Shown: positions 1 to 64,000, numbered from the stretch's first letter. The stretch: DNA of 64,000 bases from Eukaryota sp. TZLM1-RC (GCA_040285825.1 JAUPSS010000007.1:520501-584500), one strand, 5' to 3'. Made by a program: numbers and translations. The notes: generated by a model not told the origin, from the letters alone.

Positions 1-199
1 AATTTGTTCGCGGTTTAACAATTTTTAGAAAAATTAGACAAGGATCTTAGTTTTATTGCTAATTGAGAAATTGAAAACAACATCAAAATTTTTGCTTTTA
101 AGAATGTGTTATTTTGGAAGATTCGCTCATTTTTTATACACAACTACCCTTCGGAATCTCACAATTTTTGCAGATCTTTGTACAAACTTCGATTCTATT

Positions 200-1445
200 T
201 TTTTCTTCTTTATTGGAAGTAAATGAGTCATTGATTTGAAGTCATGTATTGTGTTCTGCGGATTTCGGTGAAATTTGTTACACCAAATCCTCGATTTTGT
301 GCAAAGCAGCTTTTTCAGGAGGAGGAAGAAGCTTCAAGTTTGAATTCCCCCTAAGGTTCCCTTATGATGTTCATCTGATCCATAGTGAATCACATTTTTA
401 CTGTAATCAACTTCAATTTAAATTGGATCATTTGCCTACTGATATTCGGATTCAGTTTTGCCTCAGAATGTTCGAGAAATAATTCACCGATAACTCGCAA
501 ATTTACGTTTTTGCCTAAAAAAGCCCCAGCACCATTTGGTTAAGATTGAAAGCTTGGATTATGAAGTAAAACTTGGCCTGGTCGAAACTGAAAATCCCGC
601 TGTCGATAATGTTTTAAAGGACATTCGTGATATTTCTGCTGCTGCTGTAGTAGTAACTCAAATTCCCTTTGTTGATGGACTTTTGTTGCAATCAAAATGA
701 ATGGCTTTTTAACATGCGTTTTCGTTGTTATATATGATCAAACAATTTGCCCAATCATTTAACATGTAAATGGGGTAAACCTCTTTTGTTTACTCTTCTT
801 TTGAACTGTGAACATTTCATTACATTTAAAAGTAAAGTGCATTATATTGTCAGGGACCAAATTTATGTAATGTGTAAATTATATCGAGAAGAGTCCTTGA
901 AGAGCCTTTGATATCAAATTTAATTCTTGATGACCCCAATTTTGATAGTACGCGCTGAAACAGAGTTTTTATGGGTCTGACAAGAGGTGATTTTGTGGTT
1001 GTCGGCTTAAATTGTGGTTTTACTGTTTTAAACGCCTTGTCCATTGACCCTTCTAATTCTTCTAACGAACATTTCATTAGTTCAAATGTCCACAAATCTG
1101 TTTTTGCTGGCAAAATATACAAAACTGCTAAATACGCAAAATCCATTTCCTCTGTAAATGAAAATTCTCCTGCTCAATATAATTTTCCCTTTGTTTTTTC
1201 TTTGCTTGCATCTATAGGTCAAGCTGCTATGGCCTTCTTCGAGAATTTTAATGTAGTTGTTGAGGGAAGAACTGGAAGAATTTTCAATCGTGTTTATTGG
1301 CAAAACAGAACTGTATTTTCTACTTTTGAGGGAATGGAGATATTAACTTCTCATTCACTCTCTTCATTTGGTAAATTTTCTGAATCTTTAGTAATTAATT
1401 GTTTTGATGTAGGAAATGCAAGTTTTGAGGATGTGAGCCTTTAGT
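200..1445 (+). mobile_element. Degraded 3' half of a non-LTR retrotransposon with restriction-like endonuclease (RLE), family B
   Basis: Fragments SSILCKAAFSGG, RGDFVV (RLE PD motif), KTAKY and FPFVFSL align by eye with the better-preserved copy at 57470-58639. Many stops and frameshifts. Confidence 0.8.
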
Positions 1446-1524
1446 TGTTTATTTGGTGATTTTTAATTCCTTATTCCATAAATGAATAATTCCATTGAAA
1501 AAAACCAAAAAATTGTTTTACACT

Positions 1525-1591
1525 TATTACATTATTCATTATATATTATTTATTATTTATTTATTATTTATATTTATTATTTATTATTATT
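1525..1591. repeat. (TTAT/TTA)n low-complexity microsatellite directly upstream of a family A element
   Basis: Read directly: ttattac attattcatt atatattatt tattatttat ... Confidence 0.8.
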
Positions 1592-1599
1592 GGGAATTT

Positions 1600-4251
1600 T
1601 TTTGGTTCTTTTTGTCCTCCTTTTTAACAAAATTTCGTAAATATTTCCGAAGATTTAACTAATATAGCACCGAGAAATCAGTCATCCGAGAAATTAAGTG
1701 AAATATTTGAAGAAAAATGCTTTGACAACAAATGGTCCAAGGCTTTGTCAGCTTTAAGTCCCGGAGTTAAAGCACCCAACAATGAAAATACAATAGATCA
1801 ACTGAAAATACTTCATCCTTATGAAGACCCTATAATGGATCAAAATTTCTACAGCACATACTGGGAAAATTATCCATTGATGCCATCAGAAGTTTTTTCA
1901 AAGTGGTTATCAAAAAGAGACCTCGTGGTAAGTCTGCCGGACTTTCTGGTATTACTATTGATCATGTAAAAGCCGCGATTATTTTTTCAGAAGATTGCCT
2001 TGATTTATTGACCAAATTTTTCAACCAAATATTATCTGGTCAACGCAAATACCCAAAAGAATTAAGAAGTTCTCGTTTGACTGCACTTGTCAAAAATTCA
2101 AAAATGGATGTTCGTCCTATTGCAGTCTCTGAGAGCTTACACAATATTTTTTCTGCGTGTTGCTTAAGCAGGTTCAATGAAAAAGCTAAAAAGATTTTAT
2201 TACCCTTTCAATATGGTATAAATACTACAGATGGACTCTTCAGCGATATTTGCTACTGATGTCTTATTTCGTCAAAATGAATCCAATGTTTGCATGTCAT
2301 TGGATTTTAGTAATGCTTTCAATTCACTAAGTCGTCGCAGTTTCCATGGTGCTCTATTGCAATATATGCCGGAATTAATACCATATTTTCAATCAACATA
2401 TTGCACATATTCTAATTTACATTTTGGTAACAACATTTTGAGTTCATCAAGTGGCGTAAAGCAAGGAGATCCGTTAGGACCTCTGTTGTTTTGTTTGGCC
2501 ATTCATCCTATTTTATTGCAAATTCAAGAGATGTTTCCTTCACTAAAAATGATTGCATATATAGATGATGTTGTGCTTATTGGTGATTTAAATATTGTGA
2601 AACAAGCAACTGTATGTTTTTAAGAATTATTTACCAAAATTGGTCTCCGACTTAATTTACTTAAATGTGTTTTGTTATCGAATTCTCCAGTTTCCACAAT
2701 AATTGATGATATTGAAATTCAAGCCAAATTATATTCAATTGATGCTATTCGTCATTTGGGTTCGTTTTTAGGAAATAATGATGAAATTACCAAAAAATTG
2801 TTTGAAAAGTTGAACTCAATTTCTGACAAAATTGTCCGAATGATGAATTTAGATATAAAAAACACATTAAATTTACCATTATAAGACTGTGTTTTAGTTC
2901 CAATTTTAATCATATATTTCGATCTACAAATCCTCTCGTCACTAGACCTTTGGCTCAAAAGTTTGTGGAGTTACGTGCAAAAGTTCTGTCTCAATTACTG
3001 GGATGAAAAATAATTCAAATTCCAGATCATGCTTACCTTAGTCCACATTATGGTGGTTTAGGGTGGACGAAGGCTTCTATTGTTACCTCAAGTGCTTTTG
3101 TTGGTGGATACAGAAATGCAATCTTTGAGTTTTCCCAAAAATTTGCAGATTGGGAAGATTTATTGATGATAACGCAAAGTTCCACTGTTTTTGCATAACG
3201 TGAAGAAATTACAAGAATTGATGTAGAAAATGGGGTCGATGTTTTGCCCAATCATTCAATGGCAATATTCCCAAAAAAATGTTTTAAATTTGAAGGCCAC
3301 TCTTCGAACATTACAGAAACGATTGACTGGAATGTATGAAGAAGATCTTTATAATAATATATGCAGCTCGGCTGTTTTAAATCAAGATCTTCACTCATTG
3401 TTATTGGAAAAGGGTGTTTGTGAAAACTAGTCATCAGATTCTTCACTTTTTGTAGCCATTGTACCACGAAGATTTGGATTGTGTGCCACTAATGAAGCAT
3501 TTGTAACAAAAATGAGATTATATTTCAATAATCCCATTAATCAATTATTATCAAAAGAAAAATGTATTTGTTCGAATTCACCTCAACTCACTTTGCGCCA
3601 TGCTCTGAATTGTTCCAAATTGATAACTGATCGTTTTTCATTACATGATGCTGTTAGAGACACTGTATTCAATATGGCACAAACTGCAGGAATTTCGTGT
3701 ATCAGAGAGCCCCTGCTGAAGGAAACACTTTCTCTGAACAATTTTGGCGCTGATGATAGAGGTGATGTATACTGTGATTGGATTGATAATTCTGAAGCTA
3801 TTGTTGACTTTGGCTCATGTAATGTTGCAAATGATACTTTGGTTCACAGAAGAAAACTTAATCCTGTGGTTGCTCTGGATTTTAAAGCAAAACAGAAACA
3901 TAGAAAATATGATAAAGATATTGAAGAGGCTAATGTCGATAGAAATACACAGCTGGTTTTTATTGCTTTCCCATTTTCGATAAATGGAAGATTATCAGAT
4001 GAAGCAGAAACTTTTTTGAATGACTTCCAAAAATTGGTGCAAGAAATAACAATGAAAAGACTTGATATTATTTTATGGCGTTCACGGATTCAATTTGCCA
4101 TTTTTAATAGATTACCACGGTTTTTCAATCGAATAAGAGAAGCTTTAGCTAGACAGCAAGCAGATCAAGATTTTGCTGAGGAAATCTTGGTTCAATGATA
4201 GTCGTCCCATTAGTTATGAGTTAATTTAATTAAGTGTGCAAATTCAATAAA
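1600..4251 (+). mobile_element. Non-LTR retrotransposon, RT plus C-terminal Zn knuckle and RLE (CRE-like/R2 group), family A, disrupted
   Basis: RT motifs VRPIAVSE, LDFSNAFN, GVKQGDPLGPLLF and YIDD. CCHC knuckle CICSNSPQLTLRHALNC, then LHDAVRD, RGDVY and K..K.RKY endonuclease motifs. Broken across ORFs 1745-4198. Short 3' UTR ends at AATAAA (4246-4251). Confidence 0.92.
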
Positions 4252-5122
4252 TATTATAATGGTTACATTGATTCAAAACAAAATTTAACTATTTCTAACA
4301 AATATATCTTCAAATACATTCCCATTGGTGATCCAACTATGAAATTAGAACCAGTTCAACACAAAACATTTGAATTGTAGGAAAAAGGTAAACCTTTTGA
4401 TTTACTCACTTTTACCTGGTATAATAAATAATAAAAGTGCAAAAATGGGTGGTTCAAGGTGGAAATTTGAAACACTGAAAAAAACCATCTTTATGCACGA
4501 TCAAGACCTTTACACTAATGACAACTGTTGCTCTCTACTCCTTCTTCATTGATTCAGTTTGGGAATAACCTCTTGTTTGAGCAGCGAGCTCTTCCTCGTG
4601 TTTAGCAGCTTCCATTCGTACTGGATTCTTGGTCTTTTTCTTTTGTCCGGGTTGTTTTCTAGGGTTTGGCATTGAAGTAAAGGATTTTTGAATGGGAAAT
4701 CTGAATGTTTCTTTCAACACTACAAAGATGTCCTTCTAAGAAATCCTAAAGATGCTCTTTGGAGATGTTGTGGAGATGATGAATTGAAGTTTTTGTCTAT
4801 CAAGTGAATTCTCATCCATGTTTTTATTCTTTTTGTTATTCAACAGAAATTGATTTTTTATGTTAAATTCGTCATCAACATCCTTTCACCACAACAGACC
4901 TCTTTGTGAATTTCTCTGACTGCCATAGTCAAGTTGATGTGAAGGAGACTGTTAGTAGTGGTGAAGAGAATTTCAGAATTTTGGTAAAACTCAAAAAATC
5001 GTTAAACTTCAGTTTAATGGTATTTCAAATTTACCCTATACAACACTCATACAATATGAACTATGACAAACAGGCAGAAGTAGTTGAAAGAAAGTAGACA
5101 TTATTTACAAGAAACTCAAACA

Positions 5123-6346
5123 TTAAGTGGTGAAAGCTTCAGCTAAAAATATCGAAGCAGGTCTGGAGCCCCAATATGAGGTATGTGATTTAAGGCCATC
5201 AATTACTCTAGAGAACGATCTCTGTTCAATGACGTAATCAAACCGACAATTAAGATCGTTATCGTGTGGAGATTGATGAACTATCCTCTTAACAGAGCTT
5301 GTCTGACCTTCTTCTTCATCGTCTAAATCACATGCTGCAGTATAGTCTACGCCATCTTCACTGGAAGAGGAAATGGAAAACTTTGGGGAGGTGTTTTCTT
5401 CGGCCGTAACAGGTATATCAGCAATCTCAATATCAGCTTTGTTCATGAATCTTTTGGCAAACGTAGAGAATCTACTCGAGGCAGTACTAGGGTTGTAACA
5501 TACCACAGGATTCATTGGAACATATTTCCCATCAAACAGTGGTTCTATTCTATACGCCAATGCGTCCTCCTTATTCAAGAGGGAATACCAGTTTGCACAA
5601 ACAGGAACCCTAATACATTTGTGGGGAATAACTTCTTCTTCCAAGTTCATCATCATTGATAAGGCAGTTCCCATAGAAATAAATGTGTGAATGTGGAAGG
5701 GTAGCGGTGGTACTGTGACGGACTCACTGAGGCTGTGACAAAACATAGGCTCCACATTGTTATCAAGGAGATGGTCTATCAAATGAATCATGTTACCTTC
5801 ACGATTAAAGGCGTCTTCTATTGGAGTTTCAGGTTTACATTGCCTCGATAGGATGTAATGTGCTATTTGTGCACCTTGTGAGTGCCCAAGTACAGAGACC
5901 TTTCCTTTAAAATCAGGGAAATCCATAAGAATGTTGGAATAAGCTTCGCACATTCTTCTCGTAACCCATGCCACTATCTGTTGACGATGTCTTTGTAAAC
6001 ACCAGAGAACCACATCTAAACATAGATTTTCACTAACAGTTCGCCATAAACCTAGTTGAGAAGGGTCCTCTGAGCCTATACGCAGTGCAGCGAGCCAAGA
6101 TTCCTTGTCTGAATGGATGGCATTATGCCATGAAATCGGAATCAGTTTGATGGAATCCAATGATTCATCATCACCTGTAAAGTATTGCGATATGGACTGA
6201 TTAATATTAAGCTGAAGCATCTCAGCATTAGTGATGTGTTTAGTTTCCTGTCCAATTCCAAAGACAACAAAGACTATATGAGTGGGAGTAGTGTTATCGA
6301 TCACCTCAGGTTTGTTGTGGCGTCGAAACAAAGATCCAAAAGGCAT
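5123..6346 (-). CDS. DDHD-domain intracellular phospholipase A1 (PA-PLA1/DDHD1-like)
   Basis: Intact 407-aa ORF. HIVFVVFGIG N-terminal motif, lipase GHSQG (GxSxG), and DDHD motifs DALAYRIEP, RFDY and SHTSYW. Confidence 0.9.
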   Translation of the reverse strand: MPFGSLFRRHNKPEVIDNTTPTHIVFVVFGIGQETKHITNAEMLQLNINQSISQYFTGDDESLDSIKLIPISWHNAIHSDKESWLAALRIGSEDPSQLGLWRTVSENLCLDVVLWCLQRHRQQIVAWVTRRMCEAYSNILMDFPDFKGKVSVLGHSQGAQIAHYILSRQCKPETPIEDAFNREGNMIHLIDHLLDNNVEPMFCHSLSESVTVPPLPFHIHTFISMGTALSMMMNLEEEVIPHKCIRVPVCANWYSLLNKEDALAYRIEPLFDGKYVPMNPVVCYNPSTASSRFSTFAKRFMNKADIEIADIPVTAEENTSPKFSISSSSEDGVDYTAACDLDDEEEGQTSSVKRIVHQSPHDNDLNCRFDYVIEQRSFSRVIDGLKSHTSYWGSRPASIFLAEAFTT

Positions 6347-7013
6347 GGTGTTTGAATGTCGATAAGGGAAAGTGATGAAGAAAAGATGACGTTTTAATTA
6401 CTGCTGTTTGTGTAATAAAATCTTCATGCTGAAATAACTCTTTTACATCTTGTGAACTCTGGCTGATCCCTATTTCACTAACCAAGAAAAACATCTACAA
6501 ACAAAGACTGTTTCAAACGAAACAAAAATCATTTCCTGTTGTTATTAATTCAGGGTGCCCTCCATGTAACCAAGATTCTTTGATTCGGTAGAGCAATCGT
6601 TTATGTTTTGATGGTGCTGTCATTGGTGAATTTCACCATTTGTTGAATAGGCCTAGTATAAACATTTGCTCAAAACATTAAATACTTGAAATGATCAACC
6701 TTCACAACTTTAGATTATAGCAGTATTGGTGATAGCTAACACTGTTTTCCTCCTTCAAACTTGGTTAATGATTCATTATATAGTTTTACACTCACATTTT
6801 GATGATATTGGATAGTGTTTGGAATTTTACCATTTGAGACCTAGACTACATTAAATACATTGGAGAAATTAACAAATTTATTTTATTTATTTCTGACAAT
6901 ATAAATACAAAGTAGAATACAATTAATCAGTGAAAAACGCCTAAAGAAATAAAAAGTTTAAAGTACAAATATACAATTATTAAAAATATTATTATTATTA
7001 ATATAAAAAAAGA

Positions 7014-8351
7014 CTACTGATTTTTAAACTGATTTTTGAGACCTTCTAATTCTTCTACTAATGACGAAATCTTCTGGTAACTTGGAGGAAACTTTAGATC
7101 CAAATTTAAAAATTTTCCCTTGTCAACCTGCTCCTGACAATGTTTAAGAGTTGCTAAAACAGCTGAAGAATGGATAATATTACCAATCAAGTTATAACCA
7201 GCATAGACAGGCTTACCATTGGCAAAACAAAGAAAAGCAGGAAAATCTATTATATTCATAGATTCAATGACAGAAAAACATTGCGGCGAATTCAGTGTGA
7301 ATGTTATTAATGAAATATTTGGAAACTGATCCCTTCTTCTCTCCAAGATTTCAAAATTTGCTTGTTCCATTGCAACCATACACTTTCGACAATCTTTTTC
7401 TTCTGCAGAATCAATAATGATTGATATAAAACAGAAACCGCTGGACTTGACCTCGTCAAATCTTGACCAATGAAGACTTTCTACCTTTTTACGCTGTGGT
7501 TTTTTTGATAGAAAAGGTACCAGTAGGGGATTGGTGATTTGAGTTTTTGACTCCCTGGAACGGCAACTACGACTAATCGCTCTCAACTGTTTCCTTGACT
7601 GATAGAGACTAAATTGGTCCAACTCAAGTGATTTCTCCAGAATATTGACCTCATTTTGAACTTTTCTCTTGAATTCAGACCTTTTTGTGGGTGAATATGA
7701 CCCTTTTTTAAAACATCCTGGTAACTTTTTTACAAAATCATCACACTCAATGACAATCTCTTGCAAGTCAGAGTTAGACAAAACTCTTTCAGACTTTGGC
7801 GGAACAGAGGGAACCAGGGGAGAATAATGCCGACTTTCTTTAAGTTTCTCCCTTGAAAATACAAGACTTTTGGTGGCTAAATCACGACCAATAACTTTGG
7901 TTAAATACGTGCCCCCAGCAAGAGTATTCTCTCTAGCCAGATTGTATGATATTTTGGTCTGTGATCCCGTGTCACGCTGTGGTGATGAAGTATCTTGGAA
8001 ATCAAGGAGAATTTCAAATTCATTGTTGATGGTGATGTAAAAGTCATTTGTTAAGGTGAAAGAATGGTTGTTTTCCTCATTAAACCAAGACCATTCATAT
8101 AGTGTTGTTGAAGTCTTCCCTTTGTTTGATTCTGTTACAAGAAGACCATTCTTCTTACAAGTGAAGATGGGTTCTCCATTAGGAAGATTAGCAGATCCGA
8201 GTCCTTGTGGGTTGAATGATAGTATGATGTTACCCTTTGTGCAAAAACCAACAGTGTTAAAGCCACCTGATTTAAGACAGGTTCGAACTATTGCAAGAGA
8301 TCCAGATACATAAAATATAGATTCGGAACCGTCATTGCTGCGCTGTCGCAT
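7014..8351 (-). CDS. FAM194/ERICH6/C3orf20-like protein with a possible C-terminal thioredoxin-like fold; 5' end may extend upstream
   Basis: 445-aa ORF. IFYVSGSLAIV resembles the FAM194 YPSGxLAI motif, followed by FNPQGLG and G-rich beta hairpins. C-terminus has CRKC and FPAFLCFANGKPVYAG. Confidence 0.55.
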   Translation of the reverse strand: MRQRSNDGSESIFYVSGSLAIVRTCLKSGGFNTVGFCTKGNIILSFNPQGLGSANLPNGEPIFTCKKNGLLVTESNKGKTSTTLYEWSWFNEENNHSFTLTNDFYITINNEFEILLDFQDTSSPQRDTGSQTKISYNLARENTLAGGTYLTKVIGRDLATKSLVFSREKLKESRHYSPLVPSVPPKSERVLSNSDLQEIVIECDDFVKKLPGCFKKGSYSPTKRSEFKRKVQNEVNILEKSLELDQFSLYQSRKQLRAISRSCRSRESKTQITNPLLVPFLSKKPQRKKVESLHWSRFDEVKSSGFCFISIIIDSAEEKDCRKCMVAMEQANFEILERRRDQFPNISLITFTLNSPQCFSVIESMNIIDFPAFLCFANGKPVYAGYNLIGNIIHSSAVLATLKHCQEQVDKGKFLNLDLKFPPSYQKISSLVEELEGLKNQFKNQ

Positions 8352-8919
8352 AAGTAGGATGGTGCTTTATAATAAATGGCAAATGAAAGACGTTCAAATT
8401 CAATTATTTCTTTTGATTCAACACACAAATATTCTACTTCAACTTCAAGTTGAACTCTACAAACTTCACCATGACTAAATTTTTCAACAAAGTTTGGAGA
8501 AGTAAAACACAGTTTAAGTCAATGGTGGTCAAATATATCATTGATTGTTGGCCTTCAAATGAGAGTGTTCGGTTCGGGTCCAAATTCATAAAAAAATTGC
8601 CGTATAATATTTTTGAACATGTTGTCTTGAAGCTGTCATCATAAAAGTAATTTGCTCAGCTAGCATAATGGCTGACGGCAACAATTACTTGTGGCAAGTA
8701 TAATATGACATATGAAATCTTAAATAATTGAAAAATTAGTATCAAATTTTCAAAATGAATTTTCATAGAAGGCTTTTCTTCCAATATTGATTTTTCACTT
8801 GCAATGAGTGATACATCATCTGCACCGTTTGATATCCTTGATGATGAACTTTTGGTCGATGCAATCGGTGACTTTTATCCTGAACTACCATTTAATCCAC
8901 TTTCTGATATGTTGTTTTT

Positions 8920-9370
8920 ATTAATAATTTCATTAAAAACCTATAAATCAACATCTAAAAAATCCATCTCTCCCAAAACAAACACACTAGACAAAACAAA
9001 AACAACTCTCTCATAGTGAGATCCAAGAGAAAGCAAAGCATCAGAAACCATTTTCAACATCCCCTAAAAAATAGAAAACACAATTCTATTATGCCAAAAC
9101 AATCTGTTGATATTTCTGTTACTTCTTCTCTTTACGACCATTTCAAAATCTTGCAAAAAACGTATAACCGTTGGAGCTAGTGAAACAAAAAAGAGAAAAT
9201 ACAGATGGATACAAATTGTATTTTGCATGCTGTTGGACTGGCCAATTTGAACTAAGGTACATTGTTTTATTTGATTTTGAAATTTTCAGCATTTGAAAGA
9301 GGATTATGAATTTCAGAATTAACAAGTCTTTCATTTGGGGCATAACAAGGATCAACAGACATTACATCCA
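8920..9370 (-). mobile_element. 3' fragment of RLE non-LTR family B
   Basis: Reverse strand reads DVMSVDPC, YNLYPSVFSLF and MVSDALLSLGSHYE, matching the fragments at 31720-32020 and 42360-42930. Confidence 0.75.
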
Positions 9371-9589
9371 AGAAACTGAATATGATGGTTCTTTCTGATA
9401 TGTTATCCCCAATTATGTCTTCTGAAATCCATAATAATGCACATATACCTGACCATTCATATTCTGAACTACCGTTAAATTTATTATTTTATGCTTTATC
9501 CCGAACTTTTTCCGCTTTGGTAAAATTCGAAAAATCTAACAAATTTCAATAAGGATTTTACATCATTTTTCCCAATAAAACAATTCATT

Positions 9590-11330
9590 GTAATGACACT
9601 AGATGTTCGAAACATGATACCTCTTACAGCACCAAAACTGGTAAGGGAACACTACCATGCTCGTAATCGTCATGTCAAGCAGTTGACTATTCAAGAATTC
9701 ACGAAAGATTCTACACGACCTTCCGTTGTATCCCTCACACTATTATTGCTGTCTACTAAACCTATCGTTTCTGATAAAGACATTGGCGCAATTATGGCAC
9801 TGATTGAGGACCTTATTGTCGAACAAAATTGACATTTCTCCTTTGTTCAAAGTAACGTTCTTCCGAACCTAATTGGATATTTCAATAATGCATTAGAAAA
9901 CTTGTCATCAGAACATACTGTCAAGAGACGAGTAATAAATGCAGTGCATTCCCCATTGTTCAAAGATGAAGAAAAAGTTGAGGACTTTGCAAGCCAAGGT
10001 GTCACTGATTCTGAGCCTATGGACGAGGTTGGACCATAAATAGGTGTAACATTCCACCAAATCAATGATAAATTGGATTTAATATCTGTTGTTTTGACAG
10101 TGACCATGTTACCGCATCCCTACGACAAACATACAATTCAGCATTTTTATAACTATTGTCGTCTAAATTTCACATTGAAGACATAATTCACACCATAAAT
10201 TGTGATAATGCTTAAAATATGTTATCTGCACTGAAATTAGTTTAAAACAATCGCGAAATACAGGACATAGACTTGTAACTTGGCAATGTGGTGCTCATTT
10301 TTCAAACATTGTGCTTGGAGCAGGTTATAAGATGAGAAAAAGATAAATAAATTACAACAATTACCAACTGTGGATATAGACGGTGACTTTTAATTAATTC
10401 AAGAATATGATGGGTATCAGCAGAGCAACGAGTTTTCCCTAAAGGAGGCAGTTCTTCGTGTAACTAATTTTGAAAAAGAAGCTTCATTACTCTGGTGAAA
10501 AAAAAGTGCTGAAGGATGCTGTCTTCAGCGTTCTCGAGACAGAAAACTGATCACAATTCCGCTAGATCGGCAACGCGGTGGAACAGTACTTATTTCATAC
10601 TATCCTCATGTTAAAAGTGTGTTGATATTGTACAAGATACGTTTCAAGAAGGTTTGGTGGTATGTGAAACAATATAAATGAACCAAAATTGGAATGAAAA
10701 ATTAACAGTTTATGTTCCATTTTTGGAATCTTTTGATGAAGTTAGCACCAAGTTGTCCGGTTTTAAGTATTCAACTGATGAAATTACTTTATCTATATGA
10801 CAAATGTACAAAAAACCATTCAAGAAAACATTGAAGTATCAAATGATGAATGGAGAAAACCTGTCCTCAAAAAAATGAAAAGATGGTGCAATGTATGAAA
10901 TTTATTTTTGACGACGCAGTGTATATTGGTATGGATTCCAGATATGAAACTGCCACCTTTGAGATCAAAATTGATATCAAGGAGCCAGAACAATACTACT
11001 GGGAATGTTGACACATATACAGGAGCAGATGGTTTATAATGTGAAACAATCTAGATATGACGAAGGAGATCTATTTTCCCCAAAAAAAAGACAAATCATT
11101 TAATGATGCAATCGATTGGTGAAAAGTTAATGAAAACATGTATCCCATTTTGGCATCATTGGCCATTAGTATCTTTACTTTTCAGCACCTTGTGAGCCAC
11201 GATTTTATCTACAGGTCGTGAGCACACAGAGTACAGAGCTTCATTGACTGATGTAACTGCTGAGGCCTTGGTAGGGCTCAAATCCGGAGGAACTAGTTTT
11301 GTGAACCATGCTGCAATGGACAATAGAATA
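9590..11330 (+). pseudogene. Degraded hAT-superfamily transposase
   Basis: Read across frameshifts: INCDNA (~10195), CGAH CxxH motif (10287), ATRWNSTYF (from 10570), and the dimerisation domain W*KVNENMYPILASLA...YRASLTDVTAEAL (11113-11285). Confidence 0.85.
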
Positions 11331-11656
11331 CGGTATTTGTTTAAATTTGTGCCTATATTAGTTTTGAATAAATTTTATTTATAACTTTAGCTCTAGTGCA
11401 AAAATCATGATATTTAGGTTTAATTTAGGTTTAAAGATGAGTAGGTCCAGGTTTGGTTCAAGTTCAAAGATAAATAGGTTCAGTTTTCCAACTAGTCCTA
11501 CCTCACCAAAAAAGTTGCAGAAATTAGCAGTCTCTATAAAGGTCACTGTAGTGAAAACACAGGCACAGGGTGCAGGTTGTCCCAATCTGTGACAACACAT
11601 TATGAGTGGTCACTCCGGTCTTGAAAAATTGTCTGGACTATTACATTGCGAGGACA

Positions 11657-13766
11657 GCAATTTTGGACGAACTTATGAATTTTGCTGAACTTGTATTGTG
11701 CTAAACTTGTACTGAAATCGTCTAAACTTGTACCATATCAACTGAGATGCTTAACAGCAACTGAAACTACTAGAACGCTTTAGATTGTTTCTGTTGACAT
11801 GCTCTTGTAAAGTTTGCGGTTCTTGGGGCAAGCTTTTTTCTTATGATCGATTTCGCCGCATGGACCACAAAAAGCGTACACGTTGCCCTTTTGTGCCACA
11901 CTTCCTACATTTTCTTCCCCTCTTTCTACCAGCTGAAGATTGATGTTCGTCTCCGCTTCTTCGGTGTCGAGGTTTAGGATTCTTTTGGAAAAGACTGAGT
12001 CGTCAATAACTCTGTGACACTGATGTCCGATTCTTACCTGTTGGGCTGGAGAGGTTTGCTGGTATATTTTGAGCAACTCTTCTACATGTTTGAGAGTTTG
12101 ATTCGTCGTGACGTTGGCTGTTGTTGACCACCACTGTTTATAGAAGCCTTTCAAGTTTAACTGACCACCAATGTCCATCAATTTTATTGACTTCATGCGC
12201 ACAAGGAAGACCAAATACTTTTTCCGTTTTTGCAGTACAAGTCTTATCTCTGACGTCGCTGATTATCACTTCATAAACTTGGTGTTAGGCATATTCGGAC
12301 ACTGTTCCAACAACTGATTTAAGCACAGTGTTTTTAGCATGCAAGGAGTTCAGAAATAGCTTCCTTTGCTCTAAATGGAGATCAAAAGTTTCGACTTTTA
12401 TTTTCACCAGGTCTTGAATATCTCTCATTGAGCTTAGCAAGTCATGTTTGCCATGAAGCGATTTCGTTTGAGCTCCACATGATTTGATTCAACACAAGAT
12501 GCAGTGTAGCAGTACAAATGAGCGAAATGATCTGTGTAGCAATGTAAAAATTCAGTTCAAATTAGTATTAAGCTCCGTTCGTTGTAATTAACAGCTTTTT
12601 GAAATAAGTCGTTGCTCCACAAATCAAATTCTTGTAAGTAATTAGAAAATCGTTCAATAAAAGAGTCATGGATCTTTCGGATGACATGTCAACGACTTCC
12701 CCGAAATTACTTGAAAATTTTCCAAATAAATGGCCATTCTTTGCACTTTTGAATTCCTTTAAATTTTTTTCAAGGTGCCAGCCCAAGGTTATTTTAGGAA
12801 TTCTTTTAGAATTGAGAAATATGGTTGAAACTGCACTGACGATGGCATTCTCTCTATCAGTCACAATTAGTTTAGGTTCAACAGTAGCAACTGTTTTGAA
12901 ATTTGTAAGGGCCCATGTATAATATTCCTCTTCTTCTTGTCCAAGGAAAAATACTCTTGTTGTCAATGTCTCGAAGAAGCAAATAAAATCAACGATTACT
13001 AACAGTGATATGTGAAACTGGTTTCCTATGTACATTCATCAAAAAAATATTATCAAATCGTTTCGACAAACGTTTAAAATCCTTCAAAATAATTAACAAA
13101 GCATCAACCCTATTTGTTGTCCCATTTTTAATAGAGATGTGGTTTACTTCTAAAAAAATGTGTTGGCATTAATTGGACTACTGTCCTTGATCACAGTTGT
13201 TTGCTCCCGATATGTAATATTTGAAATATCTTTAGCAGTCACCCAAGTGTTAGGATAATGTTTTTTCAGTGCCAAGGCTGCTTGTTTGGGTGGTAAGCTT
13301 GCAAGAAGAGGCGAATTGCTTCTTGCTTCGGAAAAAAGACACCGGATCTGTTGCAATGCTTTCTTTATTTTCACTAGATGGTGATTGTGCAAAAGATGTA
13401 CACGTCTGACAGTCCATTTGTTTCCATCATAACGACAAAAAATCATCCACTTGCAGCCCCCTCGCCAAAGATTTCTTGTTTCGCTTTATTTCAACCGAAT
13501 TTGTAGTCGGAGTAGCCGAACCGAAACAACGGAAATAAACGGAACCACCGGGTTTATGAGCATATACATGAAAGGCAAAGCCTTCATCACTGCTCCATCT
13601 TTTCCAAGAATTCAACAGGGTCGTGAAGGAACTACTTGTTTCTGAAAAATCGTTATCATCTACTGCAGCTCCATTCTCTTCATGATTTTGTATCAAATGA
13701 AAAAGTACAAGTTCAGTCAAAAGAACAAGATTAGCAAAAAAGCTGGTACAAGATTAGCAAAATCCC
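11657..13766 (-). mobile_element. Degraded Mutator/MULE element (FAR1-like transposase) with inverted subterminal repeats
   Basis: FAR1-type WTVRRVHLLHNHHL, MULE core EPKLIVTDRENAIVSAV...WHLEKNL, and Zn knuckle CGPCGEIDHKKKACP. Motif ttgct(g/a)aacttgtac occurs three times at 11680-11734 and three times inverted at 13705-13763. Confidence 0.85.
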
Positions 13767-13999
13767 AAATACATACCATCTTAAATCTCAAAAGCAATCT
13801 TTTGTTGAGTTCTGCCCAGAGTCTGCTCTCGAAGATTCCAGAGTCTGACAGAATTGTAGGCTGAATAGAAATTATTCAAAATATACAAATTTATCCTTTA
13901 CACCAGGATTTGCAGCTCAAGTTGACCGTATTTTTTTATTTTTTTTATTTTCTATGACAAAACATACGGTAAATAGCAAGTTCTCTTAGTCGTCTAAAA

Positions 14000-16021
14000 T
14001 GCTCAACATTGAGTTACTTCCAAGAACCATATGTTCTTCGGGATGACAATACCATCCGTGTAATTATCAGAAAGAGAAAGCAAAGTAACTATTTCAGATA
14101 AGAAGGGGACGATCAAATGGATTGCATATTCTACGACAGTGACTGTGATCAAAAAAAATCACAGCTATACCCAATAAAATTCAAGTCCACATGTACCTGG
14201 ATCTTACTATATCCAATATGTCTGAAAACCCGAAACTCAAGCCTTCAGTGGGCAATAGGTTTTAGCAAAGACATCCTACAAGAGCTTATTAGACAAAAAG
14301 GTTCGGATAAAAAACCGAGTGTCAAATATACAAAATTCGAGGCAACTCGCATCAATCCTGTCTACATCAAAAAAGAAAGAAAGACTGTCCAGAAGATACA
14401 CCTTATGTCGTCAAAATCCTGATTCAACATACCTGTGATGCACTTGCTGTTGAAACTAAAGCTCCAAGACCTACGATTTCCTTTCATGCAAGTCATTCTC
14501 GAGTGAAAGATAGAATAAAGACAAAACCATTTTTAGCAACTTCCGAACTCTTGCCTTTATTGGACGAGATAGCTCATATAAAGCTCTCTGAAAGAGTAGC
14601 AGTTAAAGTTCGAGCTAAAGCTCGAGAGATTGTCTTTGGTACTCACAAAACAAACTACGCACGGCTTTATTCTCTTATACTCCGTATTCAACAGTGTAAC
14701 CCTGGTTGTCTTTGTGTGTTGGAGAAAAAAGCAGACAATACTTTCCAACGTATGTTTATTGCTTTTGGTGGATTTTCACATGGGAGTCAGTTCTGTCGTC
14801 CACTCATTCAAATTGATGGAACCCATTTGAAAACAAAGCATAAATATGTGATTTTATGAGCAACAATGATCGACGCTCAGCGTTAGCTGTTCCCAATTGA
14901 AATATCTATAGTCTCTGGAGAAAATTACGACAAAATGGAGATGGTTTCTTTGTGAGCTCAAGAATTGTATCAAAACAGAAGTAACAACCATTATATCTGT
15001 ACGATCTATTTTTTCCGATCTATTTCCGATCTATTTTTTCCTGGTGCGTTTCAAAGCCGCCATTTGACCAAGAACCATAGGCGTTAAGTATACAAGTGTT
15101 TTGTGGCAAGCAAGGGCAGAAACAGAAACTAAATTAAAACATCCAACTTAATCGAGTCTCTTAATACATAGCTCCTTGTTGCCAGAGGCTTGCCTGTAAT
15201 TGCAATGATCCATTCTATCATGTATAATCTAAATCGATGGTTTAAAGTTCGATATCAAGGTGAAATCAGATCTGCAGAAAGCTATTCTAGATAATGTTTG
15301 GGATAAATTGAAGGATGAAGTTGTAGAATGTAGCAAGCTAAAGACGAGAACAATAAGAAGAAATGACAACATCTTCGCCCAAGTAGAGGAAGCTCAGAAA
15401 AGGTACACAGTGAATTTTAGGGAGCGTTTATGTTTCTGTGGAAAATGGCAACGCTTTGGCATTCCACGTAGACATGCTGTCGCTGCTTTGGAAAAACTGA
15501 ACCAACCAGTGTTAAATGGAGTTGATTCTCACTAAATTAAAGAAACTTAACTAAGAACTGATGAGAACTTTATTGATGCTGTAGAGATTCAAGATTTGAA
15601 TGAAGACAATATGCTGCCTCCAACTTACAAAAAAGGCTCGTGGAAGACCACCAACAAAAAGACTGCAGTCTGTTGAGGGAAGAAAGAAAAAGGTAAAGGT
15701 AACAAATGATGGTGATGTAAGTGAGGTTGACAAAGACATGTGAAATGAGTCTATCATTAACATAAGTACAATTCATGATGTTTTTGACGAGTCCTCAAGT
15801 TCTAAAGAAGATTATGGAAGTGAAACTGAGCTGGACGAGGACTCAGACGCTTAGTGGAATAAATTAACCGCTGAATTGGTGTACATTTAGATTGCTTTAT
15901 AAAGATATGTTCGATTGTTGCAACTTGGGCACATGCATGTGCAACCAAAATTGATGAGTATGTAGAAACTGGACACAAGTGGGGCAAAAATTGACAAAAT
16001 GGGCATAAGTGAACTTGTCCC
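14000..16021 (+). mobile_element. Degraded MuDR-type Mutator element
   Basis: FQRMFIAF...CRPLIQIDGTHLKTK (first catalytic D), SWIM finger CFCGKWQRFGIPRRH, AT-hook-like ARGRPPTKR and an acidic tail. Putative terminus ...cttgtccc near 16021; ends are approximate. Confidence 0.85.
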
Positions 16022-16144
16022 ATATAAAGATAAACAGAAATTACTATGTGTTTCATTCTCGATAAATATTCTAAAAAATCTGTTCCCCCATTTTTGATAT
16101 TTCCCAATTAATTTCCGACTTCATGGGTTTTTCTTTTTCTCATT

Positions 16145-17225
16145 ATGGATGGCTGTGATGTCTTATCTTTGAAAAATCATGCCAGTCCAGACACAAAAAC
16201 AAGGGCCATGAGCTGCCTTCTTCATCATGGAGTCCAACAGTCTAAAATTGCACTGTTCTATCAGGTCAGTCAATCCAACATCAGTAGGTGGAAGCATGAG
16301 TTGATGTCGAATCCTGATGAAGTTGGTGTTTGTCAAAGAACTAGTCGCATCTTTACAAAAGCACAAATAAACATCTTAGTTGCCTATGTTATTGACTACC
16401 CCCATCAATATCTTCTAGAACATCAAATATGTTCATATACAATATGTTTATATCACAATTGAATGTTGATGTTTCTAAATCCACAATTTCTCGAATAATC
16501 ATTCAAAACGGCTTAAGCCACAAGCATTGTGTACCTCTGATGTACTAAGCACGATTCAGTCTGGTATCCTCTTTTGCCTATAAGATTCAGTCTTACTTCG
16601 GTCTTATTCTTTTGCCACAATTACTCTTTATCGATCAACTGTCATTTTCTCCCCAACATTTCCAACGACAGTATGGGTATTCACCAGTAGGATCACTTGT
16701 TCCTGCTAAGCAAGCTCCACAGATAAATGGAAGTGTAAGTTTATTAGTAGCCATTGATGTCAATGAATATGTCTACATTATATGAAAAAAGTGCATTATT
16801 CCAGATTACAATACATGTCATTTCTGGAAGATCTGATTACCGGTGTCTTCGTACAGGATAATGATGGACTTAGGTCTCGATGGGTCCTCGATGGACGTGC
16901 CATTCATAGAGCCCCAGCTCTAGAAACGGCACTTGTGCACCAATGTGGTATCAAATACGTGATTGTGCCTCCTTATACACCCGAACACAATCCTATTAAA
17001 AGTTTTTTTAAACAACTTCGGAACAGGGTTGTTGCAGAATCACATCATAGGCCACCTAAAACTCTTGCTAATACTATTCAAATATTGCATTCAGTGCTGT
17101 TAAACATGAAGTTTGATTGTAAACCTATCTTTGACAGGTCGGGATGGTATCATTGGGAATATTTCAAGTCCCCATATTTAAATAGTGAACGTTTTGTCAG
17201 TCAAGCAGTATTTTCGAGAGACTAA
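16145..17225 (+). pseudogene. IS630/Tc1-like DDE transposase, copy 1 (disrupted)
   Basis: HTH QSKIALFYQVSQSNISRW, then LLFIDQLSF, and VLDGRAIH...PPYTPEHNPIK (D-35-E position changed to K). C-terminal FDRSGW...SPYL is shared with 61790-62887. Confidence 0.9.
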
Positions 17226-17360
17226 TAAATACAAAGTTAAAAATCTATTGTTTTTTAAAAATCTATTTTATTTCAATTATTAGAATCAACATTTAATGTT
17301 GATTAATTAATGTTGTTATGTTGTCATTTAAGACCTCTTACATCTATTTCAACTATAACG

Positions 17361-18184
17361 TTAACTTGGCATAGATGATCCTTCATGAGGATCAGCACGA
17401 TCTTCAAGCTTTTGAAATAACCTTTTGGCAGCATTTCCAAAACTGATGATCGATGATGGACGCTTCCTGGAAGTCACCATAAAAGTGGCTAAGCGACGAA
17501 ATAGGTCTTGACGCTGATGAAACTCAAAATCATTGCATTCTCTAGTCATTTTGACCATCTCTGATGACAGAAACTGTGCAATAAAATCGTCTTCTTCCAA
17601 AATATCTTCAACAAGTATGGATTTTGTTGTTGTTGAAAACAAAGCTTCGATTTCTGCTGGAAGTCTTGTGGGCTCTGACTTGCCTTTGGAGCAGAGTTCG
17701 GCCCACCTATCCCATACAGCAGCAGCTGCAATGAGACCTGGGTTAGAGTCTTTAAGATTTTCCGGAGTCACAGCGAGTAGTGTATGTTGAGCCAATTCCT
17801 TCTCCTTCTCTTCGTAGTCTTTTTTGTTAATGTTAGAAGCGAACACCTTTCGTAAAATGTAGTGACAATATCATTGGCATGTGCTAACCAGGTCCTTAGT
17901 TTTGCAGGGTTTTCCATCCAATGCCTGCTTTTCTGAGAGCACTCGTAAGTGAAATTTGAGTCTGGGTGTACATACTTCTTCTTCCTCTTTGCTGTTTCGA
18001 TATAATCTTGCTGTAAAAGTGCATTCAGTTTTGAAACTAACTGAAAGTTATCAGCGATGTTAGTGAGATTGAACTACAGTAATCTTGAACTGGTGTTCAA
18101 GATGGGTTTACCGCCTTTAATCCCGTGATAAACTACAATGATTTGTGCTTGATCCGGAGTTGCAGGGGTTCAGATAAAAAACAT
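17361..18184 (-). pseudogene. Uncharacterised partner gene convergent with transposase copy 1 (about 270 codons, 2 stops and 1 frameshift)
   Basis: Manual translation from ATG 18184: MFFI*TPATPDQAQIIVVYHGIKGGKPILN...NKKDYEEKEKE...AVWDRWAELCSKGKSEPTRLPAEIEALF. Similar to 62999-63483 and 20460-21083. Confidence 0.7.
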
Positions 18185-18258
18185 CAAGTGCGAAAGTGTG
18201 AAATTGTTGGGAAATTGTCGGGAATTTGCATTTTGATTGAGACGCACAGTAGGAGAAA

Positions 18259-18792
18259 TACTATTTTCCCTCAATAATTTGTGTTCACAAACAGATGACG
18301 TCATCGCGACGGTGACTTCATTACACGTCACAAATTGAATTTGAAGTTCAAATTAATATTGAACTTCGAATTGTTCTCATCGTTCTTCTTCCACCTCCTG
18401 ATGTGAACCCCGTCAAAACACATCATTCTTGGTGGGAAACTGTTCGAAGTCAGTCAACACCCGAATCCTTTCTTCTCTTCTCACATTTGTGTTTTAACAG
18501 GTGTTGATGCGCTCCCACTGTCTCCTGGAGAAAAAAATCCTAAAGATCCAAAACTTCTCTGCTGCCACTGTAGCCACAGCTTTGATGGTTCGTATACCAG
18601 AATCGTCGAGCATATTACTGATGGTGGTGTTATTAGATGTTGTCCTAATCCACCTCTTTCTCTGTTCAATTCCCTGGTTCATGTTGCCAAAAGAAGAAGA
18701 AATCCCTTTCACTAAGACCTAACAGACTTACCTTGGTGACGCATGACGCGTCACAGTGACCATGACGTCGCGTGCAACTCCAGAAAATAGTA
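18259..18792. mobile_element. MITE-like element with TA-flanked inverted ends, carrying a BED zinc-finger ORF
   Basis: tactattttc (18259-18268) and gaaaatagta (18783-18792). Both arms show gacgtcat-N7-gtgac-N9/10-gtcac in inverted order. Internal + frame 18503-18715 reads CCHCSHSFDGSYTRIVEHITDGGVIRCCP. Confidence 0.6.
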
Positions 18793-18936
18793 ATGTTCAT
18801 CATTTTTTTGAATTAATTGAGTTTATTAATTTCTTTTAACTGGAATCATCATTTTTCCTTCTGTGATTTTCATTCAAAATGCATATTGTCTCTACTCTTT
18901 CCGCAATAAATTCGCATCTTCAGTTTCCTTTTTTCC

Positions 18937-19510
18937 ATGGATAACCCTCTTGTCACACCTGACAATAACTCACATCCTTCACCTAATGCCATTTGCTCAA
19001 TGGCGTTTCCTGATGAGGCAGCAGCAATTCTTGAGTACGAAAGTACTCCTTCATTCACAGCTACTGGAAACACTATGTCTGTCATGGTGAGAGATGTGAG
19101 CTCTTCCCTTATATACGTGTGGTTAAATTGGAGAGAAAATACAGTTACATTTTGATCGCCCTAAGGATGTTTGCTCAATATTCTTAAAACCTCTATTTAC
19201 ATGGCTTGTTCTGTCATCTTGAGGAAACTAATGTTCTTCTTAAAACGGACTCAATTGTCGCATTCCACTTTATGAGTGGTCAAAACAAATCTTCGGAGCT
19301 TTCAGTCTCAACAGTCGCCAATTGGATCAAAAATGATCTAATCCGCGTTAAAGTTGAAGTATCCAACATAACAACGAAGCACTACAGAACATTTATTCAT
19401 TCCCTAAAAGTCACTAATCTCAAAATTTGGACAGCATCAGAGCTAATGTCTGCGAACCCACATCTTTCATGTTGTACTGAGTTTTTCAACTTTGGACCAA
19501 TAGACCTACA
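18937..19510 (+). pseudogene. Degenerate tyrosine-recombinase-like ORF
   Basis: LSVSTVANWIKNDLIRVKVEVSNITTKHYRT...ELMSANPHLSCCTEFFNFGPI resembles the C-terminal part of DIRS/phage-integrase tyrosine recombinases (S.xTIxxWIK...FTAHSTR...TFxxFYNxPI). Frameshifted near 19150-19210. Confidence 0.45.
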
Positions 19511-19912
19511 TCCAAAAAACACATCAATTGGATTCATCTCGGGACAATTCGGGGAAAGTATTCTATATTATACATCTGTACGTCGCATTGCTTCGTAAAT
19601 AAATGGATGTTTATGTATTTTACAACCATCTAAAAAATTATTGAGGTCTGCCTTCTGTTGTTCTTAGTAAACCTTGACACAATAAATCCTTCAAAAAGTC
19701 TATGAAGAGAGATCTTGAAAAGTACCCTTTTCTGTTGTGACAAAGAAGGTAACCATCAACTGTGATGGCTACAACAAAACCAACAAGTCCATCTTCAAAT
19801 TGGGACTGTATCAAAACATCCTCTTCACCACATGGGGATCGACTGTACTTCCTTGGAAAATCTTCAACACAAAAACTCACTTCATCCATAAATACTAATT
19901 GTACTGTTACAG
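19510..19912 (-). pseudogene. Catalytic (DDE) half of IS630/Tc1-like transposase copy 2, inverted
   Basis: QLVFMDEVSF...VAITVDG...DFLKDLL, then after a frameshift SIIFLDGCKIHKHPFIYEAMRRTDV*YRILSPNCPEMNPIDVFFG (34 residues between the second D and the third acidic residue). Confidence 0.85.
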
Positions 19913-19946
19913 TTCACAACCTCCCTCCTCTCACACAGCCCCATCA

Positions 19947-20458
19947 ATGCCATACACTTTCGATCTTCTTTTATCCCATGGCAATCTTCCTTCTCTACGT
20001 AATGTACTTATTTCTATGGAAAAGTTTCAATCATCAGCTCTCTCGTCCTTTAGATATTATACTACTGAAGATACTGGAGTGAGGGCACTTTATACAGTGT
20101 TTTTCCTTGGTCGAACCCAAACCGAAGTTGGTCAACTGTTTTGGGTTCACCAAACGACAATTTCGAAGTGGGTACATGATCTTTTTGAACCCCACAATAA
20201 ATCAACAGTTTCAAAATGTGTTTTGACAGACGCAGGAGGTGAATTTCTGAACCATTTATTGAACCCCCGTTTTTTTTGTTTAAGAGTGATTAAGACTATT
20301 TTGAAAATTCATTCAAATAAACAAGTATCGGTTTCAACCATATATAGATTTTTGGTAGAGAAAAGAAATTTCACCGGCGAAAAGCCGCGCATGGTTGTGC
20401 AAAAAAACCAAAGCAGAACTCATTCACAGTTTTTCCAACTACTTTCGTCGTAATCTTG
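19947..20458 (+). pseudogene. N-terminal (HTH) half of IS630/Tc1-like transposase copy 2
   Basis: MPYTFDLLLS...TEDTGVRALYTVFFLGRTQTEVGQLFWVHQTTISKW...VSVSTIYRFL aligns with the 61790 protein. Ends AELIHSFSNYFRRNL versus KELIHNFELSFRRLF. Confidence 0.88.
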
Positions 20459-20459
20459 A

Positions 20460-21083
20460 AGAAGGGAATAGCATCGGCACTGGCATTACCTTGAGCTATC
20501 CTAGTTGTTGAAGTAAGCCAATGTTCGTTATAGGCCTTATATTTTGGTCACCATTTCCTAAACGCTGCTTCAGAGATTTTTTTGGTTTTTTGTGTTCTTT
20601 TTCTTGTGAAAACTTTTCATTATTTTCAGTAGTCACATTATCAACAATTATTTTGATCGCAATAACCGCCTGGTCAGTCTTCGGTGCTGCAAACTTTCTT
20701 TGAAAGAGTTTGACATCAGCACAAGATTTCTAATTAGTCACACTCATAAAGTGAAACGTTGGGACAGATTTGTCGTGTAGGACTATATTGTTCTCAATAC
20801 AATACTGCTTAAATCGTTGAATAAGCAGTTCCTTGAAGAGATGGGGCTCAACCTCTTCGGGAGAAGAGTAGAATATAGACTATTGCTCGTTGAAGGTCGG
20901 TTTCCGAGCGTTTGAATGGGGTGCATAAGTAACATCTACGACAGCTGAGGTCGCACCAGCGAACTTTTGCAGTGAAAAAAAGTAGTGTTTTGGGAGTACT
21001 TTTTGGAGACAATATGGGTGCTTTGGGGAACACTACGGGTATCTAGCTGTCTGGGGAGACGAAAAAAGCTTTTTAGACGTCAT
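20460..21083 (-). pseudogene. Uncharacterised partner gene convergent with transposase copy 2 (3' truncated)
   Basis: Manual translation: ...FAGATSAVVDVTY...RKPTFNE...NNEKFSQEKE / EAAFRKW*...LTSTTRIAQGNASADAIPFF. The last block matches SITRIPESIIPFL of 62999-63352. Confidence 0.55.
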
Positions 21084-21888
21084 TGATTTGGGTTTGAGTG
21101 AAATGAAAATTAAGGACCTGGGGTGCAAAGCACAGTATGCGCTCCACAATAAAACCGCAGTTACAAATTTGTTTTTCTTCCCCCTGGCATCAAAGTACTT
21201 TCTCCATTATTATTGTTCCAAACCTCCCTTTTCATGGTCCAGGCCATCTCAATGCTTTCTTAGCCATTATATAATACTGCTCTGCGTTGTCTCCCTCCTT
21301 TTTGTTGACTTTACTGTTGACTCCACTCTTTACATCATCCCTTGAAACATCTGTTTGGAGACAAATTGGTTCAATTCTCACAAAAATTTTGTTTCTTGTT
21401 CAATTTGACTTGACTATCAGCAGATGTTGACATTTCTCTTTTCATGAAAAGCTTGCTGTCGCCTTTAAATCGCTCTTGGAGCTTCTCAAACGGCCGCTTA
21501 ATAATGAAAATAGAAAGCTTGTGATCTCTTTTTTGAAAATTTCGTCAGTTGTTCTTGAAATAGAACCCTCACTCTTTGTATTGGATGTGGTTGATGGTAC
21601 AAAAAATTGTATGTGTGATAAAAAGCCCGCTGTAGAATTCTAAACGAATCTCGGAGCTTCTCAGACGGCCGCTTAGTAATGTCAACCATGTACTTTTTTG
21701 CTTTGCACTGGTTGTTCAATTTCCTTTTGAAGTATTGGCTACAGGTAGTGGAGTCGTTGGATAAAGTAGTTTTGAATTGTTGCAATAACGAGTTCATTTA
21801 ATAATACAAATTCCAAGACTTTAAAAAAATTTAAAAATCATCAGAAAAATTCTTCCTCCCTTCTTAGACAGGCTAAACTCCTACTTCC

Positions 21889-23977
21889 TGTTTCGGAAAG
21901 TATGACGTAACGTAGCACGTCATCATTAGTTTAAATTCGTTTTTGTTTTTATTTAGTTTGATTTTCTATCTCCGCTCCATAAACATCCGTTTTATTTTAG
22001 TTAATGGAAAATCAACGTGCACTGAAGCCAACAGTAATTACTGTTGACTCAAGAGAATCCACTCCTGCCCCTGCCTCAGCTCGCATCTTCCCTCCTGGAG
22101 TAATTTCTTCATCTTCTTCCAGTTCTGATAACGATTCATATAGTATTACTCTTAACCCTTTTTCCTCAATAAACCAATGTAATTACTCGACATCCCCATC
22201 TTCATCCAGAAGCCCCACAGCCTCCTCAACATTTTCTGACGCTCAAGAATTTCAAGAACTCTTTGATAACTTGGATTCAATAGCCCCTCCCGTTCCAGAA
22301 GCCAATCACGCTCTTATCTCTCATTCCCCCTCGTCCTTTTCTGATTCATCCTCTGATAATATGTCCGATTCAAACGAGTTAGTCTCAAAAGTTTCTTCAA
22401 GCTCAACTCATGTGGTACCGCTAGGAAAGGCTCCCTCCTGTAAAATAGACTCTTTGTCGTTGGAAGCTAGTTCTGACCTTGACACTGAGTCTGGGCTGGT
22501 TGACGCCGACTGTGCTTACGCTGACGGTGGAGTAAGGCATGATGCCTCTGAATTAACCAAGAAACGCTCCAAGAATAAGACTCAAGAATCTAAGGAGTTG
22601 ATCAAAAAGAACGATCCCTCCGCTGAGCCCATGATCTCACTATTCAAAAAGGAACTCAATAAGCCCGTAGACAAGAAGCTCCTGCATTTGATGATTCATG
22701 TTGATTCCGATACTGTTCTTCATGGTATGGTTGATACTGGTGCTACCATCTCATGCATCTCTAATGACCTGATCCAGAAGACCAAGCTTTCCCCCACGAA
22801 CGACTCTTTCGAAGTAGAACTTGCAGACCGAAATAAGCTCGTCTGCCCCCTTGCCACTGGAAAACTAGCTTTCTCTCTCGGTGGAGCTGCCAAACTCACC
22901 TTTGTCGACGTAACCCTCGCAGTACTCCTCCTTCAGAACTAATGCATTATTGGCTGCGATTTCCTCGAAAAGCTAGGTATACTAACCAAAGATTATCTCT
23001 TCCTAAACCTCTCTGACAAGAACTACCAGCTAATGGAAGACGAATCCATCCCCGATCAATTCATACCTCCGTCAGATCGAGTCTCCGCCCTCCCCGCTCT
23101 CCTTGATCTGGATAAGACCTCATTTTTGCTCAACGACTCCACTCTGGAAAACTCAATTAAAGACTTACTATTCAAGTATCCTGAAGTTTTCTCACAGCTT
23201 CCTACTCCGAAAGGTACAGATTGTCCGCCTATGCGTATCCCATTTCACGACGAAACCAAGATAGTCTCCAAGAAGTTCCGAGATCTACCCCCAGACAAGC
23301 TCAAGGTCGCTAACGAAGAAATGGACGTCCTTGTTAACAATGGTTTCGCTGTTCCTTATGATCGACCATGGAGCTCCTTCATCTGTCTTGTCCAACGCCC
23401 TGGAAAACCTCCCCGCCTTACTGGAGATTACTCTGGCACTGGAGGCATTAACGACCTAACTGTTCCCGTTCCCGCCGATCTACCCAAGATCTCTGATGTC
23501 TGTGAATTCCTTTCCGAAAGCAAGTACATCGCTACCCTAGATTTGCCGAAAGCCTTCTGGTAGTTGATTCTGCATACTGATGATCAAGAAAAGTCTGCTA
23601 TAGCGATTCCCGGAAGAAAAATCACGTACACCCGTACTGCCTTTGGACTAAAGAATGTCCCCGCTGTCTTCCAGAATCTTATGAAAAACATATTGGACTC
23701 TGAAGGAGTCTTCATCTATATGCATGATATCATCGTAGTTGCCTCAACTGAAGAAGTTTTCCTACAAAGAATAGACTACATCCTGTGCCGTGCTCGCCAA
23801 TATCGTGTGAGAATCGGTCTCCACAAGTGCACTTTCCAGACCGACCGATATCCTATCAAGGTACTCGGAACCATTTTTGAAGATGGAAAGCGCCGTATTG
23901 ATCCAACCAAGATCGAAACTGTTCGTAAACTAGCTCCCTCAACCTCCATGCCTGAACTCCGATGCTTCATAGGCTGA
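21889..23977 (+). mobile_element. Truncated Ty3/gypsy LTR retrotransposon (putative 97-bp 5' LTR, gag remnant, protease, RT)
   Basis: Aspartic protease MVDTGATISCI. RT motifs LDLPKAFW, AFGLKNVPAVFQ and IYMHD (decayed YxDD), then ELRCFIG. No RNase H or integrase. Segment 21889-21985 is bounded by TGTTT...AAACA. Confidence 0.9.
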
Positions 23978-26409
23978 AATGAAACATGAAATCATCATGT
24001 CTAGATGTCTCAATGAAGGAAAATGACGGTAGCTTGGTTCTGAGTAAACTGTGGCCACGGATAATATTGGAAAAGAAACTGTAATGGATGAAGCGGAAGA
24101 TCACCAAGACAAGAAATCTTCACACAGTGAAGTTCATAAAGCAGCATTGTCTATAAAAAAGACATGTGGTACGCTTGACAGATATAACCCAAACCTGGAG
24201 TTGGAAATGGATGAGACTTTGACATCGTGTTGACCATAATCTAATTACACTTATGCTGAAAGGATGAAAAACAATCTGTATTACAGGTTCACAAGGTAAA
24301 AGAGACAGCATTGTAATTTCAATAGTAACCAAATCTGGGTTGCTTTAACCATTGTAAGAAAGGTTATCAATTGGTCAGTCATACAACAAAGTCTTACAGA
24401 AAAGCTGGCACTGGAACAACAAAAAATAGAATAATAAAAATAAATTAAACTAAATAAAAATAAACCAACTGTTGTTTCCAAAATGGAATATACATTACTG
24501 GACTCTTCCTTCGAATACACCCTTTTTCTGCTGTAACCTTCCACTTTATAGCTTAAGATCATCAGAGTGGACAAATCGCCATTTCCTCAATGTTCACAAC
24601 TTCGAGATGTGGAACAAATAGTTCGCTTTATTGAACAAGTAAGGAGTTTTAAATTTCAGCAATCATTGTTATAGAAGATAATAGAGCCAACTTTGCCCAA
24701 GATTGTTATTGTTTTTGTTCTATGGAAAAAAATAAAAATCTATTCCAGACGACTTATTGCTGATACCCAAAATTGTAATCGTAGAAAAACATGACATTTT
24801 TCTACAACACAATTGAGCTGTCCGAAATTTTACTGTATTAATACATTCATCTTCCAAATTTGATCAAAATCACATCAAATTCTGTAAAAATAATCAAATT
24901 CGTGAACCGAAAAAAATCCAGTAAATCTCAAATCATGATAAGCAACACTCAACAAACTTTTTTCATGAAAGCAATATTGACACTTCTAGTTGGAGTTACA
25001 ATCTCCATGAAAGATCCAAAGACATGTAGACTATACAGACACACGTATTCAGATCTTTCTTGACCGTAATCAACCTCAAACAGTTAAAAACTGAACAATT
25101 GATGATGACTCAGTCGTTTATGTATTTATAATTAAAGACTCTAAATAAAGAGAATTACTCTCAATATTTGGTTGAGACTCTTGGTTGAAATTATCAGATT
25201 GAATAAAAAATCAAAAACAAAAAAAGCAGTATTTTAATCGTGAGAAGTGGAAAACAGTTGAATTGAAAACCCCTCCCCTCCCCTTAATGGACAAAATGAA
25301 ATCAGGAAATAGCCGAAAATTCGTTTTGAGGGTCAAGAAAGCCTAAACCAAAAATGAAATGTTTATAGAAAATAGTTTTGATAACAGTTGACCATATCTC
25401 ATTTGATAATTGTGAGAAAAACATCAAAACATGACAGCTAAAGACCTACTATAAGTGATGGAGGTTCACGAAATCAAAAAAAGAAAATGAAAAATCAAAC
25501 AAGCGCCAAGAGCATAGTAAATGAAATTGATTTGATGAAGAACGAGTTTGAAAAAAGATCTGGAAGGAAAAACATGCAACCATCTATAAAAAAGCAAAAA
25601 AGCAAATGCAGAATTAAAGAAATGAATAGATTATAAAAATGAATTGATTAATAAAAAAACATCCAAGCACTAAAAATAAATTGAATGAATGGAGTTTTCA
25701 GAATCTCAACATTGTCGGTAGAAATTGATTCAAAAAAACAAGATTCTCCGGCTTTGACCAATTTTTTTTAGTTTTTTTGAATAAATGTGATGAACAACAG
25801 ATCAAAAAATATCAAATGAAGACAAACACTGTTGACGTGTCAATAACGTAGCAAATAACATCATTTAGGATGAGGTGAATTTGAATGAGATCTTATCACC
25901 GCTGCTATGACATATTGTTGATCTTGAGAAAGATGGATTAGAAAGGTCGTCAGAAATGTATTTAGATGTGACTTCTTTACTATGATGGCAGATTGGAATC
26001 CGTTAAAGAAGGAAGGAAAGAGTTATGGTATCGATGGCTAATCAACAGTTGTTGAACTGTAAGAAAACGAGACGGAATGCAGACATTGGAGAAAAAGGCT
26101 GGAAATAAGGATGATATTGGTGACAGCACAGCGATGATTGCTGACTGATAGCTGTCTTGAGAGAGGATCCCCATAAAGATGAAAGACATCGGCTATTAGC
26201 ACAAAAATGTCAAATAGTAGTAACCAGTTGAGATTACTGATATGTGTAGATGAAATGAATAATGATTATCTTTTCAAAAACCGAAGTCCTTCTTTTCCTT
26301 TGATTTACTCATCCACAACATGAAACAGCTTAAGAACAGCATTGACATTATTATTCCATAGACATCCACACTTTTTGCAAGTGAGTTATCCATATCTATG
26401 GATAAACCA

Positions 26410-27770
26410 ATAACTACAGAATTATCAATCCTATCACAGTATACATCACCTCTATCATCAGAACCAAAATTATTTAGAGAAAGTGTTTCCTTCAGCAGGG
26501 GCTTTCTGATACACGAAATTCTTGCAGTTTGTGCCATATTGAAAACAGTGTCTCTAACAGCATCATGTAATGAAAAACGATAAGTTATCAATTTGGAACA
26601 ATTCAGAGCATGGCGCAAAGTGAGTTGAGGTGAATTCGAACAAATACATTTTTCTTTTGATAATAATTGATTAATGGGATTATTCAAATATAATCTCATT
26701 TTTGTTACAAATGCTTCATTAGTGGCACACAATCCAAATCTTCGTGGTACAATGGCTACAAAAAGTGAAGAATCTGATGACTAGTTTTCACAAACACCCT
26801 TTTCCAATAACAATGAGTGAAGATCTTGATTTAAAACAGCCGAGCTGCATATATTATTATAAAGATCTTCTTCATACATTCCAGTCAATCGTTTCTGTAA
26901 TGTTCGAAGAGTGGCCTTCAAATTTAAAACATTTTTTTGGGAATATTGCCATTGAATGATTGGGCAAAACATCGACCCCATTTTCTACATCAATTTTTGA
27001 AATTTCCTCATTTAATGCAAAAGCATTGGAACTTTGCGTTGTCATCAATAAATCTTCCCAATCTGCAAATCTTTTGGAAAAAAGATTGCGTTTCTGCATC
27101 CACCAACAAAAGCACACGAGGTAGGAATAGAAGCCTTCGTTCGCCCTAAACCGCCATAATGTGGACTAAGGTAAGCATGGTCTGGAATTTGGAACATTTA
27201 CAGCCCAGTCATTGAGACAGAACTTTTGCACGTAATTCATTAAACTTCTGAGCCAAAGGGCTAGTGACAAGAAGATTTGTATATCGAAATATATAATTGA
27301 AGTTCGAACTAAAACACAGTCTTATAATGGTAAATTTGATGTGTTTTTGTATATCTAAATTCATCATTCGGTCATTTTTGTCGGAAATTGACTTCAACTT
27401 TTCAAACAATTTTTTGGTAATTTCATCATTATTTCCTAAAAACGAACCCAAATGACGAATGGCATCAATTGAATATAATTTGGCTTGAATTTCAATATCA
27501 TCAATTATTGTGGAAACTGGAGCATTCGATAACAAAACACATTTAAGTAAATTAAGTCGGAGACCAATTTTGGTAAATAATTCTTTAAAACATACAGTTG
27601 CTTTTTTCACAATATTTAAATCACCAATAAGCACAACATCATCCAGATATGCAATCATTTTTAGTGAAGGAAACATCTCTTGAATTTGCAGTAGAATAGG
27701 ATGAATGGCCAAACAAAACAAAAGAGGTCCTAACGGATCTCCTTGCTTTACATCACTTGATGTTCTCAGA
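26410..27770 (-). mobile_element. Internal fragment of RLE non-LTR family A (RT to RLE)
   Basis: KQGDPLGP and YLDD. ORFs 26744-26959 and 26781-26981 translate identically to 3252-3467 and 3230-3430. Confidence 0.92.
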
Positions 27771-27824
27771 ATGGAATTTGAATTGATTAAATTATTTATT
27801 GTAAAATTTTTTTATAATATTTAA

Positions 27825-28545
27825 TTTATTGAATTTGCACACTTGATTAAATTAAATCATAACTAATGGGACGACTATCATTAAACCAAGATTTCCTCTA
27901 CAAAATCTTGATTTGCTTGCTGTCCAGCTAAAGCTTCTCTAATTCGATTGAAAAACCGCGGTAATCTATTAATAATGGCAAATTGAATCCGTGAACGCCA
28001 TAAAAAAATATCAAATCTTTTCATTGTTTTTTCTTTCACCATTTTTTGGAAGTCATCCAAAAAAGTTTCTGCTTCAACTGATAATCTTCCATTTATCGAA
28101 AATGGGAAAGCAATAAAAATCAGCTGTGTATTTCTATCGATATTTGCATCTTCAATTTCTTTATCATATTTTCTATGTTTTTCTTTTGCTTTAAAATCCA
28201 GAGCAGCCACAGGATTAAGTTTTCTTCTGTGAACCAAAGTATCGTTTGCAACATTACATGAGACAAAGTCAACAATAGCTTCAGAATTATCAATCCAATC
28301 ACAGTATACATCACCTCTATCATCAGAACCAAAATTATTCAGAGAAAGTGTTTCTTTCAGCAGGGGCTCTTTGATACAAGATATCCTTGCAGTTTGTGCC
28401 ATATTGAAAACAGTGTCTCTAACAGCATCATGTAATGAAGAACGATAAGTTATCAATTTAGAGCAATTTAGAGCATGGCGCAAAGTGAGTTGAGGTGAAT
28501 TCGAACAAATACATTTTTCTTTTGATAATAATTGGTTAATGGGGA
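27825..28545 (-). mobile_element. 5'-truncated RLE non-LTR family A (endonuclease and 3' UTR)
   Basis: 200-aa ORF nearly identical to 3479-4198, with the same 3' UTR. Confidence 0.92.
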
Positions 28546-29019
28546 TGTAAAATTATAATTATAATTCTGAATTATTTTTATAGCATCAAATGTACCAATA
28601 TCATTTTTAAGTAATACAATCACTTTTTATAACAATTTTACCAAATAATTTTTTTGAATCATGATATAAAGAAGAATGAGCATGTATTGTTTTAATTTTT
28701 AAATTTTGTTTATTTTTAAATAAGAAGTTGAATATGTGTTTATCATTCAATACCAATAAATCAACTTCATTTGATGAGATGAATTTTTGTGAATTTCTTT
28801 CAAAAATTTTCATATTTTTTTAATAATATTATGAATGGATGTCCAAATGATTTCATATTGATTTTTCTCAATTTCCTGAAATTAAAAAGATTATCTAGAT
28901 TAACTTCATTGTCAACATGTCATTTGAAGTTTTTTTAAAGTTGGTAGATGAAAACAATCATTTTATTCAATTGTTTCTAATATTTCCAAAGTTTTCATTT
29001 TACTGATGATTTCACAGTA

Positions 29020-29206
29020 TCCATGGTGCTTTATTGCAAAAGATGCCGGAATTAATGCCGTATTTTCAATCAACATATAGCACTTGTTCTAATTTACATT
29101 TTTGTGATAGCATTTTGAGTTCATCAAGTGGTGTAAAGCAAGGAGATCCGTTAGAACCTCTTTTGTTTTGTTTGGCCATTCATCCTATTTTATTGCAAAT
29201 TCAAGA
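29020..29206 (+). mobile_element. Small RT fragment of family A
   Basis: Matches 2343-2530 at the nucleotide level (ccatggtgct...gcaaggagatccgttag...attcaagag). Confidence 0.85.
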
Positions 29207-29269
29207 TTGATCCACAACTGTAATCCATACTGTAATTCAATACTGTATCCATCAGTAGTGTCTTCAACG

Positions 29270-29936
29270 CTTGTACAGGTCAATAGATGTTTCAGGATTT
29301 TTTTGAGCTTCTTTGGAGAAATTTGGTGAATTACTGGGAAAGTATCCAATACTTCAAGAGCAGTACATCTGAGTTTGTAAGGCAACAAAAGGGACTCGAG
29401 GCCATCAGGGTCTTGGGCTCTTGCAAAACGTAACGGTTCGGGTTTCTTTTTATCAGAAACATCGGAGTCATCAGAGTACAAGAGAGGGACTTCATTTTTT
29501 CCTTCTTTCTGGACTTCTCAGCTGTCTTCATTTAAAGCATCGTCAAGATTGAAATACGTTTTTTCGGAGTTGACTCCTTCTTCAGCTTCTTCAGCTGGTG
29601 CATGGGCGGGATTTCGGGAACTTCTTCTAGAGTTCTGAGAATTAGTAGAAGCGGCTTCAGTTCTTTAAGGATATACGAACGGAAGAGTCTCAAAACTCGT
29701 CAACGGAGCTTCCAGAGGAGCGGTCAGCATTTCAGAGAATTGGAACAACTCTGCCAGAATTACTCATTGGGGTCTCAGTAATTACTGTGAACGTTCGCAT
29801 GCATTATAATCTTTGTATAAACGGAAACCTAGGTAACAGGATGTTTATCACAAGGAATGGGAATAATCAATGCAAAATTATGTTTCTGTCAAGATACATA
29901 ATTTTGCATTTTGATGACATGTCATCACGTGATACA
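29270..29936 (-). mobile_element. Possible LTR (~150 bp) plus gag-like 5' remnant
   Basis: Minus-strand segment 29936-29786 begins TGT and ends ACA. An ATG follows 18 nt later, then a decayed acidic/Ser-rich frame leading into ORF 29185-29481. The layout matches the element at 21889. Confidence 0.35.
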
Positions 29937-30349
29937 GTAATGACTCTTATAACTATAAACTACATTGGCTACAACCTACACAAGCAGTTTTTAACAAATC
30001 AAAGAAAATACTTGAAGGAACAACAGCTTCTTCTTTTGGTAAATATTCAATAATATTTGATATTTCTATGCAAAGTTAAAACTCCATATCTTTATGATCC
30101 AAATCAGTCAAAAGGAATTGACTGGAGGTTAGTCTTTCATAAAAGCGACCGAGAGATAATAGAGCTGAAGATCATAAGGGAACAACACTTTTGAAAACTG
30201 AAAATAATATTATGTTGTGCCAAAAACTCTTGTCAAAAACTTTTCCAGTACGTTGTTTCACAATTTCAAACAAAAACATCCCGAAAAGATAAAGCAAGAG
30301 GTACAACCTCCATGAAGGGAAATTGCACATGGACAGTGGACATAATGTA

Positions 30350-31225
30350 TTTATTGAATTTGCACACTTAATTAAACTAACTCAATACTAATGGGACGAC
30401 TATCATTGAACCAAGATTTCCTCTACAAAATCTTGATCTGCTTGCTGTCTAGCTAAAGCTTCTCTGATTCGATTGAAAAACCGTGGTAATCTATTAATAA
30501 TGGCAAATTGAATCCGTGAACGCCATAAAAAATATCAAATTTTTTCATTGTCTTTTCTTGCACCATTTTTTTGGAAGTCATTCAAAAAAGTTCCTGCTTC
30601 AACTGATAATCTTCCATTGATCGAAAATGGGAAAGCAATAAAAACCAGCTGTGTATTTCTATCGACATTAGCCTCTTCAATATCTTTATCATATTTTCTA
30701 TGTTTCTCTTTTGCTTTAAAATCCAGAGCAGCCACAGGATTAAGTTTTCTTCTGTGAACCAAAGTATCATTTGCAACATTACATGAGACAAAGTCAACAA
30801 TAGCTTCAGCATTATCAATCCAATCACAGTATACATCACCTCCATCATCAGAACCAAAATTATTTAGAGAAAGTGTTTCCTTCAGCAGTGGCTCTCTGAT
30901 ACACGATATCCTTGCAGTTTGTGCCATATTAAAAACAGTGTCTCTAACAGCATCATGTAATGAAGAACGATAAGTTATCAATTTAGAGCAATTAAGAGCA
31001 TGGCGCAAAGTGAGTTGAGGCGAATTCGAACAAATACATTTTTCTTTTGATAATAATTGATTAATGTGGTGTTTCCACAAACAACCTTTTCCAATAACAA
31101 TGAGTGAATATCTTGATTTAAAACAGCGGAGCTGCATATATTATTATAAAGATCTTTTTCATACATTCCAGTCAATCGTTTCTGTAATGTTCGCAGAGTG
31201 TACTTCAAATTTACAACATTTTTTT
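30350..31225 (-). mobile_element. 5'-truncated RLE non-LTR family A with an internal deletion
   Basis: Same RLE translation and 3' UTR as the other family A copies. Confidence 0.9.
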
Positions 31226-31379
31226 CTGGACATAATGAGTGAAATTTCAAATATAACAATTTTGCTTAATAATGGTCTTTTCTGGTTCATAAGGAAACAG
31301 ATAAAGGTTCTCTATAGTGTCATTGCTCCATTGCTGTAGACAAATAATTACACACATCAATGTATCTCACATCCGTTAT

Positions 31380-32020
31380 AGTACCCTCAAGAACTTCAAG
31401 CATCAGATCATCCATATTTCGAATCAATAGAATTCAAAGTATCGTCAGCAATCAAACGGGAGAGTAATGGTTCTATATAGGAAACAATTCTTTGTTATTT
31501 TGACATACAATGAAGTTGATCTCTTTCTGCATCATGAACTTTTGAGTGGAAAGTAATAAAATGTTTACAATTGAATAAATGTTGTGGAAAAATCTTTGAT
31601 CAACATATACAAATCAAATTGTTGTGCAAGTACTCGTTACAAATTTTCTCTGGTCTTCCCATGGATAAAAACAATTTCATTTAAATATTTTTTATAAAAT
31701 GTACTCATATGATAGGTTGTTTGTATAGATAAATAAAAAAATAAATCAACATCTGAATAATCCATCTCTCCCAAAACAAAAACACTAGATGCAACTTTCT
31801 CATAGTGAGATCCAAGAGAGAGCAAAGCATCAGAAACCATCTTTAACATCCCTTTAACAATAGAAAACGCAATTCTATTTTGTCAAAACAATCTGTTGAA
31901 GTCTCTGGTAGTTCTTTTCTTAACAATCATTTCAAAATCTTCCAAAAACATAAAGCCGTTGGAGCAAGTGAACTTAGAAGTGAAAAAAAGAGAAAATAGA
32001 AATGCATACAAATTGTATTT
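31380..32020 (-). mobile_element. Two fragments of RLE non-LTR family B
   Basis: HLFNCKHFITFHSKVHDAERDQL...YIEPLLS (31380-31640) and MVSDALLSLGSHYE (31720-32020). Confidence 0.75.
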
Positions 32021-32558
32021 TATGATATATTGTGTTTTTCATATCAATATTAATGGAAAAGTTCAAAATATGGTCATATTTTGTTATTGTAAATTAACAA
32101 AACAACGATGATTTTTATAAAGCATTAATTCAAATTAAAGCCGGAGTGCAAAATACAACAAAAACAAAAACAAGTAGGCAGTGTAAAGATTTTTCCTTTC
32201 AAAAATGAGGAAATTCGAGAAATTTTGTGAGTATAAATTTTATGCACAAGAAAAGATTGTGGAAAAAATAATCATATTAATGAGTATTCATTCACAATGT
32301 TTGTAAATTTTTCCCTCCTGTTGCTGCTGATTATTCATTGATCGGTTATGATTCAAGTGAACCAAACAGTCAGTTATTAACAAACGACAGACACATAGAA
32401 ATATCAAGCAATCAAACAACCAAATGGTTATCCACCAGTAGATTACTACCGATTAAAAGCCCAAAAAAACGACCAAGTGTCACATCAATTGAAACGGTAC
32501 CAAAATTTCTTGAATAAAAAACAAATTTGTGTTGGAAAAAATGATTGAAACGTGATTA

Positions 32559-35500
32559 TTATAGAATAATTGAGAGAGAAGGACGGTTAAATGCTATTTG
32601 TTGAAGTTTGGATTTGGTTGAATTGCTGATGTTGTGAACACCAAGACACAAATGAGTCAGGGTGGAATTTCTCTCCAGAGCACGGGCGAAATCACTAGCT
32701 GCTTCATCAGAAATATTGTTGAACCAAAGAACCAATTCAGTTAGTGTGAAATTCCTCTCCACAGCATGAGCGAGAGCACTGGCGCCTTCATAACCTATGT
32801 TGTTGTCACTAAGATTCAATTGAGTCAGAGTAGAATTGCTCTCCAATGCACGAGCCAGAGAACTAGCGCCTTCATCGGCAATGTTGTTGTCACTAAGATT
32901 CAATTGAGTCAATGTGTAATTGCTCTCCAATGCACGAGCCAGAGAACTAGCGCCTTCATCGGCAATGTTGTTGTCACTAAGATTCAATTGAGTCAATGTG
33001 TAATTGCTCTCCAAAGCACGAGCGAGAGAACTAGCGCCTTCATCGGCAATGTTGTTGTCACTAAGATTCATTTGAGTCAATGTGTAATTGCTCTCCAATG
33101 CACGAGCCAGAGAACTAGCGCCTTCATCGGCAATGTTGTTGTCACTAAGATTCAATTGAGTCAATGTGGAATTGCTCTCCAAAGCACGAGCGAGAGCAAA
33201 ATGGCGATAATAGGGATATTGAAAACACCAAGGAAAACAAGATAATTCAACTAAATATTCATTTTTGATTAGTTGAGTTGATTTAATCAGACCTTGATTA
33301 TAAAGTTTTGATGGAGATAAAGATGAATTCGACAGATTGTGCTCAGGTCCAAGCAATTGAATAAACTTCAAAGAGGGAAAATTGTGTTCAGTGATATTGG
33401 TATGAATTGCTTCATGAATTATCAATTCTTTAATGCTGCGTGAATTAACTTTAATATTGATGGGTTCTTCCAACCAAACTTCCAATCTAGCAATGGAAAG
33501 AGGCAATGGAATTTGTGCTTCTAATATTCTTGGTGAAATAAAAGAACCACCAAATGCAAAACCATCAAATACAAAACCATCGAATAACACCAGCTCTTTC
33601 AATGATGTAAGATAGCTTAAATCAGTAACCTCAATGCGATCTTTAAGCACCAACTTCACTAGTGAAGGGGGTAATTGTTCTACATTAATTGAACAATTAA
33701 GCTCCAGACATTTAAGATTTGATAAATGTGTCAGGTTTAAGGATGACCTATGAAATCCATTATATCTTGATCCTGCATCAAGCTTAATAACCTCAACATT
33801 TGGGAAAAATGACAACAATTGTGGATCATAATCACCTTTTTCATAGTAAACATCAAGTTTTTTAATTCTAGTATTACTAACACTGGGACCATTGAAAGGA
33901 AGAGATGATTGCAATTGTAAATCCCAGATATAATCATTGAGATTTAAATGCTGTGGATTTATCAATAATTCAAAACCATTGATCACTTCTTTAGCAAACT
34001 TAACCACTTTCTTGCTGATTGGACATTTGGTATAATATCGGAATTTTATATAAGGATGGTTACCAAACATGTTTTTCAAATATTGCAAATATTCAAAGTA
34101 AATTAAAATGATGAGACCACTAAACATGCTATCTAAAGGTTCTTTTGGATGATGAAAAGTCCCAAGTATTTCAGATCCAAATACTTTGACAGGTTGAGGT
34201 CGATCAATCAAATCACCTGTACCTAATTGACCTTTATCGTTCCTTCCCCAGGCCCAAACAGTGTTTTTGTTGTAGGCAAAAAGGAAGTCATGTCCTAAGG
34301 AAACATATTTTACATTGGTTAAAGCTTCGATGCATATTGGTGCTTCACTATCTACAGAAATATTTTTAAATCTACTCAACCTACCCCAAATAAAAACTTT
34401 ACCATCAGTATCAGTGGCAGCATAAATATCATCATAACTATTAATAGAAACAATATTACTCAACCCTGACACTTTAGTGGGTTTGTTAATGAAAGGAACA
34501 TCATCACCCTTGTCAAACCTCCAAACATCACCATTAAAGTCAATGACGAGCAAAGAATTAAAATCAAACAAAAAAGAACTCAATGATGGTTTGGTTGGCA
34601 AAATGTACTTGCCAACTGGAATCTCAACAAATGAAATAGTCTGAGTACAATCAGAACCATCATTTGGAAGAAAGAAGAAGTGGGCATCTGAGTCAACTGC
34701 TACGATTGAGTCCAGAGAAGCAGAAAAAAAACCAATGCTATGCAGGTTAATCCCTTGTATTGGCTTAAAAGTACCATTACCAAATTGAATCAATTTTCCT
34801 TCTACAGTCAATCCAAATGATTGTGAACTATTTGTGCTACTATAAATTTCCTTGAAAAAATAAGGGCTATTGATAAGAGTAATTCCTGATGGTATATTTA
34901 CTTCATGTTTACTCCAACCATACAACAAGCCATCAGAAGAAACGGCAAAGCAATGTTTTAAGCCAGCTGAAATAGAAATTATGTTGCTGATTGGAAATTT
35001 GACTGGTGGTTCGATTATTTCATGTCCATAAGGAAGAACTTGACCATAATCACAGCTCCCCCAAGCATAAACTTCACCAGAATAGGTGAGAAGTAGTGAG
35101 TCAAATCCACTACAGGAAATGGACTTAACCCCAACGATTCTATCCGATCGATCGGGGTAGCGTGGTAATTCTTGGTCACTTGCACAGGGGTCACCTAATG
35201 TAGGATTCCAGGAGGCACGTTGTAAAGGACATCGGTTATGTCCATGCGAGTCTGGCTGTGGACCGGGAGAGCGAGGAGGCGGGGTAGAGTCCGGAGAATA
35301 ACATGGCAAGTCTGACAGTGGACAGTGATCAAATGAGCAATCAGAGGGAGATTGTGATTCGTTATCAGCAGTGGAGGAAAGTCCTGTGGTATTTGGGGAG
35401 GAGTCATCAGACACATGAAAAAAAGATGGTGCAAAGCCATTTGGGCGTCCCCCAGGTTGAAATACAACTGGAGCATCGAGATTGTGATTGAGAGGCGTGT

Positions 35501-35585
35501 TTGGGCAGTCATGATAAGTTATCTCCTTTCCAGAACAAGAAGTGATAGTGCTTCCACCAGGTACCTTATTATGGTTTCGAACCAT
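32559..35585 (-). CDS. RCC1-repeat, degenerate LRR and ribonuclease-inhibitor-like LRR protein (~1000 aa)
   Basis: RCC1 motifs GEVYAWGSCDYGQ and VWAWGRNDKGQLGTGD. Central LPPSLVKL/LSYLTSLKEL LRRs. C-terminal 28-aa repeats LTQLNLSDNNIADEGASSLARALESN. First ATG is at 35585. Confidence 0.88.
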   Translation of the reverse strand: MVRNHNKVPGGSTITSCSGKEITYHDCPNTPLNHNLDAPVVFQPGGRPNGFAPSFFHVSDDSSPNTTGLSSTADNESQSPSDCSFDHCPLSDLPCYSPDSTPPPRSPGPQPDSHGHNRCPLQRASWNPTLGDPCASDQELPRYPDRSDRIVGVKSISCSGFDSLLLTYSGEVYAWGSCDYGQVLPYGHEIIEPPVKFPISNIISISAGLKHCFAVSSDGLLYGWSKHEVNIPSGITLINSPYFFKEIYSSTNSSQSFGLTVEGKLIQFGNGTFKPIQGINLHSIGFFSASLDSIVAVDSDAHFFFLPNDGSDCTQTISFVEIPVGKYILPTKPSLSSFLFDFNSLLVIDFNGDVWRFDKGDDVPFINKPTKVSGLSNIVSINSYDDIYAATDTDGKVFIWGRLSRFKNISVDSEAPICIEALTNVKYVSLGHDFLFAYNKNTVWAWGRNDKGQLGTGDLIDRPQPVKVFGSEILGTFHHPKEPLDSMFSGLIILIYFEYLQYLKNMFGNHPYIKFRYYTKCPISKKVVKFAKEVINGFELLINPQHLNLNDYIWDLQLQSSLPFNGPSVSNTRIKKLDVYYEKGDYDPQLLSFFPNVEVIKLDAGSRYNGFHRSSLNLTHLSNLKCLELNCSINVEQLPPSLVKLVLKDRIEVTDLSYLTSLKELVLFDGFVFDGFAFGGSFISPRILEAQIPLPLSIARLEVWLEEPINIKVNSRSIKELIIHEAIHTNITEHNFPSLKFIQLLGPEHNLSNSSLSPSKLYNQGLIKSTQLIKNEYLVELSCFPWCFQYPYYRHFALARALESNSTLTQLNLSDNNIADEGASSLARALESNYTLTQMNLSDNNIADEGASSLARALESNYTLTQLNLSDNNIADEGASSLARALESNYTLTQLNLSDNNIADEGASSLARALESNSTLTQLNLSDNNIGYEGASALAHAVERNFTLTELVLWFNNISDEAASDFARALERNSTLTHLCLGVHNISNSTKSKLQQIAFNRPSLSIIL
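32770..33197 (-). repeat. Five near-identical 84-bp coding tandem repeats (28-aa LRR)
   Basis: The unit ...gcgccttcatcggcaatgttgttgtcactaagattcaattgagtc... recurs every 84 bp. Confidence 0.95.
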
Positions 35586-35789
35586 TTTGGATCCAAATGC
35601 AGATAAAATCAAATTAATATGATTATGTTGAACAGTTACATATTGCAACTCAACAACAATCTTTCTTGGCTTTGAAATTCTAAAATTTATGATCCTCTTT
35701 CAAGTGCAGAAAACGTCTAAATCAAAATACAATGAATCTTTGTTTAAATTGGCCAGTTAACAGTATGCAAAATCCACTTTGTGCCCATT

Positions 35790-36050
35790 TGTATTTCTCT
35801 TTTTGGTTCACTTACTCCAACGGCTTTACGTTTTTTGGAAGACTTTGAAATGATATAAAGGGAAGAACTAGTAGAAATTTCCATAGATTGTTTTGGCAAA
35901 AAGGAATTGTATTTTCTATTTTTAAATGGATTTTGATGAAAGTTTCTGATGCTTTACTTTCGCTTGGATTTCACTATAAAAGATTTGTATCCAGTGTTTT
36001 TGTTTTTGGAGAGATGGATTTTTTAGATGTTGATTTATAGGCTTTTATAA
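35790..36050 (+). mobile_element. 3' fragment of RLE non-LTR family B
   Basis: PFVFLFFGSLTPTALRFLEDFE...VSDALLSLGFHY. Confidence 0.7.
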
Positions 36051-36084
36051 ATTTAATGATAATCAAACAAAATTATAAATGATA

Positions 36085-36716
36085 TTTATTGAATTTGCAC
36101 ACTTAATTAAATTAACTCATTACTAATGGGACGACTATCATTGAACCAAGATTTCCTCTCCAAAATCTTGATCTGCTTGCTGTCTAGCTAAAGCTTCTCC
36201 TATTCGATTGAAAAACCGAGGTAATCTATTAATAATGGCAAATTGAATTCGACAACGCCATAAAAAAATATTAAATCTTTTCATTGGTTTTTCTTGAACC
36301 GTTTTTTGGAAGTCATTTAAAAATGTTTCTGCTTCATTTGATAATCTTCCATTTATCGAAAATGGGAATGCAATAAAAACCAGCTGTGTATTTCTATCGA
36401 CATTAGCCTCTTCAATATCTTTATCATATTTTCTATGTTTCTCATTTGCTTTAAAATCCAGCGCAGCCACAGGATTAAGTTTTCTTCTATGAACCAAAGT
36501 ATCATTTGCAACATTACATGAGAAAAAGTCAACAATAGCTTCAGAATTATCAATCCAGTCACAGTATACATCACCTCTATCATCAGCGCCAAAATTGTTC
36601 AGAAAAAGTGTTTCCTTCAGCAGAGGCTTTTTAATACACGATATTCTTGCAGTTTGTGCCATATTGAAAACAGTGTCTCTAACAGCATCATGTAATGAAG
36701 AACGATAAGTTATCAA
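36085..36716 (-). mobile_element. 5'-truncated RLE non-LTR family A
   Basis: 192-aa RLE ORF and the conserved 3' UTR. Confidence 0.92.
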
Positions 36717-37957
36717 CCATGGTGGTAAAATTGAACCACATGGTGGTATCCGATTATTGCTTCAAATATAGTCTTACCCTGTTTTGCATTCACCTTCTGG
36801 ACATTTGCAAAATCAAGTGTAATTTAGTGTGTTTCCTGGCGGAATAAGTAATTGTTTTCAAAACAATTATGTAAACAGATATTTTAACGGTTGTATTATC
36901 AAAAGAGCTTAATGCTACGACAATTCAACATTGTTTAATCCAACTACTCCACTACCAGTGGTCAATATTTCAAAAAGACACTGAACAACCAGCATAAAGC
37001 ACAGAAGTACATGATCTTACTAAACAGCCGTCTGAGATGCTCCAAGAGCGTTTTGAAGGCGACAACAAAATATTCTTTACACATACGATTGTTTGAACCG
37101 GCAACAACATGCAATTAGAGGATGAGGATTCTGGCTCAAGAACAACTGATGAAAGCTTCAGTACAGAAATCACAATCTTTTTTCATTACCAAGCAGCCGT
37201 TTGGAAGCTCCGCGAGCGTGTTAAAAACAGACAGCAACTTTTGTATGTGAAGAGAAATGTGAACAACTTCTGTCTGTCAAGTCAAATTGAACAGAAACAG
37301 AATGTTTATGAGAGTTGAACTAATTTGTCTATAAATGGATTTTCCAAATGATGAGTTTATCAATGGAACAGTGTTTTCTAGAGTAAACACAGAAGAGGGT
37401 ACAAGGTAGAGCAGTTCGATATAATGGGTACGAAAGCAATAGAAGGGCCTGCACCGTGGAAAGGGAAGTTTTCAACAGTCGTGATGGAGAGGAAAGAACT
37501 TTGATGTATGGGGTAGAGAAAAACAACAGCAGAGGCAATAGAATTACTTTTTTTTGTTATTTAGCAATTATTTGTGTATTTAATTAACTCAATTCTTGGT
37601 TAATTGAAAACATTTTCATTAAATAGTTTGAATCAATTCAACTCATAAGATTACTTTACATTTGTTCATACATTATTGAGCACTTTATGAATTCAGTTCA
37701 TGTAATACTGTAAACCTATTCTTCAAAAACAAGACAGCTGAATTGATTCTTGTCTCACTAATATCTGTGGATGGCATATTACCATTGATTCCGTCTATAT
37801 GGAACTATAGAATTTCATATTCCAAATGTTGGAAATTCTATACGGTATCCGTGGTCCAAAACTGACCTGACTGTGCAGTGTGTTTAACAAACATTATCTT
37901 CACAACATAACACTACATAAAATTATTTATTACTTATAAACATTGAATTAACGAAAA

Positions 37958-39970
37958 TTATTCACCCTTCTCCACTGCACAGCAAATAGGCAACTGTACC
38001 TCATAACCACTTAGTCCACGTTGTAAATCTTGAATAATATCATTATATTTGTTCAATACTGCTCCTCTTTTAATCTTTTGACTAGGAGTTAACAAATTAT
38101 TATCCAGGCTAAACCCTTCTCTACTGATATAAAGTGCTCCCACCTGTTCAAAGGCCCGAAGCTTATTCTCCTGGGCAATCTGTTTAAACTCTTCTTTAAC
38201 CAATTTCTCCATCTCCAACCACTGATCAGGATCGTTCTTTTCAGGTAAATGTTCAGGCAGAACGGAAACGATAGCTACCAATTTGGAGCAACCTCCAACA
38301 AGAAGAACATGCTCCACATAAGCCGCACGTGTGTACATCTCAGTGAGAGGAGTTAGCTTGATGAACTCACCATGGGGAGCTTTAATGATTGTACTTTTAC
38401 GATCAATAAGTACTAATCTTTGCTTATGGTCAAGCATGCCAATATCACCAGTTCTGTACCACTTCCTCCCATCAATCTCAACAAACGCATCACGAGTCTT
38501 TTCTTCATCCTTATAATACCCTTGGAACACTGGAGGGCCGCTAAACAAAACCTCTCCCCTTGCGTAAGGTTCGTCTTTAGTTGTGTATCCAAGCTCGGGA
38601 GCGTCCAACAATTTCATCTCAACTGAACCCAAAGGATAACCAACATTACCATTCTTATCACCATCCCCCAGTCTCTCCACACAACCAGCTGATGAGGTTT
38701 CGGAACACGCATAACCTGAACCTATCGGACAGCACATCAATGCCTCCAACGTAGTCTGCATTTCAGGATTTAAAGCAGCACTACCACTGAAAGCTGCTCT
38801 TAAACGACCTCCAAACTTGGCAGCCAAACCTTTCTTGAACAAGAGCTTATCTAGTAGAGGAGTGGAGCGACCACTACGCAATCTACGTAGTTTTCTTTTA
38901 AATGAGGGTTTAAATAACAAAGTCTTTAATACAGAAAGGGACTGGATATTCTTAACAGCGGCGTTATAAATCTTCTCATAGACTCTGGGGACACCTAAAA
39001 ACATTGTGGGTTTAAATAAACCTACATCATCTAACAGAGTAGCAATGTCACCACTGTAATAAGCCAGACAGGCTCCAATTGACAACAAGGCATGCTCACA
39101 CGCACGCTGGAACACGTGGGCAAGAGGCAAATAGCTCAAAACCACATCTTGGAATTCAGGGTGAGGAAGGTCTGGTAACATGCACAAGAGGCCAGCAGCT
39201 CCAGCTTGGAGGTTGTGGTGAGTGATCATGGCACCCTTTGGCGCTCCCATTGTTCCGGAAGTGAAAATGATAGTAGCGAGGTCATCAGGAGAAACGTTGG
39301 CAGGGAAAACTGGCTGGGACTCACAGGCCAAGTGTTCGATCTCAGATAGAAGATGAGTGAAAACTCCATTGTTTTGGTCTTCACCAGGGTTGGGGTTATC
39401 GTTGCTCTTTTGAATTTCAACAAGATTTGATATTCTACAATTTTCCTTTTCCTTCCAGAAATACTTTTCTGAAGACGTGTCGTCAAAGCCAATAATGTGT
39501 TGAATGGAAGGGACCGATGAAGCGATTGCAGAAGTCATGTTGAATCGTTTCTGATGGATAAAGAGTGCTTTGAGTTCAGAGACTTTACAAACATGTAGAA
39601 CCTCTTCTAAAGGAACACTCTCGTAGACAGGAACCAGAACAATGCCTTGGCGATGACACGCCAAATCAGTCATGAGCCATTCTGGACGGGAAGGAGAAGT
39701 AATTCCAACAAAATCACCTTGACGAAGACCTAGATTGTGGAGAGCAGAGGCAATACGTTCAACTCTCTCAAAGACTTCTTCATATGAGTAGAAGATGGTA
39801 CCAACTAGTTCTTCCTCGCCATTTCCTACATCCTTAAGGAGGCGTCGTCCAAGACAATCTCGTTCTTTGTAAAGTTCAACACTAACACGAAAGCTCTCAA
39901 AGAGCGACGAGCGGTAGGAGGGTATATTACCTGCACGAAGTGTTTTGAGATCTTCGTATCTATCTACCAT
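37958..39970 (-). CDS. Long-chain fatty-acid-CoA ligase (ACSL family)
   Basis: Intact 670 aa. AMP-binding IIFTSGTMGAPKGAMITH, YLPLAHVFQR, GYACSET, WYRTGDIG and LTPSQKIKR. Confidence 0.96.
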   Translation of the reverse strand: MVDRYEDLKTLRAGNIPSYRSSLFESFRVSVELYKERDCLGRRLLKDVGNGEEELVGTIFYSYEEVFERVERIASALHNLGLRQGDFVGITSPSRPEWLMTDLACHRQGIVLVPVYESVPLEEVLHVCKVSELKALFIHQKRFNMTSAIASSVPSIQHIIGFDDTSSEKYFWKEKENCRISNLVEIQKSNDNPNPGEDQNNGVFTHLLSEIEHLACESQPVFPANVSPDDLATIIFTSGTMGAPKGAMITHHNLQAGAAGLLCMLPDLPHPEFQDVVLSYLPLAHVFQRACEHALLSIGACLAYYSGDIATLLDDVGLFKPTMFLGVPRVYEKIYNAAVKNIQSLSVLKTLLFKPSFKRKLRRLRSGRSTPLLDKLLFKKGLAAKFGGRLRAAFSGSAALNPEMQTTLEALMCCPIGSGYACSETSSAGCVERLGDGDKNGNVGYPLGSVEMKLLDAPELGYTTKDEPYARGEVLFSGPPVFQGYYKDEEKTRDAFVEIDGRKWYRTGDIGMLDHKQRLVLIDRKSTIIKAPHGEFIKLTPLTEMYTRAAYVEHVLLVGGCSKLVAIVSVLPEHLPEKNDPDQWLEMEKLVKEEFKQIAQENKLRAFEQVGALYISREGFSLDNNLLTPSQKIKRGAVLNKYNDIIQDLQRGLSGYEVQLPICCAVEKGE

Positions 39971-39974
39971 TGTG

Positions 39975-40079
39975 ATGACGTGATATCGATGTGAGGTGGG
40001 AAAGTTTAGACGAAATTGTCAGGTTTTGAAGAGATTTTTATATTTTCATGAGGTCATCATCACGTCATCATCACGTCAT
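39975..40079. promoter_or_regulatory. Three copies of ATGACGTGAT/ATCACGTCAT upstream of the acyl-CoA ligase start
   Basis: Exact 10-mers at 39975-39984, 40059-40068 and 40070-40079. The regulatory role is inferred from position. Confidence 0.45.
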
Positions 40080-40477
40080 ATTATATTTATATCATTGTGA
40101 TTGCTCTTTCACTGTGCTGAATCATAAAACATGCTCCATTGAAGACGAGTACAAACTATCCTCCAGTTGGTTTTCTGAAACCAATAAGCATACCAGCGCT
40201 GATTTCGAAGTTCTTCCCATGCAGAGACATGTGGCACTTCTTCTGTACAGTAACAAGTGTAACCGTGCCTATAAACATTGCACATACATTATTTGGGATG
40301 TTTGAAATAACATTGAATGACGTTGATTTGTGATCACCAATGTAGATGAAACAAGAATTGGCGATAAACATCGACAAACAAAATAAACTGACAAACCATG
40401 CGAAAGCAAAAAAAAAGACAAAATGCGATAAACGTGTTTTATTCAAAATAAATAAACAAATAGATAAATAAACAAAA

Positions 40478-41685
40478 CTAGACACCTATAATATTCATTA
40501 GCAATGGGTTTGATGAACTTCCTGCAAAAAGACCAAAATTCAAGAAAGCAGTCAAGAGAGTTCCACAGACTCCTGTATGAGACGTAGAACGATCGGCCGT
40601 ATCTGAACCAATCATCATAGCAGTAGTGGACGTATAACCATTAGTAGCAGAGAAGAAGAACATAATTACAAAGGGCAAGTACCAAGTTCCAATAATAGGT
40701 GGAGTTAATGCACAAAATGCAAATAAGGGAATGAACACAACTCTACTCAAGGCAAGTGTCACATAAAGAGGTACGTTCTTACATGGAAGATAGGCTGGTA
40801 GAGATCTACCAATGAAATCACCAATCATGAACATATTAGACAGCAAAACCTCATACCAGCCAGTAAAGTCATCAACAAATGGTCCTTCCTTGGAAGTAAT
40901 TTTGCCGGTTAAACCAGGGAAGAGCATGAGAGTGATAGTAAAGGTAAGGAAAACTAGAATTCCGTCTCTGGATATTGTTCTTAAACAAGTCAACAAACTT
41001 GAATCCTGAAGCGGCTTTTGTTCCTCCACTACCAGCAGTTTATCCTCGCTATCAGCTGAGTCAGTAAGTTGCTTGAATCTGGGGAGTTTGATCATGATTA
41101 AAAAGAAAATAACACATAAAAATGATAAAATTCCTTCAGTGAAAAAGAAAAGAAAGGCAGATTTCACAAAGTCAGTGGGCATGAAAAACTTGGTAATCAC
41201 TCTTAATGCTTAAATAAGAAAGGTAAAATACACAAACCTCCTGCAACAAGTCCAGCATAGCCATTACCAACCATGACACCTTGGCTCATTCTCGAAGATA
41301 TAGAAATCGCAAGGGAGAAGACCAGTGCGGAGAGGATACCGTTAAAGATTCCAGCTACAAAAGCTGAGGTGACAATGAGGTTAGCTTCAAGAGAGTCGCT
41401 GATGTTGAGAATGTTGAGAATGGGAATGGAGCACAAGCAGATAAAGTACATGAAGAAACCAAAAACAATCGTGAAATTACGGGGAACCTTCTTGCTGATG
41501 AACACCATAAGGAGCATAAAGGAAAGATTGGACCGCTGATACCAAGCTGGCACAGATGAAATAAGCTCAGGATGTTCGAGAAACTTCCAGTAATCTACCA
41601 CAGAAACAAAGGCATTGAACGGACTAAGAAGACAGCATCCCAAAAGGATGAATGTGATGTAGATGAATGTATCTTTCTGTGGCAT
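40478..41685 (-). CDS. Equilibrative nucleoside transporter (SLC29/ENT family), one 29-nt intron at 41209-41237
   Basis: LLGCCLLSPFNAF, TLMLFPG, GDFIGR and ATNGY motifs. Removing gtttgt...cttatttaag joins the two listed ORFs as GYAGLVAGALRVITK. Confidence 0.92.
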
Positions 41686-42359
41686 CAGCTAATAGTGTAT
41701 TGATATAGTGAAGATGCTTTTCCAACCAATTGACAGCATGTGTGAATTTCTGGCATCAATTCTGTCACACCATTAAACCCATCAGTTGAAAGCTAATCTG
41801 CCCACTTCCTGGTTTTGTTGATTCAGTAGTTGTTTTCTTGATGACAGAATCCTAAAAAACAACAATCAAAATAGAAACAGTATATGTGCATCTCAACACA
41901 TTTTTAGTTGAGGAATTTAACTATTCAGAAGATTTATTTGACAGATACCTGTTTGCAAAAACACAAATTCTATTTAGAGGACATCAACAATACAAACGTA
42001 AACTGAATTTGATTGAATTAGGTGACCAACAAATAATTCATGATAGAAGAAAATTCAAATTCTATAAATGTAAAGAATGTTTCTCCTAATTATTTCCAAA
42101 TTTCTGTATTTGTTGTGAGTAATTTTGAATCATGTGGTAAATCCAGTTTCGGAATCTTTTCCCATCAATTTATTGAAAATCCAAAACATCTTCCACCAAT
42201 CGTGGAATACGGGTGGATTGTGTGACATGAACATCTTTTTAGTGATCACGTCTTACATTGTGATTATAATTAATTCAACTATTTCCATTAATTGTCAATA
42301 ATAGAATTTTTTATAAAACCATTCATTTTTTCCCAATTTAACTAATTTCAATCAACTTC

Positions 42360-43250
42360 TAAATAGTCCATTTCTCCTGAAACAAAACGACTGGATGCAA
42401 ATCTCTCAAACTGAGATCCAAGAGACGAAAAAGCAGCAGAAACCATCTTCAACATCCTTTGAATAAATAGAAAACACAATACTATTTTGCCAACACAATT
42501 TGTTAAAATTTCTATTAATCGTTCTCTTTACAATCATTTCAAAATCATCCAAAAAACGTATAGCCGTTGGTGCAAGTGAACCAAATAGAGAAAATACAAA
42601 TGGAAACAAATTGTATTTTGCATGCTGTTGGTTTTACAATTTGCACAAAGGTTCATTGTATTTCTTTGACTTTGAGATTTTGAGCATTTGAAGGAGGATT
42701 ATGAATTACAAAATCAGTAAGCCTTTCATTTGAGGCATTACAAGGATCAACAGACATAACATCCAATAAAATGAAGATTTTATCCCATCCAGGTAATATA
42801 ACATCACGTGTATTGTTTTTATGAAAATTATCTGCAGTATCAAACATATTTGACAACAGAGGTTCCAAATAAGATTCAATTCTGTGAAACTTACACATAC
42901 AATGTAATTGGTACCTAACAACATCATGAACCTTGCTTCTAAAAGTAATAAAATGTTAACAATTTAACAAATGATTAATTTTAATTCTTCAATTACATTT
43001 ACAAATTCAATTATGTGATTTAATTTTGAGGCCAAATTTATTAACGAAGTCTTATATTCAAAGTCCAAGCAGAGTCAGTTGGGATAGTGCCACAAATTTG
43101 GGGAATAATTGCTACTAATGAGGGAGACGTACTATCACACATATCGTGTAAAAATTTGCAAAAGAATTCTTTTTGCTTTCCAAGCTTTGTCTTACATCAA
43201 AATTCAAGCTTTCAAAAAATCTTTGACACGTTTTGCTGAAATTCGTTACA
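42360..43250 (-). mobile_element. Degraded 3' half of RLE non-LTR family B
   Basis: HLLNC*HFITFRSKVHDVVR, IESYLEPLLS, LLDVMSVDPC and FPFVFSLFGSLAP. Confidence 0.8.
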
Positions 43251-43356
43251 TCAACACTGCAAATAAAAAACAACAACAAACCCTACATGTAAACATTAAC
43301 AAAAAGGGGGTAGTTTGAATATGATTGATCAAATCCAGAATTCAATAACCCCATGA

Positions 43357-46300
43357 ATGCTCAAGTGTATTCATGCAGGCTGCACCCTCTCCTTTTCCAC
43401 TACTAGGGCTCTCCAGCTCCACTTACTCCTTAACCATCGTCTAGCTAATCTCTACCAATGTGCCTATCCCACGTGTGATTCATGTTTCTCCACGTCAGAG
43501 CATCTTTTGTACCATCACCTCATCTCTCACCCTTCTGATACATCTCCACTCACTTCTCTCACTTTTTCTACCCCTCTCCCCACTTTCCCACCCTCTCCTA
43601 TCATTTCTTTTCCATGGATCCCACTTCCCGTACTCTTCTCCCCTACTACAGTCATCTCACTGGTCCTTTTGAACAGAGACATTGCCGTCATTGCCACTGA
43701 TGACAACTGTCTCCATATAGTTTCACTAGTGAAGGGTTGTGTCCATGTTTCTGCAGTTCTCAGTGGTACGGAACTTTCAGAAGAATTTTCACCTTCAAAA
43801 CTCCGAACTGTGGTACACATCCGATCGGTCGGGATTTTATTTTGTTTTTTCGAGTCAATGTTGGTTTTACTTTTAGATGAGAAGTCGTTAGAAGTCGTTG
43901 GAAATATTGACCTTGCAAATTTTGATATTTTGACCTTGGTTTTTGACCATCTGAAACTTTGTAATTTTTCATTTAATAGTGTCATTGGTTCCTCACGTTG
44001 TCAGTCACGTGATGGGTCTTCTAGATTCATGTTGACTGATGGGAAGGTATTTTTGATTGGTCGGGGTTTCTATGGAGGTCGAAATTTGAATTTTGAACTG
44101 GTAGATCTTTTCAGCAATCAAATCACCAATCAAAAACGTAATGATTTTATTGATTTATTTTGTGTGACGAGAGATTCCATGATATTAATTGTTTATTCAA
44201 AATCTGTTTTCTTCTTAAACTCTTCTAATTTTGAATTGCTAAATTTTTTTGATGATTTCCGATACCCTCTCACTTGCTGTTGTCTCACTCCTGATCTGTT
44301 GCTGCTTGGTGATGATTATGGTAATTTGTTTTCAATTTGTTTAATTAATTTCACTTTAAAAAAAGAATTGTTTATTTTAAATGAATGTGTCAAGGTAATT
44401 TCTACTGTCGAAAATTTTAAAAATTGTTTTGTTGTAATAATTGGAGATTTTCTACTATTAATTGGAAATTTTGAAAACGAATTTCATGTTTATTTTCACT
44501 TTAACTTGAATCAATTAAGCTATTTAATTGAAAATATCACTACAATCACTATTGACACCTGTCAGTCTTTAAGTCAATCAAATTCTGTAGTATTATTGAC
44601 CATCAATCAAAAACATTTATACCTAGTTACTGTTTCTCCAATATTTGAAGTCTTTGCTAGTCTAGCTCAAAATTGTGATAATTATGAGCTCATTAATTCA
44701 ATTAAATCATTCAAAAGGTCATTACCTCTAGGTTCGTTTAATAACCCTTGTAAAGTGTGCTTGTTTGATATCTCCACAAAGTCTGTCCCCCAACCCTCTC
44801 ATGAATCAAGTCTTGCGTTTTCTTTAAGAAAGTCAAGAAAAGTCGTGTCAACTCCTGTGAGATCAACTCGGCCAGTTGCCTCTTTTTCTCTTTCAGATAT
44901 TGTAAAAGGAGAAGTTCAATCAAATTCTCAATCAGGTTTGTTGAATGGGGGCCAGTCTCCGATGATTAGGTCAATAAAGAAGGACAAATCAAAATCCACG
45001 TCACATTTTGAGCTTGATTTCTCTGGACTTCCTTTCAATACACCTCAAACACCTTCTTTCAGACCATTTTCAATGAAAAATGCAAAAAAATGGTATAGTA
45101 AATCTGTTAATGGTACATCAAAACCATCAAAACCAATTAGAAAACGCAAAATTTTCAATGTTGTTCACCGTACCCCTAGAAGAGATCACGGTCAGTTCGA
45201 GGCCATGTCACCACGAAAATTTGGGGCAATTTCACCCCCTCGTCTTGACAAGTTATTTGATTTTGAAAAATTCAAAGGCCATCAGCTGGTCGTATTTGGC
45301 TCACTAATAGAACCATCTGTCCAAGTTTTCAATATTTTAAACCAAAATTTTCCTTCGTTTGCTATGAGCCCTTTTGATCGTATCAACACCCCCGCTAATA
45401 GTCTTTTTGACCCTTTATCACGTTTACAATCACGTCATCTGTCACGCCATTTATCATGTGACGTTGAAAGTGCCAGCTCATCAGTTTGGCATCCAGATGA
45501 TGAAGGCTTTGTGTCTGAAGATTCTGTTAACGGCATTAATAAGGATCACGAAAATTTTGATGAAAATTTGGAGGGGAAATATTTTGAACCTTCGAATCCT
45601 GTATTAGTTAAACGTTTGGATCCCACACCTTCCGTGAGCTCTTCTCCAGGGGTGACACGTGTCAAAAAAGAAGGCATCAAGTCCAAAATATCCACAAAAT
45701 CATTTCAGAATCCTGAATTTCTGTCTGTCCTTCAAGGTCAATCTAGTAATAGATCTGGCAATCAATCAACCAATCAAATCAAGGATAGGTCACGGCAACG
45801 TGCTCCTCATATGGTCGATAAAGAATTGAGAATATTAAAGCCATCTGGAGTGTCACGAACTGCGAAATTTTCACTTGATTCGGCAATGATGAGCCTTTCT
45901 AAAGCTGTAGAGGAGGAAGAAGAGAAGTCAAATTTAAAGGTCAAAAAAGATTCAATATTTGACGGAATGTCGTTGACTGGACCCATTTTAAGCTCTTCTA
46001 GATCAGAATCTTGGTTACCAAATTTTCGTGAAAATTTCGACACAACTCCCCTATCAGCTAGAGATGTCAATCGAGTTGAAAATTTGCAGACGGTGCTTTC
46101 TGATTATCAAAATTTGGTTGATACTTTCTGGCCGCCGAATGAATTTGAGTCTATGGATTCTCAACGACCAATTTTTTCCCGATCTTCGAGCTTCCCCTTT
46201 CTTTATGACCCTTCACCATTACCATCGACAATAGCTTCCCGAATGAGCACTCGTCCTCGTTCTCGATCTGTTGACGTGATTGATAGGTCAATAATGGATG

Positions 46301-47709
46301 ATTTTCGACCCCCAACACGTGAAGAATTGTTTTTGGATCCTGAAACAGCTTTCAGAATCGAAATATTGGGACAGGACGATGTGGTTTCCGTAAATGACAG
46401 CTTATTTGATGAATTTGATGATGAATTTCAAGCTGGGTCTGATTATTTCAGCCCCCCACAAATGATTGATTCGGAAACTGATGATGATGTTAGGTCATAT
46501 ATGATGGATGATTTGATTGACGAAGACGAGCTTTTTGATGATTTAGATGCTTTTTCGGCTCCATCAAGAGCTTCTTCGGGTAATGTTTCGGGTTTTTCTT
46601 CACCAGAATATGTTTTGAGCTCTCCACATTCGGAGCCTGAAAATTTCAGCAGTGAGGATGAAAATTTGGAAAAGCGACCAACTCCACCGCTTGTAGAAAT
46701 TGTCAGTGAACATGATCCCGTTCAAATTTATGACCATTGGTCCTCTAGCTCAACTCCATTATCGAGTCTTCCAAGTTCACCAGAAAGTTCAATCAAATCT
46801 GCAATCAGCAACTGTATCACGTCAGCACAAACGTCACCAATCCCGTCACCAAAACCCCCTTCTCCTGGCTTATCTGAACCCAGTGTGGAGTTGCCGCCAT
46901 TAAGCCCGACACCAACACCAACGCCAACGCCAAGCCCGTCTCCAACGCCAAGCCCATCACCACCACCGACACCAATATTGAAAGCAAAGCCTGAAATATT
47001 TGAATATGTTTTGAAAGAAGATCGAGGATATTATTCTGAAAATTTAGTGGAAAAAGAGCTCAATACAGGTGTCAAGTACAGCTCTGCACCACCTTCTCCA
47101 AATATTTGTTATTGGGTTTCTGAATCTGTCGATGATTGGGATGAAAATTTCGAAATGGCACCTAATCCTTGGTGGTCGTCTCTTCCAGATCTTGATTATA
47201 CCTCTTCTGAATCAGAAGTGAGTCAAATTGATTACAGTGATTTTGACTATGATGACGTTACCTTTTCTGACCGCCCGTCACCATGCCAGTCATCTGGTAG
47301 TCTAGATTCCAGTGTTAGCTCATCTCCACCGATACCGCCTCCACTCCCTATGACACTGACAAGGTCAAATATTGCTCCGGTAGAGCTCACTTCGAGAACA
47401 AAAAAGAGAAGAATATTGGAGAGAGATGCGAAAATTTGGGAAAAACGAATGAATGATCTCGTTTCTAGATTTGATTGGTCTTCCAAGGTCAAAGAACCAG
47501 AATTGGGTAGAAAATCGTTGACTTTTGAGCCTCCAAAGTTTTTAGACTTTAATGTTTCAAAAGCAAATGTTAAACCCGTAACTGCTTTTGTGGATGACTT
47601 CCATGGACAAACCAGCAGTAGGTCAACTGTACTCTCAACAGTTGATTCCAATGATGATTATAGAATTGATCCTATAATTGATTTGATCAGATCGCATGCC
47701 AAGTATTGA
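43357..47709 (+). CDS. 1450-aa protein: two N-terminal C2H2 fingers, a beta-rich (WD40-like) region and a long acidic/Pro-Ser-rich disordered tail
   Basis: Uninterrupted 4.35-kb ORF. CIHAGC-x12-HLLLNH and CAYPTC-x12-HHLISH. LLLLGDDYGNLF is WD-like. A (PT/PS)n tract lies near 46905-46975. Confidence 0.75.
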   Translation: MLKCIHAGCTLSFSTTRALQLHLLLNHRLANLYQCAYPTCDSCFSTSEHLLYHHLISHPSDTSPLTSLTFSTPLPTFPPSPIISFPWIPLPVLFSPTTVISLVLLNRDIAVIATDDNCLHIVSLVKGCVHVSAVLSGTELSEEFSPSKLRTVVHIRSVGILFCFFESMLVLLLDEKSLEVVGNIDLANFDILTLVFDHLKLCNFSFNSVIGSSRCQSRDGSSRFMLTDGKVFLIGRGFYGGRNLNFELVDLFSNQITNQKRNDFIDLFCVTRDSMILIVYSKSVFFLNSSNFELLNFFDDFRYPLTCCCLTPDLLLLGDDYGNLFSICLINFTLKKELFILNECVKVISTVENFKNCFVVIIGDFLLLIGNFENEFHVYFHFNLNQLSYLIENITTITIDTCQSLSQSNSVVLLTINQKHLYLVTVSPIFEVFASLAQNCDNYELINSIKSFKRSLPLGSFNNPCKVCLFDISTKSVPQPSHESSLAFSLRKSRKVVSTPVRSTRPVASFSLSDIVKGEVQSNSQSGLLNGGQSPMIRSIKKDKSKSTSHFELDFSGLPFNTPQTPSFRPFSMKNAKKWYSKSVNGTSKPSKPIRKRKIFNVVHRTPRRDHGQFEAMSPRKFGAISPPRLDKLFDFEKFKGHQLVVFGSLIEPSVQVFNILNQNFPSFAMSPFDRINTPANSLFDPLSRLQSRHLSRHLSCDVESASSSVWHPDDEGFVSEDSVNGINKDHENFDENLEGKYFEPSNPVLVKRLDPTPSVSSSPGVTRVKKEGIKSKISTKSFQNPEFLSVLQGQSSNRSGNQSTNQIKDRSRQRAPHMVDKELRILKPSGVSRTAKFSLDSAMMSLSKAVEEEEEKSNLKVKKDSIFDGMSLTGPILSSSRSESWLPNFRENFDTTPLSARDVNRVENLQTVLSDYQNLVDTFWPPNEFESMDSQRPIFSRSSSFPFLYDPSPLPSTIASRMSTRPRSRSVDVIDRSIMDDFRPPTREELFLDPETAFRIEILGQDDVVSVNDSLFDEFDDEFQAGSDYFSPPQMIDSETDDDVRSYMMDDLIDEDELFDDLDAFSAPSRASSGNVSGFSSPEYVLSSPHSEPENFSSEDENLEKRPTPPLVEIVSEHDPVQIYDHWSSSSTPLSSLPSSPESSIKSAISNCITSAQTSPIPSPKPPSPGLSEPSVELPPLSPTPTPTPTPSPSPTPSPSPPPTPILKAKPEIFEYVLKEDRGYYSENLVEKELNTGVKYSSAPPSPNICYWVSESVDDWDENFEMAPNPWWSSLPDLDYTSSESEVSQIDYSDFDYDDVTFSDRPSPCQSSGSLDSSVSSSPPIPPPLPMTLTRSNIAPVELTSRTKKRRILERDAKIWEKRMNDLVSRFDWSSKVKEPELGRKSLTFEPPKFLDFNVSKANVKPVTAFVDDFHGQTSSRSTVLSTVDSNDDYRIDPIIDLIRSHAKY

Positions 47710-48701
47710 AGAAATCTATGTTGGCCGATCTCATTTTGGTATTCTCTGAGCTTTTCAGTTGAGAAGTGTCCAATTTCGTTGTTATTAATCAGATCAATGT
47801 CTTCAGTGGCTATATCAATATCTTGACTTCTTTTGACTTCTTTTTTTGATTATTGAGGTCTTCAATATTACAAGCAATTGGGTGAATTTTTCATCAATCT
47901 TTTATTTCTTTTCTTTTAATTGTATCTTCTGTTTTGCTATTTTATTTAAATATACTTTACAGATTTGACATTATCTTTGCAAATAAATTGATGTATTTTT
48001 TTGATTGTTTTCCCAAAACAACTTTCAACATGAATTATCATTTGACCACATTAAATCAATCATAAGGGCTACAATTTTCCTTCCAACCAATCGAAGCTAC
48101 ATAAATCTGTTTTTCCAATAAGAAGATAACAAGACAAGTAATGAAGAATCAACAAAAGAATCAGCTATAATTGTTGAACAACACTATTGAATTCTTACCG
48201 ACATTTGTACCATTTGTCGGACGATCTAGTTCTTAGTTAACTTATTGGTACAAACTCAAATGAGTACGATTTACCTTTACTTTCCATTAAGTTGACCTCG
48301 TTAAATCAGTAAAATGTTTCATATTGTTCCGTAAATCTCAGAAAATTGTTTCAAGTATTCTTACTACTGACCAAATGTTCTACTAGGGAAGTATTTTGTA
48401 TAGACCTTGCTTAGTTTGCTGATTGACAGAAGAAGTAAATAGGTATGTCATCTTTAATTATTCAGATAACACATGTTCTACAGATAGTCCTTTACCTATC
48501 ATTGTATGTGATTCATCAAGGCTGTGAACTTAGTTTGAGCACAAAATGTCCACAGCATCCTGAATAATCAAAATGCTTCAATGTGACCAATGAGTTTCGC
48601 TTCCACCATTTAAAATTGCACCAAAAAGCAATCCATTAAAAAAACCATTTACAAATCAATCTAAAATGTTATAAAAATAGCAATTTTTAAAGCAACAATT
48701 T

Positions 48702-50785
48702 TTAGGAACTCCCACAAAGCTTCAAGAGCCATTCTTTCCTCTTCGCCTCATCTGCCGTTGTACCAATGCCTTTACGATAGCAACGTGTCAATTCAATCAT
48801 TCCTTTGGTTTCCCCTTCTTCTGCTGCCATCTTATACATTTCAAGAGCTCTTTCATTGTTCTTTCTACATCCATGACCCTCTTCATAAGCACGACCCAGT
48901 TTAACAGTAGCTGATCTATTACCCATATCATGGGCTTGTTGAAACAACCTAAAACCTTCATTATAATCCCTTCCAACACCAGCACCAGTCATATAACTGA
49001 GGTTAGTTTATAGAGAACCAAGGAAAAAGATCATACCAAATGGCGGTTTCACAAATTCCCTTTGGTTTTCTAGCTTCTCCACTTTTTTTGTCTGCAATAA
49101 GCAAAATAAAAAGAGTATACACCAATAAAAACGTTGCTGATCATTCTTCTCTGTGCCTCTTCCTAACTCATAGTAAAGAGCCAGATTGTAATAAGCATCA
49201 GTAACTCCTTTTTCAGCAGCAGTTTTGAAGTAGTTAAACGCTGCTGGATAATCTTGATCGCAACCTTGGCCAGTGGCGGCCATGATGCCTAAAAAGTAAA
49301 AGGGTCGAGCGATTCCTGCATTGCTTGCGTTGATGAAACAAGTATAAGCAGCGGAATCGTCTTGATCACAGCCAATACCATGCTTGAGACAAATACCATT
49401 TTCCATCTCAGCATCTATATCACCCCTAGCAGCAGCCTCGTTATCTTTGGTTAGGAATAGCAGCAAAGAACATACACCAGTGAAAACTAAGGTTAGATAG
49501 GTTTAACTCTATAACATACCGCTGACGGTCGTCTTTTGGTACACCTCTCCCTTGTTCGTAACAAACCTAGAGTTAGAGTAAGGGTAAGGGACATACACCC
49601 AAGAGGTAGGCAGGGTGCGAAAGGCGTTCCTCATGATTTGCTGCTTTTAGAAACAGTTCAACAGCTTTCTTTTCGTCTTGACGAGTTCCTCGACCACGAG
49701 AATAGCATAAACCAGCTTGGTGATATCCTGCAGGACAACCATTCTCTCCTGCTTTGAGGTACCAATGCAGACTCTTTTCATGGGACTGTTGCACCCCATC
49801 GTCCCCTAATCGATAGCTTTGTCCAACGTTGAACATGGCCTTAGCGTTACCCAACTTTGCTTTTATTTTGTCTTGCTTAAAGCTTAAATTCCCTTCGTCA
49901 TCAGAGTCGTCGTCCACAGAGATGCACTCAAGAGAGGTCATGTCATTGAGTTCTTCCAGGACAGCTGAGCAAGAGGGACGCTTGTCAGGGTCCATTTGTA
50001 ACATTCCTTCATCTATTATGTTTTCAGGCAGTTCATTGTATCCGATACAAACAATACCTTTGTTTTCTATCATTTTTGTTAATAAATCAAAGTGTTTAGC
50101 CTTGGATAATATTTATAATAGTTTATTTATAGTTTATTAATAGTTATTGTATTATTGCGCCCATGCGCTTAAGTTAAGGGAAATCCTCATTCCCTTGTAA
50201 TAAATTACTCTACTTTTCATATAAGGTCATGTCCCGTTATAACACCCGCAGATCATCAAAGTTATCTTGGGTTATAGATTGCTTATCAGTAAAAAGGTGA
50301 CAAAAAAACAAACCCAATCCGTAAATATCAGCAGATTTTGTGGATTTGGTAGTGATTCCGGTGATGATCTCAGGTGCAACAAATGGGATTCTCAGTACAA
50401 GATTCTTCTCGACCATTGAATCACAATGCTTGTAATGGACAGGTGTGAGACAAGCAAATGCAATGTCCTTGATGGTTGTATCCCCTTAGATATTCTGAGC
50501 ATCAATGTAACCATGCACAACATTGTTTGAGTGAAGGGAGTGTAGAGATTTTGTCACTTTCTTTATAAGACTAAGCTTACCTTCCATAGAAAGAAGACAT
50601 AGGACATGTGGAAGATTAGGAGAAGTACCAAGAGACTGGAATAGGTTGAAATGGTCATTGGCGATAGCAACCAAGTCGGCGCCTTCGTCTCTTCTGTACT
50701 GAAACCAAAAAACGTCCCGTTCGTTGTAGGTTGCAGCAAGAATAACATAATCAGAACACCGATTGATCACTTGGGGATTAGACAA
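48702..50785 (-). CDS. Kinase-like domain (damaged) plus Sel1/TPR repeats, multi-intron
   Basis: The Sel1 frame is restored by introns 49567-49596, 49487-49519, 49445-49475, 49092-49120 and 48997-49036. Kinase remnants are LHSNNVVHG, FVAPE, ADIYGLG and DPDKRPS. There is an in-frame TAA at 50486-50488 and an AT-rich interruption near 50100-50180. Confidence 0.8.
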
Positions 50786-51950
50786 TTTTATAGGGTCGAT
50801 TGTCGGGTATTTGATCCAGAATGTTTAACATCGCTGTATTGACATTGAATGTAAAATGACCAACAGCTACGTGACAAGATGGACAACTATTGTGTTCTCT
50901 GCACCAGGATTCAATGCAAGCTTTACAACAACAATGCCATATGATCAGCGGTGGTTTCTCACTTCACATACCACAGGAAAGGATCACGGGAGATTTTACA
51001 AGTCCTATACAACATGGGCAGTAAAAGACCGAAATTGCATCAGCTGAGAGTTCAATCAATTCAGTTATATCACCTGTTATAGATCAAACTGTTAAAAACA
51101 AAGATGGGTGTACACTTCAACTGTACATTTCGAAGTATACAGTTGACAAACCTGACATATTCCAGACACTCAAAGTTACTAGAAAACCGAAAATAAATTA
51201 GATCGATCCCAACACATTTATTAGGAAGCAGTTGGGTATATTGAATTTGACAACAGTACAGAGGGTGATGCTTTCTGCTCCTATTTAATTCTGAGTTCTA
51301 TAGACGCATTCGTTCGTGAACGACTGTTAAACAATTGATTTCCACTTGGGACCTCTGAAATACCTCTGAATGCTTTGAACGAAAATTAAATTGTCCAAAT
51401 CCAAAATCGTAATTGAACCACAGTCAACCCCACCAGATTCAAGATTATAATGGAACGAATAACGTCATGAAAAAGACAAAGGAAGAAATAGAGATTTTAT
51501 CAACAGAATGAAAAAAAAACAAAAGATTCCAGACTTCAGGCCGAAATAAATAATTGTTTGAACGAATTTTTACTATTGGACTGTTCATAAAAAGTGCTCC
51601 TTCAATGTAGAGTGAAACATGTTTAATACATAGTGAACGTTGTGTTATTGCTATGAATACATTTTGCAAGTAGGTAAAAGTTTGTCAAAATGACTAGAAT
51701 CGAGTCAACTTTTCTCATTTGACAAGTCGAGGTCAAGTCAGATTGACTCATGGAAAATTTGAGAATACCAAATCAAATAATTGTAACAACACTTTAAATG
51801 AAAACATTTACAATTACATTATAAATAAATCAAAGTAAATAGTATCAAATAACATGACATTAGTGACCATTCATTCCCATGAACATCAAGAACAGTGTAC
51901 TTTGCTTCTCCCTTTTTTCTCTACTCAATAAAGAACAATAAAGAGACTAC

Positions 51951-53335
51951 TGTTGCCAAAGTGTATTGTAGTAAAGAAAAGTTGATTTATTTTCTAATCA
52001 TACTATATAAGCCTTAGGGCGCCAACACTGCTTCTTCCCTTTTTCAAAATCAATCAGCTTATATGAATATGAAACTAAAACTATGAACAAATAACTAAAT
52101 AACTATAACTAGTAAGAACTAAATACTGAATTCTACTGTTTTCTATTGTCTACAATTATCTTTGTAGTGATTGGGATCCGCACAAACACTGGTTTTACAT
52201 TTTTAAGATCGACAATTGATGTACTATGACTCTCTTACATCAATGTTAGTATAGTGTAGTAAGCAATAACTGAAAAGGCCTCGTTCCAAGATCTGTGTGT
52301 TTGAATACTTTGTTGTGTATGTTTTAATCGCTACATAAAGCGCTCTGCTTCTTCCCTTTTTCGTAAACGAGTAACGTGGTAGTGTCGTTTAGTAAAGGTA
52401 TCATGGAATCGAAGAATGGATTCGCTAATGATCATGCAGGGTCTATGTTGGATCAAAACAACAGTAAACGAAGTAACAAACTTCAGAAACCTGAAGGCGG
52501 CGTCTTTTGTTGTTAAAGTACTGGCTTTACGACTAAAAATATCAGAGGAGCAAAGACCGTATCTTTGCATTTTAGTACAATAACAGTGGAGGTGGAGTTT
52601 CTACTCGTAACCTCGTATTTGGTCGACTTTTCTCGTGTTTGGCTCCATAAGGAAGGGAGCTGCTCGAATGAATAAAAGTCCATTGATTCGAGGTAAGGCT
52701 CTGTGTCCTTGTTAGGAGGATCCATCACTGGAGTCATCTTCTCCTTCCATCTCATCAAATTGAGATTATGTGAATTTCTTTATATTCTCCTAATGCAGAA
52801 GACGTGTCTAAGGTGGGATTTCCATCCGTTCCCTTTGAGACAGGTTCTGCAATTGGGAGGGGAGAGGGAGCCGGGTCCGTTCTCGTTACCTCTTCCATTG
52901 CTTTGAGGGGAGAGGGAGCCGGGTCCGTTCTCGTTACCTCATCTGTTTCTTCTTTTCTTTTGAGGGGAGAGGGAACCGGGTCCGTTCTCGTTACCTCTTC
53001 CATTGCTGAAGATGGAGGGACCTCGTCCACTCTTTCATCTTTCACTTTTAGGGAGGGGGAGGTGGGATCCGGGTCCGTTGCCTCGTTACCCTCTTTATTA
53101 TGTATATGTGTCGCTGGTTCCTGCTGCATGTTAGTTCGGGGATTAGGGTCAGAGATATCTTGCTGAAAGATGTCTGACATGCTGTAAAGTGTCTGGGGAT
53201 GTTCACCAATGCTGAAGTTATGGTATACCTTTTGACTTTAAAATGGCCAATAATTATTGTTGCCTAAAGTCTATTGTAGTAAAGAAAAGTTGATTTATTT
53301 TCTAATCATACTATATAAGCCTTAGGGCGCCAACA
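51951..53335 (-). mobile_element. Non-autonomous miniature LTR retroelement (TRIM-like), 77/78-bp LTRs, 4-bp TSD CTAC
   Basis: Direct repeats 51951-52027 and 53258-53335 (TGTTG...CAACA) differ by 1 substitution and 1 indel. CTAC flanks both sides (51947-51950, 53336-53339). A polypurine tract GAAAAAGGGAAGAAG abuts the 3' LTR on the minus strand. Confidence 0.9.
52755..53180 (-). CDS. Internal ORF of the mini-LTR element with EVTRTDP(A/V)PSPL repeats (gag-like remnant?)
   Basis: Three close copies and one degenerate copy of a ~33-bp core (gggagagggagccgggtccgttctcgttacctc). The frame decays downstream. Confidence 0.45.
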   Translation of the reverse strand: MSDIFQQDISDPNPRTNMQQEPATHIHNKEGNEATDPDPTSPSLKVKDERVDEVPPSSAMEEVTRTDPVPSPLKRKEETDEVTRTDPAPSPLKAMEEVTRTDPAPSPLPIAEPVSKGTDGNPTLDTSSALGEYKEIHIISI

Positions 53336-54519
53336 CTACCGCCCAAGCAGAAAAGACCATGTGCTTATAACCTCAATGTGCACTCTTAAACAAGAATGCA
53401 TTCATATGTGTATGTAAACTTGATGTCTGATGGTTATGATATCTTTGAACCTGATACTGATGAAGAAGAAGTTGAGAAGTCTGTTGTTTATTGATAAATA
53501 GGCTAAAACAGCATAATGACACGGTTTTATGAAAACAAACCTCAAGTCCTTTTTCTCAAGTCAAGTCATTTCACAACACTGGTAAAAATACTAAATTCTG
53601 AGATCAACAAGTCTCCCTTCTTCACACAACCAATGATCAAATACGTATTCAAAGCCATCTTGTTTCTCTTCCAATACTTTGCTTTTACCAATTCTCTATT
53701 TTCTGGTTTATTACCACCTGCTTTAGTATCATTGATATACTAATCTCTGTTACATTACATCAGCACATGAGAAATGTTGCGGTTTTGATTCCAGATTTTA
53801 ATGTTTGTTACAAATACTCTTTCGAAGCAAAGAGCACACTTAGAACATTTTTCATTTTCTTTCAAATGATATGTTCCTTCCATAAAGGTAAACTACAGAA
53901 CTATTTATTTGCATTGTTATGTTGACATTTGTCGGCATAAGTTCCCTGAATTTGTCGTAATTGACAGTTTTTGAATTGTGGTCACTTAATCCTGAATTCC
54001 ATTTTTCTCATTCTCATATCCATTATTTTGTGGAATAGAATATTGTAACATTTCTGTGTGCGTTGTTTAGACGACACGAATAGCCACATGTTAGACTCAT
54101 GCTATTGTGGTTTTTCAGTACTTCACGTACTTAATCCCTGTCGATGGAAAATTATCATTTAATATAAAGATTTCTACAATACAAACAAAATCTGTTGAAA
54201 TTTGCTGAAAATATTGTCGAACTTGTAGAAAGTGTGTTTTGTGGTGTATTGATCCAGAGTCAAACATCTTGTGAATCACACCAAATGACCTGGATTTTTA
54301 AAAGAAGTGTCACTTTTGTACTTAACTATGTCAATTGTGAAAAGTTATAACCAATATTGTGGTTAAGAAGTCTGTTCCACTGTTGTTGTTTTTTTAGGAG
54401 AAATTTCGACTGAAATTAAGTTATTACTTTTCCTTGAGTCAGCAATACATCAATGAAAAACAATGCAATGCTTTGCAGCACTGTGTTGTTAGGATAAAGC
54501 ATTCAAACACAGATAGATA

Positions 54520-57500
54520 GAAACTGTTCAGCTTAGTACACACTGAAATGCAAGGTTTAATGAACATAGTAAATTGAGTCATTTCTTCTTTATGGTGTAT
54601 TTGTTTAAATGCAAATAATAATAAATAAAAGAACAATTGTTTTGGTTGTTTTACTCAATTTGGAAGTGTAGATAAGTTACTTTGTTCAGTTCTGCTGTTT
54701 TAGATTTGTTTGTTAGTCTGTGAATAAGTGCAAACTGAATCCGAAATCTCTAACCAACATTACACAAATTTTGGATCATCAATGTTTCAGTGGCTTTTGG
54801 TTGACTTCCAATTCCTGCCTTTGTGATAGTAACAATCAGCAACTTAAAACAATAAGTAATAATAACAATAATAACAACAACAATAATAATAATAGTAACA
54901 ATAATAATTTTGGTGGTGTTGATTTTCATAAATCAAGCTACCTTTGTAAAGCTGCCTTTATTGGAGGTGGAAAGAATTTTATTTATGAATTTGTAAATCG
55001 TTTTCCTGAAAAAATTCATCTCATTGAAAATTGTGGCAGCTCTTATCTTATTTCTTTGCAACAGGAAATTGAAACTCTTTCACCCAATATTTGGGCTTAA
55101 TGTTTCCCCTCTGATATTGTGGAACTTCCTTCAAGAAGCTTGCTCTCCTTACCACTGACTTTTGCAAAATTGCAGAAAATAATCTTGAAAGTTTTAGAAA
55201 ACTTGGATTTTAATGTACGTCTAAGCTTGGCTAAAGAAAAAAATCCCGCTTTTGCAAACTTTTTGATTGATCTTAAAGACAGTTGCTCACGTTGCCTAAT
55301 CTCCCAAATTCCCAACATTTATGGCCTTCTACTTAATGATCACCAATGGACCACTGCAATGAGAATGAGGTGTTTTCTATGGCCTTGTTCATTACCAAAT
55401 GATTTAATTTGTCGCTGCAAGAGTGTTGTTACGCTTTCCCATATTTTAAACTGTACGTATTTTATAACTTATCGCTCAATTGTTCATGACTCAGTTCGTG
55501 ATCAATTATATGCCATGTGCAAAAGTTTCAATATAAAGGCATTTATTGAGCCACTAGTACGTAAGCTGTCTTCAGATCAAACTGATGATTCCTTTGGTAA
55601 AAGAAGGGCAGATTTAGTAGCTCCAGGGATCGATGGTGTTCTCAATGTGGTAGATGTTGTCTCAGTTGATGTTTGCAAAAATTCTGCTGCTCGTTTAGTG
55701 TATTCCGCTGATTCGCCGTTATCTAACGCCGAAAGTTGCCGAAAAAAGAAGATAAAAAAATATGAAGAACCTTTGGCACAGTTAGGTAGAGTGGAACATG
55801 TGAAACTGTTCAGCTTAGTACACACTGAAATGCAAGGTTTAATGAACATAGTAAATTGAGTCATTTCTTCTTTATGGTGTATTTGTTTAAATGCAAATAA
55901 TAATAAATAAAAGAACAATTGTTTTGGTTGTTTTACTCAATTTGGAAGTGTAGATAAGTTACTTTGTTCAGTTCTGCTGTTTTAGATTTGTTTGTTAGTC
56001 TGTGAATAAGTGCAAACTGAATCCGAAATCTCTAACCAACATTACACAAATTCTGGATCATCAATGTTTCAGTGGCTTTTGGTTGACTTCCAATTCCTGC
56101 CTTTGTGATAGTAACAATCAGCAACTTAAAACAATAAGTAATAATAACAATAATAATAACAACAATAATAATAATAGTAACAATAATAATTTTGGTGGTG
56201 TTGATTTTCATAAATCAAGCTACCTTTGTAAAGCTGCCTTTATTGGAGGTGGAAAGAATTTTATTTATGAATTTGTAAATCGTTTTCCTGAAAAAATCAA
56301 TCTCATTGAAATTTGTGGCAGCTCTTATCTTATTTCTTTGCAACAGGAAATTGAAACTCTTTCACCCAATATTTGGGCTTAATGTTTCCCCTCTGATATT
56401 GTGGAACTTCCTTCAAGAAGCTTGCTGTCCTTACCACTGACTTTTGCAAAATTGCAGAAAATAATCTTGAAAGTTTTAGAAAACTTGGATTTTAATGTAC
56501 GTCTAAGCTTGGCTAAAGAAAAAAATCCCGCTTTTGCAAACTTTTTGATTGATCTTAAAGACAGTTGCTCACGTTGCCTAATCTCCCAAATTCCCAACAT
56601 TTATGGCCTTCTACTTAATGATCACCAATGGACCACTGCAATGAGAATGAGGTGTTTTCTATGGCCTTGTTCATTACCAAATGATTTAATTTGTCGCTGC
56701 AAGAGTGTTGTTACGCTTTCCCATATTTTAAACTGTACGTATTTTATAACTTATCGCTCAATTGTTCATGACTCAGTTCGTGATCAATTATATGCCATGT
56801 GCAAAAGTTTCAATATAAAGGCATTTATTGAGCCACTAGTACGTAAGCTGTCTTCAGATCAAACTGATGATTCCTTTGGTAAAAGAAGGGCAGATTTAGT
56901 AGCTCCAGGGATCGATGGTGTTCTCAATGTGGTAGATGTTGTCTCAGTTGATGTTTGCAAAAATTCTGCTGCTCGTTTAGTGTATTCCGCTGATTCGCCG
57001 TTATCTAACGCCGAAAGTTGCCGAAAAAAGAAGATAAAAAAATATGAAGAACCTTTGGCACAGTTAGGTAGAGTGGAACATGTGAAACTGTTCAGCTTAG
57101 TACACACTGAAATGCAAGGTTTAATGAACATAGTAAATTGAGTCATTTCTTCTTTATGGTGTATTTGTTTAAATGCAAATAATAATAAATAAAAGAACAA
57201 TTGTTTTGGTTGTTTTACTCAATTTGGAAGTGTAGATAAGTTACTTTGTTCAGTTCTGCTGTTTTAGATTTGTTTGTTAGTCTGTGAATAAGTGCAAACT
57301 GAATCCGAAATCTCTAACCAACATTACACAAATTCTGGATCATCAATGTTTCAGTGGCTTTTGGTTGACTTCCAATTCCTGCCTTTGTGATAGTAACAAT
57401 CAGCAACTTAAAACAATAAGTAATAATAACAATAATAATAACAACAATAATAATAATAGTAACAATAATAATTTTGGTGGTGTTGATTTTCATAAATCAA

Positions 57501-58369
57501 GCTACCTTTGTAAAGCTGCCTTTATTGGAGGTGGACAGAATTTTATTTATGAATTTGTAAATCGTTTTCCTGAAAAAATCAATCTCATTGAAATTTGTGG
57601 CAGCTCTTATCTTATTTCTTTGCAACAGGAAATTGAAACTCTTTCACCCAATATTTGGGCTTAATGTTTCCCCTCTGATATTGTGGAACTTCCTTCAAGA
57701 AGCTTGCTGTCCTTACCACTGACTTTTGCAAAATTGCAGAAAATAATCTTGAAAGTTTTAGAAAACTTGGATTTTAATGTACGTCTAAGCTTGGCTAAAG
57801 AAAAAAATCCCGCTTTTGCAAACTTTTTGATTGATCTTAAAGACAGTTGCTCACGTTGCCTAATCTCCCAAATTCCCAACATTTATGGCCTTCTACTTAA
57901 TGATCACCAATGGACCACTGCAATGAGAATGAGGTGTTTTCTATGGCCTTGTTCATTACCAAATGATTTAATTTGTCGCTGCAAGAGTGTTGTTACGCTT
58001 TCCCATATTTTAAACTGTACGTATTTTATAACTTATCGCTCAATTGTTCATGACTCAGTTCGTGATCAATTATATGCCATGTGCAAAAGTTTCAATATAA
58101 AGGCATTTATTGAGCCACTAGTACGTAAGCTGTCTTCAGATCAAACTGATGATTCCTTTGGTAAAAGAAGGGCAGATTTAGTAGCTCCAGGGATCGATGG
58201 TGTTCTCAATGTAGTAGATGTTGTCTCAGTTGATGTTTGCAAAAATTCTGCTGCTCGTTTAGTGTATTCCGCTGATTCGCCGTTATCTAACGCCGAAAGT
58301 TGCCGAAAAAAGAAGATAAAAAAATATGAAGAACCTTTGGCACAGTTAGGTAGAGTGGAACATGTGAAA
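54520..58369 (+). repeat. Tandem triplication, 1282-bp unit (flank, AAT/AAC microsatellite and most of a family B RLE fragment)
   Basis: ORF starts are offset by exactly 1282 (54720/56002/57284 and 55119/56401/57683). Units start at gaaactgttcag (54520, 55802, 57084). Only a few SNPs separate them. Confidence 0.97.
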
Positions 58370-58660
58370 TTTCAGTTTTTGTGGTTTGCAATTTCTCTTT
58401 TTGGCAATATTGGACCTTCAGGGTTGCACTTTTTTGAAAATTTAAAAAAAGTGTTACTGAATAGGTCTGGTAAAACAATGAACTCCACTTTCTGGTTAAA
58501 TAGAATTGTTTTTTGCATTTTCAACTCTATTCCAACAATGATTTCAAAGGCACTTTTAGCTATTGGTGCAGAATATGAACGTAATGCTGTGAGTAGGTTC
58601 AGTAATAGTGACGCTTGTTTGGAGGATATTGAATTCTAGATGGGTTTTTTATCTCAATAA
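57470..58660 (+). mobile_element. Best-preserved 3' half of RLE non-LTR family B
   Basis: 318-aa ORF with CRCKSVVTLSHILNC knuckle, VHDSVRD, RADLV, VVDV and KIKKY. Confidence 0.9.
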
Positions 58661-58703
58661 ATATTCCAGTTTTAAAAAAAACAATAAGGTTTGTTAAAAA
58701 ATT

Positions 58704-58834
58704 CAGTGCAGTTGATTAACCAAATCAGTTCAAACTATTTGTGTAAATTCAGTTTAGTTCAAATTCAGTTTGGTTTAAATTCAGTTCAGTTTAAATTCAG
58801 TTTGGTTTAAATTCACAGTTTATGCATTGCACTG
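58704..58834. repeat. Short element with CAGTGCA/TGCACTG ends enclosing 16-bp tandem repeats (aaattcagtttggttt)
   Basis: About five imperfect 16-bp units at 58745-58815. The ends look hAT-like, but no TSD was seen. Confidence 0.5.
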
Positions 58835-59249
58835 AACCGTTGTTAACTGGTAGATTGTTTCATTCATTATTTACCAAACATAATGAACCATGGAACAATT
58901 TATTTCAGTAATCTAATTTTACTAAGTACTACAAGTCAACTTTTTGTGGAGTTAACTATTAACAATGAACTCTATTTTGTTTCTCTGAAAGTTTGTTTCG
59001 ATTTCGATTTCAAATATTTCTTGATGTTTGTCAAACATCTGTGGTAACAAAAAATTGTGTTTAGCTCAAGTATTGCAGAACAAAGGACTCTGTAAAAACA
59101 ATATAGGAATTAACGTGATGAATTGTATGCGAGATTCAACAATCCTGAACTTAAATCCTTGAAAAAATCATATGAATGCTGAATGTGAGGAAATGTTGGT
59201 GAAATGAGGTATTGAATTCATTTTAAATGCTTGTGTTGGTGTAATAACT

Positions 59250-59727
59250 GTGATTGAATTGATAATTCTGAAGCTATTGTTGACTTTGTCTCATGTAATG
59301 TTACAAATGATACTTTGGTTCACAGAAGAAAACTTAATCCTGTGGCTGCTCTGAAGTTTAAAGCAAAAGAGAAACATAGAAAATATGATAAAGATATTGA
59401 AGAGGCTAATGTCGATAGAATTACACAGCTGGTTTTTATTGCTTTTCCATTTTCGATAAACGGAAGATTATCAGTTGAAGCAGAAATTTGTTTGAATGAC
59501 TTCCAAAAAATGGTGCAAGAAAAAACAATGAAAAAATTTGATATATTTTTATGGCGCTCACGGATTCAATTTGCCATTATTAATAGATTATCACGGTTTT
59601 TCAATCGAATAAGAGAAGCTTTAGCTAGACAGCAAGCAGATCAAGATTTTGTAGAGGAAATCTTGGTTCAATGATAGTCGTCCCATTGGTATTGAGTTAA
59701 TTTAATTAAGTGTGCAAATTCAATAAA
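59250..59727 (+). mobile_element. 5'-truncated RLE non-LTR family A
   Basis: 119-aa RLE tail and the conserved 3' UTR ending AATAAA. Confidence 0.92.
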
Positions 59728-59984
59728 CACAAAAAATGTTGGTGTAACCAAAAGGAAAAAACTGACCATGTTAAAGCAGTCAAAATTCCACAAATGTATT
59801 CAAGGTCAAAGTTCGGTGAATCATTGTAAAAATTTACACCGAAATTTGATAGAAAAGGAACAAAAAACGACACAATGTACCCTTTATGACTATTATGGCA
59901 CTTAACCTGGTGATGATGCAAAATTCACAGAGAGAAGGAAAAAACTTACTAATAACGACAAAGAAAACAACAGAAAGAAGTTGA

Positions 59985-60557
59985 TTAGAGGAGGAGACCA
60001 TCATAGCGGGTCTTGAACCATTCTTGTGCGTCTGACTTGGTAATGCGATGTCTGGTAGCAACACGTCCCTTGGCGTGCTTCTTCTTTGACACACGGAATC
60101 CGGGACGCTTTAAGACAACGTAGAAATCCATACCATAAATACCAGTGGAAGGATCGTACTTGAGACCAAGATCGATGTGTTCTTCAATACCGAAACCAAA
60201 GTTACCGGTGTCAGAGAAGTTCTTAGCAAGAAGTTCGTATTCCTTAACACGGAGACCTCTTTCTAGAAGCTCTTCGGCACGGGATCCACGAACAGTGACG
60301 TGGGTGGCAATAGTTTCGTTTCTACGGATACCAAAACCTCTGATGGTGAGACGGGCTGTGATGAGTGTTTAGAAAGAAACAATACCATCAGTAGTGACAG
60401 GGGTTTGACCAGTGAGCTGTTCAAGAACCTTGACAGCACGAGTGAGACGATCTCCAGCCTCACCGACACCAATATTGAGGACTAACTTCTCAATAACGAT
60501 TTGGCGCATGGGGTTTTGTGCAGACTAATGGTAAGTACATAGGGAAGGACAAACCAT
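59985..60557 (-). CDS. RPL11: 60S ribosomal protein L11 (uL5), two 30-nt introns (60525-60554, 60356-60385)
   Basis: The spliced translation [43 protein letters not shown]...FGIRRNE...[36 protein letters not shown] is unmistakable. The gene is missing from the ORF track. Confidence 0.98.
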
Positions 60558-61209
60558 TTGAATTGGTGGAAAAAGGGGTGATTTTGCATTTTCTTTGCTT
60601 CTCCGTATACTCTAGAGGTAAACATGATTTTCAGTGTTGTGTGATCATCAGTTCCATGTTCATACATTACCACATTGTTCAGTAAGAGGTCACATACTCT
60701 GAAGATTTCTGTAGACGATACTGCTTGTGTACATTGACATTTTTGTGACAATACTTGTTCTTTCCACGATCGTTGCTCTCGAACGGCTCAATGATCCTTC
60801 ATTGTTTACATTTTGTTTATTGTTATTGAACAACCAATAGCTCTATTACAACCACTTTTTCAAAGTTAATTTATTATCTTTGTTAATACAAGGTTTTCTT
60901 ATATATCTTTCCTCCCAGAAATATAGAAAACTTGTCTTTGCTAAATGTTGCAAGTGTGGTTGTTCAAATGATTTATGTTCAATTCCAAGTAGACCAGACA
61001 AGACTAGAATAATGACAATAGCAAGTTTGTTAGTACATAACAATTATATCCAAAGTGGACTCAAATCTAACGTGTCTGTAACAACTACAAGTAGTGATAA
61101 CAAAATATCAAAACAATCCAATAAACAACATATCTTCCCACATAAGATACATTCTGTCATGGTAATGGATTGCAAAAACCACCATAAAAGTAAAAGCTCC
61201 ATATGTGAA

Positions 61210-61644
61210 CTAATGAAAATCATAGTATTCATCGACATTGTAGGTTATGGGTTGCTTGACACTTTGTGAAGCAGAACGTGTAACTGGCACCATAGGTGGT
61301 GACTTCGGCTTTGGAGCTGGCTGTTCGGGCTTGGTTTCTGTTGGAGTATGTCGGTTTTTGTGAAGATACTCCAATTGTGAATAACTAAGTGATGATTTCT
61401 CAGTAGATTCTGGTTCATAAGAGGTCTTAACAACGCGCTTTTTCTTTCGCAAGGGACGTGTTTCTTGCTGAGAAGGCTCTGTTGTCGCAATTGCTGCTTG
61501 TTGGGCTGTTGAAAGAATGTTCTCTTGACGCTTTTTGAAAGGATTTTCAACAGGAGGAGGCAACCTTGTGACTGTGTTCAAGTACTTTGGGTCATCCTCT
61601 GCCCAAAGATTGTCTGGATCTTCAAAGGTTGGTAATGATTGCAT
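61210..61644 (-). CDS. Hypothetical 144-aa disordered protein divergent from the intact transposase
   Basis: ATG-to-stop ORF, Pro/Lys/Glu-rich, with NLS-like RPLRKKKR, 145 bp from the transposase ATG. Confidence 0.45.
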   Translation of the reverse strand: MQSLPTFEDPDNLWAEDDPKYLNTVTRLPPPVENPFKKRQENILSTAQQAAIATTEPSQQETRPLRKKKRVVKTSYEPESTEKSSLSYSQLEYLHKNRHTPTETKPEQPAPKPKSPPMVPVTRSASQSVKQPITYNVDEYYDFH

Positions 61645-61789
61645 ATATGGCTTTGAAATGTGTAAATCTGTGGGAAAAAAATCTCTTCGGACAACCTGTG
61701 TAATTCACCTGTGGTCAATAATAGGTGAATTTTAATTCTCACCTCACAAATTTCTCACATCTTCTTTTTACTGTCCTTTATTCACTTCT

Positions 61790-62887
61790 ATGGGGGCCAC
61801 TATCGACTTATTGTTGTCTGGTAATGATCTTAGGCGCCTCAAAGTACACGCTAGCGAAGACACAAAGATTCGTGCGGTGTACACCTTAGTCTTCCTTGAG
61901 AAAACACAACAAGACGTTGCTGAATACTACTGCGTTGCACAGTCTACGGTATCGACTTGGTTACGCCAAGTATTTCCTAGTTCTGAATCTACTCCCAATC
62001 CTACATCACGCAATCTCTTCCAAACTCCTTCATCTCGTCACAAACTAAACGAAACAGCGTCCTCATTTATCCTCCAACTTGTGAAAGAACAACCTCTCCT
62101 TTTTTTACGCGAAATACGTAAGCTAGTTTTTACAAAATTTCACAAGAAAGTTAGTGTAACAACTGTGCACAGATTACTTATCAAAAACAATTTTACTCAC
62201 AAAAAATGTGGTAATTTGATGAGACGAGCCAAAAAAGAACTGATTCATAACTTTGAATTAAGTTTTCGAAGACTTTTTGGTGTTGTAATTCAACAACAAT
62301 TATTATTTATTGACGAAGTTTCGTTTAAATCAGAACACTTTGTGAGAAAAACTTGTTGGAGCCCTAAGGGAGTTCCAATTAATACTGAAAGACCGAACTT
62401 CAAGGAAGGGCAGGTGAGTCTCATGGTGGCAATTGATGTCAATGGACTAGTGATGTTTCATATAAAACAGGGTCATTTTGATCGCACAGGATATGTAAGT
62501 TTTCTACAAGATTTACTGCATCATAAATTATTATCAATTGAAGGAGGAGCTAGATCAATAGTGGTTGTTGATGGATGCAATATTCATAAAAGTGCATACA
62601 TTTTCAGGGCTGTAAAATTGGCTGGCTTAAAATATTTGATTTTACCACCGTATTCTCCTGATTGTAACCCAATAGAAGCGTTTTTTGGTCTGCTTAGAAG
62701 AAAAGTCAGAGACAATTCGTTACACAGCCCACTGCAAGGTGTGAATCTTTTACAGCAGCTATTACGTACAATGAATTTTAATTGCAGCAATTTATTTGAC
62801 CATAGTGGCTGGAAGGATTTTTGCCCATTCAGATCACCATACTTGCATGGTATAAAGGCAAACTTTTTCAAAGATCATTTGGATTGA
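61790..62887 (+). CDS. Intact IS630/Tc1-like DD34E transposase (copy 3)
   Basis: 365 aa. HTH QQDVAEYYCVAQSTVSTW and a second HTH LREIRK...VSVTTVHRLL. Catalytic FIDEVSF, VVVDGCNIH and PPYSPDCNPIE, with 34 residues between D and E. Confidence 0.95.
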   Translation: MGATIDLLLSGNDLRRLKVHASEDTKIRAVYTLVFLEKTQQDVAEYYCVAQSTVSTWLRQVFPSSESTPNPTSRNLFQTPSSRHKLNETASSFILQLVKEQPLLFLREIRKLVFTKFHKKVSVTTVHRLLIKNNFTHKKCGNLMRRAKKELIHNFELSFRRLFGVVIQQQLLFIDEVSFKSEHFVRKTCWSPKGVPINTERPNFKEGQVSLMVAIDVNGLVMFHIKQGHFDRTGYVSFLQDLLHHKLLSIEGGARSIVVVDGCNIHKSAYIFRAVKLAGLKYLILPPYSPDCNPIEAFFGLLRRKVRDNSLHSPLQGVNLLQQLLRTMNFNCSNLFDHSGWKDFCPFRSPYLHGIKANFFKDHLD

Positions 62888-62998
62888 ATAAAGTTTTGAT
62901 TAAAAATGTATTAAAAATAAAACAGTTTTAATTGATTTTGTATTGAAAATAAAAAAAAGAACTTTTATCTTCAAAAAACCAATACTATTGTACTACTA

Positions 62999-63483
62999 TT
63001 AATCAGTATGCTGAGTGTCTTCCGCAGCAGCCACTCTTTTGAAAGCTTCATTTACGTCACTGGATAAGGCAGCTTCTGAACTAGTTCTTTTACCCAAGCT
63101 GATAACAAAACAATTTAACTTCTTGAGAAAAGTAGACTCAAGTACATCAAGTAATTCAAGTACTTGTTCTCTAATCTTGAATAATTGAGCGGCTGAATAT
63201 TGAGCTACCTGTTCAGCCAATTCAACCGAAAACAGATTGTTTTTTGCATCACCCAGGAAGGGTATGATGGACTCAGGAATCCTGGTGATGCTTCCCTTTC
63301 CCTCGTTGATTATCTCCAACCAAGTGTTCCACAGGTGGTCAGCAAGTACCACCTTGTGACTGTTTCAACGTCTTGGTATAGAAGACTGATGGTAGTAGCA
63401 CCAAAACGTCGAGCTCCAGAAACTAGATAGTAATAAAGTTGGATTTGTACGGAATTGGGTGTACCAGATGCAACTAAAGACAT
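62999..63483 (-). pseudogene. Uncharacterised partner gene convergent with transposase copy 3 (internal deletion and frameshift near 63352)
   Basis: From ATG 63483: MSLVASGTPNSVQIQLYYYLVSGARRFGATTISLLYQDVE, then in another frame VLADHLWNTWLEIINEGKGSITRIPESIIPFL...FVISLGKRTSS. Aligns with 17361-18184. Confidence 0.7.
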
Positions 63484-64000
63484 AATATTTATGAAAGTGA
63501 ATGAAATGTGAGGTGAATGTGAAAGAGGGAGTGATATCTATTTGAGATGAAATTCACACTAAAATTCAGGTTCAACAGGGTATTTGATCAAACAGTGTTG
63601 ACCTAAATAATAACAATAGCTAAGCTGAGACAACTGGCTCTACCATTTAGTGCCCCGACTGTAGGTGAAATGAAATCAGCTCGGATAATTTTCAAGTTTC
63701 ATGCTACCTCAGCCAACATGTCCATAAATCAATGAACGATGAGCTTGATCAAATTGGTTTTTGAATGTACACCTCGATGGAACACATTATTTAGCCTATC
63801 GATCGTGAAAAATTGAATTATATTGAATTCAAGAACTCCATTTGAAGTGATTAAAGACAGGGTTCTTTGATCTGTTTCTAATTAATTCTGATGCAGTTGA
63901 TCAATGCAATTCGATCACCTCAAGTGGTCTTCCATTGTCAGGAAGCTCAACGATGACCAGGAACTCACTCTTGACAAATATCCTATCTTTAATTTTAATA

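Follow-up and report, generated by a model that had tools for sequence, protein, structure and literature searches.

Textbooks present IS630/Tc1/mariner elements as transposons reduced to the minimum: a single gene whose product, the transposase, is the sole protein required, and a target that reads TA. It is because the transposase suffices that Sleeping Beauty and Mos1 have become tools. DNA transposons with more than one gene are also familiar. In MuDR, for example, the genes mudrA and mudrB are convergent, and are driven from the terminal repeats. PIF/Harbinger, CACTA and the ciliate TBE/Tec elements are, like MuDR, multi-gene transposons (PMC7325037, PMC2836001). Harbinger mobilization requires both of the element's proteins (PMC2836001), and in the ciliate TBE1 and Tec elements a DD34E-type transposase is accompanied by extra ORFs, one of which, in Tec, lies on the opposite strand (PMC7325037).

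Here we describe a family of two-gene elements from the metamonad genus Skoliomonas. The DNA analyzed, referred to below as 'the window', is a stretch of 64,000 nucleotides from Skoliomonas litria TZLM1-RC, an inhabitant of a soda lake; it was compared with 12 fetched loci (L001–L012). Three Skoliomonas genomes enter the discussion: S. litria (TZLM1-RC), GEM-RC1 and TZLM3-RCL. We interpret the elements, at a probability of roughly 0.8, as an autonomous cut-and-paste family of the IS630/Tc1/mariner superfamily, comprising a DD34E transposase and a convergently encoded second protein, the 'partner', which serves the transposase in trans, either as a subunit that assists it or as a regulator. A second conserved gene is unusual for this normally one-gene superfamily. 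Multi-gene DNA transposons are already known, and the Skoliomonas family is a further variant of these, not a separate category. Judged by database matches, the family appears so far to be known from Skoliomonas alone. These metamonads were described only recently, and their genome papers give no account of the elements, mentioning transposon homologs only in passing.

Like Tc1, Sleeping Beauty and IS630, the Skoliomonas elements have a DDE_3 transposase of the DD34E kind, inverted ends and a 2-bp target duplication. They differ in having two genes instead of one, in duplicating mostly dinucleotides other than TA, and in their very short, imperfect ends, which start with CTGNG. The ciliate elements resemble them in that a DD34E-type transposase is accompanied by extra element-encoded ORFs, but TBE and Tec have three ORFs (those of TBE include a small ORF and one for a zinc-finger protein, those of Tec one for a site-specific tyrosine recombinase) to Skoliomonas' two, and inverted repeats that are long or 80 bp where those of Skoliomonas are short. 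Pfam-level searches of the partner detected neither the zinc-finger nor the recombinase domains of the TBE/Tec accessory ORFs. The likeness to PIF/Harbinger and MuDR lies in a non-catalytic element protein that is inherited with the transposase. Their transposase superfamilies are unrelated to that of Skoliomonas, which is DDE_3 and not of the PIF type, and ORF1 of Harbinger is Myb/SANT-like, whereas the same searches found no Myb/SANT match in the partner.

Boundaries and contents of the mobile unit

Copy 3 of the window (61696–63558, plus strand) is a whole repeat unit whose transposase is intact and whose partner has suffered an internal deletion. Its DNA is 98.2–98.8% identical to L001 and L002; the identity is bounded exactly by positions 61696 and 63558, and the flanks are unrelated. 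The left inverted end, CTGTGTAATTCACC (61696–61709, plus strand), comprises the first bases common to four S. litria copies, and pairs imperfectly with the reverse complement of the right end, (C)TGTGAATTTCATC. The right inverted end, ...GATGAAATTCACA, occupies 63545–63558 (plus strand). Copy 3 lacks a clean target duplication, and its last base differs from that of the other copies: a terminal C, where the other three have G.

The transposase gene (61790–62887, plus strand) encodes an intact protein of 365 aa. An earlier reading of the window from sequence alone had called it an IS630/Tc1-like DD34E transposase, and the identification is confirmed: the protein matches DDE_3 (PF13358, E 3e-26) and, with 123.7 bits where the cut-off is 100, the NCBIfam IS630 model (NF033545). 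The spacing from the second D to the E is 34 residues by count, and D175, D260 and E295 are invariant in the transposase alignment. The best solved relative is the catalytic domain of Sleeping Beauty (E 2e-14). The N-terminal region gives sub-threshold matches to HTH_32, HTH_33 and HTH_Tnp_Tc3_2 (E 0.0015–0.07), and a weak match to the DNA-binding fragment of Sleeping Beauty (E 0.0076). An annotated protein of Eukaryota sp. TZLM1-RC is 97% identical to it and there are relatives in GEM-RC1 and TZLM3-RCL; the nearest transposases outside Skoliomonas are only 23–30% identical.

An AT-rich spacer of 111 bp (62888–62998) separates the two convergent stop codons, and holds a 30-nt imperfect palindrome whose arms lie at 62884–62913 and 62918–62947. 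Beyond it, two minus-strand ORFs (62999–63352 and 63310–63483) represent two frames of one partner gene. The C-terminal part, residues 148–265 (63002–63355, minus strand), carries the W..W, IP and KRTSS motifs, matches the family profile at E 1.4e-34, and is 100% identical to the same residues of the L001 partner. The N-terminal 43 codons (63355–63483, minus strand) lie in the other frame and are 93% identical to L001 residues 1–43. At L001, another S. litria locus, the convergent partner ORF is intact and uninterrupted (5209–6006; 265 aa). In copy 3, 313 bp are missing at the junction 63355/63356, with loss of residues 44–147 and a frameshift. The same stretch, L001 5566–5878, is missing from L002, and this shared, identical deletion rules out an intron as the cause of the two frames.

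Comparison of copies shows that the same arrangement recurs in all three species. Pairs of copies at unrelated loci are 94.6–99.5% identical in DNA, and at least 98% identical in four of the five pairs. In each species the repeat unit takes in ~100 bp in front of the transposase ATG and 45–75 bp past the partner ATG; it measures ~2.18 kb when intact in S. litria (window 61696–63558, L001, L002 and L008), ~2.5 kb in GEM-RC1 (L003 and L009) and ~2.3 kb in TZLM3-RCL (L004 and L006). Both genes, then, sit within one mobile unit, inside its inverted ends. The alternative identity of the partner as a host gene beside which the transposon prefers to insert is ruled out, since the partner lies within the repeat unit.

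An inverted-repeat search inside the window alone gave no convincing ends. The expectation that aligned copies would define the terminal repeats and the target duplication was borne out. The ends are short, imperfect inverted repeats of the form CTGNG...CACAG: CTGTGTAATTCACC / CTGTGAATTTCATC in S. litria, CTGAGGTTTTCATTTTG / CTGTGCTTTTCAGTTCG in GEM-RC1, and an imperfect repeat of roughly 30 bp in TZLM3-RCL. A perfect 2-bp target duplication flanks eight of eight fetched copies. The duplicated dinucleotides are AC, GT, CA, GC, TA, GT, TA and GT; with TA in two of the eight, the length of the duplication fits the superfamily and the TA rule fails. In a small sample, the reconstructed target sites of L001–L009, alternating purine–pyrimidine steps are enriched: they make up 60 of 104, where the background is 45% (p 0.007). 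L008 and L004, which belong to different species, are both inserted before GTATGCAT.

The two genes begin 50–100 bp inward of the ends. Close in front of each stands a family-specific motif of 10–20 bp, the two occurrences being inverted relative to each other. In S. litria it is TCACCTCACA (window 61745–61754 and 63510–63519), upstream of both start codons. The corresponding pair is CTTTTCACTCA in GEM-RC1 (L003), TCTCACAGCC in L007 and TAGACCTTTCT in L011, and a pair occurs also in L006. The motif may act as a promoter or initiator common to both genes, or as an internal site for protein binding.

Pairing and conservation of the two genes

Whether one starts from the transposase or from the partner, the other gene is found beside it. 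Eight transposases of different lineages have a convergent partner directly downstream (L001–L007 and L009), and three divergent partners led to a convergent DDE_3 gene at L010 and L011, and at L012 in the form of a palindromic duplication. A six-frame scan of all loci with the family HMM confirmed the pairing and disclosed two tandem pairs in L011. Every transposase copy inspected, in the 12 fetched loci and the window, has a tail-to-tail partner beside it; the 'always paired' of the sequence-only reading holds for this sample of loci.

That reading had also placed three transposases in the window, each facing a minus-strand partner. This description fits copies 1 and 3. Copy 1 (16047–18249, plus strand) belongs to a different, old lineage, and both of its genes are pseudogenes. 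Its transposase (16139–17225) is broken into three frames. Its partner region (17382–18037, minus strand) contains a stop and a frame change; it gives E-values of 2e-41 and 2e-7 with the family profile and of 6e-11 with the L001 partner. Among intact partners, P0043 of GEM-RC1 comes closest. The right end reads ...GCACAG and is followed by TA, and TA also precedes the degraded left end, so the target duplication was probably TA. Shortly before copy 1, at 15260–15535, there is an ORF with a SWIM zinc finger, a feature typical of MULE transposases. An annotated MULE/SWIM gene likewise stands beside the L011 elements (L011:1–1265), and a hAT dimerization-domain gene neighbors L003; the elements occupy transposon-rich neighborhoods.

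The supposed copy 2 is, instead, two truncated elements joined head to head at 19.2–21.1 kb, because the two transposase halves lie on opposite strands, each with a piece of partner. The reversed element (19221–19901, minus strand) consists of transposase residues 170–301 (19508–19901, minus strand) faced by a partner fragment (19221–19472, plus strand; profile E 2e-11) that had been overlooked. The forward element (19947–21135, plus strand) holds transposase residues 1–161 (19947–20451) and an N-terminal partner fragment on the minus strand, with a profile match at 20739–20876 (E 1e-6), and terminates in ...AAGCACAG at 21135. A second, independent head-to-head structure occurs at L012:3955–7543 and, like that of the window (19221–21135), is joined inside the transposase gene. 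At L012, a palindromic duplication of 1671 bp, 99.94% identical, places two partner genes on either side of two transposase C-halves; in the window, the junction at 19901/19947 brings together two copies that have been truncated differently. Such structures could be products of aberrant transposition or foldback; the one at L012 could alternatively be an assembly artefact.

Within the window, tblastx finds marginal similarity between the partners of copies 1 and 3 (E 0.002), and none between the partner of copy 2 and the others, and therefore proof of kinship comes from outside the window. By profile, the partner pieces of all three copies are family members, at the E-values given above, and the mutual similarity that had been proposed is real; none of the three is an intact ORF. 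The motif blocks reported to recur in the same order correspond to conserved columns of an alignment of 25 family sequences.

Defective derivatives of the element have moved. The partner-deleted form is present at at least two loci, the window and L002, which are 98.8% identical, and L002 has its own target duplication; the partner is therefore dispensable in cis, perhaps altogether. L008, at a separate locus and again with its own duplication, has lost most of its transposase. L004 and L006, 99.5% identical, have reciprocal defects—in L004 the transposase is intact and the partner lies in four frames, in L006 the partner is intact and the transposase frameshifted—and these reflect either complementary decay or indel errors of nanopore assembly. 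Diverged transposase remnants adjoin full elements at L001:6841–7229 and L011:3178–3896, both on the minus strand; the remnant at L011 has its own partner at 2243–3049, forming a tandem element pair.

The partner has been kept over long divergence. In nine copies, representing eight lineages, its ORF runs for 258–402 aa without a stop codon, and these lineages are separated by about 1–2.4 substitutions per site. Pairwise identities are 20–35% among partners, and 39–55% among the matching transposases; in maximum-likelihood trees the median terminal branch is 1.89 substitutions per site for the partner and 0.85 for the transposase. The two trees contain no supported conflicting grouping, the sole informative comparison being the one shared supported pair, L005/L006, which is well supported in both. 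The pair L007/L010 is supported in the transposase tree and unresolved in the partner tree. Together with the position of the gene inside the ends in three species, the open frames in eight lineages bear out the proposal that the partner is a component of the element, co-inherited through deep divergence. Selection on recent copies was gauged by dN/dS. For the transposase, close S. litria copies give 0.15–0.24 (0.15–0.18 for copy 3 against L001 and L002); for the partner, L001 against L008 gives 0.38, from 6 synonymous and 8 non-synonymous changes, 14 differences in total.

The partner protein and its predicted fold

Searched against 1.84 billion representative proteins, the partner profile yields 55 matches, 37 of them at E ≤ 1e-10. 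The source was looked up for 22 of the 55, and 20 of these, all at E ≤ 1e-5, come from the three Skoliomonas genomes. The other two, both weaker, P0075 (1.6e-6) and P0081 (6e-5), are multi-stretch matches in metagenome proteins. Searches of Pfam, NCBIfam and PDB sequences gave no match, and a word-indexed protein search returned one close paralog only. The statement that no domain is recognizable in the partner thus holds at the level of sequence.

The 25-sequence alignment reveals a succession of conserved features: a Y..KGG..F hairpin, HP(D/E), L..W and AF..V.P.N; a longer block, I.V..L...NP...A...AW..WA..Y........IP; and, toward the C terminus, a basic RKR.SS.A.L motif and a terminal AED.H. 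N-terminal extensions differ among lineages. In GEM-RC1, the partner is lengthened to 402 aa by four tandem 81-bp repeats (L003:5242–5564, and the same in L009), 85–95% identical, that encode a Ser/Pro-rich unit of 27 aa after the conserved C-terminal motif.

An AF2 model built from the 25 sequences has a pLDDT of 87, and replaces an earlier model from five sequences (pLDDT 66). It predicts an N-terminal beta-grasp domain, a Trp-rich helical module, and a helix of ~45 residues (191–235). Residues 9–112 form a beta-beta-alpha-beta-alpha-beta unit in the model. When residues 7–113 were compared by VIA-align with 48,161 solved chains, the best nine were all PB1 domains (Z 6.0–7.7), superposing with an rmsd of 2.8–3.5 Å over 73–92 aligned residues, although Z-scores below 8 can reflect the common beta-grasp arrangement. 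With Foldseek, the best matches are the PB1 domains of p40/p67phox (E 0.011). Among predicted models the nearest is an Atlas cluster in which plant MULE transposases carry a PB1-like domain; BFVD returned weak, ubiquitin-like rows only. ESM Atlas feature searches with the whole partner, and with residues 113–265, gave no usable lead, and the helical remainder found no informative structural match.

Because the structural scores are middling, the N-domain is best described as probably PB1-like at the level of the fold only. It resembles the PB1 domains of p62, NBR1, Par6 and Cdc24 in that the predicted beta-grasp superposes on them, within the range of Z-scores given above, but in sequence the partner matches neither PB1 (PF00564) nor the PB1-like family (PF26130): none of the 25 members reached E ≤ 0.1 against either model. 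PB1 domains occur in the plant MULE-derived MUSTANG proteins (PMC4948706). The Skoliomonas domain differs from these in belonging to a separate protein, and not being fused to the transposase.

Possible roles of the partner

In the mechanism that we favor, the two ends of the element would serve as mirror-image promoters or leaders, co-expressing both proteins. The partner would work on the transposase in trans, whether by joining it as an accessory subunit or by regulating it. Oligomerization of the partner would be mediated by the PB1-like domain and the long helix, and contact with the transposase, or with the ends of the element, by the conserved middle module. Action in trans fits the partner-deleted (window and L002) and transposase-deleted (L008) copies found at separate loci. 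The logic may be comparable to that of ORF1 of PIF/Harbinger or MURB of MuDR. A transposase–partner complex, a check envisaged in the sequence-only reading, was predicted with no alignment. It scored 0.38, against 0.00 for the best control, which is rated weak support and falls short of a claim of binding; the partner folded poorly in it (pLDDT 37), and 57% or more of the contacts recurred between runs. A more ambitious version would make the partner an obligatory second subunit, a PB1-type self-assembling scaffold of the paired-end complex that relaxes the superfamily's otherwise near-universal TA rule to any alternating purine–pyrimidine dinucleotide. We hold this to be rather improbable; if it were true, the elements would be the first two-component Tc1/IS630-type transposition system.

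Different roles can be imagined for the same protein. Other DNA transposons limit their copy number by means of truncated or accessory repressor proteins, and the partner could be such a brake, an element-encoded inhibitor that titrates or mis-assembles the transposase. The putative co-expression from mirror-image ends would serve this purpose too, the modeled PB1-like domain and long helix would suit sequestration, and the copies with a deleted partner are of recent origin and now occupy two loci. In a selfish element, a pure inhibitor would be hard to keep intact across all lineages over so deep a divergence, however, unless self-restraint were strongly favored, and we consider a brake unlikely. 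The same spread of copies without a partner agrees with the idea that it is a passenger, a host or foreign gene captured once by the ancestral element, with no role in transposition. Gene capture by transposons does occur, but passengers decay, whereas full-length partner ORFs have been kept in the same position and orientation in eight lineages whose synonymous divergence is saturated. Nor did the partner-profile search find a homolog outside the host genus as a possible source, and we regard capture of a passenger as highly improbable.

The partner might, alternatively, address the host. VANC is an anti-silencing factor of the VANDAL Mutator elements, and the partner could be an anti-silencing or chromatin-targeting factor of this sort, or a nuclear-import adaptor. 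Its fast evolution, with about twice the branch length of the transposase, and its lineage-variable N-terminal extensions would fit an arms race, and the host might be bound through short motifs such as the conserved basic RKRxSS and the C-terminal tail. PB1-like domains, moreover, occur in plant MULE-type proteins (PMC4948706). Profile, Pfam and PDB-sequence searches, on the other hand, found no similarity between the partner and known anti-silencing factors, and the predicted contact with the transposase, weak as it is, points the opposite way. A host-directed role therefore seems rather improbable to us.

If the partner is, as we favor, a trans-acting accessory subunit or regulator, its interest lies in what it says about a superfamily thought of as minimal. 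A deep and diversified lineage of these transposons has kept a second protein through ~50% divergence of its transposases, with no insistence on TA. The IS630/Tc1/mariner superfamily can, it appears, evolve a two-component architecture outside the ciliates. The partners form an orphan family, numbering at least 55 clusters, whose fold is predicted with confidence, and for the annotation of Skoliomonas genomes the element family explains dozens of 'hypothetical proteins'.
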